Shown here piece by piece: positions 1 to 64,000 of a stretch of 64,000 nucleotides of DNA. This stretch comes from a virus. The notes below the pieces were generated by a model. It did no database searches and was not told where the DNA came from. It was given only the letters and a program-made list of their open reading frames with translations. Position 1 is the stretch's first letter. Each line of letters opens with the position of its first letter. The stretch lies in the IMG/VR virus record IMGVR_UViG_3300028800_000004, positions 1 to 64,000 of that record, one strand, 5' to 3'. The translations under genes were made by a program, and so were the position numbers.

Positions 1-111
1 TTTTTTTTTTATTTTGGGGGCTTAATCAGGCCGGAAGGGGAGCAGAGGAACACAGTCCCCTGCCCAGTTATGTACATACCCGCTAGCGTTGCACTAGCAT
101 TACGAAGATGA

Positions 112-222
112 GCCTTGCGGCGGGACTCGACCCCACAACCTTCTCCACTAGGGTCTTCATTTGGGCCATGACTCCAAAGAGAGGACTTGCTGAAGCTGCT
201 CTGCCAATTGAGCTAAGCAAGG
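112..222 (-). ncRNA. tRNA-like gene, 111 nt, expanded anticodon region (CAU-containing hairpin)
   Basis: Minus-strand read: acceptor CCTTGCT/CGCAAGG, D arm GCTC-AATTGGCA-GAGC, T arm GTGGG-GTCGAGT-CCCGC. About 40 extra nt flank a TTGGA-GTCATGG-CCCAA hairpin. No CCA encoded. Confidence 0.4.
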
Positions 223-287
223 ATAAAATTTACCCGATTTGTACTCCCTCGGAGCCGGGGCGGAAGGGTTAGAACCCCTCAAAGTAT

Positions 288-363
288 ACCAGACAACATG
301 CGACACAATAGCTGCCTTTCGGCATTCTTTATGTAAGAGGAAATTGTATCTATCAGTACTGGT
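288..363 (-). ncRNA. Y RNA-like ncRNA (sixth copy of the 31.2-32.1 kb family)
   Basis: Minus-strand read ACCAG-TACTGATA-GATACAA...TGCC-GAAA-GGCA...TTGTGTC-GCATGTTGT-CTGGT matches the arm consensus of the Y-like array. Both helices carry compensatory variants. Confidence 0.5.
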
Positions 364-368
364 AATCT

Positions 369-444
369 TGGCAAACCGAGTAGGATTTGAACCCACACCG
401 TAACGTTTTGGAGACGTACATCATAGCCATTAGACCATCGGAAT
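369..444 (-). tRNA. tRNA-Trp (CCA)
   Basis: Cloverleaf on minus strand: anticodon arm TACGT-CTCCAAA-ACGTT, variable ACGGT, T arm GTGGG-TTCAAAT-CCTAC, CCA encoded. Acceptor ATTCCGA/TCGGTTT has two U-U mismatches. Confidence 0.6.
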
Positions 445-695
445 GTTAGTGGCTTCTGGTTACCCAGCCCGATTTTACGGAAGACCTTGTGATCTAGCTT
501 TCGTCACCACTTAAACTTACCCAGTTTCTCTCGCGGGACTGGGAACCCTAGTGAACGGCAGTAGCGACTGCGCGGAGCCTGACGAACTAAACTTAGTGGC
601 CTATGAACGCTCTTTGCTTTAAGCTACACCCGTCCACTTAAGGGCGGGAGAAGAGGCGCAAATCTCTTTATCCTTCATGGAACCACTTACAAACT

Positions 696-767
696 TGGCT
701 GGGGCGGCAGGAATTGAACCTACGCCTTAGGTCTTTAGGACCTACGAACTATTTATTCTACGCCCCA
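696..767 (-). tRNA. tRNA-like, anticodon undetermined (loop CCUAAAG, C33)
   Basis: Acceptor TGGGGCG/CGCCCCA, T arm GTAGG-TTCAATT-CCTGC, CCA encoded. D arm is reduced (GAA/TTC) and anticodon arm TAGGT-CCTAAAG-ACCTA lacks U33. Confidence 0.4.
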
Positions 768-771
768 ATGG

Positions 772-843
772 AGCGCGGAGTGGGACTCGAACCCACGACA
801 AGCCGGAGTAGAATCGGCTGCTCTACCACTGAGCTACCCGCGC
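772..843 (-). tRNA. suppressor-type tRNA, anticodon CUA (reads UAG)
   Basis: 72-nt canonical cloverleaf: GCGCGGG TA GCTC-AGTGGTA-GAGC A GCCGA-TTCTACT-CCGGC TTGTC GTGGG-TTCGAGT-CCCAC TCCGCGC. Loop UU-CUA-CU. A31-C39 mismatch and C37 are unusual. Confidence 0.6.
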
Positions 844-847
844 AAAC

Positions 848-1090
848 TTATTGCGAACTTTCTGGAGTCCTCCAGAGCGGGTAATGTCTTAACAACTCTC
901 TTTGTTCTTCTCTAAGTGGAAGGGTAACAACCCCGCCAATCTTAAAGTCAAAGTCATTGTCTTCGAAAGCAACGTGTGGTATCTCGTTATCTTTCAGATA
1001 CTTAATTACATCTTGGAGTCCCTGACTATCGGGTACTCCTATCAAGACTATATAAGGGGGTTCCCCCTCATGTGCATACTCAGCCGACAT
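848..1090 (-). CDS. hypothetical protein embedded in tRNA cluster
   Basis: 80-aa ORF on the same strand as the flanking tRNAs. The IVLIGVP...IPHVAFEDND pattern only weakly recalls the C-terminal half of PTH2-type peptidyl-tRNA hydrolases (inference). Confidence 0.45.
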   Translation of the reverse strand: MSAEYAHEGEPPYIVLIGVPDSQGLQDVIKYLKDNEIPHVAFEDNDFDFKIGGVVTLPLREEQRELLRHYPLWRTPESSQ

Positions 1091-1188
1091 ATCAAATGTC
1101 GCATGGTTAGTCTGGATGATCTGCTGGGCAAGACTTATATCTTGCCGTACGAAAATATAGAAATACTTAATCTACGTCATTTTTCCTT

Positions 1189-1263
1189 TGGTGGATCGGG
1201 AGAGATTCGAACTCTCAACTTCCGGGTGCAAGCCGGGTGTTTTCCCATTAGAACTACCAACCC
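1189..1263 (-). tRNA. tRNA-Ala (UGC)
   Basis: Cloverleaf with anticodon loop CTTGCAC, G3-U70 identity pair in acceptor GGGTTGG/CCGATCC, T arm GAGAG-TTCGAAT-CTCTC, CCA encoded. Confidence 0.85.
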
Positions 1264-1269
1264 TAAGTT

Positions 1270-1345
1270 TGGTCGGGGCGGTAGGACTTGAACCTACATG
1301 ATGACTCGACTCCAGATCGAGAGGCTTACTTTAGCCCACACCCCG
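1270..1345 (-). tRNA. tRNA-Pro (UGG)
   Basis: Acceptor CGGGGTG/CGCCCCG, D arm GGCT-AAAGTA-AGCC, anticodon arm CTCGA-TCTGGAG-TCGAG, T arm GTAGG-TTCAAGT-CCTAC, CCA encoded. C33 and a 7-nt variable loop are atypical. Confidence 0.6.
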
Positions 1346-1421
1346 TTGGGGCACAGGCCCCCGTCTACGCTTTCGGCGCGGCGGGTGCTGGACGGTCGAT
1401 GTTTTTGTAAGTCATAATACC

Positions 1422-1431
1422 ATTATACCAC
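1422..1431 (-). promoter_or_regulatory. extended -10 promoter (TGGTATAATGG) upstream of tRNA cluster
   Basis: Minus-strand read gtgTGGTATAATGG sits about 75 nt upstream of tRNA-Pro. The same 11-mer occurs at the 4074 operon start. Confidence 0.35.
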
Positions 1432-1434
1432 ACT

Positions 1435-1638
1435 TTACGGGCGGCGGGGGTTTTCAGGCCAAACTATTTTAATTTGGGTCTTAGTAGCCACTTCCTCTAT
1501 CCGAAGTGATAGCTTGTCTTGGTTCAGGTCGTACATTGCGAGGGCTTCGTCAAAAAAATCAAAGTACCTCTCCTGTAACGGAACTTGGCATCCCGCCCAG
1601 CATACAATGTATTTTACTTTGATAAACGTTTCTCTCAC
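1435..1638 (-). CDS. hypothetical protein
   Basis: 67-aa ORF. GTG start overlaps the upstream stop (GTGA). Confidence 0.45.
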   Translation of the reverse strand: MRETFIKVKYIVCWAGCQVPLQERYFDFFDEALAMYDLNQDKLSLRIEEVATKTQIKIVWPENPRRP

Positions 1639-1811
1639 TTGTTGGTCTGTTTTTGTTTCTTAAAAGAAGGCCACGGTTTGTGGCTAATGGCTCCCGATTG
1701 GTCTTCGCCAGAGGAGGCGGGGCCGTCAGTGGTGTCTTTGTAGGCTTCCCCAAAGATATCTCGGAGTAGTTTCTCGTCGGCAGTTATCTCTTCTTCTTTG
1801 TCATAGCTCAT
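1635..1811 (-). CDS. hypothetical small protein (58 aa)
   Basis: Below the ORF-track cutoff. ATG at 1811 overlaps the stop of 1808..2212 (ATGA) and its own stop overlaps the next start, a coupled chain. Confidence 0.4.
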   Translation of the reverse strand: MSYDKEEEITADEKLLRDIFGEAYKDTTDGPASSGEDQSGAISHKPWPSFKKQKQTNK

Positions 1812-2212
1812 ATCAGTAAATCCAATGCTCCCATCGCCGCTACCCTACGAATCTGCTTCTTGAACTTAGCTCCGTGTCCGGGGTAAGGGCTGATGTAAAT
1901 GTGTATTGCCTCGTGGATGATGGTCTGTTTGGTCAGAATAGAATGGAACACAGCGGTTCCTCGGTCAAGAATGATACTCTGTACCCCGTTCTCATCTATA
2001 CCTACTATACCATATTCCCCGGCATCCAGCCAGTTCTCGTCCTCTTCTGCTGCGCCCTGAGATAACGAGGTGATCTTCAGAAGGGGGGCGGTGAGTACCC
2101 GCGTCGGCGCTAACTCTCCGTAGAAATAAAGCTTGTTAACCCTGTCAAAATACCTTTGGTATCTTAGGTTTGGACGGCATCCCTTAATCGTTCTGTTCTG
2201 AATCTTTACCAT
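1808..2212 (-). CDS. SprT-like zinc metalloprotease
   Basis: HEAIH (HExxH) motif followed by GHGAKFKK, the typical SprT-like layout. Confidence 0.65.
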   Translation of the reverse strand: MVKIQNRTIKGCRPNLRYQRYFDRVNKLYFYGELAPTRVLTAPLLKITSLSQGAAEEDENWLDAGEYGIVGIDENGVQSIILDRGTAVFHSILTKQTIIHEAIHIYISPYPGHGAKFKKQIRRVAAMGALDLLI

Positions 2213-2402
2213 CCAATTTACGGAATCCTATAAGTGTTTCGAGCATTCTAATTCTGACTTCGAAGTCGCTGATTATGTTGTACAGGCTGCGGGAAGACTC
2301 CGCCGTCATATTGTCCGACGTTACAATCGCGTAATAAATGCAACTGTCACAGTGTACAAATCCCGGCTTAGCCTCCCGTTCTGGGTGGGCTAAACACTTC
2401 AT
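2184..2402 (-). CDS. hypothetical protein
   Basis: 72-aa ORF in operon register. Contains a Cys/His pair (CLAHP...HCDSC). Confidence 0.45.
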   Translation of the reverse strand: MKCLAHPEREAKPGFVHCDSCIYYAIVTSDNMTAESSRSLYNIISDFEVRIRMLETLIGFRKLDGKDSEQND

Positions 2403-2794
2403 GGCTTAACGATACCCACAACTTGCTGTCCGTTGTCCCTGATCTGGATCGAATCATCCCATCCGTGGGCCTTACGAATCTTGTCTAAAGTCTTGGCAAA
2501 AGAGGACTTACGGTTCTTGTTAATCACTTTCAGTTGCTTCTTAATCGCCGCTTCCTGCTCTTTAGCCAACTGCAAACGAATCTCTAGCTGCTCCTGTGGG
2601 GTCAAAGGAACTTGAATCTCCGTCGGCTTAGGAGGCTCTGCTTTGGGAGCTTCCACCGGCTTAGAGGGTTCCTCGGGTCTGAGTTGGGGCGGCTGTACCT
2701 GCCGCTGAGGCGCGGGAGGGGGGACAGCCTTACTGGCCTCCTCTGAAAAAGAAGGACCCGTGAACAGTAAAATTCCTAGTAAAATTTTAATCAT
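2399..2794 (-). CDS. secreted proline-rich protein
   Basis: N-terminal hydrophobic signal MIKILLGILLFTGPSFS, then PPPAPQRQVQPP / EPPKP repeats. Confidence 0.6.
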   Translation of the reverse strand: MIKILLGILLFTGPSFSEEASKAVPPPAPQRQVQPPQLRPEEPSKPVEAPKAEPPKPTEIQVPLTPQEQLEIRLQLAKEQEAAIKKQLKVINKNRKSSFAKTLDKIRKAHGWDDSIQIRDNGQQVVGIVKP

Positions 2795-2816
2795 AATGTA
2801 TTATAACACCTTTAGG

Positions 2817-3143
2817 TTAGGGAGTCAAGTACTCTATCTTGAGATTCTCTTCCCTCATTTGTTCGTCAACTGCCCGATCTACTTCTCGGAGCTTGCCGAG
2901 TCTTCGTAGGGTTTCGACTTTATGCCACGCTTTGAACTCCGGAGTTTCAGCACATTTTCTAAAAGCTTCTTGCTTATTCCGGAACTGATCTCTACCGTCA
3001 CGGTGTTCCGCCCTTGCACCAGATTCGGGATGTATGCACCTGACTCCATTCTGTTTAGCGTTACGATGTTGACCCCCCTTGCCCCCCGTGCAGAACGTCT
3101 GGAACTCGAAGTCCTTCGCTGTCAGGCTGAATAACAGTGTCAT
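2817..3143 (-). CDS. class I release factor-like GGQ domain protein (ArfB/PrfH-like)
   Basis: TGGKGGQHRNAKQNGVRCIHPESG matches the RF-1 domain GGQ loop (SGPGGQNVNK..V...H.P.G). 108 aa with a basic C-terminal tail. GGAG 7 nt before the ATG. Confidence 0.75.
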   Translation of the reverse strand: MTLLFSLTAKDFEFQTFCTGGKGGQHRNAKQNGVRCIHPESGARAEHRDGRDQFRNKQEAFRKCAETPEFKAWHKVETLRRLGKLREVDRAVDEQMREENLKIEYLTP

Positions 3144-3330
3144 TGGTTAACTCCTCTACCACGGCCTTTACCCGTGCCTCTTCTTTTGTTTTTATGTCGT
3201 GTAGCTCTTGGGCCATCGCCAAAATCTCCCCCGAAGTCGCCAAACTCCACGGGCAACAAGTAGGCCAAATAGCTGATTTCTTTAGACTTGACTCGTCAAT
3301 TATCTGCTGCAATCTCTGTTTAGTTACCAT
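3061..3330 (-). CDS. hypothetical protein
   Basis: 89-aa ORF. Its last 83 nt overlap the GGQ gene in another frame. Confidence 0.4.
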   Translation of the reverse strand: MVTKQRLQQIIDESSLKKSAIWPTCCPWSLATSGEILAMAQELHDIKTKEEARVKAVVEELTNDTVIQPDSEGLRVPDVLHGGQGGSTS

Positions 3331-3535
3331 TCTTTCCCTCCCAGTAAAATGTATCGAAGTGGTGCTCTACATACCCAGACTCCATCAACGGGTTCGGGTC
3401 CGGAACAGGAACATACTCTACCCTTACCGCCAAGATTTTATTGAACCCACTCCACGCCCGTACCGCTTGCCAGAACCTAAGCTCCGGGTGCTCTTGGCAA
3501 AACTTCACGAAATCCTCTAACTCCGCATTCACCAT
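3320..3535 (-). CDS. hypothetical protein
   Basis: 71-aa ORF. Start overlaps the upstream stop (ATGGTGA). Confidence 0.5.
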   Translation of the reverse strand: MVNAELEDFVKFCQEHPELRFWQAVRAWSGFNKILAVRVEYVPVPDPNPLMESGYVEHHFDTFYWEGKNGN

Positions 3536-3640
3536 CCCAAACCTTTACCAACCGCTTCCCCGGCAGCACCCGATATAAGGGCAATAATCACAATCGCCCC
3601 GATAACCAGCCCCGCCCCCAGCCCAATCAAAAACCACATT
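3530..3640 (-). CDS. small hydrophobic peptide (36 aa)
   Basis: MWFLIGLGAGLVIGAIVIIALISGAAGEAVGKGLGW, a single TM segment. Its stop overlaps the next start. Confidence 0.4.
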
Positions 3641-3947
3641 AAAACCATCCCTTCGAGGGCAAGAAAGGCAGGTTCTTAATCCCCGACGCCCTATCTTCCC
3701 TCACCCCTTGTATCTCTGTTACCACCAGAAGCCTATCCTCCCGGTTCTCGGGATCAGCAAGTTTGATAGTGCCCTTGCCCTCCCACGTCAACTTTTTATA
3801 ATACAAATCCGTTGCTTCTCGTATTGTACCATAAAACACAAACTTACCATACCCGTAGCTAGGAAACTCCAGAATCCAGTATTCCGGCTTCGGGTCGTCC
3901 AACTGAAGAAAGCTCACCCGGTGAACCCCCGTACCCAAAATGTCCAC
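3639..3947 (-). CDS. hypothetical protein
   Basis: 102-aa ORF with a GTG start. Overlaps the upstream ORF by 89 nt. Confidence 0.5.
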   Translation of the reverse strand: MDILGTGVHRVSFLQLDDPKPEYWILEFPSYGYGKFVFYGTIREATDLYYKKLTWEGKGTIKLADPENREDRLLVVTEIQGVREDRASGIKNLPFLPSKGWF

Positions 3948-4074
3948 TGGAAGTATATTTCCAGATCGTCATACTCGGAGAGGTTTCCCCATCATAGTAT
4001 TGTGCGCCAACCTGTACTGCAATAGAATTGTCTGGGTTTAGGTGGTCTTGGCCGCAAACTAAGCATCGAATCAT
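3859..4074 (-). CDS. hypothetical protein (CxxC N-terminus), first gene of minus operon
   Basis: 71-aa ORF. Its ATG lies 5 nt after a TGGTATAAT element. Confidence 0.4.
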   Translation of the reverse strand: MIRCLVCGQDHLNPDNSIAVQVGAQYYDGETSPSMTIWKYTSSGHFGYGGSPGELSSVGRPEAGILDSGVS

Positions 4075-4079
4075 ACTCC

Positions 4080-4109
4080 ATTATACCACGGATTCGCCTT
4101 TGTTGTCTA
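4080..4109 (-). promoter_or_regulatory. sigma70-like promoter, extended -10, possibly leaderless
   Basis: Minus-strand read TAGACA-N18-(TGG)TATAAT-GGAGT-ATG. The -10 ends 5 nt before the start codon at 4074. Confidence 0.45.
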
Positions 4110-4491
4110 ACTGATTGATTGTAAAGGGGTTAGCACAAGGGAGAAGTGTGGGGAGTCAGGTCAGGTCAAGCTCGCGTGCCGAGGTGCAGGGGGGCTTCCC
4201 AGTACCCCCACAAGCCAAAAGAGTACCCTACAGTACCTTAACTCCAATCCAATCAAATAGATGGCACACCATAGACTATCATCTATCGCTCTATGTACTA
4301 TCACATGGCAATCCCTCCTATACTCTGGTATCGAATCACTCATATATCGGACCAATTCTCAGCACTTGCGCGACAATTGCGCGTAACTCGTTTAAAATCA
4401 GTTGCATTTAGGAACTCGTCACGCGGTGTCGTATTGGATGCGTCTCAAACAGGTAAAATTTACATACTTATAACTCAAGTCAAATCAACAC

Positions 4492-4528
4492 CTTGCGACA
4501 CTTGCGACACTTGCGACACCTTGCGACC
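4492..4528. repeat. four tandem TTGCGAC(A/C)C iteron-like repeats (period 9-10 nt)
   Basis: TTGCGAC at 4493, 4502, 4511 and 4521. Related TTGCGCG copies at about 4366 and 4377. Confidence 0.8.
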
Positions 4529-4592
4529 CCAGTCCGACTGCCGATGTGGAAAACGCCGCAATCCACTCATTCTAAACGATTTATTTTTTCTC

Positions 4593-4622
4593 TTGACACG
4601 TTTTTGCCTTTTCCTGTAGTCT
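4593..4622 (+). promoter_or_regulatory. sigma70-like promoter
   Basis: TTGACA (4593-4598), N18, TAGTCT. Preceded by a T-rich tract, a degenerate TAAACGATTTAT box and TGTGGAAAAC (4545-4554). Confidence 0.4.
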
Positions 4623-4690
4623 CGTTTCAGCCGCAATTGAACGCGGCAATTCTGGTACGCTTCCCAACTGAAAGCAAGGAGAATCACCAC

Positions 4691-5101
4691 ATGGCCAATA
4701 TGATCGCACCGAAGAACATGCAAGAGGCATTAGCGTTAATTGAACAAATGCGGAAAGAGGCTGAGGAACGGAACTCTGCCAAAGTCACTGTGAAAATGGC
4801 CGATTATGGCGCTGGTACCATCTCCCTGTATGGTATCAATCGCTTTCCACTGTCGGTTTATCCCTCGCAGATTGCCACGCTGAAAGCCGCTATCCCGGAC
4901 ATGGAAGCTTTTGCGGCGAAGTATTCCAATGAGCTTCGTTGTGCCGCGTATGCTGCTGACTTCGCAAAAAAGTCAGGCGCGAAATGGCCGTCCAATGCGA
5001 AAGAAGACGACCCATCCGTCGTGGCATATAAGGCGAAGTATACCGAAGGGTACGCGCAAGCCATGAAGGATGCCACTCTGGTATCGTCTAAGGCGAAGTA
5101 A
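4691..5101 (+). CDS. hypothetical protein
   Basis: 136 aa from the ATG preceded by AAGGAGAATCACCAC. A terminator follows. Confidence 0.7.
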   Translation: MANMIAPKNMQEALALIEQMRKEAEERNSAKVTVKMADYGAGTISLYGINRFPLSVYPSQIATLKAAIPDMEAFAAKYSNELRCAAYAADFAKKSGAKWPSNAKEDDPSVVAYKAKYTEGYAQAMKDATLVSSKAK

Positions 5102-5120
5102 CCCAACTGTTTTCCCTTTT

Positions 5121-5151
5121 CCCCTAGGCTTTGGCCTAGGGGTTTTTTTTT
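5121..5151 (+). terminator. rho-independent terminator
   Basis: CCCCTAGGC-TTTG-GCCTAGGGG followed by T9. Confidence 0.85.
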
Positions 5152-5211
5152 GCCTCTAAAACTTCGTCTGTGCAAGTTCGCCCCCGCGCTGCGATATGCA
5201 TTCCCGGCCAA

Positions 5212-5225
5212 GTAAAGCGATTTAT
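5212..5225. promoter_or_regulatory. operator-like palindrome, degenerate copy
   Basis: GTAAAGCGATTTAT, related to GTAAATCGATTTAC. Confidence 0.4.
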
Positions 5226-5272
5226 AAACTGCCGATGACGGGTCGGTGTAGGGGAATACACCGGAAAATTAG

Positions 5273-5286
5273 GTAAATCGATTTAC
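5273..5286. promoter_or_regulatory. operator-like perfect 14-bp palindrome GTAAATCGATTTAC
   Basis: Perfect palindrome that recurs in six intergenic positions. Confidence 0.55.
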
Positions 5287-5437
5287 CTTCGAGGGGACTG
5301 GTAACTGGTATCGGGTAACCTTGCGGCTGGTTACTTACCATGTCCATTCTGCCAGAGTCGAGTAGACTGCCATGCCGTGTGTGGGGTAGTAGTGCAGGTA
5401 GTCATGCCGTGGCGCGGCGAACTGTGGAAAACGCGCA

Positions 5438-5451
5438 GTAAATCGCTTTAC
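5438..5451. promoter_or_regulatory. operator-like palindrome GTAAATCGCTTTAC
   Basis: Lies 20 nt upstream of the -35 of the 5471 promoter and 6 nt after TGTGGAAAAC (5423-5432). Confidence 0.5.
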
Positions 5452-5470
5452 TCGCGGGTGAAAATTTTTG

Positions 5471-5499
5471 TTGACGCGCTCGGTTTCGCGGTGTATGAT
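5471..5499 (+). promoter_or_regulatory. sigma70-like early promoter with UP-like AAAATTTTT
   Basis: TTGACG-N17-TATGAT, with AAAATTTTTG directly upstream. Confidence 0.65.
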
Positions 5500-5529
5500 C
5501 GATTCCGGAAGTGGAGAGAGAGGGGTTAC

Positions 5530-5733
5530 ATGGTAGGTAAGCGCAATTACCCGAGGTTGTACTCATTGCACGAGGTTAGGCGGGTTGGGAGGAAGGTGTC
5601 CTATATCCGTGTGAGTGATGCTGGTATGCCGGTTCAGCAGGCGCGTAGGTATTGGCAGAACTCGTTGTTGAGTTACTTCATGGGTGGGAAGGTGGAGTAT
5701 TCCCTTCGGCCAGTAAAGGCGTCTCAGCCATGA
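5530..5733 (+). CDS. hypothetical protein
   Basis: 67 aa from the ATG after GGAGAGAGAGGGG, downstream of the promoter. The upstream part of the tracked ORF covers the promoter. Confidence 0.55.
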   Translation: MVGKRNYPRLYSLHEVRRVGRKVSYIRVSDAGMPVQQARRYWQNSLLSYFMGGKVEYSLRPVKASQP

Positions 5734-6101
5734 CAGACTTGGATTACTTCTCTGTCCAGCCTGATATGCCGGTAGGGAAGAAGAAAGCATTACCAAGAGC
5801 TTATGCCTATGTGCCTGCGCGTGGGTTGGGGAGAGTTTTTAGACCTACCCAGAAGGTGAACTTGCTGGGTAACATGGTATTGCCCATATATCACCCGAGA
5901 TTAGTTCCTTGGGGGTATTGTAAGACTGCCACTATGTCAATGGCCAAGCATAGCTATCTGGAGAGAAATCAGAAGTTGGCTGTCAAGGTGTGCAAGGCTA
6001 TGGGCTGGAAGGACACTGAGAAAGAACAGCGGCAAAGGAGGATGGATGCTTATCACGATGCCAGTAACCACAATCGTGTCCCTGATGCAGCGCAAGTCTA
6101 A
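5730..6101 (+). CDS. hypothetical protein
   Basis: 123 aa. ATG overlaps the previous stop (ATGA). Confidence 0.55.
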   Translation: MTDLDYFSVQPDMPVGKKKALPRAYAYVPARGLGRVFRPTQKVNLLGNMVLPIYHPRLVPWGYCKTATMSMAKHSYLERNQKLAVKVCKAMGWKDTEKEQRQRRMDAYHDASNHNRVPDAAQV

Positions 6102-6243
6102 GAGGATCAATGAGTTGCGTAGTGGTGACTCAGTGGATCGTATCTCTGCCGACAAGCTGCAACATGAATACAACGAGCTAGCACTGGCGTTATTCGCCGG
6201 AAAGCAGGTTCAAGTTGACTCGCACAACTCTCATTCAGGCTAA
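6046..6243 (+). CDS. hypothetical protein (start uncertain)
   Basis: 65-aa ORF. An internal ATG near 6085 would reduce the overlap. Confidence 0.35.
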   Translation: MLITMPVTTIVSLMQRKSKRINELRSGDSVDRISADKLQHEYNELALALFAGKQVQVDSHNSHSG

Positions 6244-6478
6244 CAATGGATTCCACACGTCTCACAAACCAGTGATTCGGTTTGTGTCTAGGCGTACGCA
6301 TAACCACTTCCAACCCAGCAAGTATGCGCTGGTAACGTTCCGGTCTGGTAAGCTGGAGCGTGTGGATTACAAGGACGCTGCTGAGTTCCACGCCCATGTC
6401 GAGGCAGTAAAGGCGAAGGTGAAGCACTTCCATCAGCGGATTGGTAAGCAGGCCGGGTGCCAGTGTGGATACTGTTAA
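6215..6478 (+). CDS. hypothetical protein (non-ATG start)
   Basis: 87-aa ORF ending in CQCGYC. Confidence 0.35.
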   Translation: MTRTTLIQANNGFHTSHKPVIRFVSRRTHNHFQPSKYALVTFRSGKLERVDYKDAAEFHAHVEAVKAKVKHFHQRIGKQAGCQCGYC

Positions 6479-6662
6479 GATTGTGTACTACCGCTGGAAT
6501 GCCATGCTGGGTACTGACCAGAGTACCTTGAAGATTCGCAAGCCTGTATCCCTCCCATTCCCTTTGTCGGTGGAGTGGGAGAAGAAACAAGCAAGCACCT
6601 ATGTGTTTGAGAACACAGGGGTTATACGGTACAGGAGGATCAAACCCGATGGACTTTCGTAA
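6441..6662 (+). CDS. hypothetical protein (start uncertain)
   Basis: 73-aa ORF. Overlaps its neighbours. Confidence 0.3.
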   Translation: MVSRPGASVDTVKIVYYRWNAMLGTDQSTLKIRKPVSLPFPLSVEWEKKQASTYVFENTGVIRYRRIKPDGLS

Positions 6663-6858
6663 AGGTAAGAAGGGTGGATGGGTTATAATCCAGCGTCATG
6701 ACCCATACGAGGCGACGTTCTACTTCTTCGATGAGGAGAGCGTAGCCCGTAAGAACTACGAGGAGAAGCTGAACTACATGAAAGACCCGGATGGCCGGAC
6801 TCTCCTCCTGTGCTCCATTGCTGAAATGGTAGGTGATACGTCGTTCGACGATGAGTAG
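6649..6858 (+). CDS. hypothetical protein
   Basis: 69 aa from the ATG 10 nt after GGAGG. A terminator follows. Confidence 0.55.
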   Translation: MDFRKGKKGGWVIIQRHDPYEATFYFFDEESVARKNYEEKLNYMKDPDGRTLLLCSIAEMVGDTSFDDE

Positions 6859-6875
6859 TTGAGACGTTTTCATTG

Positions 6876-6904
6876 CCCCGTGGCTCCGGTCACGGGGTTT
6901 TTTG
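6876..6904 (+). terminator. rho-independent terminator
   Basis: CCCCGTG-GCTCCGGT-CACGGGG followed by TTTTTTG. Confidence 0.8.
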
Positions 6905-6973
6905 TGCTTATGTGCTGCTGGTATGCCGTTTTCCGGTTCCGGACGGCTGTGGAAAACTTGCCGCGCACCGTTA

Positions 6974-6987
6974 GAAAATCGATTTAC
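6974..6987. promoter_or_regulatory. operator-like palindrome GAAAATCGATTTAC
   Basis: Same family. Lies 19 nt upstream of the -35 at 7006, with TGTGGAAAAC at 6948-6957. Confidence 0.5.
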
Positions 6988-7005
6988 TTGCTGAAAAAAT
7001 TTTTG

Positions 7006-7034
7006 TTGACAAAGGCTTTTTTGCGGCGTATCGT
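7006..7034 (+). promoter_or_regulatory. sigma70-like early promoter
   Basis: AAAAAATTTTTG then TTGACA-N17-TATCGT. Confidence 0.65.
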
Positions 7035-7074
7035 CGGCTCAATCGCCCGATTCAGGGGCGACTACGGAGGAAGT

Positions 7075-7767
7075 ATGAGCACACTGCAATTGGTGAGCTT
7101 TGCCGATATAAACGAAGGTAGACGAGTGTTGGGAGAAAAGGCTTCCGCACTTGGATACCACAAACTGAAGCAGGCGACAGGGAGTAACCTGTTAACTACT
7201 CTACGAGACTTGGATATCCGTCCATTCACGTCGGGTAGTGTGGACACCTACAAGGCCAGCAAAGAGAAGATTGGTTGGTGGTCTGGTAAGGTGTGGGCTG
7301 TTCGCTTGCTCGTGCTGAGTTTCCTGTTGGCTCCCCTCATGGCCAAATCCATTCAATTGAGCGACTTAACCTACGACGCTGCACCCTTCTCCGGTCTTGC
7401 CTCCCATCACATCCTTGTGCCTCTGGGCATCACTCTCACCATTCTGACAGGCGTGGCCATCGTCCTGTGTCAGATAATTGGGTGGGTAATGCTGGTCGGC
7501 GAAGATTCACGAGGAAAACGATCCAAAATCTCTTGGCGTAGGTATACCATACAGGATTACCAAGGCACTATACCTGAGTTCGCCCTGAACAAGATGGTAC
7601 AGATTGCTGCGGCCTACCCCGAGGCCAGATTCCAAGTCGATCAACTCGAAAAACACACAGAGAACTGGATTGTGCGGGAGCCTGACCCCTTTCTAGTTGT
7701 TTACGCAGGCAACGAACAGTACTACATCGAAGTCTGGGATGAGAAGGAGTACGAGAAGACCCTGTAA
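7075..7767 (+). CDS. membrane protein; C-terminal domain shared with 27315..27902
   Basis: 230 aa from the ATG after GGAGGAAGT. Two hydrophobic segments. C-terminal IPEFAL..PEARF..DPFLVV..YYIEVWDE parallels IPLPVL..PEAHF..DPFLSV..YIVERWNE. Confidence 0.65.
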   Translation: MSTLQLVSFADINEGRRVLGEKASALGYHKLKQATGSNLLTTLRDLDIRPFTSGSVDTYKASKEKIGWWSGKVWAVRLLVLSFLLAPLMAKSIQLSDLTYDAAPFSGLASHHILVPLGITLTILTGVAIVLCQIIGWVMLVGEDSRGKRSKISWRRYTIQDYQGTIPEFALNKMVQIAAAYPEARFQVDQLEKHTENWIVREPDPFLVVYAGNEQYYIEVWDEKEYEKTL

Positions 7768-7818
7768 ACCCTCGTATTCCCCTGACTTAACGCAGTTAAC
7801 CAGAAGAAGGAGGAAAGA

Positions 7819-7998
7819 ATGGCAGAAATTACCAAAGGATCGGTGGTTATCGTCAAGAAGTTCATCGAGGCCGGTAGCACTAAATCGGCTGGGATGACAG
7901 AGATGAACGAGTTCTGGAAGTCTCTGACGGACGCCGAGAAGTTGCAGTTCACACTGGAAGCTGTGTCACTGATGCCTCAATTGGCTCCAGCGGCATAG
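7819..7998 (+). CDS. hypothetical small protein (59 aa)
   Basis: Below the track cutoff. AAGGAGGAAAGA precedes the ATG. Ends in TAG. Confidence 0.6.
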   Translation: MAEITKGSVVIVKKFIEAGSTKSAGMTEMNEFWKSLTDAEKLQFTLEAVSLMPQLAPAA

Positions 7999-8025
7999 TT
8001 TCAAGGCAGAGCTTAAGTGCTCTGT

Positions 8026-8090
8026 CTAGGATGCATCTTGGAGGGTGATAGTCCTTTAACCCTTGCTTGGTCAGACAAGGTGCATCCTAG
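8026..8090 (+). other. long imperfect hairpin (15-bp basal stem), candidate RNA processing or attenuation site
   Basis: CTAGGATGCATCTTG (8026-8040) pairs with CAAGGTGCATCCTAG (8076-8090). Inner AGGGT/ACCCT helix. Sits just before the RBS of 8111. Confidence 0.45.
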
Positions 8091-8110
8091 AGAGCGCAGT
8101 TAGGAGGAAT

Positions 8111-8386
8111 ATGGTTCCGGAGTTTTTAGCTGATTGTTTGGGTCATCTTCCGTACCACCAAATAGCGGAACTGACTATTTGGATGGACAAGCAGAAAGAC
8201 GTTAGACAGTCCATCGAACAGATCATAAGTGAAAGTCTCCCCACCGTGGAGGAAGAAATCCCAGAAACTAATCCTGCATGTCTCGGCAAGGGGAATAACA
8301 ACGTCGTAGATTGTACTTGCAAAACGATTTACCGACGACTAAGGAGGGCGAAGGATGGAAGTTCCGGTATTGAAAGAGTGGATTAA
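8111..8386 (+). CDS. hypothetical protein
   Basis: 91 aa from the ATG after TAGGAGGAAT. Confidence 0.6.
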   Translation: MVPEFLADCLGHLPYHQIAELTIWMDKQKDVRQSIEQIISESLPTVEEEIPETNPACLGKGNNNVVDCTCKTIYRRLRRAKDGSSGIERVD

Positions 8387-8753
8387 AGCCTTGCGGAGTG
8401 GAAATTACGCGCAAGGTAAGACCCGTCTTCATTCGGAGTCGGGAGGGAAGCATACCTATTGCTGTTTAGGTGTGCTCTGCGAGTTGGCCGTGAAGGAGAA
8501 AGTTATTCCTCCTCCGGATTCTCTGGCTATGGAGGTAGATGGGAAAACCATTACCGTCTACTATTACGGGGATGATAACTATGTCGATGCCAAGAACATT
8601 TGTATTCTTCCCCGTAAGGTGAGAAACTGGCTGACCGAGGGTCTCAGGTATGGGTATTTTCCCACCTCTGTACTCATTAACATGAACGACAGGACAGAGA
8701 ATCCTCAGTCGTTCGAACAGATTGCGGACTACTTGGAGAAAGAATGGAGCTAA
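8355..8753 (+). CDS. YCCLGVLCELA-motif family protein (paralog 1)
   Basis: W.KALRSGNYAQGK..L...YCCLGVLCELAVK, shared with 8744 and 14842. Confidence 0.7.
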   Translation: MEVPVLKEWIKALRSGNYAQGKTRLHSESGGKHTYCCLGVLCELAVKEKVIPPPDSLAMEVDGKTITVYYYGDDNYVDAKNICILPRKVRNWLTEGLRYGYFPTSVLINMNDRTENPQSFEQIADYLEKEWS

Positions 8754-9187
8754 CGACAGATTCCAGACCAGCAGAGATTGTTAAGGCGTGGGTAGCAGCG
8801 TTGCTATCCGGGGAGTACAAACAAGGGAAATTCTATCTTCGACATGAAGATAAGTACTGCTGCTTAGGCGTGCTGTGTGAGTTGGCAGTCAAAGCCGGGG
8901 TTATCGTGCCGGGGAAGCCTTCCCTCGGTAGCGCCGATAAAGTCACAGTGTATGTGGGGGAGACTAAAACCCTTCCACGCGAGGTGGCGTGGTGGGCGGG
9001 TGTTGGCGCAAACCCTCAAATGTCAAGCACGGGTCATACCTTGGGATACCTGAACGACAATGGCATGAAGTTTCCGGATATAGCAGAACTTATCCGGGCA
9101 AACCTCCATCCGGAACCGGAAAGTGTCTCTCAACCTGATGGGTTCGGTACTTACGACCCCAACGACAACGGAAATCAACCTATTTAG
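8744..9187 (+). CDS. YCCLGVLCELA-motif family protein (paralog 2)
   Basis: WVAALLSGEYKQGKFYL..KYCCLGVLCELAVKAG. Confidence 0.7.
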   Translation: MELTTDSRPAEIVKAWVAALLSGEYKQGKFYLRHEDKYCCLGVLCELAVKAGVIVPGKPSLGSADKVTVYVGETKTLPREVAWWAGVGANPQMSSTGHTLGYLNDNGMKFPDIAELIRANLHPEPESVSQPDGFGTYDPNDNGNQPI

Positions 9188-9195
9188 GAGGGGAA

Positions 9196-9636
9196 ATGGC
9201 AAACAAGAAGCAGTTGTTGAAACTCGCGGACTTTCTCGAAATAGTCCCGGCTAATAAGGTGTGCATGGGATCATGGGCAAACTTGGGCGACTTGGAGAAA
9301 GAATGTGCCACTCAGGAAGACATGCTACATACTTGCGGTACAACAGCGTGTCTTGCGGGATGGGCCGTTATAGCCAATGGTTACTGTGTTACTGAAAAGG
9401 CGAGAGCGGAGAAAAAGCAGATCAGGACTCTTGATATCGCGGACAGAGCCGCTAGACTACTCGGGTTGACATACGACCAGCAGCAGGCTCTGTTTTATAG
9501 GTCTGGCTGGCCGAAGGAATTCCAGTTCCAACTGGACTTTAGTTACGAACAAGGCAAAAAGCTGGCCATTAGTTACGAACAAGGCAAAAAGCTGGCCATT
9601 GCCCGTGTAAGGCACATGGCAGAGACGGGAGAGTGA
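9196..9636 (+). CDS. CGT..C.AGW-motif family protein (paralog A) with internal duplication
   Basis: LLKLADFLE...CGTTACLAGWAV. Contains a perfect 10-aa duplication, SYEQGKKLAI x2. Confidence 0.7.
   Translation: MANKKQLLKLADFLEIVPANKVCMGSWANLGDLEKECATQEDMLHTCGTTACLAGWAVIANGYCVTEKARAEKKQIRTLDIADRAARLLGLTYDQQQALFYRSGWPKEFQFQLDFSYEQGKKLAISYEQGKKLAIARVRHMAETGE
9541..9600 (+). repeat. perfect 30-bp tandem duplication inside the CDS
   Basis: AGTTACGAACAAGGCAAAAAGCTGGCCATT occurs twice back to back (9541-9570 and 9571-9600). Confidence 0.95.
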
Positions 9637-9768
9637 GTTGGGATGAGTCGGCGGCGGGAGTAGGGAAACCCGCCAAGAGTGTCTGCAATACCTTCGAAGG
9701 ACATACCAAACCGGGTGGAGTATGTTGGAATTGTAGGCACGAGTATCAAGAGCACAAGGAGGAGAACC

Positions 9769-10173
9769 ATGCTGAACAAAGAAGGAATTGACAAACTCGA
9801 AGCAATCATGCTGGCGAATGGTAAGTACTTCTACAACCAGCGGGTTTGGGCGTCAAAAACAGACTGTGGTACTCAGCTTTGTGCCGCAGGTTTTTCCCTT
9901 CTGATAGAGATGGGAGACGGAGCATTCCTTTATGCCTTGGACAGTTCCAGCAAGTCCTCTTTTGCGCGGCTTTGCATAGAGGCGGGTAAGAAACTTCTGG
10001 GAGTTACAACCTTCTCCCAACTGCCTCAAATTTTCGATGCTGTATCCCAATGGCCCGAAGATTTAGCACGGGCATACGACGCAGCGGATGCCAAGGGACA
10101 GATTGCGGTATACATCAACATGCTTCGTACCAGAACCAACGACAATGGTACGATAAATGAGTTGGAAGACTAA
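9769..10173 (+). CDS. CG...C.AG-motif family protein (paralog B)
   Basis: 134 aa from the ATG after AAGGAGGAGAACC. IDKLEAIML...CGTQLCAAGF. Confidence 0.65.
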   Translation: MLNKEGIDKLEAIMLANGKYFYNQRVWASKTDCGTQLCAAGFSLLIEMGDGAFLYALDSSSKSSFARLCIEAGKKLLGVTTFSQLPQIFDAVSQWPEDLARAYDAADAKGQIAVYINMLRTRTNDNGTINELED

Positions 10174-10433
10174 TGTCTCTATCCAGCGTCAAACGAAGGA
10201 TGCAGGTAGGACAGAAAATCCAGATGGTCAGTCATTCTTGGTACCCCGTTTTATCTGAGAGAGTTAGCGGGGTACGGGAAGTTGTTAAAGTGCAAACCAA
10301 CGGAGTGCAGTTCTCCGGTGGGAGTTGGCTTTACTGGCCTAGAGCAAGTTGGATTTACTCAAATGAGGAAGGATTCCGAATCTCCCTCACGGATGAAAGT
10401 TTCGACGAATCAATGACTTACGAATGGAGGTAA
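10173..10433 (+). CDS. hypothetical protein
   Basis: 86-aa ORF. ATG overlaps the previous stop. Confidence 0.6.
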   Translation: MSLSSVKRRMQVGQKIQMVSHSWYPVLSERVSGVREVVKVQTNGVQFSGGSWLYWPRASWIYSNEEGFRISLTDESFDESMTYEWR

Positions 10434-10434
10434 C

Positions 10435-10614
10435 ATGACCAGCGATACCCTGAGAAACACTGCCTTATTGGTGTTTTTCTTGTTCTTAATCGCTCAGTAC
10501 GTTCTTTTTATCGGCATTAGGCGAGAGCTTAATACCATAAGAGTGCCGTCTGAGAGACTTATCCATCCTTCGGATATACCTTGGAAGGATAACTACCACT
10601 ATCGCAGAGCATAG
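10435..10614 (+). CDS. small membrane protein (59 aa)
   Basis: GGAGGTAAC precedes the ATG. Hydrophobic LLVFFLFLIAQYVLFIGI segment. Confidence 0.5.
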   Translation: MTSDTLRNTALLVFFLFLIAQYVLFIGIRRELNTIRVPSERLIHPSDIPWKDNYHYRRA

Positions 10615-10616
10615 GA

Positions 10617-10970
10617 GTGGCTGTGGGACTCAAAAGAGTGATTGTGAAAAACATGAGTGCCGCCAAGGTGCAGGCGTTTATTAGGCGTCGTTCCGCTTGC
10701 TGGTCTGCAACGGAGTGGCAGAAAGGAAAGGACTTAAGAACCATTTGGCGCACATGCCCTAACCCCGGATGGCTGCTATGGTTCATCTTCGAAATGGCTG
10801 TGGATGGCGAACCCGCCGAACACGCAAAATGGGGAGGAGACGACAACTTCTATAAGTTTCGCAACGTATACTGGGACCTTGACTTAAGGAACAGCAACCC
10901 AAAGGTCCTTTTAACCTTCATCAAACGACACTACCAAGTGGAGGCAAAACGTGTCAAAGCTAAGAAATAG
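10617..10970 (+). CDS. hypothetical protein (GTG start region)
   Basis: 117-aa ORF. AGGAG just upstream. Exact start is ambiguous (10617, 10623 or 10653). Confidence 0.55.
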   Translation: MAVGLKRVIVKNMSAAKVQAFIRRRSACWSATEWQKGKDLRTIWRTCPNPGWLLWFIFEMAVDGEPAEHAKWGGDDNFYKFRNVYWDLDLRNSNPKVLLTFIKRHYQVEAKRVKAKK

Positions 10971-11211
10971 GCTTTGGTTTCTCGCCTTGTTGTTACTCCT
11001 GTTCTGTCTGACTGAAGCCATGCCGAGGGCAGAGCGGGGAAGCAGTAAGGATAAGATACAACTCATTTACCGCGAACAAGCTGACGGTAGATGGCAAGTA
11101 TCTGTTTATGGCACCGTCTGTGAGGATATGATGGTGATGCACCTCAAACAGCCAGATCAACCAGTGATCGAGCCTTTTGTTGTATCCTGCGATCACCCGA
11201 AGGAGAAGTGA
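10951..11211 (+). CDS. secreted small protein
   Basis: Signal-like LWFLALLLLLFCLTEA N-terminus. Confidence 0.6.
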   Translation: MSKLRNRLWFLALLLLLFCLTEAMPRAERGSSKDKIQLIYREQADGRWQVSVYGTVCEDMMVMHLKQPDQPVIEPFVVSCDHPKEK

Positions 11212-11375
11212 TGAAGAATATCACGTTACACGCTCACCACGAGTCGAACTCCCCGGTAGAGGTGGAGGACTACCGGGAGAGGAAAGAGGATATCAGAGAG
11301 AATAAGGCGAATTGGGAGCAACCCAAGTGTGGTTGGACTCCCAAAAACAATAACATCTTGCACTACAAGCTGTAG
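11211..11375 (+). CDS. hypothetical small protein (54 aa)
   Basis: ATG overlaps the previous stop (GTGATG). Fills the gap in operon register. Confidence 0.45.
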   Translation: MKNITLHAHHESNSPVEVEDYRERKEDIRENKANWEQPKCGWTPKNNNILHYKL

Positions 11376-11384
11376 GAGGAAGTA

Positions 11385-11765
11385 ATGAAGGAGAAGATGA
11401 ATGAAGCAATCGCATGGTTCCAAGGGTATGTCCAAGCCAAGGCGGAGAGTTTCGCTCACGGTGTCGGTGTCTCTCCAGACCTACTTACCGAAGGCTTGGG
11501 TAGGGTTGTTCAGTCCAGCAGGCAGCGGGTTAGCAATCGAGTGCCCGACATGCCAGAAACGCCCACCAAGATCAATCGAAAGCTCTTATCGAAGGCTACG
11601 GTGGATAGCCGCGCATCAAGCGGTGGTCCACGGTCAGTAAAGAGCATTCGTACCAGAAGCAAGCAGAGAGCTTTCTGGCAGAAGAAATTTCCAACTAAGG
11701 CGGCACGTTCGGCAGAAATGTCCCGACGCCGTGCCGTTGCTCAAGCCAAGAAGGAGGGGAAGTAA
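11385..11765 (+). CDS. basic hypothetical protein
   Basis: TAGGAGGAAGTA precedes the ATG. The C-terminal half is very Arg/Lys rich. Confidence 0.6.
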   Translation: MKEKMNEAIAWFQGYVQAKAESFAHGVGVSPDLLTEGLGRVVQSSRQRVSNRVPDMPETPTKINRKLLSKATVDSRASSGGPRSVKSIRTRSKQRAFWQKKFPTKAARSAEMSRRRAVAQAKKEGK

Positions 11766-11798
11766 TGACAAACCCTGATTTCCGGAACCGGAGGAACA

Positions 11799-11963
11799 AT
11801 GCTCGAACGGGTTTACCATGTGTTAATGGCTATGGGTGTAATAGCCGCACTCGATAACTTCAGCCACAACGCCTATCTTGATAGGACTGGTAGAGCAATC
11901 TTCCATCTTTTCGTGCTAGGCATGTTTGTATGGCTGACGTTGGAATGGGTGGTGAAGGGATGA
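11799..11963 (+). CDS. small membrane protein (54 aa)
   Basis: GGAGGAACA precedes the ATG. Two hydrophobic segments. Confidence 0.45.
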   Translation: MLERVYHVLMAMGVIAALDNFSHNAYLDRTGRAIFHLFVLGMFVWLTLEWVVKG

Positions 11964-12193
11964 TGAAGAATATCCTCATCATCGTCGTGGGGTTAGTGTT
12001 GGGAGCGGGGTTGGAGGAATTTTTCTTCTCTGCTAAATTCCATACTCAGGACCCACAAGCAGCGGCGGGGGAGTGGACAATCGCCGTACAACTTCCACCA
12101 TGCGATAACGGGTATGTTAGTTTCCATCTGCCTGAACGGAATGGGGACGTAGCTATCATTTATTGCGAACAATTCGCGGTAAAGGAGAAATAA
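11960..12193 (+). CDS. small protein with N-terminal TM/signal
   Basis: MMKNILIIVVGLVLGAGL. ATG overlaps the previous stop. Confidence 0.55.
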   Translation: MMKNILIIVVGLVLGAGLEEFFFSAKFHTQDPQAAAGEWTIAVQLPPCDNGYVSFHLPERNGDVAIIYCEQFAVKEK

Positions 12194-12420
12194 TGACGCA
12201 ACGACTTAAGAAGCGTGCTTACGTGGGGTTGCGAGACTCCCAGAGGGAGAAGTTTACCTCCCACCACATGCCAACCAAGCAGACCCATCCGCAGTACGAC
12301 GCTGTGGTAGGTCCATTCAGAACAGGGAGAGGAGCGGAGTATTTTGTCAACAACCCTCTTATCTCTAGCCGAGGGGAAGCCGAGAGGGAGGCTCTAAAAC
12401 TAGGTGAGCAACGTAGTTAG
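12193..12420 (+). CDS. hypothetical protein
   Basis: AAAGGAGAAATA precedes the ATG. 75 aa. Confidence 0.6.
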   Translation: MTQRLKKRAYVGLRDSQREKFTSHHMPTKQTHPQYDAVVGPFRTGRGAEYFVNNPLISSRGEAEREALKLGEQRS

Positions 12421-12504
12421 TTGGCTACAGGCTGGGGCGGTTGATGTAACCGTCCTACTCCTGTTTGGTGGAGTTTGCGTACTAATCAACTGTCGGAGGA
12501 GAAG

Positions 12505-12636
12505 ATGATGTGTCTCAAGTGCAAAGGAAAGGGATGGGTGTACCGGACAATCCGCAGACACGGTAAGAAGATACAAGTTACTGCTGTCTGCAAAGGCCCC
12601 AACTGTCGTCAAGGAGTACTCATTACTGACTCGTAG
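12505..12636 (+). CDS. small zinc-ribbon-like protein (43 aa)
   Basis: GGAGGAGAAG precedes the ATG. CLKC...CKGPNC pairs. Confidence 0.45.
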   Translation: MMCLKCKGKGWVYRTIRRHGKKIQVTAVCKGPNCRQGVLITDS

Positions 12637-12652
12637 TACGAAAAAAATTTTC

Positions 12653-12681
12653 TTGACTGTGGAAAACTTTTCGTGTATCGT
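12653..12681 (+). promoter_or_regulatory. sigma70-like early promoter
   Basis: AAAAAAATTTTC then TTGACT-N17-TATCGT. TGTGGAAAAC lies inside the spacer (12658-12667). Confidence 0.6.
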
Positions 12682-12698
12682 CGAATGAATGGAGGTTC

Positions 12699-12908
12699 GT
12701 GCTAATACCTGAGAGTGTTAAGTGTGATGTTTGCGAAATCTACCACGGAGAATCTAACGGATGGTTTACCGTCGTAATAGGAGGAGGAGTCCTTACCATC
12801 CTCGCCTACTCTGACGAATACAAAAACCGTCCCGCAGTTTGTGGAGAAAACTGTTTGCATCGTTTTCTCTCTCCCCACCTTAACCAACTACATCGAAAAG
12901 GAGAATAG
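12699..12908 (+). CDS. hypothetical Cys-rich protein
   Basis: 69 aa, GTG start after GGAGG. CDVC...CGENC. Confidence 0.5.
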   Translation: MLIPESVKCDVCEIYHGESNGWFTVVIGGGVLTILAYSDEYKNRPAVCGENCLHRFLSPHLNQLHRKGE

Positions 12909-12909
12909 G

Positions 12910-14430
12910 ATGACGACAGCAGTTGAGCATTTGAAGTCCTATGGGTTGAAATCTCTCCCCGGTTTTGCTTCTTCGGCAGAGAACATTCTGTCTGGTTGGA
13001 TAACAGGAAAGGATTTTTCCCCAAGAGCAGTAATTGGATTGTCCAGAGCGGGGCTGATGGGGTATATCATCACCAAGTATGTTCTGGGCCGACACGATTA
13101 CGGGATGGAGCCTAACGAGCTACAGTACGTCTGTAATTTTCTGTTAAGGAATTATCGAGTAAGGGATACCCCTGAATTTGAGAACTACACAGGCGACGAG
13201 GCACAGAACAAGCGCATTGATATGGCTTTGTCGCTGGTCGGGGGAATTCATCCAAATGGCACCGAATTCGGGCAAGGGGCGTGTAACAATTTCTTCTCGG
13301 GCCATGTAGATTTTAGCATTCCCAACGTCCTCCGGAAGACGAAAATTGCGATAATCGGGCATGGGGCTGCTGGCATCATACTCCAGAGAGCCTTAACCTT
13401 TCATGGTTTTAGCCCCATGATATTCGAGAAAGCACACTCGTTGGGGTTGTGGCAACAAGAGAACGTCTACAAGCGTTCTAGAAACAACCCTAAGGTGCTT
13501 AGCGTGTTAGGCAACACTCTCGACAAGGCTCCGGGGCCGGGGAATCACGTTAAGAATCTCTTGGAGAACCTAGCTCCCGGCATAAGTAAGTACAACGTCA
13601 AAGGTGTTAAAAAGTCTGGCGACGGGTATTTGGTGCATTACGACAACGAGTCTGTTTATGAGGCTAGCATCGTGATTAACTGTTCTGGGATTGGCACACC
13701 CAAATCCCCTCACGACCCGTTAAAAATGATTACCAATGCTACTGCGACTTCGTGCGGGGAGCGTTGGCAGCGGGAGCTTAAAGCCGGAGAGGAGCATCGA
13801 CAGATGTTTATATTCATCGGGCTAGGCAACTCCACAGCAGAAATGCTTCGTCAAATCCACGTCCTACAGGACAAAGGATCGGATTGCGATTACCGAATCC
13901 TTACTCATTACCCCGAGGAGAGCGTCCGGAACCCGAATGACACGATAACGACAAAACATGGCAAGTATCGTGTTTTCAGGGATTTAAGCCTCCCAAACCT
14001 CACCTCTTTCCAAGGTGATTTACCGGACTCTCGCTCTGACTACTATAGAGCTTTGAGAAACGGTAAGATTATCTCAGATGTAGTTCACTGGGATAAAAGT
14101 AGTACCGGTTGCGTCTTATACCAGACCCGCCCCCGTCGTATCTCCAAGTATATCAAGGCAGACAAGCTTTTCTGCCTGATTGGATACAGGAATTCGACTG
14201 TCAGTGCTCTCGGGGTCTCAAGTAGCTACTACGGCCCCGTCCTTGATTACGATGGGGAAGTTATCGACAGCGAAGGGGAGAGGTTGAAGGGTTACTACTG
14301 TTTTGGGGCCTGCGCTGCTTCTCGGGGGGATAAGAATGCGATTGTCCTGCCCGGTATGTTGTTCAGGCTGCATGACTTGGTTCCCTCCATCATCATGAGA
14401 GCAGCGGAGACTGTGCTGGATAGTTTATGA
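12910..14430 (+). CDS. FAD/NAD(P)-binding oxidoreductase (two-dinucleotide-fold flavoprotein) with about 170-aa N-terminal extension
   Basis: KIAIIGHGAAGIIL (GxGxxG) and a second fold FIFIGLGNSTAEML, the layout of flavin monooxygenases or pyridine-nucleotide oxidoreductases. AAGGAGAATAGG precedes the ATG. Confidence 0.65.
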   Translation: MTTAVEHLKSYGLKSLPGFASSAENILSGWITGKDFSPRAVIGLSRAGLMGYIITKYVLGRHDYGMEPNELQYVCNFLLRNYRVRDTPEFENYTGDEAQNKRIDMALSLVGGIHPNGTEFGQGACNNFFSGHVDFSIPNVLRKTKIAIIGHGAAGIILQRALTFHGFSPMIFEKAHSLGLWQQENVYKRSRNNPKVLSVLGNTLDKAPGPGNHVKNLLENLAPGISKYNVKGVKKSGDGYLVHYDNESVYEASIVINCSGIGTPKSPHDPLKMITNATATSCGERWQRELKAGEEHRQMFIFIGLGNSTAEMLRQIHVLQDKGSDCDYRILTHYPEESVRNPNDTITTKHGKYRVFRDLSLPNLTSFQGDLPDSRSDYYRALRNGKIISDVVHWDKSSTGCVLYQTRPRRISKYIKADKLFCLIGYRNSTVSALGVSSSYYGPVLDYDGEVIDSEGERLKGYYCFGACAASRGDKNAIVLPGMLFRLHDLVPSIIMRAAETVLDSL

Positions 14431-14582
14431 CAATCCGAGACGTTCTCTCGTTGTTTCGATACCATTTGTCCGACCTGCCGGAGAACTACGAACCGGCAGA
14501 TTGCGACGATAGTTGGGATACTGGTGCTTTTATAGTAACTGTATCCTTGGTCATTATCCTCGGTTTACTCAGCAGGAGGTAA
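14427..14582 (+). CDS. small C-terminally anchored membrane protein (51 aa)
   Basis: ATG overlaps the previous stop (ATGA). Hydrophobic AFIVTVSLVIILGLL segment. Confidence 0.4.
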   Translation: MTIRDVLSLFRYHLSDLPENYEPADCDDSWDTGAFIVTVSLVIILGLLSRR

Positions 14583-14726
14583 CTTGAAAAGCGTGGTTGT
14601 GTGGGTAGTGGGAACTGTCTTCACGGCAATCCTCTTGCCGTTCGCGGTAGTGCAGATTGTGGGTACGTTTGTATCTACTGGGCTTAACTGTGCGATGGAA
14701 GCGTTATGGGACTGGGAGGGGAAGTG
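14583..14726 (+). CDS. small membrane protein (47 aa, TTG start)
   Basis: AGGAGGTAAC directly precedes the TTG. VVVWVVGTVFTAILLPFAVV. Confidence 0.35.
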
Positions 14727-14841
14727 AAGGAGAGGAAGAAAACCTACGATGTGGGGCAGAGCCTCCTTCAAACGCTGTTAGGGCCGGATCATGTGTCCGC
14801 TCTGATAGCCCAAACCAAGGCTGACCTTGAAAGGATGAAAC

Positions 14842-15228
14842 ATGAAAACAGAAGTGGGCAAGAAGTGGGTGGAGGCACTACGAGGCGGGGAGTATTTACA
14901 GGGGATGAGAGCCTTGCGAATTGGAATGGGAACTCCCGAAAACCCTTTTAGGTACTGCTGTCTCGGGGTTCTGTGCGAGTTGGCTGTGAAGGCCGGGGCC
15001 ATTGCTCCTGCTACGTTTGATTCGGCTAGTAGTCAGGCCCGGTACGAAAACAATCCTAGCTACCTCCCCGACCAAGTAATGCAGTGGGCTGGGCTAGATG
15101 ACTCTAACCCCCTTGTCGGAGAGCGTTCCCTCAGTTATGCGAACGATAAAGACAAGGTGTCTTTCGATGGCATCGCGGATTTGATCGAGCAGCATCTAAT
15201 ACCGAAGGAGGAGAGTGTTGCCAAATGA
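14842..15228 (+). CDS. YCCLGVLCELA-motif family protein (paralog 3)
   Basis: WVEALRGGEYLQG...YCCLGVLCELAVKAG. Confidence 0.7.
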   Translation: MKTEVGKKWVEALRGGEYLQGMRALRIGMGTPENPFRYCCLGVLCELAVKAGAIAPATFDSASSQARYENNPSYLPDQVMQWAGLDDSNPLVGERSLSYANDKDKVSFDGIADLIEQHLIPKEESVAK

Positions 15229-15680
15229 CCTTTGGACACGCACAAACGACAGAAACAGGAAAGGCTGGTTACTTGCCCACGGGTTTAGGGAGACGTGGGC
15301 AGAGAGGACATATTACGACCTTCCCCAGTACATCAGAGATCACTGGGAACACGAAAGTATCTCTTACTAACCCGGAGGCTGTGGTGGGTCAGATCGTATC
15401 AGCGAAGAAGAATGAGAAAGGAAACTACGTTCTGGAAGTTAAGCCCCTACCCGAGCACTCTGTGAGCGAGACAGGAGCTAATATCCATGTGGCGGGTACG
15501 GTTGGCTGGGCTGAGATTCTGCCCGGTCTTACCATCGAAGACCCGGATGGCAACCTACAGCAGTTAAGAGGGACGGTTGATATCAGGTATATCAACCCGT
15601 TTAGCTCAAAGAAGAAGAGGGGTAAGACAGGCAAGCCCTTGACTTCAGAAGATTTACGCAAAGCCGCAGACAAACTCTAG
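15225..15680 (+). CDS. GQIV...VAGT.GWAE family protein (paralog 1)
   Basis: Homologous to 16574 and 16868 from VVGQIVSAKKNEKGNYVLEVKP onward. Alternative GTG start at 15381/15384 after GGAGG. Confidence 0.6.
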   Translation: MTFGHAQTTETGKAGYLPTGLGRRGQRGHITTFPSTSEITGNTKVSLTNPEAVVGQIVSAKKNEKGNYVLEVKPLPEHSVSETGANIHVAGTVGWAEILPGLTIEDPDGNLQQLRGTVDIRYINPFSSKKKRGKTGKPLTSEDLRKAADKL

Positions 15681-15743
15681 TAGTTTCCCCGTAGCCGCCG
15701 TACCGGGGGGAGTCCAACCACGGCGGAAACTTAAGGAGAAGAC

Positions 15744-16205
15744 ATGCCAACAGCGGTACAGAATTTGCAAAAGCTCTTTCCGCAGGTTACTAACGTGGTC
15801 AACGCCAAGAGGGGTCTTCGAGTAGAAGTGACTAAACAGGACGCCTCTTCCGCGAAAGTCAAAAACCACAAAGCGTGTGCAATGGCTGTAGCTTGCAAGA
15901 GGAAGTTCAATCCAGATGGGGTTTTGTTCGGCGTCAGCACTGCCTACATGGTTAGGGGAAACACGGCAACCAGATACTCCGTTCCCCAATCCGTATCAAG
16001 AGAAGTGGTTTCGTTTGATCGAGGGGGAGCTAAATCTTTTGAACCGGGAGAGTACAGGCTCCTCCCCAACAAGACTCCGCTGGGGGTAAAGCACAGTCCT
16101 CCTCCTAAGAAGTCCCCGAACAGTAACAACGGAAATATGTGGAAGAGAGCATACCACCAAACAACGGGAATCAGGGCGCACCTCGGAAGCAATCAAGTAG
16201 TATAA
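15744..16205 (+). CDS. hypothetical protein
   Basis: TAAGGAGAAGAC precedes the ATG. 153 aa. Confidence 0.65.
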   Translation: MPTAVQNLQKLFPQVTNVVNAKRGLRVEVTKQDASSAKVKNHKACAMAVACKRKFNPDGVLFGVSTAYMVRGNTATRYSVPQSVSREVVSFDRGGAKSFEPGEYRLLPNKTPLGVKHSPPPKKSPNSNNGNMWKRAYHQTTGIRAHLGSNQVV

Positions 16206-16219
16206 GGAGGAGGGATTTT

Positions 16220-16336
16220 ATGTACGTTCCCATCGTGCTTTTGGGGTTTTTAGTTGTCCTGTCCCTTGTCGGCGTTAGTGCGATACAAGACGCTATCGTG
16301 TCGGCGTACCGCACATATCGCCTTACCAAAAAGTAA
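16220..16336 (+). CDS. small membrane protein (38 aa)
   Basis: AGGAGGAGGGATTTT precedes the ATG. MYVPIVLLGFLVVLSLVGV. Confidence 0.45.
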   Translation: MYVPIVLLGFLVVLSLVGVSAIQDAIVSAYRTYRLTKK

Positions 16337-16361
16337 TCTACCAGACAGCGGGTAAAAGAGT

Positions 16362-16391
16362 CCCTCAGCCTTCGGGCTGGGGGATTTTTTT
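16362..16391 (+). terminator. rho-independent terminator
   Basis: CCCTCAGCC-TTCG-GGCTGGGGG then A-T7. Confidence 0.85.
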
Positions 16392-16402
16392 GTCTTTAAA
16401 AG

Positions 16403-16416
16403 GTAAATCGCTTTAC
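16403..16416. promoter_or_regulatory. operator-like palindrome GTAAATCGCTTTAC
   Basis: Same family, located in the convergent intergenic region. Confidence 0.45.
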
Positions 16417-16463
16417 TAGTTTTCCGGCTTGCTGGGGTCCACGCCGCGTGCGGTGTCGAGTAG

Positions 16464-16477
16464 GTAAATCGATTTAT
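16464..16477. promoter_or_regulatory. operator-like palindrome GTAAATCGATTTAT
   Basis: Same family. Confidence 0.45.
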
Positions 16478-16529
16478 CTCGCCGGGAAATGGCATCTGGC
16501 GAGGGGTCGCGGAGCGGAATAAAAGGACC

Positions 16530-16555
16530 AAAAAAAACCCCAGCCGAAGCTGGGG
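16530..16555 (-). terminator. rho-independent terminator for the minus-strand pair
   Basis: Minus-strand read CCCCAGC-TTCG-GCTGGGG then T8. Confidence 0.85.
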
Positions 16556-16573
16556 CAAGGGTTTAAAAGGAAG

Positions 16574-16849
16574 TTACTTAAAGGGCACAGAAGGAATTGA
16601 GTTGTCTCTACGAGCCGGGACTACAAACAACCCGCTATGGTAGTTAGACGGGTACCGAATAGAGACGTTTGCCATTAGAGGCACATCGTTTCCATCGGGG
16701 TCTTTGTCATACAAGCCCGGTAAAGGCTCGTACCAGCTTGTTCCCGCGACCTGAACAGTCTTGACGCGAGAATTCCTAATCATACTAGGCTTGACTTCTA
16801 GAACGAAGTTGCCTTGTTCGTTTCGTGCGAAGGCTACTATCTGTCCCAT
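16574..16849 (-). CDS. GQIV...VAGT family protein (paralog 2)
   Basis: MGQIVAFARNEQGNFVLEVKP...VQVAGTSWYEPLPGL..DPDGN. AAGGAG RBS. Confidence 0.65.
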   Translation of the reverse strand: MGQIVAFARNEQGNFVLEVKPSMIRNSRVKTVQVAGTSWYEPLPGLYDKDPDGNDVPLMANVSIRYPSNYHSGLFVVPARRDNSIPSVPFK

Positions 16850-16867
16850 ACATCTCCTTTCGCACCG

Positions 16868-17182
16868 TTAAGCGGTTTTGCCCATTGAGGTTTGGGCCTT
16901 CTTCTTCAGGAGTTCAGCGGTAACTGGCTGACTCTTCTTGGTCGGCGAGGAGCTTCCCGTCTTGTACGGGTTGCGGTAGCGAACCTGAATTGCAGCCGTG
17001 AGAGGAACGGAACGACCTTCGGGGTCTTGTCCAGTAAGGTTAACCAAAGGCTCAGCCCACCCATTTGTCCCGGCAACCTGAACGGTGTCTCCGGACTTGC
17101 TGGCACGCTGGCTATCCAATGGTTTGAACTCGATAACGAAGTTTCCATTTTCCTTTACGGTTGCTGATACGATCTGCGCCAT
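16868..17182 (-). CDS. GQIV...VAGT family protein (paralog 3)
   Basis: Start taken at MAQIVSATVKENGNFVIEFKP (AAGGAGCAATAAA precedes the ATG at 17182). The tracked ORF extends to 17311. Confidence 0.65.
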   Translation of the reverse strand: MAQIVSATVKENGNFVIEFKPLDSQRASKSGDTVQVAGTNGWAEPLVNLTGQDPEGRSVPLTAAIQVRYRNPYKTGSSSPTKKSQPVTAELLKKKAQTSMGKTA

Positions 17183-17356
17183 TTTATTGCTCCTTTGTTG
17201 CGGGTTTTGGGCTATAGTCGAATGGTAGCCTACCACTAGCCCGGAAAGTTTTTCCGAACTGTTCTCCACTTTATATTTTTCGATTTTCGCCGTCCGGTCA
17301 ATTGTGCTCACTTTGAAGAAAATGTGCGTAAATCGTTTGTTTTCAACAGTTTACGG

Positions 17357-17390
17357 CGCGACGCTCGACACTCGACGCTCGACATTCGAA
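17357..17390. repeat. tandem 7-nt CTCGAC(A/G) iteron-like repeats
   Basis: GCGCGACG CTCGACA CTCGACG CTCGACA TTCGAAA. Confidence 0.8.
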
Positions 17391-17632
17391 AAAAGAGGCT
17401 GGAGACTCGGGTGTATAGGCTCTAGGTACGTCACTGGTCGTATGTCTGTTGCTCTCGGCGGCAGAGTCGCGCAAAGAGCCATGCCGTTTAGGTGCTCCCC
17501 CCGTACTGAGCGGGAGACACAATTTTTTTCGGCGGCGGCAAAAAATTTTTCGCACTATATATGGGCGACCGTGTGGAAAACTTTTCTTCGAGCTTTTGCA
17601 AATTGTTGAAAATAAAGATTTTAAAAATTTTC

Positions 17633-17661
17633 TTGACAATTTTTTTCCGGCGCTATAAATT
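17633..17661 (+). promoter_or_regulatory. sigma70-like early promoter
   Basis: TTAAAAATTTTC then TTGACA-N17-TAAATT. TGTGGAAAAC at 17572-17581. Confidence 0.55.
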
Positions 17662-17714
17662 TTTGTCATCGGCGCAACGGCGACGTTGGGCGGAAATCCG
17701 AAACTGGAGGGGGT

Positions 17715-17996
17715 ATGGACCCCGTTCAAGAAATCCATCTGAATCTCCAAGACCTCGATTGGTCCTCAGTCGTTGGTCTGGAGTTGCGCGGCTCTCGTGA
17801 TGTTTATAAGGGTGCCGAGTATTCTCATTCTATTGAGGATAACTTCAACCCTCAATACGTGTCCGTTTTCATCAAGCAGAAAAACCAAAATGTTAGCTGG
17901 ATTGGGGATGAGCCTAATCTTGCGTCGGCTAAAACCTTCGCAAATTCATTGGGCGGTATTCATCACATCCCAGTTAAGGATTATGTGAGGGAGTAA
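17715..17996 (+). CDS. hypothetical protein
   Basis: GGAGGGGGT precedes the ATG. 93 aa. Confidence 0.65.
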   Translation: MDPVQEIHLNLQDLDWSSVVGLELRGSRDVYKGAEYSHSIEDNFNPQYVSVFIKQKNQNVSWIGDEPNLASAKTFANSLGGIHHIPVKDYVRE

Positions 17997-18277
17997 TGTT
18001 CGCTGGAGTCGGTTTCGCAGATAAGTTCACGAATGACAACTTCAATATTCGCAGGAGCATGGGCAATTGGTATGATCCTGAGAGTTTGATATCGGGCAAA
18101 GAGATTGCGCGTGGGATGACTTATAAGAATTCCAAACGCAACTGGGTTGCGGAGTTCCATTACCTCGAAGCCGTTGAGGGAAGAATGTCCGTAGAGGATA
18201 TCTTGGCCACGGCTCCTAGAGAGTTTACCCCCATGACTCCGTGGGATTTTGTGGAAGAGGAGGACGAAGGACTGTGA
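17996..18277 (+). CDS. hypothetical protein
   Basis: ATG overlaps the stop (TAATG). 93 aa. Confidence 0.6.
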   Translation: MFAGVGFADKFTNDNFNIRRSMGNWYDPESLISGKEIARGMTYKNSKRNWVAEFHYLEAVEGRMSVEDILATAPREFTPMTPWDFVEEEDEGL

Positions 18278-18405
18278 AGAAATTCGTTTTGGAAAGCTGG
18301 ACGCGCAGTGTAGTAGTCGAGGCGAAAGACATTTTCGAAGCAGTTAGAAAAGCGGAAGGGGTTATCCACTTCCGGAAAGGTTACGAGGTCAAAGAGAAAG
18401 CATGA
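18274..18405 (+). CDS. hypothetical small protein (43 aa, GTG start)
   Basis: GTGA and ATGA overlaps at both ends keep coupling with the neighbours. Confidence 0.4.
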   Translation: MKKFVLESWTRSVVVEAKDIFEAVRKAEGVIHFRKGYEVKEKA

Positions 18406-18611
18406 TTACCGAAACGAAGAGGTACGACGTACACGTTCAAGGGCAGATTCACGGACTGGTGGATGATGAATACATCCACACATACACCGTGGACCACAAA
18501 CCCGCCAGCATGGACGAAGTGGCGAAGATCGCGGGAGACTTTCAAAGTCTCAAGAAGGTTCGGGTGGAAGAGATCGTCATCCGGACAGAAAAGAGATTGA
18601 TTAAGCTGTGA
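18402..18611 (+). CDS. hypothetical protein
   Basis: 69-aa ORF, coupled start. Confidence 0.6.
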   Translation: MITETKRYDVHVQGQIHGLVDDEYIHTYTVDHKPASMDEVAKIAGDFQSLKKVRVEEIVIRTEKRLIKL

Positions 18612-18970
18612 GACGCCAACGAGGAACGATTTACTTTACCGATTCGCAGGTGGTTTTGGTAAAGCCGAAGGATGGAGTTAGGTTCCAACTGGACGAGCTT
18701 CAGAAGGCGGTTCAAGGGTACATCGAGCAAGTCCCCGCGTTGGATAGGTCAACAACTGTTTGGGCAAACGAAGAAAGCTGGTTACAAGAGCCTGTTCCTC
18801 CCCCAAACCCTCACGCTCAATCTGTTGTGGCGGTAGACAAGGTACTTACCGTAGACGGCACTATCAGAGGGAATATGATCGGTATCTACACGATTAAGCC
18901 CGATGAAGACGCCAACGAGGTAGACAAAGGCCGAGTAACCGTGGAGGAAGCGTATGCTGTACGAGGCTAG
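18608..18970 (+). CDS. hypothetical protein
   Basis: 120-aa ORF. GTG start overlaps the stop. Confidence 0.55.
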   Translation: MRRQRGTIYFTDSQVVLVKPKDGVRFQLDELQKAVQGYIEQVPALDRSTTVWANEESWLQEPVPPPNPHAQSVVAVDKVLTVDGTIRGNMIGIYTIKPDEDANEVDKGRVTVEEAYAVRG

Positions 18971-19136
18971 GTTCAGCAAAGAGGACGAAATCATAGTATT
19001 TGAACGAGTTACCTCTGAGGAAGTGAATATTATCTTCAGAGAGAACGTAACAGAACATACGCGATTTACCAGCGTGAGAAGGATACATGACGTTACTGGA
19101 AGCAAAAAGCTTAGCGGAGAGCGTACTGGGGTATGA
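18954..19136 (+). CDS. hypothetical protein
   Basis: 60-aa ORF. Overlaps the next gene by 50 nt. Confidence 0.4.
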   Translation: MLYEARFSKEDEIIVFERVTSEEVNIIFRENVTEHTRFTSVRRIHDVTGSKKLSGERTGV

Positions 19137-19485
19137 GGTACTGACTCCAGAAACTTTAGTTACCAGAATCTACAACGCAGTGTGTATGAGGGAGGACAAT
19201 ACTTTCAGAGTTTATGGCGATGGTGTATTGTTGGGCGAAAGTTCAGAAGGTCCCAGCAAGGCTTGGGAAGAGGCTTCATTAAATCTTCCCGACGATTTTT
19301 ACAAACCCTTCAGGGTGGAAACCACTCTCACTGAAATCTTTTACAGAAAGGAGAGCGATGAAGAAGATCATCCCCCCGGTTCCTGTGATCGTACATCGTC
19401 TGAGCGTCCGTCGCTTAGAGGTTGCAGTAACAGTAGCAGGAGTATCCCTTATACTCGGGACGGTACTCCACAGCGAAGCATTTAA
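19087..19485 (+). CDS. hypothetical protein
   Basis: 132-aa ORF. Its C-terminal 128 nt overlap 19358..19549. Confidence 0.5.
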   Translation: MTLLEAKSLAESVLGYEVLTPETLVTRIYNAVCMREDNTFRVYGDGVLLGESSEGPSKAWEEASLNLPDDFYKPFRVETTLTEIFYRKESDEEDHPPGSCDRTSSERPSLRGCSNSSRSIPYTRDGTPQRSI

Positions 19486-19549
19486 GCACTGCTTCGAAAT
19501 CACCATCGTTCCTTGTTTGGAAGCAATTGTTTCCCGTAGGATCGAATAA
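19358..19549 (+). CDS. small membrane protein
   Basis: AAAGGAGAGCG precedes the ATG. Hydrophobic AVTVAGVSLILGTVL segment. Confidence 0.5.
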   Translation: MKKIIPPVPVIVHRLSVRRLEVAVTVAGVSLILGTVLHSEAFKHCFEITIVPCLEAIVSRRIE

Positions 19550-19631
19550 CCTGCCGGGGGAAACCCCGGTTGGACTCACAGAGAGCCTTCACGCGGCGAG
19601 TCTGAGCACCTACCAATCTCTAGGAGAGAAC

Positions 19632-19877
19632 ATGAAAATCGAAATATCGAAGAACGAAAGTGTAGCCATAAAGGGGGATCAAATACCCCGTGGCCGCATC
19701 GCAAAAGTTGTTGGCTCGGATTTGTATATCTTTCGAACCCGATCCTCAACGTCAACAGGCGAAGTAATTAGGGTATGGGTGGCGGGTAATGATTTTGAAT
19801 CCATACGCCTAGACGCAATTTCAACTTGGGAAGTTGAACTTCTTCCAGAGGGAACAACAGTAACTTTCACCTTTTAG
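19632..19877 (+). CDS. hypothetical protein
   Basis: TAGGAGAGAAC precedes the ATG. 81 aa. Confidence 0.6.
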   Translation: MKIEISKNESVAIKGDQIPRGRIAKVVGSDLYIFRTRSSTSTGEVIRVWVAGNDFESIRLDAISTWEVELLPEGTTVTFTF

Positions 19878-19885
19878 GAGAGAAC

Positions 19886-20122
19886 ATGAGACTCGAATTC
19901 GTAGAACCTAATGAGAACTGCGAAATCAAGATGGGCACATTCCAATTTACGGAGAACGGTGCCCATGTTGAGTGTGATTTCTTCGTAAAAACCTGTGTGG
20001 GGGACGTTACCAAACAGGCCGACGACTACAATGAGCAGCTAGCCGATCAATGGGATGCTTTGAGCGACAAAGGAATCAAGGATATCTCATACACGGAAGT
20101 TGTTCCTAACCCAATTTTCTGA
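19886..20122 (+). CDS. hypothetical acidic protein
   Basis: TAGGAGAGAAC precedes the ATG, the same RBS context as 19632. Confidence 0.6.
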   Translation: MRLEFVEPNENCEIKMGTFQFTENGAHVECDFFVKTCVGDVTKQADDYNEQLADQWDALSDKGIKDISYTEVVPNPIF

Positions 20123-20130
20123 GGAGAAGC

Positions 20131-20358
20131 ATGGTAATAAGCAAAGCAATTCTGGTCAATAAGGACTTGGGAGATATCGGAACCATCGCTTCCCATGTTC
20201 CTATCGGGTTTGTTTACGAAGTTCAACCAGAAAGCATTCGGGATGCTGAAGTGGAAGTGGATGGGAAGATCACCACATTTCAATTGATTTTAACCAAACA
20301 AGATGACGGAAGCTGGGGATGGTTCCCTCTCTCCGCGCTCAGACTGGAGGACAACTAA
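20131..20358 (+). CDS. GW(F/L)P small-protein family (copy 1)
   Basis: ISKAILVNKDLGDIG...DGSWGWFPLSALRLED. Tandem paralogs follow. Confidence 0.6.
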   Translation: MVISKAILVNKDLGDIGTIASHVPIGFVYEVQPESIRDAEVEVDGKITTFQLILTKQDDGSWGWFPLSALRLEDN

Positions 20359-20606
20359 TGAAGGCAGTACTCATTGGGTACGACACAAAGTTTGGGGCGG
20401 TAAATGTCACGAGGGAGACACCCTTAGGTACGGAGTTTGAGATAGACTTATCCCAGATTCTAACTTGGAGGATGAGAAACGACAGGGATCGTATCACGGT
20501 TGACGTTCCTATGGTCATGATTATTTCTCCAGAATCGGAAAAAGGGTGGTTTCCCAAAGAACTTCTACTCATCGAAGGAGAGACGAATGAAAGCAACGCT
20601 CATTAA
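20358..20606 (+). CDS. GW(F/L)P small-protein family (copy 2)
   Basis: MKAVLIGYD...PLGTEFEID...EKGWFPKELLLIEGE. Confidence 0.6.
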   Translation: MKAVLIGYDTKFGAVNVTRETPLGTEFEIDLSQILTWRMRNDRDRITVDVPMVMIISPESEKGWFPKELLLIEGETNESNAH

Positions 20607-20883
20607 GAAGGAGAGTCTGGGTGATGTACCCGGAATCAAGGACGAAATTCCTTTGGGGACTGTATACCAAGTGGACCCAACCAGAATGTCCATCCACTTC
20701 CTGCAAAACAAGAAAAGTGGGAAAATAACCCCGGTTCCTTCTATTTGGGCGGACCCCGGAGACGGAGCAAGAGCCGGGTGGCTTCCATTAGAGTTTCTGA
20801 AAATGGAGCCTACCACCGAAGAAGAAATCATGCTGGCGATGGAAGACGGTGTTGAAGACTTTTCACCCAAATACATGAACTAG
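20587..20883 (+). CDS. GW(F/L)P small-protein family (copy 3)
   Basis: MKATLIKKESLGDVPG...PLGTVYQVD...RAGWLPLEFLKMEP. Confidence 0.6.
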   Translation: MKATLIKKESLGDVPGIKDEIPLGTVYQVDPTRMSIHFLQNKKSGKITPVPSIWADPGDGARAGWLPLEFLKMEPTTEEEIMLAMEDGVEDFSPKYMN

Positions 20884-20891
20884 GAGGAAAC

Positions 20892-21347
20892 ATGATTCTT
20901 TACCACGGCACTGCCGACGTATACCTTCCGAGTATCCTCAAGGAGGGGTTGAAGCCAAATCCTGATAACGTGTGGAAAGCCAAATGGCCCTCCGGCGACA
21001 CCATCGTTTCTACTGAAGAACAAGGGGTAGTCTACCTTACCACCAAGAAAGCAGACGCACAGATGATGGCTGACGCAAGGGCCAGTTACCTGAAAACAGA
21101 CAGAGGAGGAAAGTTTCTTTTCACCGCTAAACCGGACCCCTTCGTATTGAGTTTTATAGGGTTCAAGAAGGACGAGGACGCTCCTGTGGTGAAAACCGCG
21201 AAGCCCGTAATTCTTCGTATTGAGGTCGAGAGTAAAATCTTCCTCAAGCCTGATCCTCACTTCGACAGCGGTAAAGGAACTGGATTCATGTACAAGGGAT
21301 TTATCCCCCCGGAGAAAATCTCGGTGTTGACAAAAAATTCTCGATGA
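20892..21347 (+). CDS. ADP-ribosyltransferase-fold protein, Tpt1/KptA NAD-lobe-like
   Basis: ILYHGTADVYLPSILKEGLKP ... VVYLTT ... PVILRIEVE parallels KptA FLYHGTASRFLDEIKKQGL ... YVHLS ... PVILTV. It lacks the N-terminal RNA-binding lobe. Confidence 0.45.
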   Translation: MILYHGTADVYLPSILKEGLKPNPDNVWKAKWPSGDTIVSTEEQGVVYLTTKKADAQMMADARASYLKTDRGGKFLFTAKPDPFVLSFIGFKKDEDAPVVKTAKPVILRIEVESKIFLKPDPHFDSGKGTGFMYKGFIPPEKISVLTKNSR

Positions 21348-21353
21348 GGTAAA

Positions 21354-21674
21354 GTGAAAATGTGGCGAATCACAACGGAACACAAAAACATGGGGAAAAT
21401 CCGGGAGATATTGCTAGCAAACAGCATACCGGATTATACCATGATCCCAGCCGTGGGAAGCTGGAAGGGCGTAGAAGAGGACTCCTTAATCATTGAGGTA
21501 TCTGGAGATAACTCCTTTTACCGAATTGCAAAGATAGCCTCCCAAATAGCGATAGAGAACCAACAGGAGAGTGTGATGATACAGAGAATCAAAGATCATC
21601 CACAATTCATAACCAAAGAAGATTTTGGCATTTACACAGGAGAAGCATGTCTGAACACAAGTACCATTTCGTAG
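21354..21674 (+). CDS. hypothetical protein
   Basis: 106-aa ORF (GTG/ATG start region). Confidence 0.55.
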   Translation: MKMWRITTEHKNMGKIREILLANSIPDYTMIPAVGSWKGVEEDSLIIEVSGDNSFYRIAKIASQIAIENQQESVMIQRIKDHPQFITKEDFGIYTGEACLNTSTIS

Positions 21675-22021
21675 TCAATGAGCAGGATGTGGATTATATT
21701 CGCATCCTCCGAGAAGCCCCACGGCAAACTCCGTTTATTCTGGTGGAGGAGAAAACCAGAACCAACCAGCCAAAAGTATCCGTACTTCTGGTACATAAGT
21801 CCGTTCTCAACAACCCTGAACTTCAGGGCCTTCGGTTGGGAACTGGAGAGGTTTCCCCGACTTGGGGAGGCGATACTGAGTTGGGAGAGATTGAAAAACT
21901 TCACTCCTATCGGTATGTTTGGTACAATAAGAAGTTCCCCGGAATTATCAAGCAGCAGATCGAGGCAATCCGGAGGACTCTAAATCCCAAAAACACGAAG
22001 GTTGCGGTTACATACCTGTGA
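21647..22021 (+). CDS. hypothetical protein
   Basis: CAGGAGAAGC precedes the ATG. 124 aa. Confidence 0.6.
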   Translation: MSEHKYHFVVNEQDVDYIRILREAPRQTPFILVEEKTRTNQPKVSVLLVHKSVLNNPELQGLRLGTGEVSPTWGGDTELGEIEKLHSYRYVWYNKKFPGIIKQQIEAIRRTLNPKNTKVAVTYL

Positions 22022-22094
22022 TCTTCCGGGGGTTCTCCCCCGTAATGCGGCCATAGACGGTGACAAGCCCGTAAACGCAGAGTCAGAGGAGAAT

Positions 22095-22352
22095 ATGATT
22101 ACTACAAAGAAACCACCACTGCAAGTGATGGCGCAGGACCTTCCGGACGGGGCGTACGCTTTAGATTCAAAAGGCGTTCTAGTCCTCAAGGTGTCGGGAA
22201 GGTATTGTTTCCACGAAGGATTGAGGGACTGGGATAGAATCCTTAACATTCCTTCTGCCCAATTCGGAAAATACGGGGGATCGGACTACTTCACTCCCTT
22301 GATTGACAACCAAATCACCATAACCACGAATTCTGAAGCAAAGAATCTGTAA
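22095..22352 (+). CDS. hypothetical protein
   Basis: AGAGGAGAAT precedes the ATG. 85 aa. Confidence 0.55.
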   Translation: MITTKKPPLQVMAQDLPDGAYALDSKGVLVLKVSGRYCFHEGLRDWDRILNIPSAQFGKYGGSDYFTPLIDNQITITTNSEAKNL

Positions 22353-22357
22353 ACAAC

Positions 22358-22431
22358 GGGTCATTAGCTCAATGCAGAGCAACGCCCTTTTAAGGCGGAG
22401 GTTCTAGGTTCAAACCCCAGATGACCCACCA
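22358..22431 (+). tRNA. tRNA-Lys (UUU)
   Basis: GGGTCAT/ATGACCC acceptor, anticodon arm ACGCC-CTTTTAA-GGCGG, T loop TTCAAAC, CCA encoded. Confidence 0.75.
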
Positions 22432-22433
22432 CC

Positions 22434-22508
22434 GGGGCTATAGCTCAATGGCAGAGCAGGGGACTCATAATCCCTTGGTTCTAGGTTCGAGTCCTAGTGG
22501 CCCCACCA
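22434..22508 (+). tRNA. tRNA-Met (CAU; elongator-type or Ile2)
   Basis: GGGGCTA/TGGCCCC acceptor, GGGGA-CTCATAA-TCCCT, CTAGG-TTCGAGT-CCTAG, CCA encoded. The G1-C72 pair argues against an initiator. Confidence 0.85.
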
Positions 22509-22521
22509 AGAATGGAGAAAA

Positions 22522-22767
22522 ATGGCGAAAGTAAAAGCACAAGCAACTACTGACGAATTTAAGCCGGGGAGAAAGGTAAAGGACTATGATTATCCCGTCC
22601 TTCTCAAATCCACTGAAAGCGACTTGTTAGTGGTTAAATTGTCGAATAGCGTAGTATTCGCTATTTCAAGCAGTGGGAGAGTCACTGCTTACGACGAGCC
22701 GGAGACCTACGGAGATTTGTACTTGCCCGTAAATGGCACTATCGTTTTAACTTTCACGAACGACTAA
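22522..22767 (+). CDS. hypothetical protein between tRNAs
   Basis: ATGGAGAAAA precedes the ATG. 81 aa. Confidence 0.6.
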   Translation: MAKVKAQATTDEFKPGRKVKDYDYPVLLKSTESDLLVVKLSNSVVFAISSSGRVTAYDEPETYGDLYLPVNGTIVLTFTND

Positions 22768-22771
22768 CCGT

Positions 22772-22849
22772 GGTCCCGTAGCTCAGATGGATTAGAGCAT
22801 CTGCCTTCTAAGCAGAGGGTCGCAGGTTCGAGTCCTGCCGGGACCACCA
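22772..22849 (+). tRNA. tRNA-Arg (UCU)
   Basis: GGTCCCG/CGGGACC acceptor, TCTGC-CTTCTAA-GCAGA, GCAGG-TTCGAGT-CCTGC, CCA encoded. Confidence 0.9.
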
Positions 22850-22868
22850 AGACAAGCGAAGGAGGAGG

Positions 22869-22967
22869 ATGAGCAAATCTCCAAAGTTGAAATGGACGCC
22901 CTCTCTAGAGCGCAGACTCGCTGATCTCATCGAGAGCAACCCCCCGAAATTGTACAAGGAGGAATAA
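22869..22967 (+). CDS. hypothetical small protein (32 aa)
   Basis: GAAGGAGGAGG directly precedes the ATG. Its stop overlaps the next ATG (TAATG). Confidence 0.4.
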   Translation: MSKSPKLKWTPSLERRLADLIESNPPKLYKEE

Positions 22968-23917
22968 TGTCAGTTAGTTTCATCGAGGAAGCAGGAGTAG
23001 AACGGACAGCCAATGGAGGCTACACCGTACTCCCTGAGAATGTGATCCTAAAACCCGAACTCAGCGGGAGAAGCGAAGAAACAGATGTGACGGAGTTAGC
23101 AGAAGACATTCAACACAGGGAACAGTTGGTTCCGGCTGTCTGCTACAAGGATGAAGATGGGTGGCCTGTACTTATCGCTGGCCATCGCCGCATCCGGGCG
23201 ATTATGCTCCTGAATAAGGGAGTAAAAGACCCCGAAAAGAAAACCCGGCTCAAGTTTAACTACAGTAAAGTGAAAGACTTGGAAGAGGCTCTCGACATTA
23301 CTGTGGCTGAAAACCGGAACCGGACAGACACAAACTCTTTGGATGACGCTTACAACATTAGCGTTTATACCAATCGCTTTGGGAAGGGTTTGGAGGAAAT
23401 CGCCAAGAAGTACTTCCCCGGCGCGGCCAGTGACGTGAAGAAGTTGGCTTCAGCCGTTCAATGGGTGAAGGATAGACAGAAGCTTCTGGAACTCTCCCCC
23501 GAAGCTCAGGAAAAACTGAGAAAAGGAGAATTCTCAACCTCTGCTGCTCAGCAATTGGCCAAACTACAGCCAACAGAGCAGAACAAACTTCTGACCAAAA
23601 AAGCAGAAGAGGGGAAGAAGCTGAAGGTAAACGATGCCAAGGAAGCTGTTGCTGCGCGAAAGCCTGAACGCAATATCTCGGACAAGTCTCCAGCGAAGTT
23701 GCTGAAAAGGTTCAAGATTCTCGCGGAAGTGGCCGGTGCTCTGGCGGCAGAAGACATGGCGAAGGACTTCAAACGCTCTCGTGATCCGGAAATGGTTAAG
23801 GAGTTTGCTCCGCAGCTTCTGGTCATGTGCTACCGTCTAGGGGTGGAGCTTGAACCACACTCCCTCAAGTGGGCGGAGCAGAACAAGAGCATCAAGACTG
23901 CGATGGATAACGTTTAG
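22967..23917 (+). CDS. ParB/Srx-fold N-terminal domain protein
   Basis: PVLIAGHRRIRAIMLL core (the ParB GxRR box), then a helical Lys-rich C-terminus. Confidence 0.65.
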   Translation: MSVSFIEEAGVERTANGGYTVLPENVILKPELSGRSEETDVTELAEDIQHREQLVPAVCYKDEDGWPVLIAGHRRIRAIMLLNKGVKDPEKKTRLKFNYSKVKDLEEALDITVAENRNRTDTNSLDDAYNISVYTNRFGKGLEEIAKKYFPGAASDVKKLASAVQWVKDRQKLLELSPEAQEKLRKGEFSTSAAQQLAKLQPTEQNKLLTKKAEEGKKLKVNDAKEAVAARKPERNISDKSPAKLLKRFKILAEVAGALAAEDMAKDFKRSRDPEMVKEFAPQLLVMCYRLGVELEPHSLKWAEQNKSIKTAMDNV

Positions 23918-23924
23918 GGGGTAA

Positions 23925-24308
23925 ATGGGTGTATCAACTGTACTAAAAGAACAGTTGTATATAAGACAAAGTGGTAAGTGCTTCTGGTGCGGGAGGGATA
24001 TGGCTCCTTTAGATGTATTCCCTCCCAATCCATTAGCAGCCACGGTTGACCATGTGATCCCTAAGGCGGCAACCAGAAACTTTAACACGTCTTTCCGAGC
24101 GGCTTGTAACGAGTGTAACAATTTACGAAGTGTGTTCAATCCCGGTAGTTACCAAAAAGAAAAGGAAGACCGGGTTGAAACTATCCGAAAACAAACGGAA
24201 GAAATAGCAAGACTTCGCAAACTAGCATACGATCTACAAACCGAACTGGATAGATTAACCCACCGTAACTGGTGGCAGAAATTTACGAATTGGAGAAAAA
24301 ATGAGTAG
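23925..24308 (+). CDS. HNH endonuclease
   Basis: CFWCG...TVDHVIPKA...CNECNNLR. Confidence 0.7.
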   Translation: MGVSTVLKEQLYIRQSGKCFWCGRDMAPLDVFPPNPLAATVDHVIPKAATRNFNTSFRAACNECNNLRSVFNPGSYQKEKEDRVETIRKQTEEIARLRKLAYDLQTELDRLTHRNWWQKFTNWRKNE

Positions 24309-24780
24309 GAAAAACAAAGCAAACCGCGAAGGCATTCTTAGCCTTGCTGACGATCTCATCAAACATGCTCGACTCTACAACCAAGAGGTATATGGGAATA
24401 TTGAGCCTTGTGGCACCGTACGCTGCATGGCTGGGCAGTGTCTGGCCAACGAGATAGGGTCCAAGGAGTTTATCAAAAGAGTCAAAGCAGGAGAATCCCT
24501 ATGGCCAGATGCAGTGGAGGCAGGAAAAAGGCAGTTGGGCCTTAGTTTGGCAAAGCACAAACACCCTTTGATCTTCTTGGATCATTATTCGTGGCCTAAT
24601 GACCTCACACATGAGTATAACGAGGCCAAGACCAACATCGGAAAGGTTATCGCTGCCCTCAAGGCCCTTTCCCGTCTTCGTATCGACGGCACCATTAGTT
24701 CCAAGGTGCAAACCCGCATCCCTCAACTAACCGCGCTTCTGAAGGACCAGAAGGCACCAGCAAAGAAGGGAAGAAAATGA
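24301..24780 (+). CDS. CG...C.AG-motif family protein (paralog C)
   Basis: ILSLADDLIKHA...CGTVRCMAGQCL. Confidence 0.65.
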   Translation: MSRKNKANREGILSLADDLIKHARLYNQEVYGNIEPCGTVRCMAGQCLANEIGSKEFIKRVKAGESLWPDAVEAGKRQLGLSLAKHKHPLIFLDHYSWPNDLTHEYNEAKTNIGKVIAALKALSRLRIDGTISSKVQTRIPQLTALLKDQKAPAKKGRK

Positions 24781-24989
24781 GGAAATTAACGGAAGAGTAT
24801 CGCCAAAAATCAGCAGAGACGTTGAAGAAGAAGTACCCCGACTTTACGGACGAGGTTCGGCTTCAGCTTGTCGATGACTACTGGTGGTGGTATAATCAGG
24901 GGGTGGACGAGACGACGGAGAAGATTCTGACTACCGTCCTTCGAAAAATGACAGATAAAGAAACCCCCAAACCAACCCCAGTAAACTAA
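24777..24989 (+). CDS. hypothetical protein
   Basis: 70-aa ORF, coupled start. A terminator follows. Confidence 0.6.
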   Translation: MRKLTEEYRQKSAETLKKKYPDFTDEVRLQLVDDYWWWYNQGVDETTEKILTTVLRKMTDKETPKPTPVN

Positions 24990-25273
24990 TCCTTCGGAGG
25001 TTCCTCCACCGGGTGTCCCTTAAAGACGCCCGGTTTTTTTGTGCCTTTAAGTGCCTCAATAATGGCCTTTTCTTTGTCCGTCTTGCGACGAGGGGATGGG
25101 CGAAGGGGGATAGCCTCAAGCGAGAGCTTCGCGGCCTGTAGACGCTCCGCAATCGAGGCGTCCGGGTCCTCCAATATGCCTGCCAATGCGGAGAGCAGCC
25201 GATTAGGATACGAATGCCCACGTTTCTTTTTGGTTCTCTTTGGTTCTGTTTCAGGATTACTTTTTTCTAACAT
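24986..25273 (-). CDS. basic ORF downstream of GIY-YIG (possible DNA-binding tail, or spurious)
   Basis: 95-aa Lys/Arg-rich ORF overlapping the GIY-YIG stop by 17 nt. It runs across the plus-strand terminator. Confidence 0.3.
   Translation of the reverse strand: MLEKSNPETEPKRTKKKRGHSYPNRLLSALAGILEDPDASIAERLQAAKLSLEAIPLRPSPRRKTDKEKAIIEALKGTKKPGVFKGHPVEEPPKD
25009..25040 (+). terminator. rho-independent terminator
   Basis: CCGGGTGTC-CCTTAAA-GACGCCCGG then T7. Confidence 0.8.
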
Positions 25274-25733
25274 CGCTTCTTCTTAGATACCCCTCTTCAA
25301 TCAACACATTTTCGTAGATCATTCTTTCTCCTTCCGGAATTTTAAAAATATCATAGTCTATGAAACGCTTCAGAGATTTATTCTTGGCCATGTTCCTTAT
25401 TAACCCGCGCACTTCGTCCTTGGTATACTTACCAGTGTCGGGGTACCCCCTGTGGGTTCCCCCAGCGTGCCTATTGTATCCTAGAGATTTTCTACGGGTT
25501 CCTAAAAAAGATATAAAAAACTTCTCCGCTCTGTTCATGGCCTCGAAACTAGGGCATTCACACAAAGCCTCGATGGTAAAAGCTTCCTTTCCGTAGCGAT
25601 AAATGTCGTCCTCAAGCTCCTTGTTTGGCCGGTAGTAACAGTGCATTCTCCATCTTTCGTACAGAGGCATGATGGTTTGACCCACGTACCTCTTGCCGTT
25701 TTCTTTGCAGGTTATTAAGTATATGGTTTTCAT
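25257..25733 (-). CDS. GIY-YIG homing endonuclease (catalytic domain)
   Basis: IYLITCKENGKRYVGQT...YERWRMH...N motif order is typical of GIY-YIG. Confidence 0.8.
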   Translation of the reverse strand: MKTIYLITCKENGKRYVGQTIMPLYERWRMHCYYRPNKELEDDIYRYGKEAFTIEALCECPSFEAMNRAEKFFISFLGTRRKSLGYNRHAGGTHRGYPDTGKYTKDEVRGLIRNMAKNKSLKRFIDYDIFKIPEGERMIYENVLIEEGYLRRSDVRKK

Positions 25734-26069
25734 AACTCTCTTGTCTCAGTTAGGATGCCTCAAGCTCCGCTTTCGGCGTCAGTAAAGGAGAGCATCGTCG
25801 GCCTCCCGGCCTCCTCAAGCTCTTAACTATTTGCTATTATACTATCTTAACTGCGGGGGGTTCGGGGGGTGTTCTGCAACCCCCCGTCACTTCTCCAGCT
25901 AAGAAAGAACAAAAATAGTTGAGAGAGGCAGAGCCGAACTCGAATAGAGCCGCTGAGCGGAGCGAAGCATCCTATAGAGGAGTTACTTGCCTTCTGATTT
26001 CCTTCTAACTGTACATACTTTAGCATGACTTTTCGCAAAAGTCAATAGTTTGTAACACAATTTTAACAA

Positions 26070-26098
26070 TTGACTCGAAATAAATTGTGTGTCATACT
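26070..26098 (+). promoter_or_regulatory. sigma70-like promoter embedded in an inverted repeat
   Basis: TTGACT-N17-CATACT. ACACAATTT...AAATTGTGT brackets the -35. The -10 ends 6 nt before ATG 26105. Confidence 0.4.
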
Positions 26099-26104
26099 GG
26101 ATTC

Positions 26105-26293
26105 ATGATTCCCAAAAGGGTAGTGTTTGAAAAATTTGAACCAGATACAAGTTTCAGTATATTGAAGCGTAGGCAAAAGAGGGCGTACGCATCCGGCTCC
26201 GCGCTGGCCAATCATGCGAAGGTTTGCCACAAGGGTATTTTCGACCCTCTATGCGCGGCTTGCCGGGAGTTGAAGGAGAAATCTAAGTCATGA
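26105..26293 (+). CDS. hypothetical protein (possibly leaderless)
   Basis: 62 aa from the ATG at 26105. The tracked start at 26087 lies inside the putative promoter. Confidence 0.45.
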   Translation: MIPKRVVFEKFEPDTSFSILKRRQKRAYASGSALANHAKVCHKGIFDPLCAACRELKEKSKS

Positions 26294-27315
26294 CAGAACT
26301 TGAACTTGTGCACAAACGTCTGCTGGCGGCGGTGACGGTAGAGGAAGTGTTCGGGATGGGTTCCCCCGCCAAGACCGTGTTCCGGCAGTTAGCTAAGGTC
26401 GTACACCCTGACCAGAACCCCGGTAATCCCCTCTCTAAGGCGGCGTTTGAACTTCTGACGCAGTTGTATAGGGAAGCGGAAGACAGAGCCAAGGAGGGCA
26501 CCTACGGCCTCAACAAGACTGTCTGGTGGAAGACCCCGATTACGATTGGGGCGTACGAGGTATCGAAGTTTCCCATCAGCGGTAGTATATGCGACCTGTA
26601 CGAGGGGAAGGACGTGTTTGTCAAGGTGGCTAGAAACCATGACGATAACGATCTTCTCCGCGCAGAGAGGGAGGCTCTTGGTATTCTAACCAGAGTCATG
26701 CCGCCTGTGAGGGATGGGATACCTGTGCTCCGAGATTCCTTTTCCATTTCCGGAAGATTTAAGCGCAACGCCAACGTTATCAATAAGATGCAAGGGTTCT
26801 TGACTTTAGAAGAGGTTAAGCGTAGAGTGAAATCTGACCCGCGAATGCTGGTTTGGTTGTTCAAGCGGACTTTGATCCTGTTGGGATGGGCGCACAATTT
26901 GGGCGTGATTCACGGCGCAGTTTTGCCGCCACATATAATGGTGTTTCCGGACAACGCAACGCCGGACCGAGACGCGAGAAAACACACAATCCGTTTAATC
27001 GATTGGTGTTACTCCGTCGGTAAAGATAGAACTAGGTTAAGCGCCTTGGTGCCGGAGTATGAGTCTTTTTACGCCCCGGAGATTTTAGACCGTAAGCTCA
27101 CCACGTCTTCGGATGTGTACGCGGCGGCGAAGACGATACAGTTCTTGGGGGAAGTTCCAGACCCTCTCTCGAAGATTTTAGAGAGGGCACTTGACAAAAC
27201 ACCGAGTAAGCGGTATAAAAATACTAACGAGATTTTTAACGAGTGGGTTGTAGCGGCAGAGGCCGCATACGGCCCTCCGAGTTGGAGCAAGTTCGAAGTA
27301 CCAGAGGAGAAATAA
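26290..27315 (+). CDS. J-domain / protein-kinase-like (probable pseudokinase) fusion
   Basis: N-terminal FRQLAKVVHPDQNPGN (HPD). C-terminal VFVKVAR, EREAL, VIHGAVLPPHIMVF (HRD Asp and Asn missing), IDW in place of DFG, YAPEIL. Confidence 0.65.
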   Translation: MTELELVHKRLLAAVTVEEVFGMGSPAKTVFRQLAKVVHPDQNPGNPLSKAAFELLTQLYREAEDRAKEGTYGLNKTVWWKTPITIGAYEVSKFPISGSICDLYEGKDVFVKVARNHDDNDLLRAEREALGILTRVMPPVRDGIPVLRDSFSISGRFKRNANVINKMQGFLTLEEVKRRVKSDPRMLVWLFKRTLILLGWAHNLGVIHGAVLPPHIMVFPDNATPDRDARKHTIRLIDWCYSVGKDRTRLSALVPEYESFYAPEILDRKLTTSSDVYAAAKTIQFLGEVPDPLSKILERALDKTPSKRYKNTNEIFNEWVVAAEAAYGPPSWSKFEVPEEK

Positions 27316-27902
27316 TGTTTGGTTGGGGAAAAGAAAACATGGGCAGTCAAGAGCCGGAGTATCCAGAGACAGTAATAGTAGAGGAACCACCTAAGCCAGA
27401 ACCAGAAAAGGTTCCGGACCCACAGACGTACGAGGCAAAACCCGATCTTTCTTCGTTAGAACTTGAGGAATACCTCAAAGTCTGTGAAGAGATTGGACTT
27501 ACAAATAACGCAGACGTAATATCGCAAAAACTTCTTTGTTGCTTCAAAGAGGAAAACATTCATGTATACAATGGTTCACAGGTTGTTAATTACCTAGATA
27601 AGGAACTCGGAGATACGTGGCAGTGGAGAGGGTTGCGCGACTCGGATGTAGAGCATCTTGCAGGCTGGTCGCAAGATTACAAAAACGCGAGAGATGTTAG
27701 TTTCTCAGATAGAAAATATAACGGAGCTATTCCTCTTCCTGTTCTTCTCACAGTGAAGAAGATAATGAAGGCAGTTCCGGAAGCTCACTTCTATGTTTCT
27801 GCTACCGAAGAGGACGGGGACCCTTTCCTTTCTGTGGCGCATAGAAATTCGCCTACATACATAGTCGAACGATGGAACGAACCGGGATTCAGAGAAAGAT
27901 AA
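27315..27902 (+). CDS. hypothetical protein; C-terminal domain shared with 7075..7767
   Basis: 195 aa. Acidic, proline-rich N-terminus. C-terminal IPLPVLL..PEAHFYV..DPFLSV..YIVERWNE. Confidence 0.6.
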   Translation: MFGWGKENMGSQEPEYPETVIVEEPPKPEPEKVPDPQTYEAKPDLSSLELEEYLKVCEEIGLTNNADVISQKLLCCFKEENIHVYNGSQVVNYLDKELGDTWQWRGLRDSDVEHLAGWSQDYKNARDVSFSDRKYNGAIPLPVLLTVKKIMKAVPEAHFYVSATEEDGDPFLSVAHRNSPTYIVERWNEPGFRER

Positions 27903-27912
27903 AGGAGAAATA

Positions 27913-28866
27913 ATGGGCGGTGGTAGTTGGGATACACATTCATACACGTCTAATGCGGCAGACCGTAAGGCCAACAAAGTAGACGACTTCGCATACACAC
28001 GCAGCGCAACCAAGGTTCACAAGAATCTCGATCCGCTGAGGATCAACAAGAAGGCAGATTCGAAACTGGAGTCTAGGGATAGCAAGGAACATCCTAACTC
28101 GACGCCGGTTCTGATTAGCTTCGATGTGACTGGCAGCAATATCAACAGGGCTGTCGTGGCTCAGAAGAAGCTTCCGGCTCTGATGGACCTTCTCAAGAAG
28201 TATCTTCCGGATGCTCAGGTGGCATTCGCGGCTAACGATGATTACAAGGTGGAAGGCACCAATAGCATCCAGATTTCTGAGTTCGAGTCTGACAACAGAG
28301 CGGACGACCATCTTAGAAAGATTTGGTTGGTTGGGAACGGTGGCGGGAATTCGCAAGAGAGCTATGAGTTGATTCTGTACGCGGCTGCTAGAAAGGTTTC
28401 TCTAGACTCCATCGACAAACGCGGTAAAAAAGGATACCTGTTCATGTATGCCGACGAGCGCATTCCTACTTCTGTCCTCAAGGGAGAAGTAAAGGATGTT
28501 TTCGGTGACGCACTGGAAGCAGATATTCCGGTTAAGGAAATCATCGAGGAAGCGCAACGCAACTTCAATGTGTTCCTTCTCTGGCCCCACGGTGGATACA
28601 TTCCCGATGCGCGTGCTCAGTATGAAAAACTGTTCGGGGAAGACAACGTGATTACCCTCGAAGACCCAAGTCTTATTTGCGAAGTCATCGCAAGTACCAT
28701 CGGGTTGTTCGAAGATCGCGCTACTCCTGCCTCGCTGGTTACTGACCTCGTTGCGGTTGGAGTGAGCGACAAGGACGCTAAGGCAGTCTCTAAGTCCCTC
28801 AAGAAGATTGAGAAGGGTGAGGAGTTAGCGGTAGCGGGTGGCGGAAAGAAGGCGAAGAGAGTATGA
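27913..28866 (+). CDS. vWA-domain protein
   Basis: VLISFDVTGSN (MIDAS-like DxTGS), later GNGGGNSQES and LFMYADE beta strands. Confidence 0.6.
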   Translation: MGGGSWDTHSYTSNAADRKANKVDDFAYTRSATKVHKNLDPLRINKKADSKLESRDSKEHPNSTPVLISFDVTGSNINRAVVAQKKLPALMDLLKKYLPDAQVAFAANDDYKVEGTNSIQISEFESDNRADDHLRKIWLVGNGGGNSQESYELILYAAARKVSLDSIDKRGKKGYLFMYADERIPTSVLKGEVKDVFGDALEADIPVKEIIEEAQRNFNVFLLWPHGGYIPDARAQYEKLFGEDNVITLEDPSLICEVIASTIGLFEDRATPASLVTDLVAVGVSDKDAKAVSKSLKKIEKGEELAVAGGGKKAKRV

Positions 28867-29879
28867 AGCAATACATAGGAATCGCTAGAGATCATTCCGG
28901 TTCCATGAGTAGTCTCAAGACTACGGCCACTTCGGACTACAATTCGAATGTGGAAAGTATTAAAGAGGGTGCCACTGACCACGGTATTGACACTGTGGTC
29001 AGTGTTATCAAGTTCGGGGTAAGAGCGGCGACTGGTATTGAGTTCGAGGTTAAGAACTCAAGCGTGAATAGCCTTAAGAAACTAACCTCGTACGAGACGT
29101 ATGGCTCTACTCCCTTGTTCGATAGTGTTGGAGAACTTATTGAGCAGTTGTCGAAAGTTCCAGATGCGGAAGACCCGGATGTTTCATTCCTTATCATGGT
29201 GATTACGGATGGAGCGGAAAACTCAAGCCGGAATTACAATGGCAACAGTATCTCTAAGAAAATAAAGGAGTTGCAGAACACCGATAAGTGGTCATTTGTG
29301 TTTCGCGTTCCTCAAGGGTACGGCCATAACCTTTCTCGACTTGGGATTCCAGAGGGGAATATCCTCGAATGGGAGCAAACCAAACAAGGTTTTGAGAAGG
29401 CAACGCAGAGAACCAAGGAAGCGGTGACGCGATTCTATGCCGCTAGAGCCAGTGGGCAAAGACGTACTACCAGTTTCTACTCCGATCTTAGCCAAGTATC
29501 GGTTAAAGAAGTGGAAAGAGAGTTGGTAGAAATTACCAAGCAAGTATCTTTTTGGTCGGTCCGAAAGAACTCTTCCGTGCGAGATTTTGTGGAAGACCAC
29601 ATCGGCGGGGGAATGATAATTGGAGCAGCCTTCTACCAGTTAACTAAACCCGAGAAGCTTCAGAGCTATAAGCTTATCTGTATTCGTAACAAGGCAACAG
29701 GAGAAGTTTTCTCCGGCGATGCCGCGAGAGATTTGCTCAACCTTCCTAGAGGGGGAGAGATTAAACTTCAACCGGGAGACCACGGGAAGTTCGACGTGTT
29801 TATCCAGAGCACCAGCACAAATCGGAAGTTATTACCCAATACAGAGCTATTGTATTGGCCGAAAGTGAGGAGTCTTTAA
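28863..29879 (+). CDS. vWA-domain protein
   Basis: IARDHSGSM (DxSGS), GSTPLFD, MVITDGAENSS: a complete MIDAS pattern. Confidence 0.7.
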   Translation: MKQYIGIARDHSGSMSSLKTTATSDYNSNVESIKEGATDHGIDTVVSVIKFGVRAATGIEFEVKNSSVNSLKKLTSYETYGSTPLFDSVGELIEQLSKVPDAEDPDVSFLIMVITDGAENSSRNYNGNSISKKIKELQNTDKWSFVFRVPQGYGHNLSRLGIPEGNILEWEQTKQGFEKATQRTKEAVTRFYAARASGQRRTTSFYSDLSQVSVKEVERELVEITKQVSFWSVRKNSSVRDFVEDHIGGGMIIGAAFYQLTKPEKLQSYKLICIRNKATGEVFSGDAARDLLNLPRGGEIKLQPGDHGKFDVFIQSTSTNRKLLPNTELLYWPKVRSL

Positions 29880-29880
29880 G

Positions 29881-30102
29881 ATGAGCAGGCTAACTTTACA
29901 GAAAAGAAAGGACCCCCGAGACGACCAAGATACTTGGGGGTTCATGCTGGGAGACCTATTCTACGCCTTCTCGGACTTCGGAGGAAGCACCAGTAAGGAA
30001 TTAGCTACTATAGGTCTGGACTGGATTAAACAGGGATACGGGAATCCTTTCGACGGAGAGGACCCTAATAACTACGGACCAGTGTTGGAGGAGATAGAAT
30101 AG
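29881..30102 (+). CDS. hypothetical protein
   Basis: 73-aa ORF, tightly packed. Confidence 0.55.
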   Translation: MSRLTLQKRKDPRDDQDTWGFMLGDLFYAFSDFGGSTSKELATIGLDWIKQGYGNPFDGEDPNNYGPVLEEIE

Positions 30103-31244
30103 TGAAGGCAATCCTGCTTCAGGGTATGGCGTTCGGCGACGAGAGCAAAGGCGCGACAGTCGATGCTCTTTGTCGTAAGTTCCCTGTGGATCAGATAGTT
30201 CGGTATAATGGCGGTCCACAGACGGCCCATAACGTAGTAACACCACAAGGAGTACATCACACTTTCAGCCAGTTCGGGTCTGGAATGCTAGCTAACTCTA
30301 CTGTTAAGACACACTTATCTCGTTTCATGTTGATTAACCCGTTTAGTATGATGAGGGAAGCCGCCGCGTTGCCTACCTATACTCCGGTCTGGAACCGAGT
30401 TACCATAGACAGACAGTGCGTAGTCATCACTCCAATGCACAAAAGGCTTAATCAGTTAAGAGAGAAGGCAAGACGGGAAGGTGCCCACGGAAGTTGTGGG
30501 GTCGGTGTAGGGGTTGCCAGAGAACTCAGCCTGAGGTATGGTGATAGAGTGTTGTTAGTGGAAGACTTCGCGGACGAAAACAGAATCCACATGAAGCTAT
30601 TGTTCATGTTCTCGCAGTTAGGTTTCGAGATAGACAGGCTACAGAGAGAACTGAAGATTCCGGATATGGACTTTGATTTCGAGCACATGGCCCGTGCTTA
30701 CAAAGATTTCGGAAGTTACGCAAAAGTCGTTGACAAACTGGAGCCGAGTGACTTAATGTTGTTTGAAGGCGCTCAGGGCGTCCTGTTGGATGAGCGGAAG
30801 GAATTCCTGCCACACAACACTTGGACAAACTGCACCTTCGGAAACGCAGACAACCTCTTGTCAGAAGTCGGATGCAGTGATAGATTAAGGATTGGGTGCT
30901 TCAGATCGTACTTCACGAGGCACGGCCACGGGCCATTCCCAACGGAAGACGTGGACTTGACAAAATCCTTTAAGGAAGCGCATAATGGAACCGGAGAGTT
31001 TCAGGGTGCTTTTAGGTGTGGTAAATTTGATTTTGATTTAGCCAAAAAAGCACTTGACATTGTTGGCGGTTTGGATTATCTTTCTATTAGTCACTTGGAT
31101 CGGGCCTCGTTAGAAGTGGGCGATGAAATTTCAAGCACTCTAGGAGTTCCGGTAGGAGTCTGGGCCACGGGTCCCACATCAAACCACCGTGGTTTTAACT
31201 GTGAGTTGATCGACAGACTTGACAAGGTTTTGGAAACGTGTTAA
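30102..31244 (+). CDS. adenylosuccinate synthetase family protein, short form (PurA/PurZ-like)
   Basis: FGDESKG, RYNGGPQTAHN, GSCGVGVG, FEGAQGVLLD and TRHGHGPFPTE align with PurA WGDEGKG, RYQGGHNAGH, GTTGRGIG, FEGAQGTLLD and TRVGAGPFPTE. 380 aa versus about 430 for cellular PurA. Confidence 0.85.
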   Translation: MKAILLQGMAFGDESKGATVDALCRKFPVDQIVRYNGGPQTAHNVVTPQGVHHTFSQFGSGMLANSTVKTHLSRFMLINPFSMMREAAALPTYTPVWNRVTIDRQCVVITPMHKRLNQLREKARREGAHGSCGVGVGVARELSLRYGDRVLLVEDFADENRIHMKLLFMFSQLGFEIDRLQRELKIPDMDFDFEHMARAYKDFGSYAKVVDKLEPSDLMLFEGAQGVLLDERKEFLPHNTWTNCTFGNADNLLSEVGCSDRLRIGCFRSYFTRHGHGPFPTEDVDLTKSFKEAHNGTGEFQGAFRCGKFDFDLAKKALDIVGGLDYLSISHLDRASLEVGDEISSTLGVPVGVWATGPTSNHRGFNCELIDRLDKVLETC

Positions 31245-31252
31245 AATGGATT

Positions 31253-31333
31253 TGGGAATAGCGTTAGAAACAGTTACTTCTCATGCTTAATGAATTGCCG
31301 AAAGGCAGTCTCTGTTTCGCTTGTTCTTTCCCA
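31253..31333 (+). ncRNA. Y RNA-like ncRNA 1
   Basis: TGGGAA-TAGCGTTA-GAAACAG-[insert with TGCC-GAAA-GGCA hairpin]-CTGTTTC-GCTTGTTCT-TTCCCA. Both helices are fully complementary. Confidence 0.6.
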
Positions 31334-31343
31334 TATTTGAAGT

Positions 31344-31452
31344 TCTAGGTAGTGTAGATACAGTTACTTCGGTTAAAGTAGCTTCGGCTATGAGAGGTTT
31401 CGACGCCTCACCTTCTTTCGAGAAGGGTTACTGTGTCGCTTGTGCTCCTAGA
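31344..31452 (+). ncRNA. Y RNA-like ncRNA 2
   Basis: TCTAGG-TAGTGTA-GATACAG-[three-hairpin insert]-CTGTGTC-GCTTGTGCT-CCTAGA. Confidence 0.6.
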
Positions 31453-31463
31453 TGTTTTAAGGT

Positions 31464-31529
31464 TCTAGGTAGTGAAGACCACGGTTACTTCTTTGGTGAT
31501 AAACACCGTATGTCGCTTATTCTCCTAGA
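31464..31529 (+). ncRNA. Y RNA-like ncRNA 3 (minimal)
   Basis: TCTAGG-TAGTGAA-GACCACGG-[GGTG-ATAAA-CACC]-CCGTATGTC-GCTTATTCT-CCTAGA. Confidence 0.55.
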
Positions 31530-31758
31530 TAAGATTAGCCTAGTTCGCAAGAGCGCGAGTCGGCAAACCCCCGGGAACCCTTGATTTCGAATATATAGGG
31601 GCAACAAGGCAATGGTATGCGACAGTGGCTAAAACAGGGGCATTATACGGGTAGCTCCCGTGCCCCGAAGGTTGTAGGGTGGCAGAGAGTATTAGAATTG
31701 CGGGTCCTGTTACGGACTCAACGCTGGCGACGAATCTCCAGCCCCTACTAAAATTCAG

Positions 31759-31887
31759 TAGCAGTAGTGTTGAAACAATTCCTTCTTCCAAACCGTAGGT
31801 CATGGGTTCGAATCCCATCTATCAGGGTTTCGATAGTAGCTCAGTTGGTAGAGCAACAGTACAAGGTGTTTCGCTCGTTCTCTGCTA
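31759..31887 (+). ncRNA. Y RNA-like ncRNA 4 with tRNA-mimic module (YrlA-like)
   Basis: TAGCAG-TAGTGTT-GAAACA...TGTTTC-GCTCGTTCT-CTGCTA arms. Insert holds T arm ATGGG-TTCGAAT-CCCAT, loop-closed acceptor CTATC/GATAG, and D arm GCTC-AGTTGGTA-GAGC. Confidence 0.65.
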
Positions 31888-32013
31888 TAATCTGGTAACG
31901 GGTTTCACCGGTCGTGGCGGAGTCGTTAAAGAGAACAAAAACGGGAATGACTCTAACCGGTAAAGTGACCACGAATTTGCTTGCCGCCTAGAGCGTGATT
32001 ATGTTGCCAATTT

Positions 32014-32147
32014 TTTAGGTATAGTGTTAGATACAGTTACTTCAATGCTAATGAAGAAACGTCGGTTCGAATCCGACTCCCGGTGTGTGCCGGGATCGTC
32101 TAGGGGTTAGGACGCTAAAATATCTGTGTCGCTTGTTCTTACCTAAG
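32014..32147 (+). ncRNA. Y RNA-like ncRNA 5 with tRNA-mimic module (YrlA-like)
   Basis: TTTAGG...GATACAG / CTGTGTC...CCTAAG arms. Insert holds CTTCA-ATGCTAA-TGAAG, T arm GTCGG-TTCGAAT-CCGAC, loop-closed acceptor TCCCGGT/GCCGGGA, and D arm GTCT-AGGGGTTA-GGAC. Confidence 0.65.
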
Positions 32148-32339
32148 TTCTAAGAAATATGAGAATAACCCAGTGTTGTTTAGCATTTACGTCGGCTGTG
32201 GCGTTAGTAGTTGCCGCAATAGCGTCCAAACCACAAGGACTATCGAGTCCTTTAGAAGCATTAGGATTCTTGGTTTTGCTTGGAAACGTGGCGATACAAG
32301 TTTTTGGCGTCGTCATCGCAGTACACGAACTGGAGTAGT

Positions 32340-32699
32340 ATGGGTATAAAAGACCTACTTGAAAATGAAATGAAGGCCAGCCACGAGTTTTCTAAAAGTA
32401 ACTTTGGTGCTCAGGTGGGAGCGGCATACCCAGAGTTAGTAAAAGAAGTTTCTTCTAGCGATCCCGTATGCGCGACGTTGATGGTCGAATTGTGTATTGC
32501 TGGCATTACTGGAAAACAGGTAGCGGACAGTCTTAAGAAGCATAATGACTCAAAGGATTTACAGAAAGCTATCCTTGAGAATCTTCCCTCGTTTAACGGG
32601 CAGTTGTCCATGCTATACTGGGGTATCAACATAGGGCGTAAACTGGAAAAAGAAAGCCTCGAAGTTAACAAGCTTGAGGAAATGTTTGGAGGGAAATGA
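32340..32699 (+). CDS. hypothetical protein upstream of the Ro60 gene
   Basis: 119 aa from the ATG 8 nt after GGAG. Its stop overlaps the TROVE start. Confidence 0.55.
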   Translation: MGIKDLLENEMKASHEFSKSNFGAQVGAAYPELVKEVSSSDPVCATLMVELCIAGITGKQVADSLKKHNDSKDLQKAILENLPSFNGQLSMLYWGINIGRKLEKESLEVNKLEEMFGGK

Positions 32700-34063
32700 A
32701 AACCAATACTGCAATTAAGACCCCCGCTCCGAAGACGCACGAAGGTGCCACGGCAGCGCGTATCAATCCTGAGCAACAGCTTCGTCGTGTTGTTCTAGCA
32801 TCCATGTTGTTTGAAGACACCTTCTATTTGGACGGAGTTAGCTCTGCCCAGATCGTTGAAGACTCGGTTCAGGAAGTTCTTAAGAAAAAGAATGGCCCTC
32901 AAATCGTGTCCGATCTGGCATACGAAACCCGTACTAACGGTAAACTGCGCCATATCCCGTTGTTCTTGGCCCTGACTCTTGTTAGAGCAGGCAACAAAAA
33001 TACCAAACTCGGCGAGGAATGCCGTGCCGTGGTTGCGGAAACGCTGACCAAGATCATCCAGCGTCCGGACGAACTGGCGGAGTTTTTAGCTCTGTACTGG
33101 AAGGACAAGAAAGTTCCTTTGTCCAATCAGGTTAAGAAAGGACTCGCTGCTGCGTTCCAAAAGTTTGACAGGTACTCTCTGTCGAAGTACGCGAACCGGG
33201 AAGGCTCTATCTCTCTGCGCGACGTGTTGTTCTTGGTACACCCGCGTCCTCTGAACTCCGATCAACAGGAGTTGTGGAACGAGTTGGCCGAGAAGAAATT
33301 GGTTGCTCCGGATACTTGGGAGTCGAATCTGTCTGCTGGTGCGGATAAGAAAGAGACTTTCATTCGTCTGATCGAAGAGAAGAAGCTGGGTGCTTTGGCA
33401 CTACTCCGCAACTTGCGTAACATGCAACAGGCGGGAGTCCCGGATGATACCATCCGCAAAGCTTTGTCCGAAATGAAGACCGAACGTGTTCTTCCTTTCC
33501 GGTATATCTCTGCCGCTAACTACGCTCCGCAACTGGAGCCTGAGTTGGAACAGGCCATGTATCGTAGCCTTAAGGATCACGAGAAGCTGTCCGGCAAGAC
33601 CGTTCTGTTGGTGGACAATTCTGGAAGCATGGGTTCTCCCGTTTCCGGAAGATCGCAAATCAGCAGAGCCGATGCCGCTCAAGCACTGGCAATGTTGGTC
33701 CGTGAGATCAGCGAAACCAGCGAAGTGATTGTGTTTGGTACGACGGCTGGAAGCATTCCTCCCCGTAGAGGATTTGCTCTCCGCGATGCTGTCAGACATA
33801 GCCAACACGGAGGCGGGACTAACACGGAAGTTGCTAAGAAACTAGCAGATAAAGTTGGATACGACAGACTCATCATCTTCACCGATGAACAGTCGCATCA
33901 GGCTCTCTCTGCTCCTAAGGAAGGCTCCAAGGCTTACGTCATCAATGTGGCCGCATACCAGAACGGAGTTGGGTATGGGAAGTGGGTTCATATTGACGGG
34001 TTCTCGGAAGCTGCGGTAGACTTTATCCAGCAGTATGAGAAAGAGAAAAATGAGCTTGCTTAA
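32696..34063 (+). CDS. rsr: Ro60/Rsr-type protein (TROVE domain + vWA)
   Basis: N-terminal helical TROVE-like region (MLFEDTFY..., LRHIPLFLALTL, LRNLRNM). C-terminal vWA with LLVDNSGSM, GGGTN, IIFTDEQSH. Y-like RNA genes lie adjacent. Confidence 0.8.
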   Translation: MKTNTAIKTPAPKTHEGATAARINPEQQLRRVVLASMLFEDTFYLDGVSSAQIVEDSVQEVLKKKNGPQIVSDLAYETRTNGKLRHIPLFLALTLVRAGNKNTKLGEECRAVVAETLTKIIQRPDELAEFLALYWKDKKVPLSNQVKKGLAAAFQKFDRYSLSKYANREGSISLRDVLFLVHPRPLNSDQQELWNELAEKKLVAPDTWESNLSAGADKKETFIRLIEEKKLGALALLRNLRNMQQAGVPDDTIRKALSEMKTERVLPFRYISAANYAPQLEPELEQAMYRSLKDHEKLSGKTVLLVDNSGSMGSPVSGRSQISRADAAQALAMLVREISETSEVIVFGTTAGSIPPRRGFALRDAVRHSQHGGGTNTEVAKKLADKVGYDRLIIFTDEQSHQALSAPKEGSKAYVINVAAYQNGVGYGKWVHIDGFSEAAVDFIQQYEKEKNELA

Positions 34064-34256
34064 AATACTGGCGGGTCTCTCGTGGGTCGTAATTGGTTTT
34101 TACGTCCTACAAGGGGCCTTCTGGCTTATGACCTACCCGAGCGACTTTACTTTCTTGGGCGGTATACTCTCGGTATTCCTTTACGGCTTTGTAACCTTCA
34201 AAATGATACAATACGCAGTAAGAAAATTCTTTAAGGAGAATAATGAACCTCGTTAA
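34050..34256 (+). CDS. small two-TM membrane protein
   Basis: MSLLKILAGLSWVVIGFYVL... Precedes and overlaps the SPFH gene. Confidence 0.5.
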   Translation: MSLLKILAGLSWVVIGFYVLQGAFWLMTYPSDFTFLGGILSVFLYGFVTFKMIQYAVRKFFKENNEPR

Positions 34257-35139
34257 GTTGGCTCTGGCAGGATTCCTAATGACTTTCCTCGCCGGTTGCG
34301 GAGTAGATAGAATTGGACCCGGCCACGTCGGTATTAAGATCAACATGGCTGGCGATAACAAAGGTGTGCTGGATACACCAGTGAGTACGGGATGGGTGTT
34401 TTATAACCCCCTCGGCACCACGGTGATCGAGTACCCAACCAACATGAAGAATGTAGTGTGGACTAAAAGCCTCGATGAAGGCAACGCGAAGGACGAAAGC
34501 ATTACGTTCACCAACAAAGAGAGCATGGTGGTTAACGCCGACTTCTCTCTGAACTACTACCTACTTCCTGAGAAGGTTCCGGCCTTTTATGTGAAGTTTC
34601 TCCAGAGGGATTTGGACGATTTCAGCAACGGGTACCTTCGTACCATCGCAAGAAATTGCGTGAACGACAGTGCTGGTAAGTATGAGATCGCACAGATCAT
34701 GGGGGACAACACTGCCTTCCTGCTAGATAGTAAGGCATGTATTAACAAAACTCTCACGTCTTATGGTATCTTTGTCGATAGCTTTGGCTTGATTGGTGCT
34801 CCGCGTCCTCCTCCGGTGGTAATCGAAAACATCAACGCCAAGATTCAGGCGCAACAGATCGCTCTCCAGAAGCAGAACGAACTCCTTCAGGTTCAGGCAG
34901 ATGCCGCGAAACAGGTGGCCGCTGCTGAAGGTAAGGCTAAGTCTATGGTCACTGAGGCCAACGGAGAAGCGGAAGCTAACCGTATCAGAGCAGCTAGCAT
35001 TACCCCGGCTATCATCCAGAAGCTTTCTCTGGAGAACCAGCACGACGCTATCTGGCGTTGGGATGGACACATGCCAACCACTGTAGCCAACGGCGATAAG
35101 GGGGGACTGTTGTTCAACATCCCTACGGACAGTAAGTAA
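34243..35139 (+). CDS. SPFH/band-7 domain lipoprotein
   Basis: Lipobox FLAGC, then the GHVGIKINM... prohibitin-like core and an Ala/Gln coiled-coil tail. Confidence 0.7.
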   Translation: MNLVKLALAGFLMTFLAGCGVDRIGPGHVGIKINMAGDNKGVLDTPVSTGWVFYNPLGTTVIEYPTNMKNVVWTKSLDEGNAKDESITFTNKESMVVNADFSLNYYLLPEKVPAFYVKFLQRDLDDFSNGYLRTIARNCVNDSAGKYEIAQIMGDNTAFLLDSKACINKTLTSYGIFVDSFGLIGAPRPPPVVIENINAKIQAQQIALQKQNELLQVQADAAKQVAAAEGKAKSMVTEANGEAEANRIRAASITPAIIQKLSLENQHDAIWRWDGHMPTTVANGDKGGLLFNIPTDSK

Positions 35140-35525
35140 TGGGTATTGAAGAAGTAGTAGAAAAAACAGTAACCATGAGCTTTGAGGATTTTGGGTACTT
35201 GTCCAAGACTCAAAGATTCTGGGACGAACAAGCTGAGTGGTCCCGAGCCACGTTTGGTAGCGATACCGAGCGTGGCCCACTCGGACCTCTAAAGCATCTA
35301 GAGAAGGAAACCGAGGAAGCACGGCAGTCTTGGATTAAGCAAGACATTCCGGAAGCTAAGGTTGAGATCGCTGATTGTCTTTTCCTTACATTCGATGCGG
35401 CACGTAGAGCAGGCATGTCTTTAGACGACCTTCTAGACACAGCTTTCCGGAAACTGGAAATTAACAAACAACGCGAGTGGCAGAAACCAACGAACGACGG
35501 GCCAGTGGAGCATGTGAGGGAATGA
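35139..35525 (+). CDS. DUF550-type all-alpha NTP pyrophosphohydrolase (MazZ-like)
   Basis: W..ATFG...GPLKHLEKETEEA...EIADCLFLTFDAARRAG...KLEINKQREW matches the DUF550 pattern as I recall it. Confidence 0.6.
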   Translation: MGIEEVVEKTVTMSFEDFGYLSKTQRFWDEQAEWSRATFGSDTERGPLGPLKHLEKETEEARQSWIKQDIPEAKVEIADCLFLTFDAARRAGMSLDDLLDTAFRKLEINKQREWQKPTNDGPVEHVRE

Positions 35526-35731
35526 AAGACAGACTTCTAGAAACTTTGTGGGTACTGCCTAAGTTAGCGTTTTGCCTACTGTTGGGTGTGCCCAAGCTTT
35601 TCCTCCTACCCTTGGTTGCTTATGTGTATTGGGTAGTAACAGGGGAGCAGTCTGATGGCTGGTACTTTAAGGACGATGCCACAGGAAAGCTGATCGAGGT
35701 AACGGGAACCATCGTAATCGAGCAGGAATAA
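35522..35731 (+). CDS. small membrane protein
   Basis: 69 aa, coupled ATGA start. Hydrophobic core. Confidence 0.5.
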   Translation: MKDRLLETLWVLPKLAFCLLLGVPKLFLLPLVAYVYWVVTGEQSDGWYFKDDATGKLIEVTGTIVIEQE

Positions 35732-35733
35732 AA

Positions 35734-35904
35734 ATGAAAAAGATACTCCTTAGTTTTCTAGCAGTGGTTGCGAATGCCCTTTTAGTGGGGATATGTGCTA
35801 ACCTTCCCGCTTGTTTTGCCATCCCGTTAGTGGTAGTGTTTGTGCTCTCGGGGACAGCCACTGTCGTCATTTGTGGGTACTTTTTGTGTACCTTCATTGG
35901 ATGA
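35734..35904 (+). CDS. small membrane protein (56 aa)
   Basis: MKKILLSFLAVVANALLVGI... Below the track cutoff. Confidence 0.45.
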   Translation: MKKILLSFLAVVANALLVGICANLPACFAIPLVVVFVLSGTATVVICGYFLCTFIG

Positions 35905-35911
35905 TTTTTAA

Positions 35912-36919
35912 ATGAAAAACATATATCGCTGTGAATTCGGAAGTCATCTGTACGGTACTAATACGGAGGCTTCCGATCACGATTTTAAGTCGATCCATAT
36001 CCCATCCTCGGAGCAGATTCTACTTCAGAGGGTTCAGGATAGTACCGGCCATGTCGTGAAGAGGGAAGAAGGGGATAGAAACACCAAGGACGATACTGAT
36101 GACGAAAGTTACTCCCTTCAGAGATATTTATCTCTTCTAGCCGAAGGGCAGACCGTAGCTATCGATATGTTGTTCGTCCCTAAACCTCTGATTACAAGTG
36201 AAATATGGGAAGAAATCGTTGCGAACAAGGACAGGCTGGTCACTAAGAAGTCTTATTCCTTCGTGGGGTATTGTCGCACTCAGGCCAATAAGTATGGTAT
36301 AAAGGGTAGTAGGGTGTCAGCGGCTAAAGAGGCTATGGACTTCTTCGAGGAGGCAATTACTTTCAAAGGGCCGTTGGCTAAAGTAGGTGACTTGGGTTTG
36401 TTCCCCGCTGGAGAACACTCTCACACGGTGGTCAAGGAAACCACTCCCGGAAAGTTTGAGACGTACTTCGAGTGCTGCAATCGTATGGTAGGATATAAGA
36501 ACACTCTCAAGGAAGCGCACCATATCTTTTCCCGCATCTACGAGGAGTACGGCAAGAGAGCCAAGCTGGCCGAGTCCAACAATGGGATCGACTGGAAGGC
36601 TTTGAGTCACGCAGTAAGGGTAGGACATGAGGCTTTGGCTTTGTTATCAACTGGCGAAATTTCTTTTCCGTTGTTTAACGCACCGCATTTACTTGATATT
36701 AAAAAGGGCAGACTCCCCTACAAGGAAGTTGCTCAAGAAATAGAAGAGTTGCTGGAGGACGTGGAAGCGGCCTCTAAAACATCCCCGCTCCGGAAAGAGC
36801 CGGACTACAAGTACATCGATGGGTTGGTAAGGAGAGTTTATGGTAGAGAAGTTTTTAACGATTACTGTTTGGACAGTACTTACCACAATGGCGTATGCTC
36901 TGTTGCAGGGGAGGTTTAA
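35912..36919 (+). CDS. nucleotidyltransferase-fold protein (RlaP/DUF4037-like)
   Basis: N-terminal GSHLYGTNTEASDHDF (GS..YG...SD.D pattern of pol-beta-type NTases). Confidence 0.55.
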   Translation: MKNIYRCEFGSHLYGTNTEASDHDFKSIHIPSSEQILLQRVQDSTGHVVKREEGDRNTKDDTDDESYSLQRYLSLLAEGQTVAIDMLFVPKPLITSEIWEEIVANKDRLVTKKSYSFVGYCRTQANKYGIKGSRVSAAKEAMDFFEEAITFKGPLAKVGDLGLFPAGEHSHTVVKETTPGKFETYFECCNRMVGYKNTLKEAHHIFSRIYEEYGKRAKLAESNNGIDWKALSHAVRVGHEALALLSTGEISFPLFNAPHLLDIKKGRLPYKEVAQEIEELLEDVEAASKTSPLRKEPDYKYIDGLVRRVYGREVFNDYCLDSTYHNGVCSVAGEV

Positions 36920-37122
36920 TGTCTCTGCTTGATTTCATCCCTTGCTTTATCTTGGCAGTTGCCAGCGGATACTTCGTTGCTATAAACTGGTATGCACAAG
37001 CAGTGTTTTCCGCTTTGTGTTTTTTCCTGTTATTGGTCAACGTGGTGTTGCACTACGTCAGTCACCCCCTCCCCCGGTTTGTGATAGGGGAGTTAACCGT
37101 AACACCGGACAAAGAGGAATAA
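36919..37122 (+). CDS. small membrane protein
   Basis: GGAGGTTTA precedes the ATG. Two TM segments. Confidence 0.5.
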   Translation: MSLLDFIPCFILAVASGYFVAINWYAQAVFSALCFFLLLVNVVLHYVSHPLPRFVIGELTVTPDKEE

Positions 37123-37264
37123 TGCTACTCATAGCCTTTTTAATTTTGTTCATCATATTGGTGAATAGATGATAGACTTTATGTCGGCACATCCGTTCTT
37201 GACGGTAGTGTTAGTTATTTTAGTATCCAACTTTGTGTACGAGACGATCAAGCTTTTTAGGTAA

Positions 37265-37347
37265 GGCCGCGTGGTGAAATCGGCAGACACACTTGCCTTA
37301 GGAGCAAGCGCGAAAGCATGGGGGTTCAAGTCCCTCCGTGGCCACCA
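37265..37347 (+). tRNA. tRNA-Leu (UAG)
   Basis: Class II tRNA: CTTGC-CTTAGGA-GCAAG, long variable arm, GGGGG-TTCAAGT-CCCTC, CCA encoded. Confidence 0.85.
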
Positions 37348-37349
37348 GT

Positions 37350-37441
37350 GCGCTAGTGGCGAAGCTGGTTGAAACGCATCGGACTTAAAATCCGACACTG
37401 ATAAGTTCACAACGGGGGTTCGAACCCCTCCTAGCGTACCA
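37350..37441 (+). tRNA. tRNA-Leu (UAA)
   Basis: Class II tRNA: TCGGA-CTTAAAA-TCCGA, 18-nt variable arm, GGGGG-TTCGAAC-CCCTC, CCA encoded. Confidence 0.85.
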
Positions 37442-37443
37442 AT

Positions 37444-37632
37444 ATGACAGAAAAAACAAACAAAGAAAAATTGCAAGAAGTTAAGAGAGAGATCGAGGTC
37501 AACGGCCTTGATATTCTCAACGGGTTAAACTGTACTGATATCGACAACAAGACATTTCAAAGGCTCTTAGAAGCGTATAGGAAAGCGTCAGAGAGAGTTG
37601 AAAAGTATATCTACAAGCACTCAAAGGATTAG
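37444..37632 (+). CDS. hypothetical protein
   Basis: 62-aa helical, Lys/Glu-rich ORF. Confidence 0.5.
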   Translation: MTEKTNKEKLQEVKREIEVNGLDILNGLNCTDIDNKTFQRLLEAYRKASERVEKYIYKHSKD

Positions 37633-37633
37633 C

Positions 37634-38137
37634 ATGAAACTCTACATTGGACTCCTCGCTTTACTTCTGACCCCTACGCTGCTGGGACAGTCAGTAGAGC
37701 CTACCGCTAAGGTGATAGTTCTTTCGGCGGATGAAGCTGCTGAGGCGCGTTCCATACAGTTACAGGAAGCCGCGCTAGAGGCTCGTCGAGAGGTATTCCA
37801 TGACCAGTTGGTAAAACACTACCTGATATTCAGAACTGACGAGTGTTATACCAGTACGGGAAGACTCTATGCGGTTCATGTGCGGGACAATGGCACCGCT
37901 GTTTGCGATGGTTATTATAAACCGGGTTGGGAGAACGGCTTTAAGTTTAGCGAGGACTACAAGGCTATCGTCGCCTCCGCTCCACCACCTCCCACGGCGG
38001 AAGATTGGTACCATTTCACAACTCCCCCTAACTGTTATCCTCGCATAGTGTTGGATGCGTTTGGTAGGTGGATACAGTATGAGGCCGACGGTACGTGGCA
38101 GATGTGCGGAATTGGACATGCGTGTGAGAACAAGTAG
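37634..38137 (+). CDS. secreted protein
   Basis: Signal MKLYIGLLALLLTPTLLG. Cys-containing mature part. Confidence 0.6.
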   Translation: MKLYIGLLALLLTPTLLGQSVEPTAKVIVLSADEAAEARSIQLQEAALEARREVFHDQLVKHYLIFRTDECYTSTGRLYAVHVRDNGTAVCDGYYKPGWENGFKFSEDYKAIVASAPPPPTAEDWYHFTTPPNCYPRIVLDAFGRWIQYEADGTWQMCGIGHACENK

Positions 38138-38552
38138 TGTTGGGATAAACTTAATCAAAAACAATGAGGGGTTCCGGGGGCATGTTTACAACGATGTGGT
38201 CGGAAAACCAACGGTAGGATACGGGCATTTGGTTATCCCCGGAGAGGACTTCTCCGCAGGGCTGACCGAAGACCAAGCAACTGCTTTGCTTCTCAAGGAC
38301 ATTGCTCACGTCGAGCTATACCTTAATGCGGCTATGGGAGGGTTGTACCAGAACGAGTTCGACGCTCTTATAGACTTTGGGTTCAATCTAGGAGTCGGGG
38401 CCTTGCATCAGCTACTAACGCACGGGCTGTCTCAGATACCCACCCAGATTCTTTTGTGGGATCACGCGGGTGGTAAGGTTGTGCCGGGGCTGCTGGAAAG
38501 ACGGCAGAGAGAGCTAGCCTTGTGGGGGCAGGAGACTGAGGAGGGTGTATAA
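38118..38552 (+). CDS. GH24 phage lysozyme (endolysin)
   Basis: LIKNNEGFRGHVYNDVVGKPTVGYGH (the E-D-T catalytic context of T4/lambda-type lysozymes). Confidence 0.85.
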   Translation: MRVRTSSVGINLIKNNEGFRGHVYNDVVGKPTVGYGHLVIPGEDFSAGLTEDQATALLLKDIAHVELYLNAAMGGLYQNEFDALIDFGFNLGVGALHQLLTHGLSQIPTQILLWDHAGGKVVPGLLERRQRELALWGQETEEGV

Positions 38553-38565
38553 TGGTGGGTAAAGA

Positions 38566-40638
38566 GTGTACCTTTATTTAGACACAGAATTTAGATCAGA
38601 ATTAGACCTTGAAGACGTTGGCCACTATAAGTATCTGAACCACACAAGTACAGAGCTTCTTATGGTGGCTTACGCTTTTGGGGATGAACCTATTAAGATT
38701 TGGGAAACCCATAAAGGCCCCATTCCAGAGGAGTTAAAGCAGGGTCTTGAGGACTACTTACAGATCATTGTTGCGTGGAACTCCGCCTTCGAGAGAATCG
38801 CTTTCCGTAGGCATTTAGGAATCAACATACCTCCTGAACGGTGGGAAGACCCGATGATCCGCTCTCGGTATATGTCTATGCCGGGAAGGTTAGAAAAAGT
38901 CGGCAAGATTCTAGATATCAAGGCCAAGAAGGTCACGGAGTTCTTTGTTAAAGAACAATCCATGATAAGCCTCTTCTCTTTTCCTTTACGGATGGGAGGA
39001 GATATAACGCTATGGGGTTTAGAACCAACAACATACAGGGACTGGGACACCCACCCGAAAGAGTGGGCCGCGTTCTGTGACTACTGCAAGACCGACGTGG
39101 CCGCGATGCGGGAAATCTTGTATCGGTTAGAAAAGTTTCCACTTCCGGACTTCGAGTACGAGCTATTCGCGCTCAATGAGGAGATCAACGACTACGGGAT
39201 ATACACGGATAAGATGCTGATCGAAGGCGCAGGGATCGTCGTAGATCGGGAATTTGCCGCGCTAAAGAAGGAGTTCACAGAGATCACGGGGTTAATAAAC
39301 CCTCGTTCGAACAAGTCCGTTCTGTTCTTTGCTAGGCAGCATGGGTATACCTTCTCTTCCCTGAACAAGCAGTATGTTAACAGAGCATTAAAAGGTGAGT
39401 GTACTCTAGACGCTTTGGGCCGACGAGCGTTGGAGCTACGTCTACAACTCGGTAAGAGTAGCGTTAGCAAGCTTGAGGCGGTCCGTAGCGCCGTCGAAGA
39501 TGATCGGAGGATACGTGGGCTGTTCAACTTCATGGGAGCGGCTAGAACAGGCCGCTGGACCTCGGGAATCGTGCAAGTACAGAACCTTGTGAAGGCGTCT
39601 AAGGAAGTCGAAGCGAACTTCGATCTTGCCTTGGATTTGCTTAAGGCCGGGAATTACGAACGAATTAAGCAGGAGTTCAAGAGTCCTATCGACGTAGCGG
39701 CCTCAGCCATACGCCCGATGCTCCGCGCTCCTGAGGGTAAGAAGTTCATTATAGCGGACTTAAACGCCATCGAGACTAGGGGAGCAGCATGGGTTGCGGA
39801 CTGCCAGCCTCTCATGGAAGTGTTTAGGCAGGGCAGATGCCCTTACATATCCTTTGCCGCCCAGATGGACCCATCCCGCAGCTATGATGAGTTATACAAG
39901 GAGTACAAAGCAGGCAACAAGACCACTCGTACTAACGCCAAGCCCCCTACCTTAGGGTGTGGGTACGGCCTTACTCCCGGCATCATCGATGTAGATGAGG
40001 ATGGTAACACGGTTAAGACGGGTCTGTTGGGGTACGCTGCGGCTATGGGTATCGAACTCCTCCCTGAGTACGCAGAGAAAGCTGTGCAAGTTTACCGGAA
40101 TGCCTACCGCGAGATACCTAAGTTCTGGTATGATTTACATGCGTGTGTAGTAGAAGTAATCGAGCACGGTGGGCTGGTACAGATCGGCCCCCTTACCATC
40201 GAGAAGATTGGGAGGGTGTTGTGTGTTTGGCTTCCGTCCGGTAGAGCACTACACTACATCAACCCGAGAGTAAGGGAAGTAGAGAGGGTATCGCTACGCA
40301 CTGGTAGACCCTACAAGACTACTGAGATTACTATTGAGGGGATAGATCAGAAGACCCACCAGTGGCAGGATATAACAACCCACGGGTCTAAGATTTTCGA
40401 GAACGTTGTCCAAGCAATTTGCAGGGACATACTCGGTCATGGTATGCTGGAAGCGAAACGTGATGGCTTCCCCATCGTCCTAACCTGCCACGATGAGATT
40501 GTGGCAGAGGTCGAGAACGGTTCTCCGTTAGGGGTACCAGAGCTAGTAGACTGTATGACTAGGAAGATTAGTTGGGCCGGAGGGTTTCTAACCGGAGCGG
40601 AAGGCTTCGAGACGGATTACTACAGGAAGGATGGGTAA
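38566..40638 (+). CDS. family A DNA polymerase with 3'-5' exonuclease domain
   Basis: Exo motifs LDTEF and WNSAFE. Pol motifs IIADLNAIETR (A), RTNAKPPTLGCGYG (B), LTCHDEIV (C). Confidence 0.9.
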   Translation: MYLYLDTEFRSELDLEDVGHYKYLNHTSTELLMVAYAFGDEPIKIWETHKGPIPEELKQGLEDYLQIIVAWNSAFERIAFRRHLGINIPPERWEDPMIRSRYMSMPGRLEKVGKILDIKAKKVTEFFVKEQSMISLFSFPLRMGGDITLWGLEPTTYRDWDTHPKEWAAFCDYCKTDVAAMREILYRLEKFPLPDFEYELFALNEEINDYGIYTDKMLIEGAGIVVDREFAALKKEFTEITGLINPRSNKSVLFFARQHGYTFSSLNKQYVNRALKGECTLDALGRRALELRLQLGKSSVSKLEAVRSAVEDDRRIRGLFNFMGAARTGRWTSGIVQVQNLVKASKEVEANFDLALDLLKAGNYERIKQEFKSPIDVAASAIRPMLRAPEGKKFIIADLNAIETRGAAWVADCQPLMEVFRQGRCPYISFAAQMDPSRSYDELYKEYKAGNKTTRTNAKPPTLGCGYGLTPGIIDVDEDGNTVKTGLLGYAAAMGIELLPEYAEKAVQVYRNAYREIPKFWYDLHACVVEVIEHGGLVQIGPLTIEKIGRVLCVWLPSGRALHYINPRVREVERVSLRTGRPYKTTEITIEGIDQKTHQWQDITTHGSKIFENVVQAICRDILGHGMLEAKRDGFPIVLTCHDEIVAEVENGSPLGVPELVDCMTRKISWAGGFLTGAEGFETDYYRKDG

Positions 40639-40890
40639 ATGTTTTGGGATAAAAGGTGCGACCAATGCAGCACTAAAACTAAAGAAAAATGTCTATGCCG
40701 TACCTGCCGCGAGAACAGGAACCACGATTGGTGGAGATTGGGATATGTAAAAGGGTTAGAAAAAGCGAAGCAAAACAAACTACCCCAAGATGTTCTCAAG
40801 AAAATGCTGGTTTTGTGCCATCCCGATAAGCACGGTAACTCCCCTGTTTCTAACGAAGTAACTAGGTGGCTTTTGGAGAGGAGAAAGTAA
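40639..40890 (+). CDS. small Cys-rich protein with J-domain-like HPD segment
   Basis: CDQC...CLCRTC, then LKKMLVLCHPDKHGNS. Confidence 0.5.
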   Translation: MFWDKRCDQCSTKTKEKCLCRTCRENRNHDWWRLGYVKGLEKAKQNKLPQDVLKKMLVLCHPDKHGNSPVSNEVTRWLLERRK

Positions 40891-41342
40891 TGTCGAAGAT
40901 GAATAGGTTGGGTAATGTTACCAACAAGTATCAAGGGGATTTCAAAAGAGTTCTATGTGTTTGTTCGGGAGGGATACTTAGATCGCCTACCACTGCCGTT
41001 GTGTTATCTCAACCTCCCTACAACTACAATACCAGAGCCGCAGGAACAGACCAAGAGTTTGCCCTCGTGCCTGTCGATGACGTTCTCATTGAGTGGGCAG
41101 ACGAGATCGTGTGCATGGAGAAGGAGCACGAGGAAGCGTTAAGAAGTAAGTTCAAGATCGAAGCTCCCATCTACGTGCTGGGTATCGAAGATAGGTATCC
41201 TTACAGAGACCCCCTGCTAATCAGCCTTATCACCCAGAACTACAATGACATACAGATAATGAAGATGGGACTGGGGCCTAAGTATACGGTAGGGGACCAC
41301 ATCAACGAGAAAGGTTTGAAAAAGCTAGATGAAGAAGGATAA
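40890..41342 (+). CDS. low-molecular-weight phosphotyrosine phosphatase / ArsC-fold protein
   Basis: VLCVCSGGILRSPT is a CX5R(S/T) P-loop at the N-terminus. Confidence 0.65.
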   Translation: MSKMNRLGNVTNKYQGDFKRVLCVCSGGILRSPTTAVVLSQPPYNYNTRAAGTDQEFALVPVDDVLIEWADEIVCMEKEHEEALRSKFKIEAPIYVLGIEDRYPYRDPLLISLITQNYNDIQIMKMGLGPKYTVGDHINEKGLKKLDEEG

Positions 41343-42258
41343 TCCTTTGTTCGCCATAGCAGCCGACAACTACGTGAATGAAATCTTGGGGTTGAACAAG
41401 TACGGCAGCTTTAAGTCTAACAAAAGAATAGTCAAACATCTAATACAAGAGTTCGGTCACAAGCGGGTGCAGAGCGTAACGCGCCAAGATATCCAGAGGT
41501 ATATCGGTAAGTTAAACGAAACAATGGGCACTGAGTATCTCCGCCATCACCTCAGTACGTTTCGTGGTATAATGGAGTATGCCGACGACGACTGGGTAAT
41601 GCCAAGGGTAAAACTGCCCAAACGAATCAAGCCGAAGCAGGATTTTTACTCGTTCGAAGAAGCCCGAAAACTGATGGAAATAACCTCTGGTCAGGATAAG
41701 GTTTTGGTCATGGTACTGGCAGAGACTGGTTGTAGGTTAGGGGAAGCATTGGCTTTAACCCCGGATGATATAAAACCGTACGAGGTCAACATCACTAGGA
41801 ACGTGTACGAGGGGTTCGTGCAGGATACACCGAAGACAGATTCCAGTATCCGGAAAGTTACAATCTCTGAAAGACTTTACAATCAGATACTTACACTGAA
41901 GAGAAAACAAAACGAGTTTATTTTCCAGAGTAAGACCGGGAGGCCGGAGTGGCCACAGATTCTAAGTGTAAGATTCCGGGAGATTTGTGACAAGCATTCG
42001 GTGGAATACAAAGGGTTCCACGCATTCCGCAGAGGGAACATCACAGAGTTGTGTACGGTAATTGGAATCCCTGAACGCATCGTGGGTGTTAGGGTCGGGC
42101 ATTTATCAAGCGGCACCACCCTCGGGGTGTATTGCAAAACTTTGCCGGGGTGTGATAAAATCTGGATTCCAGAGATTGAAAAAAGATTGTACTTGACAGA
42201 AGACAAACGAAATGATAGCGTAATTAGAGAGGAAATAAATGGCATTACCGACAATTAA
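41329..42258 (+). CDS. tyrosine recombinase (phage integrase family)
   Basis: ETGCRLGEAL (Arg), GFHAFRRG (H-x-x-R), GHLSSGTTLGVY (His...Tyr). Confidence 0.8.
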   Translation: MKKDNPLFAIAADNYVNEILGLNKYGSFKSNKRIVKHLIQEFGHKRVQSVTRQDIQRYIGKLNETMGTEYLRHHLSTFRGIMEYADDDWVMPRVKLPKRIKPKQDFYSFEEARKLMEITSGQDKVLVMVLAETGCRLGEALALTPDDIKPYEVNITRNVYEGFVQDTPKTDSSIRKVTISERLYNQILTLKRKQNEFIFQSKTGRPEWPQILSVRFREICDKHSVEYKGFHAFRRGNITELCTVIGIPERIVGVRVGHLSSGTTLGVYCKTLPGCDKIWIPEIEKRLYLTEDKRNDSVIREEINGITDN

Positions 42259-43006
42259 CATCAAGGGTAAAGAGTATACAATGGTCAAGGACCGTATACT
42301 TTTCTTCAATGAAACCTACGAAAACGGAAGCATCACCAACAGACTTGTGTCAGCACCCGATGATCCTAGAGTAGTCATTGAGTCCACAGTAGTTCCAGAC
42401 GTGTCAAACCCTCACCGTTATTTTAGGGATTACTCCCAAGCGGTAGTGGGTGACGGTCTGATTAACAAACAAGCGGCTCTAGAGAACGCTTCTACCTCAG
42501 CGGTGGGTAGAGCATTAGCTCTAATGGGCATTGGAGTTATCGAGAGCGTAGCCTCCGCAGACGAGATCAAGAAAGCGACTTCTTTCGGCAAGCCGGTGAA
42601 CACGGTGGCACAGGTAGAGAAGGCTACCAGTAAATCAACCAGCTTTGAGTACGGGGCAAACAGGGTAAACCCGGAGATCACGGACGATGATATTCCTAAG
42701 TTCGACGGTCCGGTGAGAACGACTGAGAACTTATCCCCAGAAGCAGTAGCTGTGGCGGATCATCTTATTCATTTTGTTCCTCTAACCCAAGATAGAAACA
42801 AACAGATTCAGGATAGACTTGCCGAGTTAGTGAAAGCTAAGACGTTGGACAGACGTAAGTTGCAAGTGTTTCTAGATAAAGAGCATGACGGCAAACGTAG
42901 CATCGATGTTCCGGCTGATAAGTGGGAGCAGACCATTAAGAAGATTGAGGACGCCGTTAAGGACGGAGCAGAGTCTATCAAGACGCTGTTTAAGAAGGGG
43001 GACTAA
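42239..43006 (+). CDS. Rad52/Sak-like single-strand annealing protein
   Basis: KGKEYTMVKDRILFFNE...ENASTSAVGRALALMGIG resembles the conserved core of phage Rad52-type annealases. Confidence 0.5.
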   Translation: MALPTINIKGKEYTMVKDRILFFNETYENGSITNRLVSAPDDPRVVIESTVVPDVSNPHRYFRDYSQAVVGDGLINKQAALENASTSAVGRALALMGIGVIESVASADEIKKATSFGKPVNTVAQVEKATSKSTSFEYGANRVNPEITDDDIPKFDGPVRTTENLSPEAVAVADHLIHFVPLTQDRNKQIQDRLAELVKAKTLDRRKLQVFLDKEHDGKRSIDVPADKWEQTIKKIEDAVKDGAESIKTLFKKGD

Positions 43007-43302
43007 TGCTGACCAAAGCTGAGGAGGAAAGACTAAATCTTTTACAAGAGGAGTGCGCTGAGATTATTCAGGCAGTCAGTAAGATAAAGAGATTTGGTTT
43101 CGACTCTAAGAAGCCGCGAGACCCGGACGGACCAAACAACAAAGAGCATTTGGAAACAGAACTGGGAGGGTTAGCAGCGGTTCTCGACCTTATGATCGTA
43201 GCTGGGGATGTTGATGAAGAACACTGCGAGGCCGCTCAAATGGCCAAAGCGTGTAGCATCCATACTTACACCAAACACCAAGGAGAGGAATGCGAAGCAT
43301 AG
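43006..43302 (+). CDS. MazG-like nucleotide pyrophosphohydrolase
   Basis: LLQEECAEIIQA (EExxE) and ELGGLAAVLDLM helices. 98 aa. Confidence 0.55.
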   Translation: MLTKAEEERLNLLQEECAEIIQAVSKIKRFGFDSKKPRDPDGPNNKEHLETELGGLAAVLDLMIVAGDVDEEHCEAAQMAKACSIHTYTKHQGEECEA

Positions 43303-43478
43303 GGAACGGCATAGTCGGATTACTTAACTTACTACTAGCAGTTGTGTTGGCGCACGACCTTCTTGTGGGCGTTGGGAATGTCGGCATAGACATAGGCTTA
43401 CTCATTGGCAATCTTTTATTCAGTGGGATCAACTTATTCATTTTTATCAAAGCAAATAAGGAGAACAATGTCGGTTAA
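43290..43478 (+). CDS. small membrane protein
   Basis: 62-aa Gly/Leu/Ile-rich ORF. Confidence 0.4.
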   Translation: MRSIGNGIVGLLNLLLAVVLAHDLLVGVGNVGIDIGLLIGNLLFSGINLFIFIKANKENNVG

Positions 43479-43839
43479 TTCAATCGTAGTTTCGGGTCGT
43501 CTTGGGAAAGACCCCGAGTTGAGATCAACAAGTGGCGGCAAAAGCGTTGCCGGATTTACGCTAGCAGTGGACGAGGGGTACGGAGAGCACAAGAAAACCA
43601 TCTGGCTTTACTGTGAGGTCTGGGGTAAGACTGCGGAAGCTGTTGCCAGACTCGTTACCAAAGGCAAGCGTGTTGTGGTTACTGGCCGGTTGTCCGAGGA
43701 CAAGTGGACGGATAAGCAATCCGGTCAGGAGCGTAGCAAGCCCAAGGTAATTGCGAACGAAGTTGAGATTGTTGACTTCGCGGACAAGGATCAGGCAGAC
43801 GGGCACGGAGAGGTTTCGGATGACGATATCCCTTTCTAA
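43468..43839 (+). CDS. ssb: single-stranded DNA-binding protein
   Basis: NSIVVSGRLGKDPELR... OB-fold signature and an acidic DDDIPF tail. AAGGAGAACA precedes the ATG. Confidence 0.9.
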   Translation: MSVNSIVVSGRLGKDPELRSTSGGKSVAGFTLAVDEGYGEHKKTIWLYCEVWGKTAEAVARLVTKGKRVVVTGRLSEDKWTDKQSGQERSKPKVIANEVEIVDFADKDQADGHGEVSDDDIPF

Positions 43840-43975
43840 GCAGCCTAGTTGGGACGACTTCCTCCGGGAACGGCACCGGAGGGAGGACGAAGGCGTAGCT
43901 AAGAAGTACACCCGGTATGTGTATTTAGGCAGGGGTCACTTCAGAACCGATATTTGCCGGGTGCAGGAGTATTGA
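43820..43975 (+). CDS. hypothetical small protein (51 aa)
   Basis: Coupled ATGA start inside the ssb tail. Confidence 0.35.
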   Translation: MTISLSKQPSWDDFLRERHRREDEGVAKKYTRYVYLGRGHFRTDICRVQEY

Positions 43976-44148
43976 TGTTTGGTTTCTGGTACTGGGCGGT
44001 TTTCGCGGTAAGTTTGTTTATCATCGGAGGACTCGGAAATGTAATCCGGAGAGAGTACGGGAATGTGTATTGGGTCGTGTACTTGATTCTGGTGTTTATT
44101 TACGGGTTCAATTATTCAACAATTTGGAATGTGTTAGGTGGACAATGA
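43975..44148 (+). CDS. small membrane protein (57 aa)
   Basis: MFGFWYWAVFAVSLFIIGGL... Confidence 0.45.
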   Translation: MFGFWYWAVFAVSLFIIGGLGNVIRREYGNVYWVVYLILVFIYGFNYSTIWNVLGGQ

Positions 44149-44813
44149 GAAATGCAACAAGAATATTGATCGTGTTAGACCGATCTGGTAGTATGGAGTT
44201 AGCTAGAAAATCTACGATAAGTGGATTGAACGAGTTTATCTCCATGCAAAAACAAAACAAAGGGGATATCTCTCTCAAGCTGATTCAGTTTGATTCGGAC
44301 TCCGCGAACAACTTGAGTTACGAAGTCACTCTCGATAAACCGATTCAGGATATTAAACCCTTGACCGTCGAAGACTTCCAACCGAGAGGCGGGACTCCAC
44401 TTCTGGACGCCCAAGGAAAGACAATTACTGAATTAGGAAAAGAGCTAGCCAATCTCCCTGAATGGGCACGCCCCGACAAGGTGATTGTGGTTACTATCAC
44501 AGACGGGTATGAGAATACCAGCAAGAAGTATTCGAACCATAAAATCCGTGAAATGATTAAGCACCAGACGGAGAAATACAACTGGGATTTCGTTTACCTC
44601 GGAGCTAACCAAGACGCCGTAGCAGTGGGTCAGTCGATGGGATACTCCGGTTCCAAGTCCATGAGTTATAGCGTGTGCGACCCGGCTGCGGTTGCAAACA
44701 CATACGCTAACTTAGGGCAGTATGCAACTAGAGCAGTAGCTGCCGGATCAGCAGGGTTAGCGAGTAATCAGTTCGAAGACGAGGAGCGTTCTAGTTCTCT
44801 GACGGGCAAGTAA
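44145..44813 (+). CDS. vWA-domain protein
   Basis: LIVLDRSGSM, GGTPLLDA, VTITDGYENTS: a full MIDAS pattern. Confidence 0.7.
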   Translation: MRNATRILIVLDRSGSMELARKSTISGLNEFISMQKQNKGDISLKLIQFDSDSANNLSYEVTLDKPIQDIKPLTVEDFQPRGGTPLLDAQGKTITELGKELANLPEWARPDKVIVVTITDGYENTSKKYSNHKIREMIKHQTEKYNWDFVYLGANQDAVAVGQSMGYSGSKSMSYSVCDPAAVANTYANLGQYATRAVAAGSAGLASNQFEDEERSSSLTGK

Positions 44814-44967
44814 GTAAATATTTCTCTGTGGCGGAATAGAAGTTTGCTGAATATCGGACCCGATCACGTCCGGAATAAGCTAAATAGTAGACGCTAGGGT
44901 TAGCTCGTGACGGTGAGAGCCGTAGTGGACACCCCGAAACTCATAAAAGAAATCCACACAAAAGGTT

Positions 44968-46770
44968 ATGTGGGGTGGATACTGGAATCCCCACCGGAGA
45001 GATATGTTAGACGAAGATCAGCAAAAGATAGTCAACCTTAAGAACGGCAACTACGCGGTGATGGCTGGCGCAGGATCGGGTAAGTCAACCGTCCTGCTTC
45101 ACCGCTGTGGGAGTCTTAACAACGAGGGAGAGAAGGATATAATCTGTGTCACGTTCACCAGCGAAGCGGCAAAGAATCTTAGGACGCGCAGTAGTAAGCT
45201 ATTCCCTACCCTTGATTCTAATATCTTTTGTACTTTACATTCTTTGGCTTTGCGTTTCGCTTACGATCACTCAGACGCTTTCCCCTTTAAACTAGCCGAT
45301 AATATATTAGCCGAGGACGGCGTAGCCGCCAACATGATCTTCCGGATCATAGGCGACAAGATTAACTTCAAGGCGTTTACGACTTGGGTTAGTCTCCAGA
45401 AGCGTAACCGGGTATCATACACTGACGCTATCATCAAGGGGGATAAGCCCGACTTCGCAGCGGCGTACAAAGCGTACGAGGCAGCAAAGAGAAAAGTGGG
45501 TATCCTAGACTTTGATGACCTGATATACTACATGGTAGAGTTACTAGAGACCCGCCCGGATATCCGGTCTAAGTGGCAGTATAAATGGGTGATGATGGAC
45601 GAGGCGCAAGACGCCTGCGAGTTAGATTGGAGGATGCTGCAATTACTAACAGAGAAGCACCAAAACCTGATGTGCGTGGGAGACGCGGGACAGGCATTGT
45701 TTGGTTTCCGTGGGGGGATTGCGGGTCATTTCCTGAATATGGACGAGCTTTTCCCTACTACCTCGAAATTATATCTTGGGAACAACTACAGAAGCACCCA
45801 GAGTATTGTAGATTTTGGTAAGCAAGCGTATCCGTATCCGGAAATATCCACCAAGTTCCGGAGCATGTCTTCAGAGATAGGCGTGGAGCCGGTGGTTACT
45901 ATGTACTCTACAGACTACAGGGAGGCGCAGGAGGTAGTGGGGAGTATTACACAGTACAACCCTGACTCGTGTGCTATCTTAGCGAGAACCAACTTAGCTC
46001 TACGACCTTTCGAGGAAGCTCTGCTGGACGCGGGGCTGGAGTATTACGTTCTAGGAGACTCAGGATTCTGGGAATCTCCCGAGGTTAAGAACGTGCTATA
46101 CTGGATACGTTGCTGCGCGATGCTCACAGACAACTCTGTGATCGGGGCTATCCGTACTCCGTTCTGGCCAACTAAGTACCTGAAGAAAAGGATCATAGTC
46201 GAGAAGATTACAGCACGTACGGACGCAGGGGAGACGGCGTGGGAAGCCTGCAAAAACATCTACGAGTTATCCACCTTCCGGAATTTCTTAGGCGGGTTGT
46301 TTAAGTACCAGTATCTCCCGGCAGACGAAGCAGTTAAGGGAATCATAACCGAGCTTAAGGCTGTAGAGTTTTACAAAGAAGAAGATAACATAAGCCCAGA
46401 CAGGGACCCGGTTGCAAACCTTCGAGAGTTATCTCATGCCGCACGCCGGTTCGGAAACCTAGCGGACTTCATAGACTTCATTAGACGGCTTCAGTATATT
46501 CGTAAGAATCGTAAGGGGGTATGTCTTAGTACGATACACGCTTCGAAGGGTAAGGAGTGGCCTCATGTGTTTGTCGTGTCGGTTAACGAGGGAATCCTTC
46601 CTCACTCCAAGTCTGAAAACATTGAAGAGGAAAAGGCTTGTTTCTTTGTTGGGGTATCCCGAGCGGAAGAGACACTTAACGTAAGCTACTACGGGGCACG
46701 TAGTAGATTTTTAACACCTTGGATGAATCGAGAAGATGGCGTACTTATACAAGAACCCGAAAGGGTATGA
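44968..46770 (+). CDS. UvrD/PcrA-type SF1 helicase
   Basis: AGAGSGKST Walker A, VMMDEAQD, GDAGQALFGFRG, TIHASKGKEW. Start may be the ATG at 45004. Confidence 0.85.
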   Translation: MWGGYWNPHRRDMLDEDQQKIVNLKNGNYAVMAGAGSGKSTVLLHRCGSLNNEGEKDIICVTFTSEAAKNLRTRSSKLFPTLDSNIFCTLHSLALRFAYDHSDAFPFKLADNILAEDGVAANMIFRIIGDKINFKAFTTWVSLQKRNRVSYTDAIIKGDKPDFAAAYKAYEAAKRKVGILDFDDLIYYMVELLETRPDIRSKWQYKWVMMDEAQDACELDWRMLQLLTEKHQNLMCVGDAGQALFGFRGGIAGHFLNMDELFPTTSKLYLGNNYRSTQSIVDFGKQAYPYPEISTKFRSMSSEIGVEPVVTMYSTDYREAQEVVGSITQYNPDSCAILARTNLALRPFEEALLDAGLEYYVLGDSGFWESPEVKNVLYWIRCCAMLTDNSVIGAIRTPFWPTKYLKKRIIVEKITARTDAGETAWEACKNIYELSTFRNFLGGLFKYQYLPADEAVKGIITELKAVEFYKEEDNISPDRDPVANLRELSHAARRFGNLADFIDFIRRLQYIRKNRKGVCLSTIHASKGKEWPHVFVVSVNEGILPHSKSENIEEEKACFFVGVSRAEETLNVSYYGARSRFLTPWMNREDGVLIQEPERV

Positions 46771-47845
46771 AGTCAGATCGCACAGTCACTCTGGTGGCGC
46801 GGATTGGTCCTGCCCTAAAAGGTACTACTGGAAGCGGGTAGAGGGTTGGCAGAACAAAGAGGACGGTGCCCCTCAGCAATTCGGGAAGTGTACCGAAGCG
46901 GCAATTCAGTACTTCCACCAACAGGGATTCGTCGCGGGGACGGGTGTGGAGGAATTCAAAAAACTTTGGTGGAACTTCAAGGACGACAACAGTTTAGTCT
47001 ACACAGAAAAGTCTGGTAACTGGGACGACTTCTATCGCTGCGGGGTCGAGTTGATAACCCTGTACGAGTTAACATACCAAGACCTTCCTATTACCAACGC
47101 TAGGTTTCAGGTAGAGTTCAAGAAAGATTTGACCACGGATGGGTTGCAGTTCCGAGCAATCATCGATATGCTTTGTATTGCCCCCAATAAGCACCCATCT
47201 TTACCGGCGCAGGAGGGGGAAGATTTCCGGGAGTTCGTGGTGGATATCAAGACTTCCACGGCAAGCTACTACACCGACCCTAGACTCTCTTCGCTGGACG
47301 ATCAGCTAAGGGACTATGCTTGGATGACTGGGTGTTCGACGGTGGCCTTTCTGGTACTGGTAAAGAACCACACTAGCATAGGAACCGGAGATTGGATCAC
47401 GGTTTTATACGGCCCCAAGAAGGGGAAGAAGTACCAAGTCTTCGACGCCAAAGACGATAAGATACTTGTCCTACCCAAGGATATGTACGAGGAGTACCAG
47501 TCCAGAAAAAAGGATATCAAAGGCAAAGGGTCGAAGGAAAGAACCGACGCCCTACTCACAGAGTACTTTTATAAGGGTCTTTCTTTTCAACGACACGAGA
47601 TCACCAAACAAAAGATACAGTTCCTTCCTGCTATAATCAGCAAAGAAGACGCGGCTGAGGCTAAGCGAGAGGCTATCCATGAAGCAATGGACATATCGAA
47701 ACATGGGACTGAAGGATATTGGCCTAAGCGCCCCGGCGTTCGTTTTCCTCACAATCCTTGTACTACTTGCGATTGCTTGGGATTGTGTATCGGGGATCAA
47801 GAAATGGTTCAGCAGAAGCTAGTACAGATAGGAGGGGTATTTTAG
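46736..47845 (+). CDS. PD-(D/E)XK nuclease, Cas4/RecB-like with Cys cluster
   Basis: N-terminal WSCP, IIDML...VVDIKTS core, C-terminal CTTCDCLGLC. Confidence 0.65.
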   Translation: MAYLYKNPKGYEVRSHSHSGGADWSCPKRYYWKRVEGWQNKEDGAPQQFGKCTEAAIQYFHQQGFVAGTGVEEFKKLWWNFKDDNSLVYTEKSGNWDDFYRCGVELITLYELTYQDLPITNARFQVEFKKDLTTDGLQFRAIIDMLCIAPNKHPSLPAQEGEDFREFVVDIKTSTASYYTDPRLSSLDDQLRDYAWMTGCSTVAFLVLVKNHTSIGTGDWITVLYGPKKGKKYQVFDAKDDKILVLPKDMYEEYQSRKKDIKGKGSKERTDALLTEYFYKGLSFQRHEITKQKIQFLPAIISKEDAAEAKREAIHEAMDISKHGTEGYWPKRPGVRFPHNPCTTCDCLGLCIGDQEMVQQKLVQIGGVF

Positions 47846-48096
47846 TGTGGGTTTTTGTAATACTTTATATACTCCAAGTATTCCTAGCTCCTTACGCTTT
47901 GATTAGAAGGGTAAGGCGTTTGGAGGACGTGTACTTACTCGAAGTAATTTTTTTCGTTATGATAGGGTTGCTACCTTTCGTGGGAGCCGCAGTGGTAGCA
48001 CTCTCTCTACTTCTGGACAGTCCTGCTTTCACCAAACCGTTGATAAAGAAATACGAGACTGAGTACGACGTTAAACCCAAGATCAAAAAGATATGA
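47845..48096 (+). CDS. small membrane protein
   Basis: GTG after GGAGGGG. Two TM segments. Confidence 0.45.
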   Translation: MWVFVILYILQVFLAPYALIRRVRRLEDVYLLEVIFFVMIGLLPFVGAAVVALSLLLDSPAFTKPLIKKYETEYDVKPKIKKI

Positions 48097-48779
48097 AAAT
48101 TCTTATTATAAGCGACACTCACGGACTGCACGACTTAGTACCAGCCCTTCCTCCTGCGGATGTGTTTATCTTTGCGGGGGATATGATGAATTCCGGAAGG
48201 TACTTGGGCGAACTGGCTGCGTTTAACGCTTGGTTAGAAAAGATTCCTGTTCCGAAGGAGCGGAGATTATTGTGTGCAGGCAACCACGACATATCTCTGG
48301 ACGGAACACACCCGGAGTCAAGTCCGAATAAGTCGGCGAAAGCACGGGAACTGCTTACTAACGGGGTTTATCTCCAAGACCAAAGGATCGAAATCGACGG
48401 GGTTAAATTTTGGCTTTCCCCGCAGTCCCCCTTCTTCCTTAACTGGGCTTTCAATTCTCAAAGGGGAGAGGATATCAAAACTTTCTGGGATAGAATACCA
48501 GAAGATACTAATGTGCTCGTGACCCACGGCCCTCCTCATGGCATCCTAGATGAGGTTCCGGGTAGCCCGTACAACAAATGGGTTACAGAATCCGTGGGGT
48601 GCGAGGAACTTAAGAAGAAAATAGCAACCCTTCCTAACCTGAAACTACATGCTTTTGGGCACATACACGCTCCAAGAGGGTTGTATAATGATGGAAGAGT
48701 GCAATACGTTAACGCTTCCTTTCTGGACGATGCGTATAGACCCCACAAGGGTGATGGATATTTTCTAGTGGAGATTTAA
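48093..48779 (+). CDS. calcineurin-like metallophosphoesterase
   Basis: ISDTHG, GDMMNSG, GNHD, THGPP, GHIH. Confidence 0.8.
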   Translation: MKILIISDTHGLHDLVPALPPADVFIFAGDMMNSGRYLGELAAFNAWLEKIPVPKERRLLCAGNHDISLDGTHPESSPNKSAKARELLTNGVYLQDQRIEIDGVKFWLSPQSPFFLNWAFNSQRGEDIKTFWDRIPEDTNVLVTHGPPHGILDEVPGSPYNKWVTESVGCEELKKKIATLPNLKLHAFGHIHAPRGLYNDGRVQYVNASFLDDAYRPHKGDGYFLVEI

Positions 48780-49649
48780 GTGAAGACATACAAAGTCCTT
48801 TCGGTGAATACTTTTTTCACAGAGGTGTTGGAGTTAATGGTTAAGTTCAATTTTCTCGAAGAGATCGAGGAAGCAAACGACGACAAGCCTTCTTTAACTC
48901 AGGCTCAAGTAGAGACAACGAGATACATGGCCTCAAACACAACAAGTAGTTCTTGGCCTGTTACGCTCCGCACCGCTAACCCCCTTCTAGGGGAACCGTA
49001 CAACATCACAGGCCCCATGCCTAAAGACCCCTACGTGGCGATGGCTGTGCGTATCAAGTACATAGGTAATGGCCTTCCAATCGAATCCAACATGGAGAAG
49101 ATTTCAAAAGAACACCTTGGGCTAGTAGACGACAAAAAGGATTGGGGTAAGGCTCTCAAGCAAGCAGTAAAGGATTACGGCCACGATGAAGTCCTCACGG
49201 CTTTCTACGAGTGGAGTCAAAGCCAAGGCAACACAATCATCCGCAAGCCTATCGGTAATTTCCTGAAGAACGTAGGAAGCCACATCGGCGTGGTGAACAA
49301 GCCGGTAGTATCCAGTCCAGTCCTCGGAAGAGTCGAAGCGAGGGTTGCTTTTGTGTCCGATAATCTGATATTCTTTACCGGGGATTATCGCTTCAGACTG
49401 TCCGCTCTGATTCGGGAGTATGGGGAGGAGCTAGTCATCGAAGCCTTCGAGCAGTTCTTCCAGACCGTAGACGACAAGGAAATTAAATGGGCGTCCAGAA
49501 ACTTTATTGAACGCGCTCCGGTTATGATACAGACCATCGTAGCTAAGAAGGAACAAGAAAGAGTTGCGAAGGAAATGCTAAACTTGAGTTACAAGCAGGC
49601 GCAAGAAGGAGTCCTTCCGGAACTGGAGGACGAAGAAGAGGAATTATAA
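48780..49649 (+). CDS. hypothetical protein
   Basis: 289-aa ORF (GTG start) directly before the primase-helicase. Confidence 0.6.
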   Translation: MKTYKVLSVNTFFTEVLELMVKFNFLEEIEEANDDKPSLTQAQVETTRYMASNTTSSSWPVTLRTANPLLGEPYNITGPMPKDPYVAMAVRIKYIGNGLPIESNMEKISKEHLGLVDDKKDWGKALKQAVKDYGHDEVLTAFYEWSQSQGNTIIRKPIGNFLKNVGSHIGVVNKPVVSSPVLGRVEARVAFVSDNLIFFTGDYRFRLSALIREYGEELVIEAFEQFFQTVDDKEIKWASRNFIERAPVMIQTIVAKKEQERVAKEMLNLSYKQAQEGVLPELEDEEEEL

Positions 49650-51541
49650 TGGCGAGTAATCTTAAGGCGCATCCCGCGCTCCTTAGTATCTTCGCTTCTC
49701 GCATCCCCGGATTACAAAAGAAGGACGGCTCCTATTGGGGCAAGTGCATATTCCACGCAGAGAATACTCCCAGCCTCACGGTGGGTAAGGACGAGCACGG
49801 GGAGTATTGCTACCATTGTTTCGGGTGCGGTGTAGGCGGAGACGTAGTACAATTCATACAAGCGGTAGACAATGTTACGTTTAAACAAGCCAAGGAATTA
49901 GTAGAGAAGGTTACGGGAGGAAATTGGGAAGAGACCAAGAAGCTAGCCGATGCGACCTTCAAGAGACTGGAGCTAGACGAAACCAAGCCAGCGAAGAGAT
50001 ACAAGCTAGAGCAGTACGCCAAGTTTGAAATCAATCTGTACGAGTCCAAGGAAGCACAAGAGTGGTTGTTCAGAGAGAGAGGGATTACTTATGAAACAGC
50101 AAGAAAACTCCACTTCGGATACTGTAAAGATTTATCCGATCTCAACAAGAACCCAAACAAGAGTTTTGAACCAATTAAGGAAAAAGGCTGGATTATTACC
50201 CCTGCGGTCGAAGGCGAAGAAGTAGTAGCCATCGAAGCTAGGAGCATGGAGATTAAGGAGTTTGCCCGAAAGCCGGGGATGGATTACAAAATCCTCTGGG
50301 GGGTAGACTTCATATCATGGGATGAACCTGTGTATCTGGTCGAGGGAAAGTTCGATCAGGCCATCTTCATCCAAGCTGGGTACCGGGCGGTTAGCCTCCC
50401 CAACTCTTCCTCCAAGCTGTCACCGCAGCAAAGAGACCTCCTCATGTCCGCATCGGTTATTATCTTAGCTGGGGACAACGACGGGGGAACCGGGACTGAC
50501 TCTATGATAAAGCTCTGGAATGAGCTTCAGGAGCGCACGTACCGGCTAGTATGGCCCAAGGGGAAGAAGGATGCCAACCAGACGTTCCTAGAGACTTGTG
50601 GGCGCGATATCGATGCTTTTAAGAAGGTAGTGGATAGCCTTACTCTGAGCGCGTTCTCTAACCCGATGCCGGGAATCAAGAGCCTTCAGGACATTCTGAA
50701 GTCTGATACCTCGGAAAGTGCTGAAAACAGAGAGGATAGATTCAAGTTCAGCATCAAGCCGTTGGATCGCATGGCTTACGTGTTTCCGGGGAGCGTGGTT
50801 TACATCAGCGCGGCTAGCACCGGGACAGGCAAGACCCAGCTTACCATCCAAGAAACCCTCAACGCCGCTATGAAAAATGACGCGGTTGTGTTAAACTACC
50901 AGACACAGATGCAGGGGGAGGAGTTGGGAGAGGTAGTAACCTCCCACATATTAGCGAAGGATAGGGATACAATAGGCAGGCAGGACCGACTAGAGGCAGC
51001 AAAGAGATTAAGGGGCGTCCAGTATTACATCGGTCACGACCCGACAGCCTCTTCCTCGGCGCAAGTTCTTGATTTGATTGAGGCTGGGATACGCCGGGTA
51101 GGAGCTAATGTCTTTGTGATTGACTTGATCCACGATATCTGTAATACTGAAAAGGATGAGATTAAGGCCCAACAAAGAGCCATGAGACGTATTAAACTTA
51201 TGGCGCAGAAGTACTTAGCCATAGGCATCGTGATCGGACAGCCGCGAAAGGTAGATTCTAAGAACGTGGGAAGGCCCCTAGATATTTATGACAGTAAGGG
51301 AAGCGAGGCTCTTGTTTCGGAATCAGATGTGGTATACTATCTTTACCGCGAACCAATCAAGAAGATGAACGACGACACCAAGGACAGATTATCTCCGGAA
51401 GTGGAAATCAGATGTATGAAAGCTCGTAACCAAGGGAGAGGATCAGCGTTTGCTAAAGTGTTCTTTCTAGGGAAGATAGCCACGTTCAGGGAAATCATAC
51501 CTATCGAGGAGCCGAAGGTCGATAACAGAAAGGACTTCTAA
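49649..51541 (+). CDS. primase-helicase (DnaG zinc finger + TOPRIM + DnaB/RecA-like NTPase)
   Basis: CIFHAENTPSL...CYHCFGCG, LVEGKFDQ...LAGDNDGGG, ISAASTGTGKTQ Walker A, VFVIDL Walker B. Confidence 0.85.
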   Translation: MASNLKAHPALLSIFASRIPGLQKKDGSYWGKCIFHAENTPSLTVGKDEHGEYCYHCFGCGVGGDVVQFIQAVDNVTFKQAKELVEKVTGGNWEETKKLADATFKRLELDETKPAKRYKLEQYAKFEINLYESKEAQEWLFRERGITYETARKLHFGYCKDLSDLNKNPNKSFEPIKEKGWIITPAVEGEEVVAIEARSMEIKEFARKPGMDYKILWGVDFISWDEPVYLVEGKFDQAIFIQAGYRAVSLPNSSSKLSPQQRDLLMSASVIILAGDNDGGTGTDSMIKLWNELQERTYRLVWPKGKKDANQTFLETCGRDIDAFKKVVDSLTLSAFSNPMPGIKSLQDILKSDTSESAENREDRFKFSIKPLDRMAYVFPGSVVYISAASTGTGKTQLTIQETLNAAMKNDAVVLNYQTQMQGEELGEVVTSHILAKDRDTIGRQDRLEAAKRLRGVQYYIGHDPTASSSAQVLDLIEAGIRRVGANVFVIDLIHDICNTEKDEIKAQQRAMRRIKLMAQKYLAIGIVIGQPRKVDSKNVGRPLDIYDSKGSEALVSESDVVYYLYREPIKKMNDDTKDRLSPEVEIRCMKARNQGRGSAFAKVFFLGKIATFREIIPIEEPKVDNRKDF

Positions 51542-51915
51542 TGGGAATGTTTGATACAATACGTACGAAGATGCCATTGCCCGGAATCACTCTCCCGGAC
51601 TTCGTAGAGCCGGGTTTCCAAACCAAGGACCTTCACTGTAACCTCGACGATTATACCCTCACTGAGGAAGGGACTTTAAAGCTAGACGGAGAACTTGTAC
51701 CATACACCGGAGAGGTAAATATGTATACTTGTAATTCGTCAATTTGGTCCGGGGGTAGTACTTATACTAGGGGCGGGGTAGACGAAGTTTGGGTAGAGTA
51801 CAAACTACTATTCGCGGAGGGCAGGCTTATCTACATAAACCAAACCAAATACGAACAGAAACCAGCCAAGGATGCAGATAACTTTTGGCAGGAACGAGCG
51901 AAGGAAGCAAAGTAA
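51541..51915 (+). CDS. hypothetical protein
   Basis: 124-aa ORF, coupled start. Confidence 0.6.
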   Translation: MGMFDTIRTKMPLPGITLPDFVEPGFQTKDLHCNLDDYTLTEEGTLKLDGELVPYTGEVNMYTCNSSIWSGGSTYTRGGVDEVWVEYKLLFAEGRLIYINQTKYEQKPAKDADNFWQERAKEAK

Positions 51916-52580
51916 TGGACGTTCTCGAAGGGATAGCAAACAGTTTCAGCGACAAAGAGCGTAAGGAAGCTGCGGAATTAGAGTCGAAGAAAGACCAGAT
52001 AATCAAAGTCATCGTCCGGGAAAGAGAAAGCCTAGACAGGAACTTCGTTAAGCTGGCTCAGATAATCAACGAAGTACGACAAAAGAAGTACTGGCTGTTA
52101 GGCAACTACAAGAACTTCGGAGAGTACTTAGCAGGTTGTGAAACGAAGTTCGGGGTTGGGCACTCCCAGATTTACGTGGGGATGAAGATCGTCCGTAACC
52201 TTCTTCCGGCATTAGCTGGGGAAGACCTAGTGAACATGGGTATTACCAAGGCGGGGGTGTTGAGTAAGTTTGTCGAGCAGTCTGGACAAACCAGCATTCC
52301 TGATGATATACTTCAGATTGCTAAGGACCCGGATAAGAAAACGGAAGACCTTGAGATAGCGGTAAACGCAAAGCTACATAACGTTCCCTTGGAGAAGGGA
52401 ACTTGGATTAACCTTGGAGGGTTCTTCTGTACCGAGGAGGAGAAGCAAGAGATTAACGACGCGCTAGAGTTAGCTGGCAGCATCGATCCGGTGGTGCCTA
52501 ATAACATCCCAGCGTGGCAACAACACCGGGAGAAAGTACTTCGGTTGGCTAGAGAGTTTCTAGGGAGCTACGATGGATAA
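51915..52580 (+). CDS. hypothetical protein (possible DNA-binding)
   Basis: 221 aa. KKYWLLGNYKNFGEYLAGCETKFGVGHSQIYVGMKI resembles an HTH segment. Confidence 0.55.
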   Translation: MDVLEGIANSFSDKERKEAAELESKKDQIIKVIVRERESLDRNFVKLAQIINEVRQKKYWLLGNYKNFGEYLAGCETKFGVGHSQIYVGMKIVRNLLPALAGEDLVNMGITKAGVLSKFVEQSGQTSIPDDILQIAKDPDKKTEDLEIAVNAKLHNVPLEKGTWINLGGFFCTEEEKQEINDALELAGSIDPVVPNNIPAWQQHREKVLRLAREFLGSYDG

Positions 52581-52767
52581 CGCATACATAGTAGAATACG
52601 AAGCCGCTAAGGTCCGTAAGGGGTATCTGGAGCCGCTGTCTACCGAGCAGCAGATCGAATGCGCGTTCGCCGCAGGATTTAGGGTTGGGTATATGAGGTG
52701 TACCCAAGAAATGATTGACAAGGTAAACGAAAAGAGACAGCAGGAGATAGACGAACTTCGTGGGTAG
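52573..52767 (+). CDS. hypothetical protein
   Basis: 64-aa ORF. Confidence 0.5.
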   Translation: MDNAYIVEYEAAKVRKGYLEPLSTEQQIECAFAAGFRVGYMRCTQEMIDKVNEKRQQEIDELRG

Positions 52768-53122
52768 ACAAACTGTTTTTGTTGAGGTAGACTTAGATAC
52801 AGAGCTTCCGATAAGGATTCTCAAGACGAACAAACAGGCATACGAATTACCCCCTGAAAAAGTCAGGATGATGGCGCGGTCAGTGGCTGTCAAGTACATA
52901 CGAGATCAAGTAGTAGAAAGAGCCAGAAAAGATAAAAACATTCTGTGCGAGTTTTGTGGGCTTATAATTACAGAGGATACAGGGCACATGCACGAAGTCC
53001 TGTCTCGCGGAAAGGGAGGAGAGGTCAGTCTTGAAAACAGCAGATTCATTTGCGCCCAATGCCATTTGGGGCCAGACGGCGAACACGGAGACCGTCGATG
53101 GCAGAAAGGGAATATTGTCTAA
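52760..53122 (+). CDS. HNH endonuclease
   Basis: CEFCG...HMHEVLSRG...N..FICAQCH. Confidence 0.65.
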   Translation: MGRQTVFVEVDLDTELPIRILKTNKQAYELPPEKVRMMARSVAVKYIRDQVVERARKDKNILCEFCGLIITEDTGHMHEVLSRGKGGEVSLENSRFICAQCHLGPDGEHGDRRWQKGNIV

Positions 53123-54444
53123 TGTATAATACTTACGTTCCAGAAAAGACCTATGTCCATGCTGTCCTCAAAGATTCCGAGAAGAGTATAGCGCAATACC
53201 TATCCTCCGCCAGAGAGAATTGGGCAGTCCTCCACTACTCCGACGAGGACGGGAGCGGATTGGATACCATCGAGAACGCTCTTAACCTAGCCGTCTGCCA
53301 ATCGAACAAGCCGAAACAATTTTCATACGAATTGGATATTAAGAAACAGATTTCCGATATCCAATTCCTAAACGGTTCTGAGTGGTTCTTCATGATGCGC
53401 CCCTCGATGGAAGGACGAACCATAAAAGAAATGGAACTCGAAAGAGGGAAGTCCAAAAACACGATGGTTGGTTTCACTGTCAATGGGATCAAAATGATCC
53501 ACCTTCGTACGGAGATCAACACATCCCCCGGTTCCGAAGGAACGCAGATGGGAGATTTTTTCATCCTTGATAACAGGAGCATCCGTGCCCTGAAGGATTA
53601 CATCATCGGATTTCTGTCCTCCACCAAACGCTCCTACGAGGTTAAGACGTACGACTGCGACAACTCTGGGGATATTATGATCGACCACGCGGAAGGTCTT
53701 CCTCAGTCTTGGGATAACTTAGTCCTGAACGACGACGTTGTTAACCTAGTCAAGAGGGATATCGAATCCTTCCTGCGGAGAAAGGCGTGGTTTCTTAAGA
53801 ACTCACTCCCCTTCCGTAGAGGATATTTGTTCCACGGACCTCCGGGGAATGGTAAAACCAGCGTCATCAAGACGATCCTATCCACGTCCAACATGAACGT
53901 GTACAAGATCAGGCTATTCAACAAACACCTGAACGACCAGACGTTAGAGAAGATGTTTGAGGACGCGCAGAAGTCCGGACCGAACATCGTGGCGCTGGAG
54001 GATATCGACAGAGCGTTTCCCAAGACCGGAGAATCAGGATGCCCACTCGGCCTCCACACCCTCCTTAACTGCTTGGACGGATTGACTTCTCAAGAGGGAG
54101 TGATTACAATAGCTACAGCTAACGAACCCACCATCCTCGACAGAGCTATCCTCAAGAGGCCGGGTCGGTTTGATCGCGTGGTGCTGTTCGACAATCCGAA
54201 TCCGGAAACGAGGGAGAAGTACTTTCGCAAGAAAGCTCCCTACCTTACGGTGGTCGGCGAGGTGATTGAGGCAACCGAAGGGTTCTCCTTCGCGCAGCTT
54301 CAGGAAACCTACATCCTAGCGGGGCAGTATGCTTACGATAGGAACGAAGAAGAAATTAAGGAAAAAGATTTGATCGAGTGCGCGTCTCTCCTCAAAGGAG
54401 CTACCATTAACATCACCGGCAAATCAGAGAGGAAAGGATTTTAA
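53122..54444 (+). CDS. classic AAA ATPase (BCS1/FtsH-like module) with N-terminal extension
   Basis: LFHGPPGNGKTS, IVALEDID, ATANEPTILDRAILKRPGRFD. Confidence 0.8.
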   Translation: MYNTYVPEKTYVHAVLKDSEKSIAQYLSSARENWAVLHYSDEDGSGLDTIENALNLAVCQSNKPKQFSYELDIKKQISDIQFLNGSEWFFMMRPSMEGRTIKEMELERGKSKNTMVGFTVNGIKMIHLRTEINTSPGSEGTQMGDFFILDNRSIRALKDYIIGFLSSTKRSYEVKTYDCDNSGDIMIDHAEGLPQSWDNLVLNDDVVNLVKRDIESFLRRKAWFLKNSLPFRRGYLFHGPPGNGKTSVIKTILSTSNMNVYKIRLFNKHLNDQTLEKMFEDAQKSGPNIVALEDIDRAFPKTGESGCPLGLHTLLNCLDGLTSQEGVITIATANEPTILDRAILKRPGRFDRVVLFDNPNPETREKYFRKKAPYLTVVGEVIEATEGFSFAQLQETYILAGQYAYDRNEEEIKEKDLIECASLLKGATINITGKSERKGF

Positions 54445-54869
54445 TGCCCGTATTCATTGACGAATACATCAAGATCAGAGACGTAGAGGGTAAAGAGCAG
54501 ACAGGAAAGGCTTTAGCTAGCAATCTGGTTGCGGTGGAGGACGAAGAGAAGGTGATTCACTACGGGTTAGCCGTGGGCATGGATCACCTTCATACCACCA
54601 TCGTGTGCGATAACCCTCAGTGTGAGAACTCTACTGTGGACGACAGCTTCAAGACAGTCCCCAAGACTATCGAGTTCGATGAGTCCGAAGACACCGCCGG
54701 TACTTTCCTTAAGGATGTGGTGGACGTGGTTATCGTGTCGGACTTCAAGGGGCAGAAGACGGTATTCTGTTCTGACAAGTGCTACGCCAAGTTCACCAAG
54801 AAGGCACCAGCTACCGTGCTGGCTATGCCTAGCGGTAAGGGAAGCAAGACGGTCCTGACGGAGGAGTAG
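54444..54869 (+). CDS. hypothetical protein
   Basis: 141-aa ORF, coupled start. CDNPQC...CSDKC. Confidence 0.6.
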   Translation: MPVFIDEYIKIRDVEGKEQTGKALASNLVAVEDEEKVIHYGLAVGMDHLHTTIVCDNPQCENSTVDDSFKTVPKTIEFDESEDTAGTFLKDVVDVVIVSDFKGQKTVFCSDKCYAKFTKKAPATVLAMPSGKGSKTVLTEE

Positions 54870-55405
54870 TGGACTTTAAGACCTTTGATAAGTGCATGAT
54901 ACTTATCCGCGCGTGGCGCAGCAGAACCGACCAGAACAACAACGAGTGGCCGGATTCCCGCGATCCTTCCTTGAGAGAACTTCTCACGGAGTTCTCGGTG
55001 GTGCCTCAGGACCTAGAGAAAAGCATGGTTGCGTTAGCGGCATGGAGAGAAGCCGGTGAAGACATTTATCAAAAAATGTCTACCATCACCCATGTAATAA
55101 GAAACCGTCAGAAGCAGGGGCTGTTCAGAACTCACCTAGTCTCTTCCGGATTGGATCAGTTTCCGACCATGACTGGCGATGGCTCCTCGGGGTATCCTAC
55201 TGAGACTGAAAACTTTAAGAAGATTCTCCAGAATTTAGATATCATCCTCGAAGACAAGGCCGTGGACTTAACCCAGAATGCTATTTACTTTGGGGTTGTA
55301 GGGGATGGTATGCCGGACTGGTTTCGTGGTATAGTAGAATCTACTAACTACGAGAGAACAGTTCAGGCAGCGAACCTGACGTTCTACAGGGAAAGGAAAA
55401 AATGA
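54869..55405 (+). CDS. hypothetical protein (weak SleB-like cell-wall hydrolase resemblance)
   Basis: LAAWREAGEDIYQKMSTITHVIRNR recalls the ..GEARGE...AVA.VI.NR pattern. Confidence 0.4.
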   Translation: MDFKTFDKCMILIRAWRSRTDQNNNEWPDSRDPSLRELLTEFSVVPQDLEKSMVALAAWREAGEDIYQKMSTITHVIRNRQKQGLFRTHLVSSGLDQFPTMTGDGSSGYPTETENFKKILQNLDIILEDKAVDLTQNAIYFGVVGDGMPDWFRGIVESTNYERTVQAANLTFYRERKK

Positions 55406-55866
55406 ACTGGCCTGACCAACCGATTGTGATAGTAGATATCGACGGGACGCTAGCTGATGGTACGCATCGAGAACACTTCATTCGTAAGACGCCTAAGGAC
55501 TGGAAGAACTACTTGGGCGGGACCTCCGAGGACGTTCCTATCCTACACGTTTTTAGATGGGTGCAGGAGCTAAGCAAGGATCATACCATCGTCATAGCCA
55601 CAGGAAGAATGGAGGAGCGGAGACAGCCTACGCTAGAGTGGTTCGAAAGAGTGTGGGCAGAAGGAGCACCCCGGTTTCCTGTATTCAAATATTACTTCCG
55701 TCCGCAGAACGACTATCGGCCCGACTACGAAGTCAAGCCGGAATTTTTAAAAGACATGCCTACCCAACCCGTTCTTATTCTGGAAGATAGACCTTCGGTT
55801 ATCCGGATGTGGAGAGGGCTAGGCTTGAACGTAATCCCCGTAAAAGGGGAGTGCGAAGATTTCTAA
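55402..55866 (+). CDS. HAD-family phosphatase (polynucleotide 3'-phosphatase / nucleotidase-like)
   Basis: VIVDIDGTLADG (DxDGT), IATGR, LILEDR. Confidence 0.7.
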   Translation: MNWPDQPIVIVDIDGTLADGTHREHFIRKTPKDWKNYLGGTSEDVPILHVFRWVQELSKDHTIVIATGRMEERRQPTLEWFERVWAEGAPRFPVFKYYFRPQNDYRPDYEVKPEFLKDMPTQPVLILEDRPSVIRMWRGLGLNVIPVKGECEDF

Positions 55867-56159
55867 TGAAAGGAATGAAAATGTTTATCGCAGTTTGTGT
55901 ATTAGCGTGGTTGGGATGCAGCTTCCTTACTTATGGTTTCACCCTCGGAGAGTTCTCGCACCTTTGGCCGGACCAGTCAAATGTGGAATTCGTGATACCA
56001 TTCTCACTTTTTTCTGGTCCGATTGGTTTACTCATTTCTGCCGCCGATGGAAGATTCAAGTATTGGCAATTGGTTCCGTACACTAGAGAACAGCGTTGGG
56101 AATTTTTTGATAAAAAGTTCCCGTCGCTAGGTAGAGAGTACTTCGACCAGAGGAGATAA
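55866..56159 (+). CDS. membrane protein
   Basis: 97 aa. MKGMKMFIAVCVLAWLGC... Confidence 0.5.
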   Translation: MKGMKMFIAVCVLAWLGCSFLTYGFTLGEFSHLWPDQSNVEFVIPFSLFSGPIGLLISAADGRFKYWQLVPYTREQRWEFFDKKFPSLGREYFDQRR

Positions 56160-56160
56160 C

Positions 56161-56628
56161 GTGGTTAGCAAATACAAATCCAACAGAGACGGATACCTGC
56201 AAAGAAAGTTCGGTATCACGGAGGAAGAGGTAGACGCGGCATTGGCGCAGCAGGGAGGGGTCTGTAAGGCGTGCAGCCAGCCACCCGGCGCAAGGTCCTT
56301 GCACATAGACCACGACCACGAGATCGCCAACTGGAAGATAACATCGCAGAAGCTAGGAGTTAAAAGGTGGGAAGCGAGGCCAGAGACGTTGATCGGCTCT
56401 CGGTTGGACTTCCGATGCTACGCCACAACTAAGCCAGAGGCTAGAAAACTAGCAAAGGCCAAACTCAAAAGACTATCCGTACGCGGCATACTCTGCTGGC
56501 ACTGCAACGCAGGGCTGAAGAAGTATCAAGACGACCCGGTTAGAATACACAAGATCGCGGAGTATTTGGATGAATATTATGAGTTTGTAAACGGAGAAGG
56601 AGCAACAAGAAACGGGTTTGGGGAATGA
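56161..56628 (+). CDS. endonuclease VII-type Holliday junction resolvase
   Basis: QGGVCKAC...HIDHDHE...VRGILCWHCNAGL, with an inserted segment. Confidence 0.7.
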   Translation: MVSKYKSNRDGYLQRKFGITEEEVDAALAQQGGVCKACSQPPGARSLHIDHDHEIANWKITSQKLGVKRWEARPETLIGSRLDFRCYATTKPEARKLAKAKLKRLSVRGILCWHCNAGLKKYQDDPVRIHKIAEYLDEYYEFVNGEGATRNGFGE

Positions 56629-56786
56629 AAACATTTAACGTAATAATTGAAATAGATGATTACTCTAATAGCGATGGGGAAGATGTAGAAGAGATTTTAC
56701 AGTCACTGCTAGACGGAGAACTTCCGGAAGGTTTGCCTCGGGATTTAGAGGCTAGGATTATAGAGGTAGTAGACGATGAAGATTGA
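56625..56786 (+). CDS. small acidic protein (53 aa)
   Basis: Coupled ATGA start. Asp/Glu rich. Confidence 0.4.
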   Translation: MKTFNVIIEIDDYSNSDGEDVEEILQSLLDGELPEGLPRDLEARIIEVVDDED

Positions 56787-57036
56787 AGATATCTTAAAGG
56801 GGAATAACGTAAAGACAGTCGTAGACTTCCTGCAAAATGCGCCCGTGGACGAGCTATACTCAACCAACGAACTGACAGAAAAATTTGGAGTACCCCCAAG
56901 TACTATTCGACACTCTCGGGTGTTGAGCACATACTCTTTGTGGTATAACGAGAATCGTTTTTATGGTTCCCCCTCCGCTCTTTTTGAGTTCAACAATAAG
57001 ATAGGTTCTAATGAAGACGAACGACATTCTGACTAA
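56776..57036 (+). CDS. hypothetical protein (HTH-like)
   Basis: 86-aa ORF. STNELTEKFGVPPSTIRHS. Confidence 0.5.
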   Translation: MKIEDILKGNNVKTVVDFLQNAPVDELYSTNELTEKFGVPPSTIRHSRVLSTYSLWYNENRFYGSPSALFEFNNKIGSNEDERHSD

Positions 57037-58141
57037 AAAAACCCCAGAAGAAACCCACGAGATCAAAGGGGATACGTGGACAATATCTTTACCGAAAACT
57101 AGAATCCACACCCTAGAGGAACTACTTGAGTACTGCGAAGCTGACCTATCCGTTTGGGAGGTAGAGAGATTCGTTTGCAACAAGTGGGAAATGGGATTCA
57201 AGAACAAGAACGAGGAAGCGGAAGTCGTTCCTCTGTTTCAGGTTAAGGCATTTCTTAGACGGCGCAAAGATGTAGAAGCGGTAAAGAAAGAACTAGAAGC
57301 ACTGAAGCATTTAGCTAAGGAGTTCCCTTGGCCCGAAGTATCGATTCCATTCAGTCCCACTCCTCAGACTGGGTTGATGCTAGAAGTTAACGTGCCCGAC
57401 CTACACTCAGGGAAGCTAAGCTGGGGAGTGGAAACCGGTGGGCCTAACTACGATGTGAAGATAGCGGAGGAAACTTTCAACCGGGCGTTGGAAACTCTCC
57501 TTCAACGAACATCGATGTATCGTTTTGATTACATTGTGTTTGTGATCGGGAACGACCTTCTCAACTCGGATGACATTGAGGGGCGAACCACAGCCGGGAC
57601 GTACGTTAGTACCGACGCTAGGTACCACAAGACTTTCGCAGCTACCCGCACCATGATTATCAAAGCGGTTCAAAGACTTCTCCAAGTAGCTCCGGTGAAA
57701 GTAATTCCAGTTTACGGAAACCACGACAGGCTGTCGTCTTGGCACTTGGCCGATAGCGTGGAAATGTTCTTCACCAACGATAGTCGTGTTACTATAGACA
57801 ACAGACCGAGAACCAGAAAGTACCACCAGCACGGCAAAGTTATGCTGATGCTAACCCACGGTGACAAGGGCAAGAAGACAGACTACCCTCTAGTCATGGC
57901 GGCGGAAGAACCGGAAATGTTCGGGAAGACCTTGCATAGAGAGTGCCATACGGGACACACTCACATGACCAAGCTTGACGAGCAGCATGGTATTCGTGTT
58001 AGAGTATTACCAGCTTTGTGTCCTGCGGACGATTGGCACTCCGCCAACTTCTTCGTGGGGAACAAGCGAAGCGCGGAAGCGTACATATGGGATCATGAGG
58101 AAGGGCTAATCTCGGTGGTGTTCCATACGGAGAAAGAATGA
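57011..58141 (+). CDS. metallophosphoesterase-family protein
   Basis: VFVIGNDLLNSDD, VYGNHD, LTHGDKG, HTGHTH. Confidence 0.6.
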   Translation: MKTNDILTKKTPEETHEIKGDTWTISLPKTRIHTLEELLEYCEADLSVWEVERFVCNKWEMGFKNKNEEAEVVPLFQVKAFLRRRKDVEAVKKELEALKHLAKEFPWPEVSIPFSPTPQTGLMLEVNVPDLHSGKLSWGVETGGPNYDVKIAEETFNRALETLLQRTSMYRFDYIVFVIGNDLLNSDDIEGRTTAGTYVSTDARYHKTFAATRTMIIKAVQRLLQVAPVKVIPVYGNHDRLSSWHLADSVEMFFTNDSRVTIDNRPRTRKYHQHGKVMLMLTHGDKGKKTDYPLVMAAEEPEMFGKTLHRECHTGHTHMTKLDEQHGIRVRVLPALCPADDWHSANFFVGNKRSAEAYIWDHEEGLISVVFHTEKE

Positions 58142-58668
58142 CAGAGTGCTGGCTAATTTCGGACAACCATTTTCACCACGCGAATATCCTTACCTTTCTG
58201 GATTATGAAGGGAAGGTAATGCGTTCGTTCGCGGACGTGAATCACATGAACGACTACATGGTAGATCGCTGGAACTCGGTTGTAAAACCGGGCGATAAGG
58301 TGTACCATCTAGGAGACGTGGTTATGGGGGACAGCGCGGAGAGGATGCAGATTATCGGGAGGCTTAACGGTACCAAGACTCTGATCTTGGGGAACCACGA
58401 TACGCCGAACATGAACAGGTATCGAGGATACTTCCAGCGGGTGTACTCTAGCCGTATGCTAGACAAGCTTCTGCTTAGTCACATTCCGGTTCACCCTATG
58501 AGTCTGGGAAAGGCTAGGGCCAACGTCTTCGGCCACGTCCACAACAACATCACTCCCGGACAATACGGCCCCCAGTACTACAACATCAGCGCAGAGGTTA
58601 TCAACTACACTCCTATCAACTTAACCGAGTTAAACCAAAGAATCGACAAGCAGTTGGAGGCAAAATGA
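58138..58668 (+). CDS. metallophosphoesterase (phage Ser/Thr phosphatase-like)
   Basis: ISDNHFHH, LGDVV, GNHD, FGHVH. Confidence 0.75.
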   Translation: MTECWLISDNHFHHANILTFLDYEGKVMRSFADVNHMNDYMVDRWNSVVKPGDKVYHLGDVVMGDSAERMQIIGRLNGTKTLILGNHDTPNMNRYRGYFQRVYSSRMLDKLLLSHIPVHPMSLGKARANVFGHVHNNITPGQYGPQYYNISAEVINYTPINLTELNQRIDKQLEAK

Positions 58669-58976
58669 GTCCGAACTTTTTTTATGTTTATAAAGTAACG
58701 TACGTCAGACCCGGACATGCCGGATATGTTCCCGCTTCGGGGTGGACTGTACACGTCTTAGCCGAGAGTGTAGAGGAGGCTATCGAAGCGGCAGAACAGT
58801 ATCTCGCCTGCCTTGGAACAAACGACGAAGGTCCGGGAAATTTGATATACGAAATACTTTCCGTGCAGAGGCTATTTGAAGTGTTTTGTGGGTTAGATGC
58901 CGCGCAAATAGGAGAGTTAGAATCGACGGTAGAAGACGATCTTAGGCCGTCTACGAGGGAGACACTACGGGGGTAG
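58665..58976 (+). CDS. hypothetical protein
   Basis: 103-aa ORF. Confidence 0.55.
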   Translation: MSPNFFYVYKVTYVRPGHAGYVPASGWTVHVLAESVEEAIEAAEQYLACLGTNDEGPGNLIYEILSVQRLFEVFCGLDAAQIGELESTVEDDLRPSTRETLRG

Positions 58977-58977
58977 C

Positions 58978-59202
58978 ATGGGAGTAGACATGATTAACAG
59001 GCCACCGCACTACGCGAGACTGGACCCCGAGCCTATAGACGTTATAGAAGCTTGGGGGCTAGGGTACCATCTGGCTACTGCGGTAAAGTATATTAGCCGA
59101 GCGGGGCATAAGGAAGATGAAATACAAGACTTAGAAAAAGCAGTATGGTTCTTGAACCGGAAAATCCAACAACTAAAAAATGAAAAAGAAAACGGTATCT
59201 GA
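58978..59202 (+). CDS. DUF3310-like protein
   Basis: NRPPHY...EPIDVIEAWGLGYHLATAVKYISRAGHK...DLEKAVWFL. Confidence 0.6.
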   Translation: MGVDMINRPPHYARLDPEPIDVIEAWGLGYHLATAVKYISRAGHKEDEIQDLEKAVWFLNRKIQQLKNEKENGI

Positions 59203-59566
59203 AACCGCACAAGAAATTATCGAGTACTGGCAACCTATACTCCGTCTCCAGAACTGGAAAATCACAGTAACAGTAGTAGAAGATGTTAAAGACATTCGGT
59301 GCTTTGCGACCAATACGCAAGACCCCCATTACGAAATCTCTTCTATATCTGTTCTCAACCCAGAAAAAATCCCTCCCGAATGGAAGGGATGCAAAGATTT
59401 GGAAGTCACAATTGTGCATGAGCTTATGCACACGCGCCTTATTTATGTGGCACCTAGACCTAAGAAGAACAAAAGAAAAAGCTGGCAATTAGAAATGGCC
59501 GTCGAGACCATCGCTAAAGCATTAGTAGCCAGCAGACGGGGCGTAGACCCAGAGGATATTAAGTGA
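59180..59566 (+). CDS. putative zinc metallopeptidase
   Basis: IVHELMHTRL (HExxH). Confidence 0.45.
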   Translation: MKKKTVSETAQEIIEYWQPILRLQNWKITVTVVEDVKDIRCFATNTQDPHYEISSISVLNPEKIPPEWKGCKDLEVTIVHELMHTRLIYVAPRPKKNKRKSWQLEMAVETIAKALVASRRGVDPEDIK

Positions 59567-61422
59567 AAGAATGGAGCAACCTTGCCAAGGTCGTTTACCG
59601 TAGAACCTATAGCCGCAAGGATGAGGGTAATCTAGAGAATTGGGATCAAACAATCGAGCGAGTCATCGCTGGGAACGTGAAGGGAAAGAATGTACCTGAG
59701 TCGGAAGTTAAGGAACTTCTTAGGCTAGCTAAGGAGAGGAAAGCTGGTCCTGCCGGTAGAGGATACTGGTTCTCCGGCGCACCCAGCCACTCCAAAATCG
59801 GAGGCGCTGCCCTCAACAACTGCTGGTTCTTAACAGCCGAAGAGTGGCATAGCTTCGTTATCGCGCAAGACCTTCTTATGCTGGGAGGGGGCGTAGGACT
59901 GAGCGTCGAGCACCGCTTTACCAGCAAGTTGCCTAAAGTGAAGAAGGATGTTATCATTGTTCACAAAGGCACCAACGACGCAGATTACATTGTACCGGAT
60001 AGCAGGGAAGGATGGTGCGAACTTACCTACAGATGTTTGGAGAGTTACTTCGTTACCGGCAAAAGCTTTAGCTACTCGACGGTCTGTCTTCGCGGGTCCG
60101 GAGAACCAATCGTGGGATTCGGAGGAGTCTCTAGTGGGCCGATTCCTCTTATCGACTTCGTAAAGAATATATCTTCGATCTTGACAAACCGTTCTGGACG
60201 TAGTATAAGACCTATAGATGCGGCGGATATCCTTACCGCGATTGGGCAGATGGTTGTAAGCGGAAACGTCCGTAGATCGGCTATCATCATCCTCGGCGAT
60301 TGCTGGGATAAAGAGTACCTGAAAGCGAAGCGTTGGGACTTGGGGCAGATACCCTCCCATCGTAGCAAGGCGAACTACTCAGTGGTGTGCGATGATGTAG
60401 AAGACCTACATCCTTTATTTTGGAAGACTTACGAGCAGGGAGAACCATTTGGGATTGTTAACCGAACCAATATTCAACGGTACGGAAGAATGGGGGAACT
60501 TAAACCCGACGCCGCTATCGGCGTTAACCCTTGTGCTGAAGCAACCCTCGAACACGGGGAACCGTGTAACCTTACAGAGACGGCATTGTGTAATATTGAA
60601 GATGAGCGGGAACTGCTATCGGTGGTTCGATATATGCAGCGATACGCCAAACGAGTTACTTTAGAGAAATACCATCACAAGGTATCAGATGAGGTTATCA
60701 AAAGGAATAGAAGAACGGGTAACGGTATTACGGGCTGCTTGGCGAGTCCGCTATTTGTTCCGGAAATTCTTGATCGTGCGTATAATGCGATACAGGACGA
60801 AGACGAGAAGTACTCCAAAGAGCTTGGCGTACCGCGCAGCAAGCGCACTACTGTGGTTAAGCCGTCTGGGACAATAAGCAAGGTAATGGACTGCATGGGG
60901 TACGAGGGCATACACGCGGCATTCTCTAGGTACATGGTACAGAGAGTCCGGTTCGCTTCGAATGACCCTTTGCTGCCTAAGCTAAAAGCAGCGGGGCACT
61001 ACATGGAACCCCAGAATGATTTTGGGGTTGTTGATCCGGGGACAATGGTGGTAGACTTTTACCAGCAGGCACCAGAAGGTTTTCCAGTTGCGGACGAGGA
61101 CTGGACAACTTGGAAGCAATTGGATATACTGAAAATGGCTCAGAAACATTGGGCAGACCAAGCGGTGTCGGTTACTGTGTACTACAAAAGAGAGGATATC
61201 CCACAGCTAAAAATCTGGGTCTCGGAGAATCTTCAGTACTTGAAAAGCATTAGCTTTTTATGCCATAACGACCACGGGTTTAAGCAGGCCCCCAAGGAAG
61301 CAATTACGAGGGAGCGGTACGAGAAACTTTCAAGCAAGATTAAACCAATTGAGTTTGACGATATCGGAGAAGGTGATATGATCCAAGAAGAGTGCGAAGG
61401 GGGAGCATGTCCGGTAAGATAA
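59563..61422 (+). CDS. nrdJ: class II (B12-dependent) ribonucleotide reductase-like
   Basis: N-terminal YRRTYSR...NWDQTIERV, NPCAE active-site Cys context, C-terminal CEGGACPV redox tail. Confidence 0.75.
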   Translation: MKEWSNLAKVVYRRTYSRKDEGNLENWDQTIERVIAGNVKGKNVPESEVKELLRLAKERKAGPAGRGYWFSGAPSHSKIGGAALNNCWFLTAEEWHSFVIAQDLLMLGGGVGLSVEHRFTSKLPKVKKDVIIVHKGTNDADYIVPDSREGWCELTYRCLESYFVTGKSFSYSTVCLRGSGEPIVGFGGVSSGPIPLIDFVKNISSILTNRSGRSIRPIDAADILTAIGQMVVSGNVRRSAIIILGDCWDKEYLKAKRWDLGQIPSHRSKANYSVVCDDVEDLHPLFWKTYEQGEPFGIVNRTNIQRYGRMGELKPDAAIGVNPCAEATLEHGEPCNLTETALCNIEDERELLSVVRYMQRYAKRVTLEKYHHKVSDEVIKRNRRTGNGITGCLASPLFVPEILDRAYNAIQDEDEKYSKELGVPRSKRTTVVKPSGTISKVMDCMGYEGIHAAFSRYMVQRVRFASNDPLLPKLKAAGHYMEPQNDFGVVDPGTMVVDFYQQAPEGFPVADEDWTTWKQLDILKMAQKHWADQAVSVTVYYKREDIPQLKIWVSENLQYLKSISFLCHNDHGFKQAPKEAITRERYEKLSSKIKPIEFDDIGEGDMIQEECEGGACPVR

Positions 61423-62651
61423 AAACAAGTTCTGTCCCTTCCTTGCGGAATTGGATAGAACAACTAGAAGAAGAAATGGAAAAGGAGAGCATGGCTTACA
61501 CATTAGGATTGGCGAAAGCGAAAAAGAAGATGGATATCTTAGCAGAACAACCCGAGAAGCAGCCCGGTGTCGGCTTTGGCTTGAAGACGTATTTTCTCAA
61601 GCAGGGTAACACCTTTACCGTTAGCTCCGAGGGCGCGTTAGACCTTCACGAAAAGCTTCCTGTTGGGAACTATGTTGTTAAAGTCAGCATGGATAGAGGA
61701 TTTTATCTAGAGAAGACGGAGAACTTTTCTATTCCCAGCAAGATTTACGGGGACACGCCCAAAACGGCAGAGCGTATTCTCAACACGTTCCACGAGCGCA
61801 ATACCTCTACCGGCGTTCTTCTGTGCGGACAGATGGGTAGTGGCAAGACCCTTCTGGCTAAGTTGATTGGCGCAGAGGGAGCGAGTCTCGGTATTCCTAC
61901 CCTTATCGTTAACAGCCCTTTCTGCGGGGATGCTTTCAACAGCTTTATCGCCACCATCACCCAACCAGTGATCGTGTTCTTTGACGAGTTCGAGAAGGTG
62001 TACGACGAGGAGCACCAGCAAGCCTTGCTCACCCTGTTTGACGGCGTGTTTGGTAACAAGAAATTGTTCCTTACCACGTCCAACAACAAGTGGAAGATCG
62101 ACGTTCACATGAAGAACCGCCCCGGAAGATTTTTCTATTTCTTGGAATTCTTTGGTCTGGACTACGACTTCATCCGTGAGTACTGCGAACTGAATCTGCT
62201 AGACCAGAAGTACACGGAGCAGGTGTGCGTGCTGTCTACTCTGTACGAGGACTTCAACTTCGACATGCTTCAAGCATTGGTCGAGGAAGTCAATCGGTAC
62301 GACGAGTCTCCGCGTCAGGCAGTGAAGTTCCTTAACGTCAAGCCCACCAACACCGTTCAGGGTAAGTACACTGTTACCTTCTTGAACAGCGGACAGGAGT
62401 TCAAGGACGAGAACCTGTATACGTCAACTTGGGGTGGTAGCCCATTGACCCAACAAATCGAAATCACGTACGCAGTCGGCAAAGACGAGGACGGGGATAT
62501 CGAGTGGGAACAGGCGGAGTTCACTCCGGATAACGTCAAGTTTCTTGATGTTCGGAACGGCATCATCAAGTTCAAGAACAGCAAGAACCAAGAGCTAACC
62601 CTAACCAGAAAAGCAGACACCAAAGAGTTTGACTACGAGAAGTATCTGTGA
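61407..62651 (+). CDS. AAA+ ATPase
   Basis: [31 protein letters not shown]. Confidence 0.7.
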
Positions 62652-63619
62652 GTATTTCTGATTCAGTAGCTCAAATAGAAAAGCAATTTGGGAAAGGCTC
62701 CGTTATGCAGTTAGGTGCTAAAGGGGCCTTAATTCCCGTTGACAGCATATCGACTGGGTGCTTAAGCTTAGACTCAGCGTTAGGCATTGGCGGTCTCCCG
62801 AAGGGGAGAATAATCGAGGTGTTCGGTCCGGAGTCTTCGGGCAAGACAACTCTATCTTTACAGGTAATTGCAGAGGCTCAGAAGCTAGGAGGAGGGGCCG
62901 CTTTCGTTGACGCGGAGCACGCTCTCGATCCTATCTACGCCAAAAGACTTGGTGTGGATACTGACAGCTTATGGGTATCCCAGCCGGATTCCGGAGAACA
63001 AGCACTGGAGATTACAGAGGCTTTGATTCGCTCTGGAGAGATCGCAGTGCTGGTTGTGGACTCTGTGGCTGCGCTCGTGCCTAAGGCAGAGCTAGAAGGC
63101 GATATGGGAGACTCCCACATGGCCCTACAAGCTAGGCTGATGGCTCAGGCGTTGCGTAAGCTGAACAGCACCGTATCCAAGACTAAGACTGTTCTTATCT
63201 TCATTAACCAGTTAAGAGATAGTATGTCGAAGTACGGGCCGTCTGAAACCACCACGGGAGGAAAGGCTCTCAAGTTCTATGCCTCGGTCAGAATCGATAT
63301 CCGTCGCATCGCGTATATCAAAGATTCTAAAGAGGATAACATCGGTTCTCGCACTGTAGCGAAGATCGTAAAAAACAAACTGGCCGCACCTTTCAAGAAG
63401 GCTGAGTTCGATATCATGTACGGAGAGGGTATCAGTCGAGAAGGTGACAGCTTAGACCTCGCAGCCGCAGCAGGGATCGTGGAAAAATCCGGAAGCTGGT
63501 ATAGCTACGGAGGGGAAAGACTGGGGCAAGGAAGAGAGAAGGCAAAAGAATTTCTCAAAGAGAACCCAAAGATTCTACAGAAGATAGAAGAAGAGATCAA
63601 AACAAAACCCCCGGTTTAG
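62648..63619 (+). CDS. recA: RecA recombinase
   Basis: [44 protein letters not shown]: near-canonical bacterial RecA. Confidence 0.97.
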
Positions 63620-63640
63620 GCCGGGGGTTCTTTATTCTTC
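63606..63640. terminator. bidirectional rho-independent terminator
   Basis: AACCCCCGG-TTTAGG-CCGGGGGTT, with T-rich tracts on both strands, between convergent genes. Confidence 0.75.
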
Positions 63641-64000
63641 GGATTCAATTACCGGAGCTATTCGTTGCGCTCGTTTGAAGATCGGGTCCTCTGCTCTTTC
63701 GGCAGGGGTGAAATCCTTACGAGCTTTCTTAAGATAGCTCTTTGCTTTTTTGGTGATTAGTTTCTCCAGCACTTGCTTCTCTGAAGGGTTAGCAGTATCC
63801 CATACGGTCAACGCCCCACCGAAGTCGAGGCGGCTAACACGGGAATACAATCTAGCCGTTTCTGGGTCTTCCCCGGCAGTCTCCTTGACGTTCTTGATGA
63901 TCGCCTTGGCGTCCGCTTCCGGAAGATTACCTTGGTCTACCATCTGGGACAAATCTGCCGTTCTCAAGTTCCCTTGACGCATCTGATCCTCTAACTGGAG
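63632..64000 (-). CDS. hypothetical protein, 5'-truncated by the window edge
   Basis: ORF is open to position 64000 upstream of the first Met at 63982. Confidence 0.5.
   Translation of the reverse strand, partial: LQLEDQMRQGNLRTADLSQMVDQGNLPEADAKAIIKNVKETAGEDPETARLYSRVSRLDFGGALTVWDTANPSEKQVLEKLITKKAKSYLKKARKDFTPAERAEDPIFKRAQRIAPVIESEE

What the first reader, a model, noticed from the sequence alone, without database searches (positions are those of the whole stretch)
772..3143. CUA-anticodon (amber suppressor-type) tRNA next to a GGQ release-factor-like gene
The minus-strand gene at 772-843 folds into a 72-nt canonical cloverleaf whose anticodon loop is UU-CUA-CU, so it should read UAG. Two kilobases upstream in the same transcription direction is a 108-aa protein with the class I release factor GGQ loop (GGKGGQHRNAKQNGVRCIHPESG). 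Phage suppressor tRNAs together with release-factor genes are the published signature of stage-specific stop-codon recoding. In this window, however, TAG still works as a stop, followed by RBS plus ATG (for example 7996-98, 10612-14, 20881-83, 23915-17, 54867-69). Any recoding would have to affect genes outside this early and replication region. Alternatively the tRNA manipulates host termination. The A31-C39 mismatch and C37 are unusual, and the loop can also be drawn as 9 nt (AGCCG/CGGCT stem).
Basis: partly seen in the sequence, partly recalled or inferred. Interest (0 to 1): 0.7.

Follow-up and report, generated by a model that had tools for sequence, protein, structure and literature searches.

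The report
Amber-gated tRNA hydrolase with suppressor tRNA
This phage carries a tRNA that reads the stop codon UAG, and its only visible target is a UAG at the third codon of the small enzyme gene next to it; dozens of phages, some of them lab-grown, share this pairing, which gives these puzzling phage "suppressor" tRNAs a testable job.

Summary
Both observed features are real. tRNA(CUA) lies at 769-843(-). A 108-aa GGQ protein lies at 2817-3143(-).

- The GGQ protein is only the catalytic domain of a release factor and has no codon-reading domains.
- In 35 related phage loci it sits in ordinary tRNA arrays without a CUA tRNA.
- About 100 kb of this 114,911-bp genome was recovered. TAG ends about 22% of its genes, and terminase and the giant structural genes are intact in the standard code.

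It reads SD-ATG-ACG-TAG-ATT and then a 107-aa domain with a PTH2 (peptidyl-tRNA hydrolase 2) fold.
- 31 of 36 distinct homologous loci have the same in-frame TAG after a 2-12-codon leader. They include cultured Acinetobacter ME3, Salmonella Arash, Cronobacter GAP32, Ralstonia RsoM2USA and Xanthomonas XacN1.
- The gate codon is never TAA or TGA.
- The base after the TAG is a purine in 30 of 31 loci.
- At least 23 of the 31 loci have tRNA(CUA) nearby.

Best reading: a single-gene amber gate makes synthesis of the PTH2-like protein depend on the phage suppressor tRNA. Some relatives also carry tmRNA in the same translation-rescue toolkit. The evidence is comparative only. I found no earlier description.

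The parts
769..843 (-). tRNA with anticodon CUA (amber-suppressor type) and an encoded CCA end. Acceptor stem starts G1-C72, C2-G71, G3-C70, with U73. Anticodon loop is UUCUACU (C37), with A31.C39.
   Evidence: ARAGORN. Rfam tRNA 55.5 bits. Fold. Orthologues with the same acceptor stem and a canonical YUCUAAA loop are found in L065 and L084.
848..1180 (-). Amber-gated PTH2-like gene. ATG 1180-1178, ACG 1177-1175, in-frame TAG 1174-1172, ATT 1171-1169, then a 107-aa domain. Stop TAA at 850-848, 4 nt before the 5' end of the tRNA.
   Evidence: Sequence. Residues upstream of the first ATG (1090) match phrog_3668 'hydrolase'. AF2 model pLDDT 78.7; the top 14 PDB Foldseek hits are all PTH2. Profile against PDB peptidyl-tRNA hydrolase, E=2e-5. 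The gate is conserved in 31 of 36 loci.
1184..1188 (-). Shine-Dalgarno AAGGA, 3 nt upstream of the leader ATG. It lies in the 8-nt spacer after the 3' CCA of tRNA-Ala.
   Evidence: Sequence. An SD-like motif lies 5-12 nt upstream of the leader ATG in most gated loci.
1172..1174 (-). The gate codon: in-frame UAG at codon 3, followed by a purine (A1171).
   Evidence: It is the only SD-ATG-(1-12 codons)-TAG-R plus long-ORF site that corresponds to a real gene in the 100 kb seen. The +4 base is a purine in 30 of 31 gates.
699..767 (-). A second, unusual tRNA directly after tRNA(CUA). It has a short D-loop without GG and the anticodon loop CCUAAAG (C33). Acceptor stem starts U1-A72, G2-C71, G3-C70, with G73, followed by CCA (696-698).
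   Evidence: Rfam tRNA 51.2 bits; ARAGORN does not call it. Fold z=-4.4. L084 has a tRNA with the same loop in the same position.
1189..1263 (-). tRNA-Ala(UGC), immediately upstream of the gated gene.
1270..1345 (-). tRNA-Pro(UGG), first member of this tRNA/ORF array.
1422..1430 (-). Extended -10 element TGGTATAAT upstream of the tRNA array, a candidate promoter. This is inferred only.
   Evidence: Read from the sequence. A similar TGTTATAAT site at 2828-2800 was found by the promoter scan.
369..444 (-). tRNA-Trp(CCA), with two U.U mismatches in the acceptor stem. It belongs to the same leftward array.
2817..3143 (-). Stand-alone GGQ-domain protein (108 aa): release-factor domain 3 only. It belongs to the same leftward translation-related region but probably to another transcription unit.
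   Evidence: PF00472. phrog_3122. PDB hits only to the GGQ domain of RF1, RF2, mtRF1 and PrfH, with no ArfB. NCBIfam far below all cutoffs. A promoter-like site lies between it and the next gene.

Best explanation
The tRNA(CUA) is a phage amber suppressor. Its dedicated target in the genome is the gene directly 5' of it.

How the gate would work (inferred):
- Ribosomes start at SD-AUG (1180), read one sense codon and meet UAG at codon 3.
- If release factor 1 wins, only a dipeptide is made.
- If charged tRNA(CUA) wins, translation continues into a 107-aa PTH2-fold protein, a divergent peptidyl-tRNA-hydrolase paralogue.
- The UAG therefore acts as a translational gate. Output of the PTH2-like protein follows the cell's UAG-decoding capacity, that is, suppressor tRNA against RF1. 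This is a natural feed-forward or feedback circuit made of one tRNA and one codon.

Context. Gene and tRNA sit in one tRNA array. In relatives, a permuted tmRNA lies in the same neighbourhood as the gated gene (5 loci) or next to the GGQ gene (1 locus). The module therefore belongs to a phage toolkit for ribosome rescue and tRNA recycling. The 108-aa GGQ protein is a separate, codon-independent member of that toolkit, not a stop-codon-specific release factor. The genome otherwise uses the standard code.

Shown:
- Both features are real.
- The in-frame TAG is conserved, and it is linked to CUA tRNAs.
- The protein has a PTH2 fold.
- No other recoded gene occurs in 100 of 115 kb.

Inferred:
- The TAG is actually read through by this tRNA.
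- What the protein hydrolyses.
- Whether the loop is feed-forward or feedback.
For: 1. Conservation of the gate. In 31 of 36 distinct homologous loci, the nearest in-frame stop upstream of the conserved domain is TAG, never TAA or TGA. An ATG-initiated leader of 2-12 codons precedes it, usually with an SD. Binomial p=9e-11 against 1/3.
2. Codon after the TAG. It is ATT, GTT, GTC, GTA, AAC, AAT, ACC, ACG, ATC, GGG or CCA in 28 loci, and a canonical start (ATG or GTG) in only 3. Initiation after the TAG is therefore mostly impossible.
3. Context. The +4 base is a purine in 30 of 31 gates and never T (p=1.5e-8). Genuine TAG stops of this phage have +4 T in 10 of 29. From the textbook literature, a 3' purine favours amber suppression.
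4. Linkage. tRNA(CUA) genes (1-3 per locus) lie within the fetched flanks or genome in 23 of 31 gated loci. Among 35 GGQ-centred loci with about 400 tRNAs, the only CUA tRNA is in the only locus that also has this gene.
5. The region before the first ATG is coding. It matches phrog_3668 and forms strand 1 of a confident PTH2-fold model. Gene callers truncate these genes.
6. Fold and family. PDB Foldseek top 14 hits are all PTH2, E from 4e-5, TM 0.6-0.67. Profile against PDB peptidyl-tRNA hydrolase gives E=2e-5. BFVD top hit is RaK2 'peptidyl-tRNA hydrolase', TM 0.76.
7. No genome-wide recoding. 129 genes in 81 kb end in TAA 66, TGA 34 and TAG 29. Late genes are intact. Only one gate exists in 100 kb.
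8. Rescue context. Permuted tmRNA (RF04321, 59-92 bits) lies 1-2.5 kb upstream of the gated gene in 5 loci and next to the GGQ gene in L005.
9. Open puzzle. Authors of XacN1 and Summit could not find targets for their suppressor tRNAs. XacN1 ORF364 carries the gate.
Against: - There is no direct evidence of read-through; everything is comparative.
- This window's tRNA is the least canonical of the 24 compared. It has a pyrimidine at position 37 (C37) and A31.C39, so it may suppress weakly.
- In 8 gated loci no CUA tRNA was seen, although only +-2.5-4 kb was searched.
- In 3 loci the codon after TAG is ATG or GTG, and in XacN1 an ATG follows 5 codons later. A suppressor-independent start is possible there.
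- TAG ends about 22% of this phage's genes, with no excess of back-up stops. An efficient suppressor would extend many phage proteins.
- The canonical PTH2 'GK' lysine aligns to a deletion plus Gln. Hydrolase activity is therefore not assured.
- 14.6 kb of the genome was not seen.
Confidence: 0.66

Rival explanations
1. Stage-specific stop-codon recoding. The suppressor tRNA and an RF-like protein switch the infected cell to TAG=sense, so that late genes with in-frame TAG can be expressed.
For: - Suppressor tRNAs together with RF genes are reported in TAG- or TGA-recoded phages.
- 14.6 kb of the 114.9-kb genome was not recovered.
- The late operon avoids TAG stops: 1 of 19 genes.
Against: - Large terminase (656 aa) and the late genes of 2548, 1785, 1010, 762, 618, 520 and 369 aa are uninterrupted and tightly packed in code 11.
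- TAG is a stop in 29 of 129 genes.
- The late operon avoids TGA as well (18 of 19 TAA). This looks like a TAA preference of highly expressed genes, not TAG avoidance.
- The GGQ protein has no codon-recognition domains and is not linked to CUA tRNAs in relatives.
- Cultured carriers of the module are annotated and work in code 11.
Confidence: 0.05
2. Mini-uORF with re-initiation. ATG-NNN-TAG is a real two-codon upstream ORF, a lambda-bar-like minigene. The PTH2-like ORF is then translated by termination-reinitiation at the adjacent codon, independent of any suppressor. The CUA tRNA is there for another reason.
For: - In L065 and L084 the codon after TAG is ATG, and in L051 it is GTG.
- ATT, found in 8 loci, is a rare bacterial start codon.
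- From textbook knowledge, two-codon minigenes cause peptidyl-tRNA drop-off, which is the substrate of peptidyl-tRNA hydrolases. A regulatory link is therefore conceivable.
Against: - Most gates are followed by GTT, GTC, GTA, AAC, AAT, ACC, ACG, ATC, GGG or CCA, none of which is a start codon.
- Leaders of 8-12 codons occur (L039, L042, L044).
- The stop is always TAG, matching the co-located CUA anticodon. A uORF could end in any stop.
- The SD lies in front of the leader ATG, too far from the post-TAG codon.
Confidence: 0.1
3. Host-directed or anti-defence suppressor. The main job of tRNA(CUA) is to act on host translation or defences, and the gate is only a side regulator. Possible actions: compete with RF1, or protect UAG-occupied A sites from RelE-type mRNA interferases or other attacks on translation, alongside tmRNA, the GGQ protein and PTH2.
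For: - tmRNA, the GGQ domain, PTH2-like genes and large tRNA arrays co-occur.
- Up to 3 different CUA tRNAs with different acceptor identities occur per phage. That is odd for encoding one residue but fine for simply occupying UAG.
- PTH2 in jumbo phages has been proposed to serve ribosome rescue after tRNA cleavage.
Against: - No defence or toxin gene was identified here.
- It does not explain why the gate sits specifically in this gene family.
- It is compatible with, rather than an alternative to, the gate model.
Confidence: 0.15
4. Decay. The TAG is a nonsense mutation in a dying gene, and the aberrant tRNA (C37, A31.C39) is a degenerating copy with a chance CUA anticodon.
For: - The anticodon arm of this tRNA is unusual.
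- Neighbouring tRNA-like elements look degenerate: 699-767, about 100-220, and tRNA-Trp with U.U mismatches.
Against: - The same TAG position recurs in 31 lineages at 25-65% protein identity, with intact ORFs and conserved R9, D11, Q17 and H23.
- The family has 1942 cluster representatives.
- Identical contigs of this phage were assembled from many samples.
Confidence: 0.03

Closest known systems
Stop-codon (TAG) recoding in phages with suppressor tRNAs: Lak, crAss-like and other lineages (Borges et al. preprint 10.1101/2021.08.26.457843)
   Same: A phage-encoded tRNA(CUA) decodes in-frame TAG in phage genes in a standard-code host. In-frame stops are proposed as post-transcriptional regulators.
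   Different: There, dozens to hundreds of late, structural and lysis genes are recoded, TAG stops are depleted, and full-length RF2 is sometimes present. Here one small early-region gene is recoded, at codon 3 in a non-conserved leader. TAG remains a frequent genuine stop, and the RF-like gene is only a GGQ domain.
prfB (RF2) autoregulation through an in-frame UGA
   Same: A translation-termination-related gene carries, near its 5' end, the very signal whose decoding it is tied to. Its synthesis therefore reports the cell's capacity to decode that stop codon.
   Different: prfB is bypassed by +1 frameshifting and senses RF2 itself. Here bypass would be by a dedicated suppressor tRNA, and the gated product is a PTH2-like protein whose effect on UAG decoding is unknown.
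Synthetic suppressor-tRNA feed-forward loop with amber codons near the start of the target gene (Ho et al. 2021, PMC7969014)
   Same: The logic is the same: target expression needs both its mRNA and a co-expressed amber suppressor tRNA. This gives AND-type, leak-free, delayed output.
   Different: That system is engineered in E. coli. This one is natural, conserved in phages and embedded in a tRNA array.
PTH2 (peptidyl-tRNA hydrolase 2, PF01981) of jumbo phages (Iyer et al. 2021, PMC7824862; RaK2, PMC3622015)
   Same: Same fold, with profile-level sequence similarity. It occurs in phages rich in tRNAs and RNA-repair genes. UniProt names the RaK2 member peptidyl-tRNA hydrolase.
   Different: This is a divergent paralogue. 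It falls below Pfam's threshold, and the 'GK' lysine loop is replaced by a shorter loop with Gln. GAP32 has a canonical PTH2 as well. Neither the amber gate nor the link to the suppressor tRNA appears in either of the two papers read.
ArfB/ICT1 and PrfH: GGQ proteins that release peptides without reading a stop codon
   Same: The 108-aa protein has the GGQ catalytic domain and lacks the RF1/RF2 codon-reading domains, so any activity must be codon-independent.
   Different: It has no basic C-terminal tail like that of ArfB (net charge near zero). It has no PrfH domain 2/4 equivalent. It gives no ArfB hit in PDB or NCBIfam. How it would be recruited to ribosomes is unknown.
Suppressor tRNAs of standard-code cultured phages with no known target (XacN1, PMC5852040; Stenotrophomonas phage Summit, PMC9022506)
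   Same: CUA tRNAs occur in phages that otherwise use the standard code.
   Different: Those reports looked downstream of annotated amber stops and found nothing. Here a conserved target is identified at the 5' end of a gene, and XacN1 ORF364 has it too.

Membership tests
tRNA (Rfam RF00005) | Cloverleaf with acceptor, D, anticodon and T arms; score at or above the gathering threshold | tested here: met
   55.5 bits against 29. ARAGORN call. The MFE fold is a cloverleaf.
Amber suppressor tRNA | Anticodon 5'-CUA-3' at positions 34-36 of a 7-nt loop with U33 | tested here: met
   Loop is U32 U33 C34 U35 A36 C37 U38.
Amber suppressor tRNA | Purine at position 37 and a closed 31-39 pair, as in efficient suppressors | tested here: not met
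   C37 and A31.C39. All 23 other phage CUA tRNAs compared have a purine at 37: A37 in 22, G37 in L043c.
Amber suppressor tRNA | Aminoacylated and able to read UAG in vivo | not testable with these tools
   Supported only indirectly, by the conserved in-frame TAG in the adjacent gene.
tRNA-Pyl (ARAGORN's label) | Pyl-type architecture (small D-loop, 6-bp anticodon stem, 3-nt variable loop) and pylS/pylBCD genes | tested here: not met
   The D-loop is canonical with GG, the variable loop is 5 nt and the T-loop is canonical. No pyl genes appeared among the annotated ORFs. The label reflects the anticodon only.
Class I release factor RF1/RF2 | GGQ catalytic domain 3 | tested here: met
   PF00472 E=1e-10. 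The GGQ motif is visible in the sequence.
Class I release factor RF1/RF2 | Codon-recognition domains 2/4 (PxT or SPF motif) and domain 1; length about 350 aa | tested here: not met
   The protein is 108 aa. It aligns only to residues about 210-290 of RF1/RF2, at 34-38 bits against cutoffs of 370-423.
ArfB / ICT1 | GGQ domain plus a basic C-terminal tail that probes the empty mRNA channel | tested here: not met
   No ArfB or ICT1 hit in PDB at E<=1 or in NCBIfam. The C-terminal half has about equal numbers of acidic and basic residues (counted from the sequence).
PrfH (RF-H) | About 200 aa with an N-terminal domain besides GGQ; paired with RtcB | tested here: not met
   TIGR03072 scores 37 bits against a cutoff of 167, matching only the GGQ part. 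No RtcB gene lies next to it.
PTH2 (PF01981) | PTH2 alpha/beta fold | tested here: met
   AF2 pLDDT 78.7. Top 14 PDB hits are all PTH2, TM 0.6-0.67, probability 1.0. BFVD hits are phage and viral PTH proteins.
PTH2 (PF01981) | Sequence match at Pfam's gathering score | tested here: not met
   The window protein gives no hit. 5 of 17 family members give weak hits, best E=0.035. A family profile does reach a PDB peptidyl-tRNA hydrolase at E=2e-5.
PTH2 (PF01981) | Catalytic residues. The Lys of the 'GK' loop and the Asp of 'DAG' are recalled from memory of the S. solfataricus work. | tested here: inconclusive
   The Lys position aligns to a 2-residue deletion plus Gln16/17. A nearly invariant Asp73 lies near the expected Asp. 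R9, D11, Q17 and H23 are conserved.
TAG-recoded (code 15) phage | Many genes with in-frame TAG; better gene integrity under TAG=sense; TAG depleted as a stop | tested here: not met
   One gated gene in 100 kb. TAG ends 29 of 129 genes. Late genes are intact in code 11. 14.6 kb was not seen.

The most novel reading that the evidence does not exclude
The amber gate and its suppressor tRNA form a natural sensor of UAG-decoding capacity, charged suppressor tRNA against RF1. The sensor controls a PTH2-like tRNA-ester hydrolase. Together with phage tmRNA and the stand-alone GGQ protein, it would form a counter-defence module. That module would keep translation running when the host attacks the ribosomal A site or tRNAs, for example with RelE-type mRNA interferases (which prefer UAG) or anticodon nucleases. 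In some lineages the gated ORF has no stop codon before the abutting tRNA. Its product would then have to be released by a stop-independent factor, which would link all the parts functionally.
Probability: 0.2. Interest if true: 0.9.

Novelty: new variant of a known kind. Interest (0 to 1): 0.78.

Why it matters
- **A long-standing puzzle.** Suppressor tRNAs turn up repeatedly in phages that use the standard code. Authors have said explicitly that they could not find what these tRNAs read (XacN1, Summit). This analysis identifies a conserved target at the extreme 5' end of a gene, where read-through searches downstream of annotated stops and ordinary gene callers do not look.
- **A new scale of recoding.** Stop-codon recoding in phages is not only a genome-wide code switch. 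It can also be a one-codon, one-gene regulatory device, the natural counterpart of synthetic suppressor-tRNA feed-forward circuits.
- **Directly testable.** The module is present in cultured phages of Acinetobacter, Salmonella, Cronobacter, Erwinia, Serratia, Yersinia, Ralstonia and Xanthomonas.
- **Annotation fixes.** Genes of this family are truncated, split or missing in GenBank records.
- **An uncharacterised enzyme family.** This PTH2 paralogue family has about 1900 cluster representatives at 50% identity, and its activity is probably tied to UAG decoding or ribosome rescue.

Tried and rejected
- **Genome-wide recoding.** I compared ORF coverage under TAG, TGA or TAA as sense. I also scanned for TAGs followed by long start-less ORFs and for SD-ATG-leader-TAG-R sites in 100 kb. 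Only the PTH2-like gene qualifies. A second SD-bearing hit, at 9643, lies in an intergenic stretch 126 nt upstream of the called start and was dismissed.
- **Back-up stops.** I tested whether TAG-ending genes have more tandem back-up stops. They do not: median 10 codons to the next stop, against 8.5-12 for the others.
- **First searches with the PTH2-like protein.** Plain searches against PDB and Pfam found nothing. The fold search and deeper profiles were needed.
- **Neighbouring genes.** Pfam on the genes between the tmRNA and the gated gene in L041 and L043 gave no hits. No SmpB or other partner was identified.
- **Amino-acid identity of the tRNA.** The nearest tRNAs in the same genome are only 69-72% identical (Phe, Thr, Met, Gly). 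The acceptor end (G1-C72, C2-G71, G3-C70, U73) resembles the bacterial tRNA-Gly identity set from memory. The inserted amino acid remains undetermined.
- **tRNA-like element at about 100-220(-).** Neither ARAGORN with introns allowed nor Rfam recognises it.

Full report
**1. The observation**

ARAGORN finds nine tRNAs in the window. One, at 769-843(-), has anticodon CTA and an encoded CCA. Rfam's tRNA model scores it 55.5 bits against a gathering score of 29. The Rfam alignment shows the loop U32-U33-C34-U35-A36-C37-U38 and an A31.C39 mismatch. The minimum-energy fold instead uses the AGCCG/CGGCU stem with a 9-nt loop. ARAGORN's 'Pyl' label only reflects the anticodon, because the D, variable and T regions are canonical.

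ORF 2817-3143(-) encodes 108 aa with GGKGGQ. It matches the Pfam RF-1 domain at E=1e-10 and phrog_3122 'RF-1 domain peptide chain release factor' at E=4e-19.

**2. The GGQ protein**

It aligns only to the GGQ domain (about residues 210-290) of RF1, RF2, mtRF1 and PrfH. ArfB and ICT1 do not appear. NCBIfam scores are 34-38 bits against cutoffs of 166-423. It is therefore release-factor domain 3 on its own. It cannot read a stop codon, and it has no ArfB-like basic tail.

A search of viral contigs gave 35 related loci at 47-88% identity. In these the gene sits inside large tRNA arrays of up to 38 tRNAs. Only one locus, L020, has a CUA tRNA. In L005 and L006 a permuted tmRNA lies next to it (Rfam 89 bits for L005). 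It is a general member of a phage translation toolkit and not a partner of the suppressor tRNA.

**3. The genome and its code**

The window has no close relative among sequenced isolates. It encodes DNA polymerase I, primase-helicase, ribonucleotide reductase, a UvsX-like recombinase and other replication and nucleotide-metabolism genes, but no structural genes.

Exact-protein look-ups placed the window in a 114,911-bp genome that was assembled identically from several samples. By walking out from the window I recovered 7.6 kb to the left, containing large terminase and nine more tRNAs. I recovered about 29 kb to the right, containing late genes of 2548, 1785, 1010, 762, 618, 520 and 369 aa. 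About 100 kb was seen in all.

- All these genes are uninterrupted and tightly packed in the standard code.
- In a codon-usage-scored gene set over 81 kb, stops are TAA 66, TGA 34 and TAG 29. TAG-ending genes have no excess of nearby back-up stops.
- The late operon uses TAA in 18 of 19 genes (Fisher p=1e-4). It avoids TGA as well as TAG, so this looks like the usual TAA preference of highly expressed genes.
- Genome-scale TAG recoding is therefore not supported. 14.6 kb remains unseen.

**4. The gene next to the tRNA**

Between tRNA-Ala (1189-1263) and tRNA(CUA), the mechanical ORF list gives an 80-aa ORF starting at ATG 1090. The frame stays open upstream of it, back to 1171. That upstream stretch, IKYFYIFVRQDISLAQQIIQTNHATFD, matches the N-terminus of phrog_3668 'hydrolase'.

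On the minus strand the sequence reads: CCA (end of tRNA-Ala), AAGGAAAA, ATG ACG TAG ATT AAG TAT TTC .... That is a Shine-Dalgarno, a start codon, one sense codon, an in-frame amber codon at 1174-1172, and then the domain. The gene's TAA (850-848) lies 4 nt before the first base of tRNA(CUA).

**5. Conservation of the amber gate**

I collected homologues in five ways:
- degenerate-pattern scans of viral contigs;
- the protein databases;
- exact-protein contig look-ups;
- tblastn against cultured phages;
- bacterial genome assemblies.

In 31 of 36 distinct loci, the nearest in-frame stop upstream of the conserved YxYxFVRxD block is TAG. It lies 2-13 codons before the block. An ATG-initiated leader of 2 codons (18 loci) or up to 12 codons precedes it, usually with a clear SD 5-12 nt upstream. 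None has TAA or TGA at that place (binomial p=9e-11).

The codon after the TAG is ATT, GTT, GTC, GTA, AAC, AAT, ACC, ACG, ATC, GGG or CCA in 28 loci. It is ATG or GTG in only three. In most loci, then, translation cannot start after the TAG.

The base after the TAG is a purine in 30 of 31 gates and never T (p=1.5e-8). Genuine TAG stops of this phage are followed by T in 10 of 29 cases. From the classical E. coli literature, recalled and not tested here, a 3' purine favours amber suppression and a 3' U favours termination.

Homologues that gene callers appear to start normally (P0003, P0005, P0010) all turned out to have the gate just upstream. Many database entries begin at internal Met28 or at other false starts.

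**6. Linkage to CUA tRNAs**

Twenty-three of the 31 gated loci have one to three tRNA(CUA) genes in the fetched flank or elsewhere in the genome. These often lie 0-30 nt after the gene and otherwise within about 3 kb. For the other eight loci only +-2.5-4 kb was examined.

The association is specific. Among the 35 GGQ-centred loci, with about 400 tRNA genes, the single CUA tRNA is in the single locus that also has this gene.

Non-gated homologues:
- L050 (GTG start) is followed by tRNA-Arg instead.
- RaK2 has an ATG start.
- L089 has an ATG start.
- L054 and L055 are N-terminal fusions. They do have a CUA tRNA, 1.1-2.2 kb upstream.

The window's tRNA is orthologous to those of L065 and L084, with the same GCGCGGG...CCGCGC-U-CCA acceptor. 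Theirs have the canonical YUCUAAA loop, whereas the window's has C37.

**7. Cultured phages carry the module**

- Acinetobacter phage ME3: ATG ACT TAG ATT, with an annotated 'anticodon CTA' tRNA 450 nt upstream.
- Salmonella phage Arash: ATG CTG TAG AAC, with a CUA tRNA 1 kb downstream that GenBank calls tRNA-Phe. Its 'peptidyl-tRNA hydrolase' CDS is cut down to 50 aa.
- Cronobacter phage GAP32: ATG GCA CAA TAG AAT, with a 'Sup-tRNA' 2.8 kb downstream. Close homologues of its gene (86-99% protein identity) occur in its relatives CBB, XbC2, Serratia BF, the Erwinia SNUABM phages and Yersinia fHe-Yen9. I did not inspect their start regions for the gate.
- Ralstonia phage RsoM2USA: ATG TTG TAG ATT; the gene is not annotated at all.
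- Xanthomonas phage XacN1 ORF364: ATG AAA TAG ACC, with an extra N-terminal domain. The XacN1 authors reported two CUA tRNAs and stated they could not identify their targets. The same was said for Stenotrophomonas phage Summit.
- Two Chloroflexota MAG contigs also have the gate, with a CUA tRNA about 600 nt upstream of it.

**8. What the gated protein is**

An AlphaFold model built from 17 homologues has pLDDT 78.7.

- Its 14 best PDB matches are all PTH2 peptidyl-tRNA hydrolases: MJ0051, TA0108, AF2095, human Bit1, PH1539 and S. solfataricus Pth2. E-values start at 4e-5, TM is 0.6-0.67, and scores drop sharply after these hits.
- A 78-sequence profile reaches a PDB peptidyl-tRNA hydrolase at E=2e-5 and AF2095 at E=0.03.
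- The best BFVD match is the RaK2 protein that UniProt names peptidyl-tRNA hydrolase, TM 0.76.
- Pfam PF01981 is matched only weakly.
- The alignments place the canonical 'GK' lysine opposite a two-residue deletion and Gln16/17. R9, D11, Q17, H23 and D73 are conserved.
- GAP32 has a canonical PTH2 in addition.

The gated family is thus a divergent PTH2 paralogue, with about 1900 representatives at 50% identity. Its exact substrate is unknown. PTH2 in jumbo phages has been noted and linked to ribosome rescue. Neither of those two papers mentions the amber codon or the suppressor tRNA, and seven full-text searches found no description of this arrangement.

**9. Most likely mechanism**

Shown: the gate, its context, its linkage to CUA tRNAs, the fold, and the absence of other recoded genes.

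Inferred: ribosomes start at the leader AUG and reach UAG at codon 3. RF1 then releases a dipeptide, or the charged phage tRNA(CUA) inserts an amino acid and the PTH2-like protein is made. The TAG lies in a non-conserved leader, so which amino acid is inserted should not matter. That fits phages carrying up to three CUA tRNAs with different acceptor identities.

Output therefore depends on both the mRNA and UAG-decoding capacity. This is the logic of the engineered suppressor-tRNA feed-forward loop. It also recalls prfB, whose 5'-proximal in-frame stop reports termination capacity. Sequence alone cannot decide between two possibilities:
- the protein limits suppression, for example by hydrolysing the suppressor's ester (negative feedback);
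- the protein handles the consequences of suppression or ribosome stalling (feed-forward).

In five relatives a permuted tmRNA lies 1-2.5 kb upstream of the gated gene, which points to ribosome rescue and tRNA recycling.

**10. Caveats**

- No experiment supports read-through.
- This window's tRNA has a suboptimal anticodon arm.
- A strong suppressor would extend the 22% of phage proteins that end in TAG.
- Three gates are followed by ATG or GTG, so those genes could also start independently.
- Eight gated loci showed no CUA tRNA in the short flanks examined.
- The catalytic lysine of PTH2 is missing.
- 14.6 kb of the genome is unseen.

**11. Verdict**

The 'tRNA plus release factor means stage-specific recoding' reading is not supported. 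What is there is a conserved single-gene amber gate coupled to a phage suppressor tRNA. This is a new variant of phage stop-codon recoding. It gives suppressor tRNAs in standard-code phages a concrete target that can be tested in cultured systems.

Noticed in passing
window 699-767 (-), with CCA to 696: A second tRNA lies directly after tRNA(CUA). Rfam scores it 51 bits, but ARAGORN misses it. It has a short D-loop without GG. Its acceptor end (U1-A72, G2-C71, G3-C70, G73) resembles the tRNA-Gln identity set as I recall it. Its anticodon loop is CCUAAAG, with C at position 33. L084 has a tRNA with the same loop in the same position (ARAGORN: 73-nt 'Leu taa'). What it decodes is unclear.
   Followed up: partly
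L039 3525-3600; L041 4007-4081 and 4402-4477; L042 5538-5611; L044 5305-5384; L049 3496-3593: ARAGORN reports tRNAs with 2- or 4-base 'anticodons' (6- or 8-nt loops, e.g. 'ctag', 'taaa', 'gcaa') beside the CUA tRNAs of related and huge phages. They could be frameshift-type or decoy tRNAs. I re-read the L049 one as a long-variable-arm tRNA with a normal CUCUAAA loop.
   Followed up: partly
window about 100-220 (-): A tRNA-like element has recognisable acceptor, D and T arms but about 50 extra nt where the anticodon arm should be. ARAGORN with introns allowed and Rfam both fail to call it, and its fold is no better than shuffled sequence.
   Followed up: partly
window 445-698: About 250 nt without a convincing ORF lie between two tRNAs in the array. 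No Rfam family matched at E<=1.
   Followed up: partly
window 369-444 (-): tRNA-Trp(CCA) has two U.U mismatches in the acceptor stem and the lowest tRNA score in the window (42 bits).
   Followed up: no
L049/L020, L051, L047, L087, L088 (and window 844-850): In eight lineages a tRNA gene starts 0-29 nt after the end of the PTH2-like domain. In five of them there is no stop codon before that tRNA, so RNase P processing would leave a non-stop mRNA. In the window the stop is 4 nt from the 5' end of the tRNA. This could connect the gene to tmRNA or GGQ-type stop-independent release.
   Followed up: partly
L075 431-19597 and window 63632 onward (late operon, right of the window): Eighteen of 19 late genes end in TAA, against 50% in the early and replication region (Fisher p=1e-4). 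TGA is absent and TAG is used once.
   Followed up: yes
L005 4774-5025; L041 511-732; L042 1087-1314; L043 1656-1858; L046 1959-2157; L057 1357-1550: Related phages encode permuted (two-piece) tmRNAs (Rfam RF04321, 59-92 bits) next to the GGQ gene or 1-2.5 kb upstream of the gated PTH2-like gene. None was found in the window or in its left flank (L066); the right-hand flanks were not scanned.
   Followed up: yes
window 30102-31244 (+) and 38566-40638 (+): An adenylosuccinate-synthase/PurZ-like gene (phrog_1211; NCBIfam PurA 1e-37, PurZ 5e-9, both below cutoff) lies in a phage with its own DNA polymerase I. This may hint at 2-aminoadenine (Z) DNA.
   Followed up: no
window 32696-34063 (+), 35912-36919 (+), 37265-37441 (+): A Ro/Rsr-like RNA-binding protein (phrog_850) and a nucleotidyltransferase (phrog_388, possibly a CCA-adding enzyme) sit beside a tRNA-Leu pair. 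These are further RNA-repair or tRNA-maintenance genes.
   Followed up: no
window 63632-64000 and beyond (L061 10985-18631): A 2548-aa protein with a weak ART-PolyVal (ADP-ribosyltransferase polyvalent protein) match starts just inside the right end of the window, on the minus strand.
   Followed up: no
GenBank OQ632216 (Arash), MG752970 (RsoM2USA), NC_019401 (GAP32), NC_041884 (ME3): Public annotations of this gene are wrong because of the TAG. Arash has a 50-aa 'peptidyl-tRNA hydrolase' fragment, and its CUA tRNA is labelled tRNA-Phe. RsoM2USA has no gene called. The GAP32 and ME3 CDSs are truncated.
   Followed up: yes
window 2800-2828 (-), 4080-4109 (-), 1422-1430 (-): Three similar extended -10 promoter-like sites (TGnTATAAT) head the leftward transcription units. 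The GGQ gene and the tRNA/PTH2-like array are probably transcribed separately.
   Followed up: partly

What the first reader, a model, noticed from the sequence alone, without database searches (positions are those of the whole stretch)
31253..34063. Tandem array of five Y RNA-like genes in front of a phage Ro60/Rsr (TROVE-vWA) gene
Five units lie between the purA-like gene and the TROVE-vWA gene. Each is built as 5'-TCTAGG-TAGTGT(A/T)-GATACAG-TTACTTC-[19 to 80 nt variable insert]-CTGTGTC-GCTTGTTCT-CCTAGA-3'. The upstream arm pairs with the downstream arm around the insert, and unit-specific compensatory changes support this. The outer helix is TGGGAA/TTCCCA (31253/31328), TCTAGG/CCTAGA (31344/31447 and 31464/31524), TAGCAG/CTGCTA (31759/31882) and TTTAGG/CCTAAG (32014/32142). 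The inner helix is GAAACAG/CTGTTTC, GATACAG/CTGTGTC (with a G-U pair), GAC-C-ACGG/CCGT-A-TGTC and GAAACA/TGTTTC. Between the two helices both strands stay conserved but unpaired (TAGTGT opposite GCTTGTTCT), which looks like a protein-binding internal loop. A conserved terminal stem plus a variable effector module is the Y RNA plan. Bacterial and phage Ro60 orthologs are known to be encoded next to their Y RNAs. A five-member array with five different modules is more elaborate than the one or two Y RNAs I know of at such loci.
Basis: partly seen in the sequence, partly recalled or inferred. Interest (0 to 1): 0.85.

Follow-up and report, generated by a model that had tools for sequence, protein, structure and literature searches.

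The report
Phage Y RNA gene array beside Ro60
Five small structured RNA genes just upstream of a phage Ro60 gene (plus a sixth 31 kb away) are real Y RNA-like genes, two of them tRNA mimics, but such arrays of two to eight turn out to be usual at Ro60 loci of this protein subfamily.

Summary
Five + strand units (31253-31333, 31344-31452, 31464-31529, 31759-31887, 32014-32147) share an outer helix, a bulged U, an internal loop, an inner helix, a UUACUUC motif, a variable module and GCUUGUUCU. They lie 0.55-1.44 kb upstream of a TROVE-vWA (Ro60) gene.

Both helices covary strongly across 60 related units: 93% of cells pair and all 15 pairs show changes on both sides. Models built without any window sequence recover U1, U3, U4 and U5. 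U4 and U5 score 91 and 85 bits against a tRNA-like Y RNA model built from other phages. U2 was found only by the model that contains it.

A sixth unit lies at 287-364 on the minus strand, next to a tRNA gene.

The Y RNA interpretation is supported. U4 and U5 follow the YrlA plan (T arm, closed acceptor stem, D arm). The others are short, YrlB-like.

The array is not exceptional. Caulobacter phage CcrColossus has eight units, Xanthomonas phage 10KY502B has five, and bacterial loci have up to seven. None reaches the Rfam YrlA threshold.

Verdict: a new member of a known kind. The multi-gene arrays seem under-described. RNA expression and Ro60 binding are untested.

The parts
31219..31247 (+). 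Sigma-70-like promoter: TTGACA, 17 nt spacer, TG-extended TAAAAT. It overlaps the end of the adenylosuccinate synthetase ORF. The expected transcription start is about 6 nt downstream, which is the 5' end of U1.
   Evidence: 11 of 12 consensus matches with TG before the -10. This is a consensus match only. Its spacing to U1 (31253) is read from the sequence.
31253..31333 (+). U1, an 81 nt Y RNA-like unit. Outer helix UGGGAA/UUCCCA, bulged U, AG:CU, loop CGUUA, inner helix GAAACAG/CUGUUUC, UUACUUC. The module is two short hairpins, one of them UGCC-GAAA-GGCA.
   Evidence: Fold z-score -4.3. 51.4 bits, E 9e-14, with model R2, which contains no window sequence. 38 bits with R3.
31344..31452 (+). 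U2, a 109 nt unit. Outer helix UCUAGG/CCUAGA, inner helix GAUACAG/CUGUGUC. The module has three hairpins. The middle one (GAGGU-UUCGAC-GCCUC) is loosely T-arm-like.
   Evidence: Fold (z -2.5). 47.1 bits with R1, which contains this unit. Not recovered by the leave-out models R2 and R3. Its stems are almost identical to those of U3 (outer) and U5 (inner).
31464..31529 (+). U3, a 66 nt minimal unit: a long hairpin with a pyrimidine-rich loop. The 5' loop reads UGAA, the closest of the six units to the published CGAA motif.
   Evidence: Fold. 34.8 bits, E 2e-8 with R2. 38.8 bits with R3.
31530..31758 (+). Spacer A, 229 nt, G+C-rich, of unknown role. It ends in TAAAAT five nt before U4, which could be an internal -10 element.
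   Evidence: No fold signal (z -1.15). No Rfam match at E<=10. No homologue in related loci. The minus-strand ORF 31540-31818 has no family hit.
31759..31887 (+). U4, a 129 nt tRNA-like (YrlA-type) unit. T arm 31802-31818 (AUGGG-UUCGAAU-CCCAU), closed acceptor-like stem 31819-31836, D arm 31839-31854 (GCUC-AGUUGGUA-GAGC).
   Evidence: Rfam YrlA 37.5 bits, E 2.5e-6, below the threshold of 69. 91.4 bits, E 2.6e-23, full length, with R3, which was built only from other phages.
31888..32013 (+). Spacer B, 126 nt. It is conserved with one related phage contig (L026 2296-2425, whose Ro60 is 70% identical; the best BLAST segment, 59 nt, is 78% identical). Role unknown.
   Evidence: Fold z -1.9. No other homologues among 89 pattern hits in IMG/VR.
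32014..32147 (+). U5, a 134 nt tRNA-like unit. Anticodon-arm-like hairpin 32040-32056 (CUUCA-AUGCUAA-UGAAG), T arm 32061-32077, 7 bp closed acceptor-like stem 32078-32095, D arm 32097-32114.
   Evidence: 85.4 bits, E 1.1e-21 with R3. The Rfam tRNA model aligns its anticodon and T arms to 32030-32079 (24.1 bits, below the threshold of 29). Fold z -3.3.
32159..32699 (+). Two small ORFs (59 aa, probably a membrane protein, and 119 aa) between the array and the Ro60 gene. The second overlaps the Ro60 start codon (ATGA).
   Evidence: called as genes on other contigs of the same phage. No Pfam or PHROG hit. An ORF of similar size (118 aa, homology not tested) sits directly upstream of the Ro60 gene in L028.
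32696..34063 (+). Ro60/Rsr orthologue, 455 aa: TROVE (HEAT-repeat ring) plus a vWA domain with a MIDAS motif (VDNSGSM).
   Evidence: Pfam TROVE 5e-16 and vWA_Ro60 1e-7. PHROG 850 'RNA-binding protein' 1.5e-55. Nearest solved structures are phage phiLo Ro60, 9KOP and 9L5Y, E 5e-27 over residues 11-448.
287..364 (-). U6, a 78 nt sixth unit, 31 kb away on the opposite strand, directly after tRNA-Trp (369-444). Its module resembles U1's (GCC-GAAA-GGC hairpin). The near-invariant G:C pair is swapped to C:G.
   Evidence: 36.8 bits with R1. 32.3 bits, E 1e-7 with R2, which contains no window sequence. Fold z -2.3.

Best explanation
The units are genes for Y RNA-like non-coding RNAs, the partner RNAs of the phage's own Ro60 (TROVE-vWA) protein.

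Shown by these analyses:
- Six RNAs share one stem plan. It runs: outer helix, bulged U, R:Y and G:C pairs, an asymmetric internal loop (5' YGWW(N), 3' GCYUGUU), a 7-8 bp inner helix, then UUAC-UUC.
- Each unit carries a different module.
- U4 and U5 carry a circularly permuted tRNA-like domain (T arm, closed acceptor stem, D arm), as in YrlA.
- U1, U3 and U6 carry short hairpins, as in YrlB.

Inferred:
- The array is transcribed from the promoter at 31219-31247, possibly with internal starts, in the same direction as the Ro60 operon. It is then cut into RNAs of 66-134 nt.
- The conserved stem and loop form the Ro60-binding site. It sits where the published GNCGAAN0-1G / CGAA motif sits and is a relaxed form of it.
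- Each module tethers Ro60 to a different partner or gates access to the Ro60 ring. Likely partners are host PNPase, as in the Deinococcus, Salmonella and phage phiLo RYPER-type complexes, and for the tRNA-like units an unknown tRNA-binding factor.
For: Structure: all five units fold as predicted. On a sequence-only alignment of 22 units, 96% of cells pair, 14 of 15 pairs show changes on both sides, and the covariation score is 0.947 against at most 0.19 when partners are slid. On 60 units from 38 sources the figures are 93%, 15 of 15 and 0.852 against at most 0.17.

Independent recognition: R2 contains no window sequence and finds U1, U3 and U6, and nothing else in 64 kb. R3 was built from 20 tRNA-like units of other phages, including CcrColossus. 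It finds U4 at 91.4 bits and U5 at 85.4 bits.

tRNA-like core: RNAalifold on an alignment made from sequence alone (it includes U4 and U5) recovers the T, acceptor-like and D stems, and 21 of 23 pairs have compensatory changes. T arm, acceptor base and D arm are 94-98% paired in 20 other units. U4 gives a YrlA hit at E 2.5e-6.

Linkage to Ro60: all 78 R3 hits in 27 phage loci and all 54 in 17 genome loci (16 bacterial records and one archaeal MAG contig) are on the Ro60 strand. In the genome loci all but one lie upstream of the gene. In phage loci most lie upstream, and a few lie just downstream or among tRNA genes.

Protein: TROVE plus vWA_Ro60. The nearest solved structure is phage phiLo Ro60. 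MIDAS residues are conserved, as are four of nine mapped RNA-contact residues (K141, K142, R169, R178) (PMC12135203).

Precedent: Y RNAs lie within 4 kb of rsr on the same strand, and every studied species has one tRNA-like and one hairpin Y RNA (PMC4201824). phiLo Ro60 binds two upstream Yrl RNAs and host PNPase (PMC12135203). UUAC matches the conserved YUAY of YrlA (PMC4201824; bioRxiv 10.1101/312249).

Promoter: its position fits the U1 5' end.
Against: - No expression or binding data exist for this uncultured phage.
- No unit reaches the Rfam YrlA gathering score. Four of the five give no Rfam Y RNA-type hit at all.
- The strict GNCGAAN0-1G motif is not present in any unit (AGCGUUAG, AGUGUAG, AGUGAAG, AGUGUUG, AGUGUUAG).
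- U2 is not recovered by the leave-out models.
- Five of the nine phiLo Ro60 RNA-contact residues I could map are not conserved.
- No PNPase or RtcB gene is present in the window, so any effector would be a host protein or encoded elsewhere.
- The two spacers inside the array are unexplained.
Confidence: 0.82

Rival explanations
1. The units form a cis-acting structured leader of the Ro60 operon. They would be repeated Ro60-binding sites that autoregulate translation or stability of the downstream mRNA, rather than free-standing RNAs.
For: The array sits between a promoter and the Ro60 operon on the same strand. No convincing terminator lies in between.
Against: - U6 lies 31 kb away on the other strand beside a tRNA gene.
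- In crAss001 and Microcystis phage Mvi-JY20 the units are downstream of the Ro60 gene. In L008 they are scattered through a tRNA array.
- Modules differ sharply between units, which a simple binding-site repeat would not need.
- In M. smegmatis the upstream Y RNAs are processed from one precursor into free RNAs (PMC4201824).
Confidence: 0.06
2. U4 and U5 are circularly permuted tRNA precursors. They would be cut (for example by RNase P in the acceptor-like stem) and matured into tRNA-like molecules that work apart from Ro60.
For: - U5 holds all four tRNA arms in permuted order, with a 7 bp acceptor-like stem and an anticodon-like 7 nt loop.
- M. smegmatis YrlA, which has a 7 bp stem, is cleaved by RNase P and receives CCA (PMC4201824).
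- A related phage contig encodes an RNase P RNA.
Against: - The acceptor-like stem is closed by a 4-5 nt loop.
- The same conserved stem and loop occur on the non-tRNA-like units.
- ARAGORN calls no tRNA at U4 or U5.
- U4 has a 5-6 bp stem and no anticodon-like loop.
Confidence: 0.05
3. The units are decaying relics of duplicated tRNA genes or a repeated genomic element, with no function as RNA.
For: They sit among or near tRNA genes in many loci. Parts of them score as tRNA.
Against: - Compensatory changes maintain both helices across 60 units from phages and bacteria whose Ro60 proteins are only 41-76% identical to the window's.
- Strand linkage to the Ro60 gene is strict: 132 of 132 R3 hits on related loci.
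- The loop motifs are invariant.
Confidence: 0.02

Closest known systems
YrlA (Rfam RF02553; S. Typhimurium and M. smegmatis; Chen et al. 2014, PMC4201824; structure in bioRxiv 10.1101/312249)
   Same: - Encoded upstream of the Ro60 gene on the same strand.
- The 5' and 3' ends pair into a two-helix stem with an asymmetric internal loop that carries the presumed Ro60 site.
- A conserved YUAY (here UUAC) follows the inner helix.
- The module is T arm, closed acceptor stem and D arm (U4, U5).
   Different: - Scores are below the Rfam threshold (37.5 against 69 bits for U4; no hit for the rest).
- The loop motif is RGYGWW(N)G rather than GNCGAAN0-1G.
- The 3' strand GCYUGUUCY is conserved, whereas in Salmonella and M. 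smegmatis only the 5' strand is recognisable.
- U5 and about 45% of related tRNA-like units keep an anticodon-arm-like hairpin followed by a 4-5 nt variable loop. Salmonella YrlA lacks an anticodon loop.
YrlB / Yrn2-type short bacterial Y RNAs (PMC4201824)
   Same: U1, U3 and U6 are long hairpins with small loops. They sit beside a tRNA-like Y RNA at the same locus, as in all three bacteria studied.
   Different: There is no sequence homology to test against, because YrlB has no Rfam model. Four non-tRNA-like units (U1, U2, U3, U6) occur in this window rather than one.
Yrl1 and Yrl2 of Thermus phage phiLo with its Ro60 (PMC12135203; PDB 9KOP, 9L5Y)
   Same: - A phage-encoded Ro60, the nearest solved relative of the window protein (E 5e-27).
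- Y RNA-like genes directly upstream.
- A stem-bulge-stem with a CGAA-type motif bound by Ro60.
- It forms a complex with host PNPase.
   Different: phiLo has two RNAs and this window has five plus one. The phiLo RNAs are described as hairpins with no tRNA-like domain. The motif here has U or C at the first position and A or U at the last two.
Metazoan Y RNAs (RF00019; for example the four human Y RNA genes)
   Same: The modular plan is the same: a terminal stem with a bulge that binds Ro60, plus a variable module. Several paralogous Y RNAs occur per genome.
   Different: There is no sequence or covariance-model match. The metazoan RNAs have no tRNA-like module and are separate Pol III genes.
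tRNA genes and circularly permuted tRNA genes
   Same: T and D arms match the tRNA consensus (GGUUCGAAUCC, UAGCUCAGUUGGUAGAGC). The arms are in permuted order with a closed acceptor stem. Annotators have called parts of homologous units tRNA-Gln, tRNA-Thr and tRNA-Ser.
   Different: No acceptor stem is formed by free 5' and 3' ends. ARAGORN makes no call, and the tRNA model gives only a partial, sub-threshold match.

Membership tests
Bacterial/phage Y RNA, YrlA subclass (Chen et al. 2014; Rfam RF02553) | Encoded within about 4 kb of a Ro60 orthologue on the same strand | tested here: met
   U1-U5 lie 549-1443 nt upstream of ORF 32696-34063 on the + strand. U6 does not meet this: it is 31 kb away on the opposite strand.
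Bacterial/phage Y RNA, YrlA subclass (Chen et al. 2014; Rfam RF02553) | The 5' and 3' ends pair into a long stem interrupted by an internal loop | tested here: met
   Folds. Covariation (93-96% paired; 14-15 of 15 pairs with changes on both sides).
Bacterial/phage Y RNA, YrlA subclass (Chen et al. 2014; Rfam RF02553) | GNCGAAN0-1G motif near the 5' end (the presumed Ro60 contact) | tested here: not met
   The units read AGCGUUAG, AGUGUAG, AGUGAAG, AGUGUUG and AGUGUUAG at the equivalent place. Only a relaxed RGYGWW(N)G fits. Related CcrColossus units read GGCGUAG.
Bacterial/phage Y RNA, YrlA subclass (Chen et al. 2014; Rfam RF02553) | Conserved YUAY after the stem, at the start of the V region | tested here: met
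   UUAC in U1, U2, U3 and U5; UUCC in U4; UUUC in U6. T23, C25, T27 and C28 are invariant and A24 and T26 nearly invariant (>=90%) in alignment A1.
Bacterial/phage Y RNA, YrlA subclass (Chen et al. 2014; Rfam RF02553) | tRNA-like module in the order T arm, closed acceptor-like stem, D arm | tested here: met
   Met for U4 and U5 only. U1, U2, U3 and U6 lack it, so they are at best YrlB-like.
Bacterial/phage Y RNA, YrlA subclass (Chen et al. 2014; Rfam RF02553) | Score at or above the Rfam gathering threshold (69 bits) | tested here: not met
   U4 scores 37.5 bits and the other units give no hit. Homologous units in cultured phages score 31-56 bits. No YrlA match reaches the threshold in 13 IMG/VR loci or 17 genome loci.
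Bacterial/phage Y RNA, YrlA subclass (Chen et al. 2014; Rfam RF02553) | The RNA is bound and stabilised by Ro60/Rsr | not testable with these tools
   Needs immunoprecipitation or a gel-shift assay.
Ro60/Rsr protein | TROVE (HEAT-repeat ring) domain plus a vWA domain with a MIDAS site | tested here: met
   Pfam TROVE and vWA_Ro60 are both above their cut-offs. The protein aligns over residues 11-448 to phage phiLo Ro60, with DxSxS, the GGT threonine and TDEQ conserved.
Metazoan Y RNA (RF00019) | Match to the covariance model | tested here: not met
   No hit at E<=10 in 31150-32400.
tRNA | Cloverleaf with an acceptor stem formed by the 5' and 3' ends | tested here: not met
   ARAGORN calls nothing at 31253-32147. 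The Rfam tRNA model matches only positions 6-65 in U5, at 24.1 bits against a threshold of 29.

The most novel reading that the evidence does not exclude
The arrays are panels of permuted whole-tRNA mimics. In U5 and 12 of 28 related tRNA-like units, the hairpin after UUAC is a 5 bp stem with a 7 nt loop carrying U at position 2 and a purine at position 6. In most of them a 4-5 nt variable-loop-like segment (AGGUC in several, AAAC in U5) follows. The loops imitate particular anticodon arms: GCU, UGU, GUU, CUG, CUU, CUC, UUU and UGA.

Presented on Ro60, such mimics could act as decoys or sensors for host anticodon nucleases. They could also guide the phage's RNA-repair enzymes (RlaP at 35912-36919, PNKP phosphatase at 55402-55866) to damaged tRNAs. 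Each unit in an array would then cover a different tRNA or effector.
Probability: 0.1. Interest if true: 0.8.

Novelty: new member of a known kind. Interest (0 to 1): 0.42.

Why it matters
Y RNAs are the long-enigmatic partners of the Ro60 autoantigen. In bacteria the partner of the tRNA-like module is still unknown.

This locus adds six well-supported members. The comparison it prompted has wider use. Ro60 loci of this subfamily usually carry arrays of 2-8 Y RNA genes with different modules. The curated Rfam model misses them at its threshold. Genome annotators sometimes label pieces of them as tRNA genes.

Cultured systems with large arrays make the function of multiple Y RNAs experimentally approachable. 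Examples are Caulobacter phage CcrColossus (8 units), Xanthomonas phage 10KY502B (5 units) and Bradyrhizobium. The window itself comes from an uncultured phage and shows nothing outside the known plan.

Tried and rejected
- Rfam at gathering thresholds over the whole window gave only tRNAs.
- cmsearch with filters off gave lower, truncated scores than default filters and was dropped.
- Model R2 cannot report units with modules of 60 nt or more, so a third, full-length model was needed.
- My first regex scanner missed units with bulged inner helices. A looser one gave 3 hits in 1.18 Mb of shuffled sequence.
- Spacers A and B gave no significant fold, no Rfam hit and no homologue in IMG/VR loci.
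- A 15-mer from spacer B scanned against IMG/VR returned 89 loci. nhmmer found the full element in none of them (best E 0.08), so they are most likely chance matches.
- Aligning spacer A to the equivalent spacer of L026 was unconvincing.
- I tested the V hairpin as a general feature and rejected it. It is only 57% paired across 20 units, so I left it out of model R3. It is real in about 45% of units.
- Megablast of the locus against GenBank phages found nothing.
- Two reviews (PMC10870794, PMC6047535) and the supplements of Chen et al. 2014 are not held. I therefore could not check whether multiple hits per phage were tabulated there.
- I looked for PNPase, RtcB or RNA ligase genes in the window and found none.

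Full report
**1. What is in the sequence**

Between an adenylosuccinate synthetase gene (30102-31244) and a TROVE plus vWA_Ro60 gene (32696-34063) lie five + strand units:
- U1 31253-31333
- U2 31344-31452
- U3 31464-31529
- U4 31759-31887
- U5 32014-32147

Each unit reads, 5' to 3':
- an outer helix of 6-8 bp
- an invariant U
- AG
- a 4-5 nt loop (YGWW(N))
- an inner helix of 7-8 bp that starts with G
- UUACUUC (UUCCUUC in U4)
- a module of 14-80 nt
- the inner helix 3' strand, ending in C
- GCUUGUUCU
- the outer helix 3' strand

Evidence that this is more than chance:
- RNAfold gives the predicted two-helix stem for all five units, with z-scores of -2.2 to -4.3.
- The repeat finder recovers the arm families.
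- The 3' motif TCGCTYRTKCT occurs five times, all here. Shuffles give 0.26 on average.

Four corrections apply:
- Two spacers of 229 and 126 nt interrupt the array.
- The module lengths are 31, 60, 14, 80 and 80 nt.
- There is a sixth unit (section 3).

**2. Is it a real RNA family?**

The TROVE protein has relatives in 18 IMG/VR contigs at 41-59% identity. By eye, L004, L014 and L007 carry the same kind of unit upstream of their TROVE genes, with entirely different helix sequences.

I took 22 units (5 from the window, 17 from other loci), removed their modules and aligned them by sequence alone with MAFFT. On that alignment:
- 96% of cells form standard pairs.
- 14 of 15 pairs show changes on both sides.
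- The covariation score is 0.947, against at most 0.19 when partners are slid.
- The pair between the A/G after the bulged U and the U/C before the outer 3' strand splits 11 A-U to 11 G-C.

Caveat: about half of the seeds were picked by a scanner that required complementarity. That inflates the percentage paired. It does not inflate the diversity of pair types at positions fixed by the invariant motifs.

On 60 units from 38 phage and bacterial sources aligned to the model, 93% of cells pair and all 15 pairs show changes on both sides. The score is 0.852 against at most 0.17. This alignment is fitted to the structure.

**3. Independent recognition of the window's units**

Model R2 was built from the 17 non-window stems. 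Over both strands of the whole window it finds:
- U1 at 51.4 bits
- U3 at 34.8 bits
- a sixth unit at 287-364 on the minus strand at 32.3 bits
- nothing else at E<=1

R2 cannot span long modules.

Model R3 was built from 20 full-length tRNA-like units of other phages, including CcrColossus, Xanthomonas phage 10KY502B and Brevundimonas phage Kikimora. It holds no window sequence. It finds:
- U4 at 91.4 bits (E 2.6e-23)
- U5 at 85.4 bits (E 1.1e-21)
- U3, U1 and U6 through their stems

U2 is recovered only by the model that contains it. Its helices are nearly identical to those of U3 and U5.

U6 sits directly after tRNA-Trp in a minus-strand tRNA cluster. Its module is like U1's, and the otherwise near-invariant G:C pair is swapped to C:G.

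**4. The modules**

U4 and U5 contain a T arm (GGUUCGAAUCC), a closed stem-loop and a D arm (UAGCUCAGUUGGUAGAGC in U4), in that order.

- Rfam's YrlA model aligns to U4 end to end at E 2.5e-6, though at 37.5 bits it is below the threshold of 69.
- RNAalifold on a sequence-only alignment of 25 tRNA-like units recovers the outer helix and the T, acceptor-like and D stems. 21 of 23 pairs have compensatory changes.
- On 20 non-window units the T arm is 98% paired, the acceptor base 95% and the D arm 94%.

U5 also has a 5 bp, 7 nt-loop hairpin (CUUCA-AUGCUAA-UGAAG) right after UUA. The Rfam tRNA model aligns this hairpin to the anticodon arm. Such a hairpin, with U at loop position 2 and a purine at position 6, occurs in 13 of 29 tRNA-like units. 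Shuffled segments give 1.6 on average and at most 6. A 4-5 nt variable-loop-like segment usually follows (AGGUC in several units, AAAC in U5). These units are therefore complete tRNAs in circularly permuted order, with the Y stem attached between positions 26 and 27.

The other modules:
- U1 and U6 carry two small hairpins.
- U3 is a minimal long hairpin with a pyrimidine-rich loop.
- U2 has three hairpins, one loosely T-arm-like.

**5. The protein and the genome**

The 455 aa protein is TROVE plus vWA_Ro60 and belongs to PHROG 850.
- Its nearest solved relatives are 9KOP and 9L5Y, the Ro60 of Thermus phage phiLo (E 5e-27 over residues 11-448).
- MIDAS residues are conserved.
- Four of the nine phiLo residues shown to matter for RNA binding that I could map are conserved (K141, K142, R169, R178) (PMC12135203).

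The window is clearly from a phage. It has lysozyme, a family A DNA polymerase, integrase, helicases, primase-helicase, ribonucleotide reductase, RecA and at least ten tRNA genes.

The identical Ro60 protein occurs on 19 metagenomic contigs, the longest 114,911 bp. The array is identical on those I read.

An RlaP nucleotidyltransferase (35912-36919) and a PNKP-type phosphatase (55402-55866) give a partial RNA-repair context. No PNPase, RtcB or RNA ligase gene was found among the window ORFs I scanned.

A near-consensus promoter (TTGACA, 17 nt, TG-TAAAAT; 31219-31247) ends 6 nt before U1. No convincing terminator separates the array from the Ro60 operon.

**6. Comparison with what is known**

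Chen et al. 2014 (PMC4201824) reported the following:
- YrlA-related sequences within 4 kb of rsr on the same strand, in 254 bacteria and 22 phages.
- A 5' GNCGAAN0-1G motif.
- A conserved YUAY.
- A T, acceptor-like and D tRNA-like domain.
- At least two Y RNAs in every species studied: one tRNA-like, one a long hairpin.

The YrlA structure confirmed the tRNA mimicry and noted a closed acceptor stem and no anticodon loop (bioRxiv 10.1101/312249).

Phage phiLo Ro60 binds two upstream Yrl RNAs through a stem-bulge-stem with a CGAA motif and assembles with host PNPase (PMC12135203).

The window's units fit this plan in position, strand, stem architecture, UUAC and, for U4 and U5, the tRNA-like core. 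They differ in four ways:
- The strict motif is absent. RGYGWW(N)G stands in the same place.
- The 3' strand is also conserved.
- They score below Rfam's threshold.
- U5 has an anticodon-arm-like hairpin.

**7. Is a five-member array unusual?**

It is not unusual in sequence space.

With R1, R3 and the scanner, the 27 phage loci hold 78 R3 hits at E<=1e-4, all on the Ro60 strand. Counts per locus:

| Locus | Units |
|---|---|
| Caulobacter phage CcrColossus (all eight also read by eye, L030 2753-3946) | 8 |
| This window | 5 (+1 distant) |
| L001 | 5 |
| L004 | 5 |
| Xanthomonas phage 10KY502B | 5 |
| Brevundimonas phage Kikimora | 5 |
| Most other loci | 2-4 |
| crAss001 (downstream of the Ro60 gene) | 3-4 |
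| Ralstonia phage RsoM2USA | 0 |

In GenBank, pieces of these units are annotated as tRNA-Gln, tRNA-Thr or tRNA-Ser.

Seventeen loci from the species-representative genome collection (16 bacterial records and one archaeal MAG contig) encode Ro60 proteins 48-57% identical to the window's. They give 54 R3 hits, all on the Ro60 strand and all but one upstream:
- Aestuariivirga: seven by R3, with one further R1 hit
- Terricaulis: six
- A Terriglobia MAG: five
- Bradyrhizobium: three or four

None of these loci has a YrlA hit at Rfam's threshold.

I found no paper in the held library that describes such arrays. The supplements of Chen et al. and two reviews were not available.

**8. How it most likely works**

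Shown:
- A conserved, covarying stem with invariant loop nucleotides.
- Diverse modules.
- Strict strand linkage to Ro60.

Inferred from the named precedents:
- The stem-loop is the Ro60-binding site.
- The RNAs are cut from an operon leader transcript.
- Each module tethers the Ro60 ring to a different partner or gates its cavity. Host PNPase is the best-documented partner. The partner of the tRNA-like domain is unknown.

The rival readings are all less likely, for the reasons given under rivals:
- a cis-acting leader
- permuted pre-tRNAs
- dead tRNA relics

**9. Unexplained**

- Spacer A (31530-31758) has no fold signal, homologue or family.
- Spacer B (31888-32013) is conserved with one related contig. 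Its best BLAST segment is 78% identical over 59 nt, and the alignment extends over most of its length. It has no other homologue or family.

**10. Verdict**

This is a genuine Y RNA gene array beside a phage Ro60 gene. It is a new member of a known kind and typical of its subfamily in size. Its wider value is that such arrays are common, unannotated and apparently undescribed.

Noticed in passing
L030 (Caulobacter phage CcrColossus NC_019406) 2753-3946: Eight tandem Y RNA-like units lie upstream of gp139 ('RNA-binding protein', TROVE). Five are tRNA-like. One overlaps the annotated 'tRNA-Gln' (L030 3164-3231). All eight are hit by model R3.
   Followed up: yes
L032 (Xanthomonas phage 10KY502B OQ622092) 3371-3958: Five units lie upstream of the TROVE gene of a 43 kb cultured phage. 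The last overlaps the annotated 'tRNA-Thr' (3831-3898). Rfam YrlA scores are 46.7 and 55.9 bits, both below the threshold.
   Followed up: yes
L134 (Aestuariivirga MAG), L129 (Terricaulis MAG), L126, L131/L135/L137/L139 (Bradyrhizobium): Bacterial chromosomes with this Ro60 subfamily carry 3-7 units upstream of the gene. Rfam's YrlA model reaches threshold in none of them. I did not check whether these loci are prophages.
   Followed up: partly
L035 (Bacteroides phage crAss001) 5448-6164; L031 (Microcystis phage Mvi-JY20) 5380-5590: In these phages the units lie downstream of the TROVE gene rather than upstream.
   Followed up: partly
window 31888-32013 and L026 2296-2425, 2575-2690: The spacer between U4 and U5 holds an element conserved with one related phage contig. 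Shared blocks are GGGUUUCACC, GGCRGAGUCGUUAAA...AUGACUCU and CCGCC..AGAGCGUG.(G)AUA. There is no family, no other homologue, and too few sequences to test a structure.
   Followed up: partly
window 31749-31754 and 31996-32002: TAAAAT ends 5 nt before U4, and TGATTAT lies about 12 nt before U5. These could be internal -10 elements. Neither has a good -35, and the scan did not call them.
   Followed up: no
window 769-843 (minus strand): ARAGORN calls a tRNA with anticodon CUA (labelled tRNA-Pyl). It is an amber-suppressor-type tRNA in a phage tRNA cluster and could hint at TAG recoding.
   Followed up: no
window about 105-225 and 445-698 (minus strand): Two unassigned non-coding stretches lie in the tRNA cluster. 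The first has D-arm and T-arm consensus sequences separated by a long insert and is not called as a tRNA. The second is about 250 nt between tRNA genes. Neither gives an Rfam hit at E<=1.
   Followed up: partly
L008 3081-3356: A related phage contig encodes a bacterial class A RNase P RNA (126.8 bits, above the threshold of 100). It sits inside a large tRNA array that also holds Y RNA-like units.
   Followed up: no
L033 (Brevundimonas phage Kikimora) 7299-7765: A permuted tmRNA hit (57.7 bits, threshold 47) lies 2 kb downstream of the TROVE gene.
   Followed up: no
window 35912-36919 and 55402-55866: The window has an RlaP nucleotidyltransferase (also present near the Ro60 gene in relatives L025 and L026) and a PNKP-type phosphatase domain. 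Together they give a partial RNA-repair gene set. L025 also has an RNA ligase fragment nearby.
   Followed up: partly
L004 5805-5990: A long near-perfect hairpin (GGGGUUUACAGCCUGGUG ... CACCAGGCUGUAAACCCC) lies directly upstream of the TROVE gene in a related contig, after its five units. Its role is unknown.
   Followed up: no
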